Source: a virus
Lineage: Duplodnaviria; Heunggongvirae; Uroviricota; Caudoviricetes
Length of the DNA stretch: 4,076 nucleotides
Reading direction: 5' to 3' (one strand)
IMG/VR virus record: IMGVR_UViG_2654587728_000011
Coordinates: 1-4,076 of that record
Part shown: one piece after another, positions 1-4,076 of the stretch
Numbering within the stretch: the stretch's first letter is position 1
How the letters are laid out: every line of letters begins with the position of its first letter
Position numbers and translations under genes: made by a program
Notes under the pieces: generated by a model
Databases searched by the model: none
Seen by the model: the letters and a program-made list of their open reading frames with translations, nothing else
Told to the model about the DNA's origin: nothing

Positions 1-331
1 TCTCCCCCGGGTCGCCCTTCGGTCCCTGAGGTCCGGTTGCCCCCACCGGGCCAGCCGCACCTGTTTCTCCTTTCGGTCCCTGTGGGCCTGCCGGGCCTGC
101 CGCACCGGTATCTCCCTTTGGACCCTGTGGACCTGCATTTCCCGTCAGACCGGTCTCTCCCCGCTCTCCCCTGTCACCTTTCGGCCCCTGCGGGCCTGCC
201 GGACCAGCATCACCTGCCGGTCCCCGTTCGCCGGTTGCCCCGACAGGGCCGGTGTCACCGCGCTCTCCCTTATCACCCTTCGGCCCCTGAGGACCCGCGG
301 GCCCCTGTTCCCCCTTTGGCCCGGGAGGTCC
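1..331 (-). repeat. Collagen-like Gly-X-Y triplet-repeat region inside stf (continues beyond window)
   Basis: Minus-strand translation from codon 331 downward reads [110 protein letters not shown], with Gly at every third position and no interruption to the window edge. The 273-aa Pro/Leu-rich plus-strand track ORF 37..858 is the antisense reading of this tract. Confidence 0.85.
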
Positions 332-1081
332 CACCACGGTGGGGATTCGGTTTACGGCGTCTTCCGCCGCTATCCTGCTTTGTTCCGCTGACTGTGCGCT
401 TTCTGCTGACTCCCGGGCTTTTTCTGCTGCGGTCGTTGCATCCCTGGATGCATTACCGGCTGCACTTTCTGCCGTCTTTCTTGACAATTCAGCTTCTGCT
501 GCACTTTGTGATGACTCACTGGCTTTTTGAGCGGCCGCAGAAGCCGAGGACGAGGACGCATCCTCTGACTGCTTTGCTGAGGCTGCACTTTCCGTCGCCT
601 GCCGGGCTGACTCCGATGCATCCCCTGCAGAAGTCTCAGCATTTACTGCACTCTTTTCCGCCTGGCCGGCTGATATACCCGCATTCCTCGCTGACGTCTC
701 TGCCTCTCCGGCATTCTTCTTCGCCTCCTCAGCGTGACGCGCTGCCTCTTCCACCATCTGTTCAAAACGACGCAGTGCCTCCGGACGGACATCATCCTCC
801 GTCATGGCACCGAGAAAATCATTCAGCGTACCCGGCTGAGAATCTTCATACACGGTGATGGTCCCGGCATGTGACGGCGGGAACCCCTCCACCAACAGAA
901 TAACGCTGTACTGACCGTACTCAACGTCCATACTGTAACGCCCGGCTTCATCCGGATTTTCTGAGGCCAGCGTGTTCACCACCACAGTGGTACTGTTACG
1001 TTTTGCTTTCAGCTGGATTGTGCAGTTCTGTACCGGTTTTCCTGTGCCGTCTTTCAGTACACCTGAAATCTTTACTGCCAT
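1..1081 (-). CDS. stf: Side tail fibre protein, lambda Stf-like; N-terminal ~360 codons, 3' end lies beyond the left window edge
   Basis: Minus-strand ATG at 1081..1079 preceded by a G-rich Shine-Dalgarno-like GGGGTG (1085..1090). I hand-translated the frame from 1081 to 841 and from 61 to 1 and found no stop; the absence of any track ORF starting at 1081 is consistent with the frame staying open to the window edge. N-terminus [90 protein letters not shown] is, by recollection, near-identical to the lambda Stf tail-attachment domain. It is followed by an Ala/Ser/Glu-rich segment and a Gly-X-Y tract. Position directly downstream of lom matches the lambda J-lom-stf order. Confidence 0.85.
340..750 (-). 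repeat. Ala/Ser/Glu-rich degenerate repeat (low-complexity, probably coiled-coil shaft) region inside stf
   Basis: Translation reads ...[125 protein letters not shown]. The plus strand shows the motif ctgcacttt at 462-470, 499-507 and 585-593, encoding the recurring (K/E)SA unit. Confidence 0.6.
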
Positions 1082-1090
1082 ATTCACCCC

Positions 1091-1119
1091 ACAAAAAAGC
1101 CCGCCTGAACCGGCGGGCT
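1091..1119 (-). terminator. Rho-independent terminator downstream of lom, upstream of stf
   Basis: Perfect 7-bp all-GC stem, plus gcccgcc (1099-1105) pairing with ggcgggc (1112-1118), 6-nt loop 1106-1111. The plus-strand A-run 1093-1098 gives a UUUUUU tract immediately 3' of the hairpin on the minus-strand transcript. It sits 27 nt after the lom stop. Confidence 0.7.
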
Positions 1120-1145
1120 GTCATAACACTGTGTTACCTGGCTAA

Positions 1146-1745
1146 TCAGAATTTATAACCGACACCCACGATGAAACCGTCAGTGCGCCAGTCACCACTG
1201 CCGGAGCCTTCATAAGCAATATCAATGGCCACGGACTCGGTCGGGTTAAACTGCACGCCAGCCCCCCACGCCAGAGACGTGTTGCTGTGGCAACCGTCAT
1301 CACTTCCGGTCAGCACATCGTGCGTTTTCCCCTTGTTGTCAGTTACGCGAAGATAATCCCCGGAGAAAGTCGACACACGGCTGTAAGCCACACCCGCCAT
1401 CGCATACGCGCTGAACCATTCATTCACGCGCACAGACGGCCCCGCCATCACGCTGAACCAGCGGTTACGCACGGAATCTTCATGCCAGCGGGTATCGCTG
1501 TAACGGGTAAGCTGGCGATTCTTGTCTCCTGCATAGCTGAATGACGTCACCAGCCCCAGCGTGTCCGTAAATTCATAACGGTATTTCACGTTAATCCCGT
1601 TCAGATCATCGCTGCCGGGAACGTTCGTCGGGGCATGAAGATACCCCGCGCTCAGTGTGGACTGATGTTCAGATGCCCATGCAGGCGCACCGGATACGGC
1701 CAGACAGATGGCTGCGGACAAAATGGCAGCACAAAATTTACGCAT
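1146..1745 (-). CDS. lom: Lom, Ail/Lom-family outer-membrane beta-barrel protein (lysogenic-conversion moron)
   Basis: 199-aa ORF with ATG at 1745..1743. N-terminal signal-peptide-like sequence [25 protein letters not shown]-terminal half ...[11 protein letters not shown]...[43 protein letters not shown] matches, by recollection, the lambda Lom C-terminus, ending in the aromatic residue typical of outer-membrane beta-barrels. Sits between J and stf as in lambda. Confidence 0.9.
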
Positions 1746-1750
1746 AATTA

Positions 1751-1756
1751 CCTCTC
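1751..1756 (-). promoter_or_regulatory. Shine-Dalgarno sequence for lom
   Basis: Minus-strand GAGAGG (plus cctctc at 1751-1756) with a 5-nt spacer before the lom ATG. Confidence 0.6.
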
Positions 1757-1766
1757 GCTTTTCTGC

Positions 1767-1793
1767 AATAAAAAAGGCACCATTTCTGGTGCC
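1767..1793 (-). terminator. Rho-independent terminator immediately downstream of the J stop, upstream of lom
   Basis: 7-bp stem, plus ggcacca (1776-1782) pairing with tggtgcc (1787-1793), 4-nt loop 1783-1786 that reads GAAA (GNRA-type) on the minus-strand RNA. Plus-strand A-run 1770-1775 gives UUUUUUAUU 3' of the hairpin on the minus-strand transcript. Lies 22 nt after the J stop codon (1815-1817). Confidence 0.7.
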
Positions 1794-1814
1794 CTTATAT
1801 GGGTTATAACAATT

Positions 1815-3227
1815 TCAACGAATACTGATGCCGGAAGCGGCTTTTTTGGTCACAATCACCGTACAGTCGGTGATATTACCTGCCCACTGATTGCCTTTAT
1901 GGAAAACCTTAAACTCCAGAGTGACGCTTCCCCTGCCACTCGGCATATCAATAACCGCACTGTAGCTACCGGGAATGGCCCCTTTAGTTTCTCTGGATGC
2001 GATTAATACACCGTTTTTGCGAACTTCAAAACCATAACCCGTGTAACTTGTACCTCCCGGGTTATTACCACTTCCCGGATAGCTATACGCTATTCCGTTA
2101 AAGATAATGGGCGGAATAATGATTTGACGGTCAAAGTTATGATCATCGCTGATGGTGACTGTAACCGTCCCGTTTGGTGTTTCCGTGTTACCCCACGTAC
2201 CAGCCTGTTTCGGGAATGATTTGGATACAGCTTTAACGAAGTCACCTCTGACCTGAGTCGCCTCCAGCATGCCCTTAATCGTACAGTTTTCATTTACCGT
2301 GACATTGTTGAGCGTCCCGGCGTTCGCATTCACACTGCCACTGATATCCGCATTTTTAGCGGTCAGCTTTCCGTCCGGAGTCAGGGAAAATGCCGGTGGA
2401 TTTCCACCGCTGGTAATGGTGGGGGCCGTCAGGCGTTTCAGGAACACGTCGTTCATGAATATCTGATCGCCCTGCCCAACAAACATCGGCTTTGTGTTGC
2501 CATTCGCAGGATTAATCATCGCAATCCTGTCCGCCGCCAGCAGCACCTGACTCTGCATGCCGTCAGGGGTGTTCTCAATACCGGCCCCGATACCCGCAAT
2601 ATAAAGGCGTCCGTCCTGCATCTGCTGCAGCTTCACTGCCCACATGCTGTTCAGGTTATTATTTGTATCAACCTGAACCTTCTGTATCTGCTGGATTGCC
2701 GCACTCTGGTCTTCCAGTTTCTTATTGACAGTCTGCGTGATTTCATTGCTGACATCCGTAATGGACGTCCTGATTTCAGCCAGGTCAGGCGCAAGCTGAC
2801 CGTTATCAATCTGCGTCCACAGCTCCTGAGCCAGATGGGTTTTCCCTATCTCGCCTTTGAAAAAATCCAGGTAACCTTCCGCATCATCGCTCGCCTGACC
2901 GACAGCCTCCACGAATGCCGATTTGCCAACGGTGTTCACACTGCGGATATAAAAGTAATAATCATGGCCCGGTTTGATATTGATACTGGCGGCTATCCAG
3001 TACAGCCCCGTGCCAAGATAGCGGGCTGTGGTTTCAACCTGCCTGATATCGGTAATCCGCTTTTCCGAGAACCAGAACTCAAACTGTACCGTCGGATCAT
3101 AAACCGCAAGATGCGGCGTGGCGGTTATCTGAAAATACCCCGGTATCAGCTCAATCAGTGACAGGCGCTGCCGGTGCCGCAATCCGGAACGATACCGACG
3201 CCGGATCACCCTGCTGCCCCCACGCAT
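1815..3227 (-). CDS. J: gpJ-like host-specificity protein, fragment 3 of 3 (frame C; C-terminal part including the receptor-binding end)
   Basis: 470-aa track ORF. The first ~22 residues ([22 protein letters not shown]) are out-of-frame read-through; gpJ homology begins at [34 protein letters not shown] (about 3161) and runs to ...[15 protein letters not shown], stop at 1817..1815. Confidence 0.85.
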
Positions 3228-3744
3228 TTACCGCCCGGACTGTCAGCCTGTAACGCCCCAACGCCAGCTGCCTGAAGCGGTATGTGGTTTCCGTCGTCCG
3301 GGCCGTGCTGACCAGCCGCTCACTGCCGTCATCCGCTGCCACGGTCAGGCGAAGCAGAAAGCTCACCCCCTTCACCACCTTCGGCGTGTCCCAGCGCGCC
3401 AGCACCTGATATTCCCCACTGTCTGCGGTGACTTCGGCGGTCAGGTGCTGCACCGCTGGCGGCGTGACACCATTCACCGTGCCGCTCTGGTCGCCGTCAA
3501 AGTGCGCCCCGTTATCCACGATGGCCTCTTTCTCCGGCACATGCTGCACAGCAGTGATGGCATACGTGCCGTCATCGTTCTCACGGATACTCACACAGCG
3601 GAACAGGCGCTGACGCAACGTCGGCAACTTCAGCCCCCACACGCTGTATTCGGCAACGCCGTCAGGAACCCGGTTCACTTTCACCTTAAGTCCGTCGGTG
3701 ACGGACTGAACCTCCACGCTCACCGGATTACCACTGCCCGTCAA
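3151..3744 (-). CDS. J: gpJ-like host-specificity protein, fragment 2 of 3 (frame B; fibronectin-III-like central region)
   Basis: Track ORF beginning at a TTG. The homologous part reads [81 protein letters not shown]...[30 protein letters not shown], then runs into out-of-frame VTD* with TGA at 3153..3151. Confidence 0.8.
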
Positions 3745-4076
3745 CCAGGCTTATCAGCGTGGTACCGGAGGATGGCAGCGTGATTTCACGGTCGAGCGTC
3801 AGCGTCCGGGTCTGGCTGTTCACCGCCAGCACGCGCCCGCCGGTGCTGATACCGGCATAGTCATCATCGCAGATTTCAATGACATCGCCCGGTACATGGC
3901 GAAGCCCTTCAGCACCCACGCTGAAGTCCACGGTCTGCGTTTCCAGCAGTTCTGTTTTAATCAGCCACAGCCCGGCGCGGTGTGCCTGCCCCCGACTGGT
4001 ACAGCCAAAGGCATCCATCTTCGTGACGTTACGACCGTAACGGGCAATGGCCTGCGTGTCCTCCACAAGCTCTGTT
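3728..4076 (-). CDS. J: gpJ-like host-specificity protein, fragment 1 of 3 (frame A; enters from beyond the window, ends at a frameshift-induced stop)
   Basis: Frame is open from the window edge at 4076 (TELVEDTQ...) down to TAA at 3730..3728. The track start at 4066 is an internal GTG, not a true start. Ends ...[14 protein letters not shown], while the lambda-like continuation SGNPVSV is in the next frame. Confidence 0.8.
   Translation of the reverse strand, partial: TELVEDTQAIARYGRNVTKMDAFGCTSRGQAHRAGLWLIKTELLETQTVDFSVGAEGLRHVPGDVIEICDDDYAGISTGGRVLAVNSQTRTLTLDREITLPSSGTTLISLVDGQW

Follow-up and report, generated by a model that had tools for sequence, protein, structure and literature searches.

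The minus strand of the window, from position 1081 down to position 1, almost certainly carries the opening 82% of a side tail fibre gene of the EPclA type, a modular stf from a lambdoid (cdtI/434/Stx1-phage-like) E. coli prophage. By the window we mean the whole stretch of 4,076 nucleotides that was analysed, which is an entire 4076-bp draft contig (JHRJ01000114.1, assembly GCA_001267345.1) in reverse orientation. This contig was the one record retrieved when the Lom protein encoded in the window was looked up by exact sequence. Because the window is the whole contig, stf is truncated by a draft-assembly boundary and not by biology; the assembly stopped in sequence common to several prophages, hence the cut gene. 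The architecture itself is already known: it was described and characterised in 2012, and E. coli prophages commonly carry it. The stf of the window is an ordinary member of a published, biophysically characterised and very common protein type. The coordinates of the recognisable features are collected in the table below.

Features recognised in the 4,076-nucleotide window, with the evidence for each
Feature	Position	Strand	Evidence or remarks
5' part of side tail fibre gene (stf, EPclA type)	1..1081	-	Open frame; PF08400 and PF01391; PHROG; relatives
PfN / collar domain, aa 1-133	683..1081	-	PF08400; tail attachment of the fibre
PCoil segment, aa 134-250, Ala/Ser/Glu-rich, low complexity	332..682	-	Composition; predicted trimeric alpha-helical coiled coil
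Collagen-like (Gly-X-Y)n domain	1..331	-	36 whole triplets (331..8) and a truncated 37th (7..1)
Terminator-like hairpin between lom and stf	1098..1119	-	8-bp stem, 7 GC pairs, T-run
lom, encoding an Ail/Lom outer-membrane beta-barrel; placed between J and stf as in lambda	1146..1745	-	PF06316, E 1e-120, full length
Terminator-like hairpin after J	1773..1796	-	Sequence
J, 3' two-thirds, tail-tip gene, in three reading frames	1815..4076	-	PF13550, PF24421, PF24489, PF09327 and PF12421 on three ORFs

Translation from a minus-strand ATG at 1081 (1081..1079) gives a single open frame of 360 codons that runs to the window edge, and the coding part seen, 1081..2, corresponds to the first 360 residues of Stf. 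The frame is intact throughout these visible codons. Pfam placed PF08400 (phage_tail_N, prophage tail fibre N-terminal) on residues 1-133 with an E-value of 2.3e-69 (232 bits; cut-off 26.6), and the match covers positions 1-133 of the 134 in the profile. Two PHROG tail-fibre families, phrog_3279 (E 1e-135) and phrog_366, were also matched. The segment that follows, residues 134-250, is 117 residues long by the boundaries used here and contains 35 Ala, 24 Ser and 14 Glu; the PCoil of EPclA was reported by Ghosh et al. in 2012 to be 32% Ala, 19% Ser and 13% Glu (PMC3368898). In the same study (PLoS One 7:e37872; PMC3368898), EPclA is a protein of 437 residues made up of a PfN domain (PF08400), a PCoil of 116 residues, a Col domain of 111 residues and a PfC domain (PF06820). 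Of the features by which the type is recognised, PfN, a PCoil of about 116 residues and a single unbroken Col domain are seen in the visible part of Stf.

The Gly-X-Y run begins at residue 251 (nt 331) and continues unbroken to residue 358 (nt 8), for a total of 36 complete triplets. Two more residues, Gly and Glu, and a single base of the codon after them (nt 7..1) come next, which leaves the 37th triplet incomplete. An earlier sequence-only reading of this DNA had counted at least 37 uninterrupted triplets, which was right about the unbroken run from nt 331 and one too many for whole triplets. The triplets it singled out as common are indeed so (GPK 6, GPQ 5, GPA 4, GER 3 and GET 2 in our census), and half of the X positions (18/36) are occupied by Pro. 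It had also named a collagen profile search as a possible refuter, and that search returned the Pfam Collagen family PF01391 at 65 bits against a gathering cut-off of 27.2 (E 5e-18). Chance does not account for the run: at the Gly frequency of 0.056 outside the tract, 36 Gly in register would arise with a probability of about 1e-45, and reshuffling the 360 residues 10,000 times gave Gly-X-Y runs of at most 7. The DNA is 71% GC at positions 1-331 vs 56% in the rest of the window. The strand and frame of the tract are settled, since it lies in frame with the PF08400 domain (E 2e-69).

Relatives of the gene are abundant. At least 80% of window positions 1-1200 was present in 708 of 5426 complete E. 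coli genomes, among which the best DNA identity over that interval (99.2%) was found in E. coli DCE7. The same threshold was reached in 141 phage records, including cdtI (98.5%), 2851, VT1-Sakai, BP-4795, Lambda_2B8 and 434. Phages 434 and Lambda_2B8 are isolates carrying the same fibre, the latter obtained by prophage induction, and the related genome and phage records that we retrieved annotate the minus-strand frame as a tail fibre CDS. At the protein level, the 360 residues differ at a single position from the 437-residue DCE7 protein WP_072132910.1 (99.7% identity), and residues 1-133 are identical to it. The visible collagen, residues 251-360, is 100% identical in DCE7, VT1-Sakai H0004 and phage 2B8. 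From the Sakai, 434 and 2B8 copies, the protein of the window diverges by 4-5% of residues in PfN and by 7-9% in PCoil. The closest relatives belong to the cdtI type of prophage and not to the Stx prophages, and the prophage of the window is probably of the cdtI-phage type.

The full-length stf products of DCE7, 434, VT1-Sakai and 2B8 are all 437 residues long, with Gly-X-Y at 251-361 as 37 triplets ending in ...GDPGET; cdtI, also among the closest full-length relatives, has 437 residues and exactly 37 triplets. Since the close full-length relatives all stop at triplet 37, the collagen tract of the window most probably runs only 2 nt beyond the contig end before it gives way to a 76-residue PF06820 C-terminal domain. 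In the relatives, the 76-residue tail after the collagen matches PF06820 (Phage_fiber_C; residues 363-426 in DCE7, E 3.5e-36), and the earlier placement of a distal domain outside the window agrees with this. The same reading had the tract itself continuing off the window, which is not borne out by these proteins beyond those 2 nt. The leftward extension that it proposed finds no more sequence in this record, as the contig ends at nt 1. A full-length Col of 111 residues for this stf is read only from the relatives and not from the window, and its PfC domain (PF06820) and stop codon are likewise predicted from them.

Triplet number was compared among related prophages, as the sequence-only reading had proposed, and proved to be mostly 37. 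In a first pass through IMG/VR, 18 of 24 intact EPclA-type genes had 37 triplets, three had 27, two had 38 and one had 36. Loci missed there were covered in a second pass, which brought in three further genes of 37 triplets and one of 30. EPclB-type genes, also recovered in the second pass, carried 32+20 and 38 triplets, and their N-terminus was another one (VSVVVSG...). Within the collagen-coding DNA, window positions 6-304 contain direct repeats that are imperfect and spaced 99 nt and 45 nt apart. Together with the series of 27, 30, 36, 37 and 38 triplets, these repeats fit length change by unequal recombination, and they are a plausible basis of the triplet-number variants in related prophages. 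A further proposal, that the tract is a preferred recombination joint at which co-resident prophages swap C-terminal tips or stalk length, so that an undescribed tip or an odd triplet number might be encountered here, is one to which we give very little credence.

All recognisable genes of the window are on the minus strand, in the canonical lambda tail-fibre order J-lom-stf. Compared with the J of phage 434, that of the window has one extra base near 3163 and another near 3736, which split it into three frames, and alignment to the DCE7 J over the same stretch also showed two gaps. These frameshifts indicate either a tail-defective prophage or draft sequencing errors, and they do not change the identity of the stf sequence. 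Phage 434 has terminators annotated at positions matching both of the hairpins listed in the table, which are strong ones, and lom thus seems to be terminated on its own, apart from J and stf, in line with the annotation of that phage. The J gene of DCE7 (L001 8142-10757) is interrupted by an IS66-family element, unlike the window's frameshifts.

Comparison with lambda shows how much of the fibre is shared. The Stf of (Ur-)lambda (P03764; orf-401 plus orf-314 in lambda PaPa) is encoded in the same slot after J and lom, and orf-401/Stf aligns nearly residue for residue over the first ~115 residues, with 59% identity across residues 1-251. This agrees with the lambda-like Stf N-terminus that had been noticed from the sequence. 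The Ala/Ser-rich proximal coiled-coil region of lambda Stf aligns with the PCoil of the window, and the similarity fades there. Beyond it, lambda Stf has a hinge, a gp37-like distal domain and an OmpC-binding tip, followed by tfa (orf-194), whereas the EPclA type has a collagen stalk and a 76-residue PfC in place of the distal parts, with a PfC paralogue as the next gene. Only the N-terminal third is common to the Stf of the window and that of lambda. No Gly-X-Y run longer than 3 triplets occurs in any forward frame of the lambda stf region, which upholds the earlier statement that lambda Stf does not have a strict tract of this kind. The Pf2 repeats and gp37-like distal region of the strict lambda Stf family are absent from the 360 visible residues, and the relatives go directly from collagen to PfC, with a PF06820 paralogue as the next gene where that family has Tfa.

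In IMG/VR, the PF08400-type N-terminus also heads non-collagen, lambda-like fibres of 900-1150 residues that end in ...NIAFNYIVRLA. This occurrence of the same N-terminus on collagen and non-collagen fibres confirms that the family is mosaic, and the description of this stf as a mosaic variant, with the N-terminus of lambda Stf and a collagen shaft instead of its distal parts, is well founded. The structural counterpart of the shared domain is known. In the cryo-EM structure of Ur-lambda, Stf residues 1-94 form the collar domain (PMC12617516; PDB 9E7M, 9MGH), and twelve copies round the gpV/gpM junction give rise to four trimeric fibres, which speed adsorption via OmpC (PMC12617516). Residues 1-94 of the DCE7 Stf match the Ur-lambda Stf collar chain 9e7m_Ta at an E-value of 9.6e-53.

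EPclA itself (ECs2717, ECs2941, Z0982) is the closest characterised system. The window shares its domain order and domain sizes, with Col starting from residue 251, and differs in that PfC is observed there whereas the gene of the window stops at the contig end before it. VT1-Sakai is the Stx1 prophage of O157:H7 Sakai, and its tail fibre, H0004, is, we infer, ECs2941 of prophage Sp15. An O157:H7 genome carries many copies of EPclA; the collagen part ranges over 63-144 residues among the variants, and several copies have lost their frame (PMC3368898). Recombinant EPclA is a trimer by AUC/MALLS, with PCoil and PfC as trimerisation modules (PMC3368898). Its Col-PfC part gave a collagen-type CD spectrum, a Tm of 42 °C and fast refolding, and the whole protein has the shape of a hinged dumbbell ~55-62 nm long (PMC3368898). 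The triple helix was demonstrated on a recombinant EPclA closest to ECs2717, a protein distinct from that of the window. The trimer state, triple helix and overall shape that we expect for it are accordingly those of the EPclA literature, set beside a frame, domains, triplet count and identity with relatives that were established here.

Collagen-like proteins outside the EPclA type help to place the fibre. The EPclB-type fibres of short-tailed Stx2 phages (933W L0121/Z1483, Sp5 ORF67/ECs1228, phi24B gp61) have closely related collagen tracts and the same PfC, but the copies recovered carry another N-terminal sequence, suited to a podovirus tail. Immuno-EM and cryo-EM show EPclB-type proteins to be structural components of the tail fibre, and in phage Sp5 immuno-EM located ORF67 at the end of the tail. 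A preprint on phi24B describes the same collagen shaft, with a close relative in phage 2B8. As to the receptor of EPclA-type fibres, the only statement found in the literature was that the lateral fibres of 2B8 do not recognise BamA. Scl1 and Scl2 of S. pyogenes and BclA of B. anthracis also have a (Gly-X-Y)n triple helix without hydroxyproline that is nucleated by a globular trimerisation domain, and the parallel with Scl2 is made by Ghosh et al. (PMC3368898). Those proteins are on the cell or spore surface and have signal or anchor sequences, in contrast to the protein of the window, a virion fibre with a phage collar. When the full-length DCE7 relative was compared with PDB sequences, BclA was among the matches, and vertebrate collagen chains were matched at E-values of 1e-59 to 1e-71.

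By analogy with these systems, a working model of the fibre can be proposed. The N-terminal beta-sandwich collar, close to that of the Ur-lambda Stf, would anchor the fibre to the tail where gpV meets gpM, and the Ala/Ser/Glu segment would form a trimeric coiled coil. The 37 triplets would fold into a collagen triple helix of ~32 nm (111 residues × 0.286 nm), giving a stalk that is thin and semi-flexible and joins the coiled coil at a hinge. PfC, encoded off the contig, would trimerise, nucleate folding of the triple helix from the C-terminus and presumably bear the receptor contact. As suggested by the side fibres of Ur-lambda and T5, the fibre may speed or widen the initial, reversible adsorption, with J making the essential receptor contact.

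We lean, with some hesitation, against the idea that this stf is a relic in a defective prophage, whose fibre is not built into particles as J is broken. That idea is compatible with the EPclA identity, and it draws on the two 1-nt insertions in J, on the VT1-Sakai J, which is likewise annotated as truncated by mutation, and on the frame-lost EPclA copies listed by Ghosh et al. (PMC3368898). On the other hand, the stf frame is intact over 360 codons and one residue away from an intact relative, and both J indels could be draft errors. Another architecture past the contig end, whether a longer collagen, a second Col of the EPclB type or some other C-terminal module of the EPclC/D type, is very unlikely. 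Triplet numbers do vary among the relatives, EPclB-type genes depart from 37, EPclC and EPclD have different C-termini, and the contig breaks off practically at the Col/PfC junction. Against this, residues 251-360 are identical to those of three 437-residue proteins, the closest relative in DNA shows 99.2% identity across positions 1-1200, and the EPclB-type genes recovered start differently.

A role in the bacterium rather than in the virion, such as a surface adhesin for host matrix or cells like streptococcal Scl, seems to us highly improbable. Ghosh et al. leave the role for E. coli itself open, and other bacterial collagen-like proteins are adhesins (PMC3368898); the adjoining lom is a gene for an Ail/Lom-family outer-membrane protein, and in relatives genes for T3SS effectors lie downstream. 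However, no signal peptide is evident at the Stf N-terminus, where the domain is instead the tail-collar domain resolved on Ur-lambda virions. The gene also occupies the stf slot of the tail module, and the related ORF67 was localised to phage tail ends. That the tract is not coding on the minus strand at all, being either a GC-rich simple repeat or part of a real plus-strand gene, is next to impossible. A plus-strand ORF of 273 residues (37..858) does span the region, and four of the six frames have at most one stop codon over positions 1-333, but the minus frame is continuous with PF08400 and scores as Collagen, and related records annotate it as a tail fibre CDS. The scarcity of stops in the other frames is expected of DNA rich in GGN and CCN; we rejected the plus-strand ORF and the other antisense ORFs as by-products of such stop-poor DNA.

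Beyond annotation, the finding matters little: a truncated ORF at a contig end can now be labelled an EPclA-type side tail fibre. The window adds no leverage on the binding of the PfC tip or on the small PfC paralogue, since that part of the locus is absent. Draft assemblies tend to break in the collagen repeat, which is multi-copy and GC-rich and appears to be what breaks short-read assemblies here. Another draft contig in IMG/VR (L031) halts at the start of the collagen tract.

A lambda-type tfa had been expected after stf, and the relatives have a different gene in that place. In both DCE7 (L001 5497-5766) and phage 434 (L002 5497-5766), stf is followed by a gene for an 89-residue paralogue of the fibre's own C-terminal domain, which matches PF06820 at an E-value of 1e-34 and is 37% identical to the Stf tail (E 4e-14). 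The phage 434 record labels this paralogue an assembly chaperone and gives no supporting note; the protein may be a chaperone, a cap or an alternative tip. Farther downstream of stf, DCE7 carries the virulence cargo cdtABC, cif and nleH (L001 105-5390), and phage 434 carries NleC-like genes together with fragments annotated as similar to NleH1 and NleB (L002 2119-4278).

Follow-up and report, generated by a model that had tools for sequence, protein, structure and literature searches.

The lom gene of a lambdoid prophage forms an apparently promoterless cassette with its downstream terminator behind a hairpin of the J-stf site

Organization of the J-lom-stf junction

The analyzed stretch of DNA, 4,076 nt in length and called the window throughout, spans the junction of J, lom, and stf in a lambdoid prophage of the cdtI/434 type. 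The nucleotide identity is 98.6% to phage cdtI (NC_009514) and about 95% to phage 434 (OL657226), and a search with the window retrieved related sequence from 4,991 of 5,426 complete E. coli genomes. All coding regions are on the minus strand, in the order 3′ end of J, hairpin T1, Shine-Dalgarno (SD) motif, lom, hairpin T2, and an stf-like gene (Table 1). J and lom are separated by 69 nt, and lom and the stf-like gene by 64 nt. The coding strand has no intergenic gaps other than these two, and each of them holds one of the two hairpins.

Table 1. Features of the window and their positions
Feature	Position	Strand	Basis or remarks
J (tail-tip/host-specificity gene), 3′ two thirds	1815..4076	-	stop codon 1817-1815
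J in three reading frames	ORFs 3728-4066, 3151-3744, 1815-3227	-	successive J domains
First J frameshift, 1-base insertion versus cdtI and 434	3736	-	alignment column 65
Second J frameshift, 1-base insertion versus cdtI and 434	3163	-	alignment column 638
T1, putative intrinsic-terminator hairpin with T-run	1767..1796	-	terminator scan, fold, covariation, annotation in phages 434 and 21
lom cassette, presence/absence unit, 673 nt	1094..1766	-	aligned with L104, L095, phage 21, and L123
lom SD motif, GAGAGG	1751..1756	-	5 nt before the ATG
lom, Ail/Lom-family outer-membrane beta-barrel precursor, 199 aa	1146..1745	-	ATG 1745, stop codon 1148-1146
T2, putative intrinsic-terminator hairpin with TTTTTGT	1090..1119	-	terminator scan, fold, conservation, annotation in phage 434
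Side-tail-fiber (stf-like) gene, 5′ part	1..1081	-	starts at 1081, runs off the window

The J region contains the Pfam domains Phage-tail_3, Ig_J, Ig_J_second, Phage_Tail_Tip, and Ig_GpJ_C. J is intact in phages 434 and cdtI and forms a single gene of 3498 nt in cdtI, whereas the J gene of the window is frameshifted twice. The motif of the first frameshift was not found in any fetched locus, and that of the second was found neither in the fetched loci nor in the searched genome contigs. The stf-like gene encodes a phage_tail_N domain (Pfam PF08400, 2e-69), which is followed by collagen-like repeats (Collagen, 5e-18). The comparative set consisted of 80 fetched viral contigs with the same Stf N-terminus, and in nearly all of them lom was found at the fixed distance of 64 nt from stf. 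The C-terminal domain of J varied between 40% and 100% identity across the fetched loci, while T1, lom, and stf were constant there.

The lom gene and its product

Membership in the Ail/Lom family and an SD motif of its own had been predicted for lom, and both were confirmed. The protein matched the Pfam family Ail_Lom (PF06316), which comprises 8-stranded outer-membrane beta-barrels, with residues 1-199 on profile positions 1-199 (1e-120, 401 bits at a cut-off of 23). The matches to solved structures included the lambda Lom chain 9wso_C (9e-51), OmpX (1e-18), and Ail (4e-17). By inspection, the signal peptide ends with AWA and is followed by SEHQ, and the C-terminus of the protein reads GVGYKF, the last residue being aromatic as is typical for barrels of the outer membrane. 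Compared with phages 434 and cdtI, the Lom protein of the window carries the exchange R152C. The SD motif GAGAGG is present in lambda and in 18 of 21 distinct upstream variants, the exceptions being AAGAGG (the L039 group, 8 loci), GAGAGA (L041), and GAGGTC (L006). For lambda Lom, adhesion is ascribed to Vica Pacheco (1997) in those passages of PMC3594210 and PMC1151598 that cite this work.

It had also been proposed that the N-terminal and loop regions differ from lambda Lom, while the C-terminal barrel strands are conserved. The first part of this proposal was borne out by the alignment to lambda Lom. The two Lom proteins are 47% identical, their N-terminal three quarters are divergent, and their C-termini are conserved. 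Most differences fall in stretches that align with the first three of the connections joining strand pairs, and a 7-residue indel is located in the first of these, the lambda protein being 7 aa longer. By analogy to the topology of OmpX, the divergent stretches would correspond to surface loops 1–3. The second part has to be modified, because the conservation is not confined to barrel strands. The last approximately 110 nt of lom have a nucleotide identity of 88–93% to lambda, and this block runs through T2 into stf. Because the identity at the DNA level continues beyond the gene, the conserved C-terminus is explained by a shared recombination block, which would include surface loop 4, and not only by constraint on the barrel strands.

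Hairpins downstream of J and lom

The original prediction placed an intrinsic terminator behind J and another one behind lom. The positions of the hairpins, the GAAA loop, the 7 G-C pairs, and the distances to the stop codons turned out to be right within 1 nt. The core of T1, GGCACCA-GAAA-TGGTGCC (1793-1776), lies 21 nt past the J stop codon. Its stem extends to 10 pairs (1796-1773) and is followed by TTTTTTATT, the last base of which is 1767. T2 begins 26 nt past the lom stop codon and consists of AGCCCGCC-GGTTCA-GGCGGGCT (1119-1098), with 8 pairs, 7 of them G-C. The sequence TTTTTGT is next, and T2 ends 8 nt before the ATG of stf. Both hairpins were stable when folded, as had been expected. 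The values were −15.6 kcal/mol for T1 (z = −3.6; equalled by 1 of 200 shuffled sequences) and −18.2 kcal/mol for T2 (z = −2.8; at most 1 of 200 shuffled sequences was as stable).

In a terminator scan of the window, T1 and T2 were the top two sites. The scan yielded a total of 5 sites versus 3.2 ± 1.7 in shuffled sequences, so that the count alone is not significant, and the argument for the two hairpins is based on their position, conservation, and covariation. Both are G+C-rich stem-loops with a T-run that are located 3′ of an ORF on the coding strand. An Rfam scan of the window gave just two sub-threshold chance matches, one of which was a Trp-leader match caused by T2.

Across about 80 loci, T1 occurs in versions that keep the pairing in spite of sequence changes, i.e., GGGCACC/GGTGCC (window), GGGCGCC/GGCGCC, GGGCGTC/GACGCC, and GGCACCT/AGGTGCC. 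Of the 7 core pairs, 3 showed compensatory double changes (A-U to G-C, C-G to U-A, and A-U to U-A). When 15 distinct variants were aligned, the covariation score was reached by none of 500 shuffles, and 90.7% of the alignment cells were paired, compared with 38–61% in slid registers. The hairpin is followed by a run of 4–7 T in 20 of 21 distinct T1-region variants. Lambda has an unrelated and weaker hairpin at the same place, CGTCCG GGAA CGGGCG, which is followed by TTTTATT.

T2 hardly varies across about 80 loci, and the stem of lambda T2 has just one G-U change. A run of T6–T8 is kept in 30 of 31 T2-region variants, and in L079 and L082 the hairpin is replaced by an unrelated one, again with a T-run. 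Structure is maintained at both sites, by compensatory changes at T1 and by an invariant stem or an alternative hairpin at T2. The records of phages 434 and 21 already annotate T1 as a terminator, and the record of phage 434 also annotates T2.

The explanation that the hairpins are chance inverted repeats without function would agree with the count of the loose scan, but it can practically be dismissed. The hairpins fill the only two intergenic gaps of the coding strand, and no more than 1 of 200 shuffled sequences folds as well. Their conservation, which extends over hundreds of loci, and the compensatory changes of T1 contradict a chance origin.

A different function would be conceivable, namely that the hairpins mainly stabilize or process the 3′ ends of late mRNAs or act as recombination joints of tail modules. 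Several irregular loci fit this explanation. In L040, homology begins just 5′ of T1, in L005 a break is located between the T-run and the SD motif, in L071 a fusion places an unrelated gene within T2, L053 has an insertion just 5′ of T2, and L123 contains a chimeric T1 with an A·C mismatch. The variability of the J C-terminal alleles next to the constant T1, lom, and stf points in the same direction. However, it is only on the coding strand that canonical G+C-rich stems abut uninterrupted T-runs, these T-runs are nearly invariant at both sites, and the unrelated hairpins at the same positions (T1 in lambda and T2 in L079) also have a T-run. In addition, stabilization or recombination would be compatible with termination. 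It is thus quite improbable that these are the main functions. Taken together, T1 and T2 are credible intrinsic terminators, at which transcription would be expected to end.

Boundaries of the lom cassette

A scan of species-representative genomes led to two Escherichia loci with J directly before stf, L104 and L095. The matches in the protein scan of species-representative genomes were mostly lambda contamination in unrelated assemblies. The J C-terminus of L104 is 90% identical to that of the window. In L104, L095, phage 21, and L123, the lom-less junction consists of the J stop codon, T1, TTTTTTATT, and TGTGGAGTGA-ATG of stf. The stretch between TTTTTTATT and the stf ATG in L104 and L095 is TGTGGAGTGAGT. 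The same junction is present in ev207, Tritos, HannyBb, PhiR11_1, and others, so that the total including phage 21 is 18 phage records.

The frequencies of both arrangements were determined in the 5,426 complete E. coli genomes. The lom-less junction was found with at least 80% query coverage (201-nt query) in 261 of them, and the lom cassette, also with at least 80% query coverage, in 4,088. The median copy number of the cassette was 2 among genomes with any match to this allele type. A synthetic query representing a precise deletion was discarded, as two-piece matches were joined and the counts did not separate lom-less from lom-containing loci. Two candidates for lom-less comparators were also rejected. 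In HK97, J and stf are adjacent, but the stf type differs and the gap of 207 nt is without a terminator, which makes the boundaries uninformative. L071 is a rearrangement with an endolysin-like ORF fused into T2.

Alignment of the window with the lom-less loci delimited the cassette listed in Table 1. It comprises a 21-nt leader, GCAGAAAAGCGAGAGGTAATT, with the ribosome-binding site, the lom ORF, a spacer of 26 nt, the T2 hairpin, and most of the T2 T-run. The endpoints are ambiguous by 1–2 nt because one sits in the T-run of T1 and the other in that of T2. Identical boundaries were observed for three divergent groups of lom alleles, i.e., those of the window, of lambda, and of the L006 group. 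Judged from these alignments, the lom unit is an accessory-gene cassette that fits precisely between the T1 T-run and the ribosome-binding site of stf, and gain as well as loss is compatible with the data. All lom-less loci examined carry one stf 5′ allele (GTACAG, not GTAAAG). This single allele points to one old polymorphism as the origin of the presence or absence of lom, rather than to repeated deletions.

These boundaries also affect the role of T1, which had been regarded as the upstream bracket of a moron. This view was not supported, because the same hairpin directly precedes stf in lom-less phages. T1 is therefore best regarded as the resident terminator between J and stf, which lies outside the cassette. 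Of the two hairpins, T2 alone travels with lom, and when lom is present, T2 stands in the place of T1 8–12 nt before the stf start.

Search for a promoter upstream of lom

A transcription start site of lom had been predicted either in the 3′ part of J or in the gap of 22 nt. Both places are upstream of T1, so that a transcript from there would be terminated before lom, and the prediction is thus in conflict with the terminator claimed at the same time. A consensus scan of the coding strand revealed no sigma-70-like site in the window; weak, activator-dependent, and alternative-sigma promoters escape consensus searches. With a position weight matrix (calibration values: 14.4 bits for lacUV5 and 13.0 bits for lambda PR), the best site among the 700 nt that precede lom scored 8.1 bits, compared with a mean best score of 9.4 bits in shuffled sequences. 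The best score in the lambda region upstream of lom was 6.7 bits, which was likewise not above shuffled sequences. One candidate, TTCGTT-17-TATAAG, with a start inside the 5′ arm of T1, was rejected. It scored 6.4 bits, is devoid of the T at −7, and is not kept in T1 variants, e.g., CCCAGAACGGGCG.

The 21-nt leader of the cassette leaves no room for a promoter, and between the T-run of T1 and the lom ATG only the ribosome-binding site is found. As far as can be judged from the sequence, the lom cassette is promoterless. The description of lom as self-contained could not be upheld, as just 21 nt of the unit (1766-1094) precede the ATG and no above-chance sigma-70-like site was found in the 700 nt upstream.

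Morons are defined as independent transcription units by which a phage genome has been extended (Juhala et al. 2000, in the summary given by PMC3594210). The classification of lom as a moron is correct in two respects. Lom is extra DNA between J and stf, which are separated by T1 alone in L104, L095, L123, phage 21, ev207, and others, and it has a factor-independent terminator, T2, downstream. It does not apply in two others, i.e., an own promoter, by the sequence evidence described above, and a distinct base composition. The G+C content is 55.7% for lom, 50.1% for the last 900 nt of J, and 54% for the first 400 nt of stf.

Expression of lom

The literature on the expression of lom is not uniform. 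Lambda Lom is classed as moron-encoded and prophage-expressed (PMC3594210, PMC7067206). In the passage of PMC1151598 that cites Reeve & Shaw (1979) and Chen (2005), lom is stated to be transcribed or made in repressed lambda lysogens, and PMC7067206 reports likewise. An array study failed to detect lom in lysogens and described the lom promoter as little known (PMC2147009). Strong expression of lom during the lytic cycle is attributed to Liu (2013) in the citing passage of PMC9836094. A study of lambda sRNAs (LPR2, 6S) does not mention lom. The 24B_1 "microRNA" of the lom region of phi24B was set aside; it belongs to a short-tailed Stx phage, where it is located downstream of lom in a different context, and is outside the window.

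The reports on lysogens would fit a self-contained moron with a constitutive promoter, either in the 3′ end of J or overlapping T1, that is expressed in the prophage, insulated by T1, and terminated at T2. Apart from its classification in the literature (PMC3594210, PMC7067206, PMC1151598), the absence of lom from lom-less phages and the terminator downstream of lom would agree with this possibility. Nevertheless, we consider it unlikely. The leader of the cassette is just 21 nt, the upstream 700 nt are without an above-chance promoter site both here and in lambda, and the best site near T1 is of low score and not conserved. Any start in the 3′ end of J would be upstream of T1, and T1 also precedes stf in phages that have no lom. 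Furthermore, lom escaped detection in the lysogens of the array study (PMC2147009), and the G+C content of lom is not distinctive compared with the 50–54% of its flanks.

On the basis of the junction anatomy, the conserved and covarying T1 hairpin, the delimited cassette, and the missing promoter motif, we infer the following scheme of termination, antitermination, and the source of the lom transcript. Lom and T2 probably form a promoterless cassette behind the resident T1, which is read chiefly by Q-antiterminated late transcription. The lambda Q protein renders RNA polymerase terminator-resistant across the whole late operon. During lytic growth, Q-modified polymerase would read through T1 and T2, and the late transcript would serve for the expression of J, lom, and stf. 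As long as the prophage is repressed, unmodified polymerase arriving from upstream would be halted at T1, and polymerase that reached lom would be halted at T2, before the tail-fiber genes. If T1 stops polymerase, the expression of lom in lysogens, if any, would therefore need leakage through T1 or an unrecognized weak promoter overlapping T1. The reports of lom expression in lysogens argue for some Q-independent promoter and thus against Q-dependent late transcription as the chief source.

A tentative extension, which we regard as possible but doubtful, is that the level of lom in the lysogen is set by leakage through T1 and that the T-runs of the terminators are the joints at which the cassette is gained, lost, or swapped between tail modules. 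If the leakage were confirmed, lom, a supposed lysogenic-conversion gene, would be primarily a late lytic gene that is kept for a role in the lytic cycle.

Comparison with known systems

For lambda, 434, and 21, descriptions or annotations already exist of the lom gene, of its location between J and stf, and of both flanking terminators. The increments of the present analysis are the exact boundaries of the cassette and the assignment of T1 to the site, not to lom. The significance beyond annotation is small, and the useful refinement is the concept of a mobile unit of ribosome-binding site, lom, and T2, apparently promoterless and located behind the J-stf terminator.

The gene order is shared with the J-lom-stf (orf-401) region of lambda (NC_001416, 18,903-19,650). 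The context of the lom start (T-run, GAGAGGT, ATG) is also shared, and the 3′ approximately 110 nt of lom, T2, and the 5′ end of stf have about 90% nucleotide identity. In contrast, the C-terminal receptor-binding domain of the lambda J protein is a different allele with about 49% identity, and the putative loops 1–3 of Lom as well as the T1 hairpin differ, as described above. Phages 434 and cdtI have the same J-lom-stf arrangement with 95–98.6% nucleotide identity over the entire window. The record of phage 434 is annotated in the order terminator, ribosome-binding site, Ail/PagC/OmpX porin, terminator, ribosome-binding site, and side tail fiber. T1 of phages 434 and cdtI is identical to that of the window, and so are the hairpin and the T-run of T2. 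In phage 434, one base differs 6 nt past the T-run.

The lom-less lambdoid phages and prophages, including phages 21, ev207, and Tritos, share with the window the type of the J 3′ end, the T1 hairpin, and the T-run, as well as the class of stf (phage_tail_N), which starts 12 nt past the T-run. They have neither lom nor T2, so that the hairpin before stf is T1 itself. There is a slight difference in the 5′ allele of stf, which is GTGGAGTGA...GTACAG in these phages versus GTGGGGTGA...GTAAAG in the window.

The morons of HK97 and HK022, as described in the passage of PMC3594210 that refers to Juhala et al. (2000), resemble lom in being extra genes between late genes that are adjacent in relatives, in being followed by a factor-independent terminator, and in having an envelope product that is possibly useful to the lysogen. 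Lom is unlike them in that no promoter was found in or beside the inserted DNA, its base composition is not distinctive, and the upstream element would be the terminator of the recipient site.

Homologues of Lom are also encoded at other sites. STM1043 of Gifsy-2 is an Ail/Lom homologue between M and L, beside sodC, and the lom gene of the P13374/933W type is located after the tail fiber genes. As in the window, the Gifsy-2 and P13374 homologues lie in the late structural operon and have a hairpin and a T-run past the stop codon. In contrast, they have a protein identity of 31–41%, other insertion sites, and no terminator immediately upstream. This pattern fits a unit that consists of the gene and its own terminator, with T1 being specific for the J-stf site.

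Reading frames and encoded proteins of the window

In the window, J is divided into three reading frames by two single-base insertions, neither of which lies in a homopolymer run. The insertion motifs were not matched among the fetched loci or the species-representative genomes. Either the frameshifted J is a pseudogene, or the insertions are sequence errors. If J were a pseudogene, the prophage would be defective, with lom still intact.

The encoded Lom protein has a cysteine (TGC) at residue 152, within the long third variable stretch, whereas 66 related loci encode an arginine at this position (GSDDGRHSN). A solved structure of the 206-aa lambda Lom is available (PDB 9wso chain C, titled 'Outer membrane protein lom'). 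The most distinct composition within the window was found in the tail-fibre gene, at its long collagen-like repeats.

Coordinates of features in the window and in two related loci
Feature	Sequence	Position	Strand	Remark
Single-base insertions in J	window	3736 and 3163	-	inserted by comparison with phages cdtI and 434
Codon of Lom residue 152	window	1292-1290	-	TGC
Collagen-like Gly-X-Y repeats, tail-fibre gene	window	1-330	-	about 70% G+C
Chimeric T1, lom-less locus	E. coli SCU-115, NZ_CP054368 (L123)	about 249,170-249,215
lom ORF as annotated	phage P13374 (L124)	1234-1968		244 aa
Promoter-like site	phage P13374 (L124)	1296-1325		TGCACA-18-TACAAT
Hairpin and T-run after lom	phage P13374 (L124)	1992-2010

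Related loci

The J allele of the SCU-115 locus, in which lom is absent, is identical to that of the window. The two arms of its T1, the intrinsic-terminator hairpin that follows J, read GGGCACC (5′) and GGCGCC (3′), which leaves an A.C mismatch. The hairpin has the appearance of a recombination joint located in its loop, between the window-type J allele and the lom-less stf module.

Five further loci carry degraded or rearranged copies of the region. In L071 (2776-3000), the 3′ arm of T2, the hairpin between lom and stf, carries a fused endolysin-like ORF, and in L053 a 2-kb insertion separates lom from T2. Unrelated sequence takes the place of T1 in L005; the breakpoint falls after the T-run and before the SD motif of lom. 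In L087 and L115 lom itself is interrupted, which resembles the IS5-disrupted lomR of K-12.

Lambda Lom with 100% identity was found on contigs of low coverage in L089-L099 and in several short loci of the genome-contig protein scan; several of these contigs have a length of about 48.4-48.5 kb. The respective assemblies are labelled Pseudomonas, Shewanella, Oceanobacillus, Leeuwenhoekiella, Kitasatospora, and others, and they are almost certainly contaminated with phage lambda DNA.

The lom region in phages P13374 and phi24B

The annotated lom ORF of phage P13374 exceeds the roughly 200 aa of the Ail/Lom family, and the promoter-like site lies within its 5′ extension. The arrangement of these elements suggests that the real start may be further downstream, with a promoter in front of it. 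The gene is followed by a hairpin and a T-run, whereas for the lom region of another phage, phi24B, a published ARNold search reported no Rho-independent terminator.
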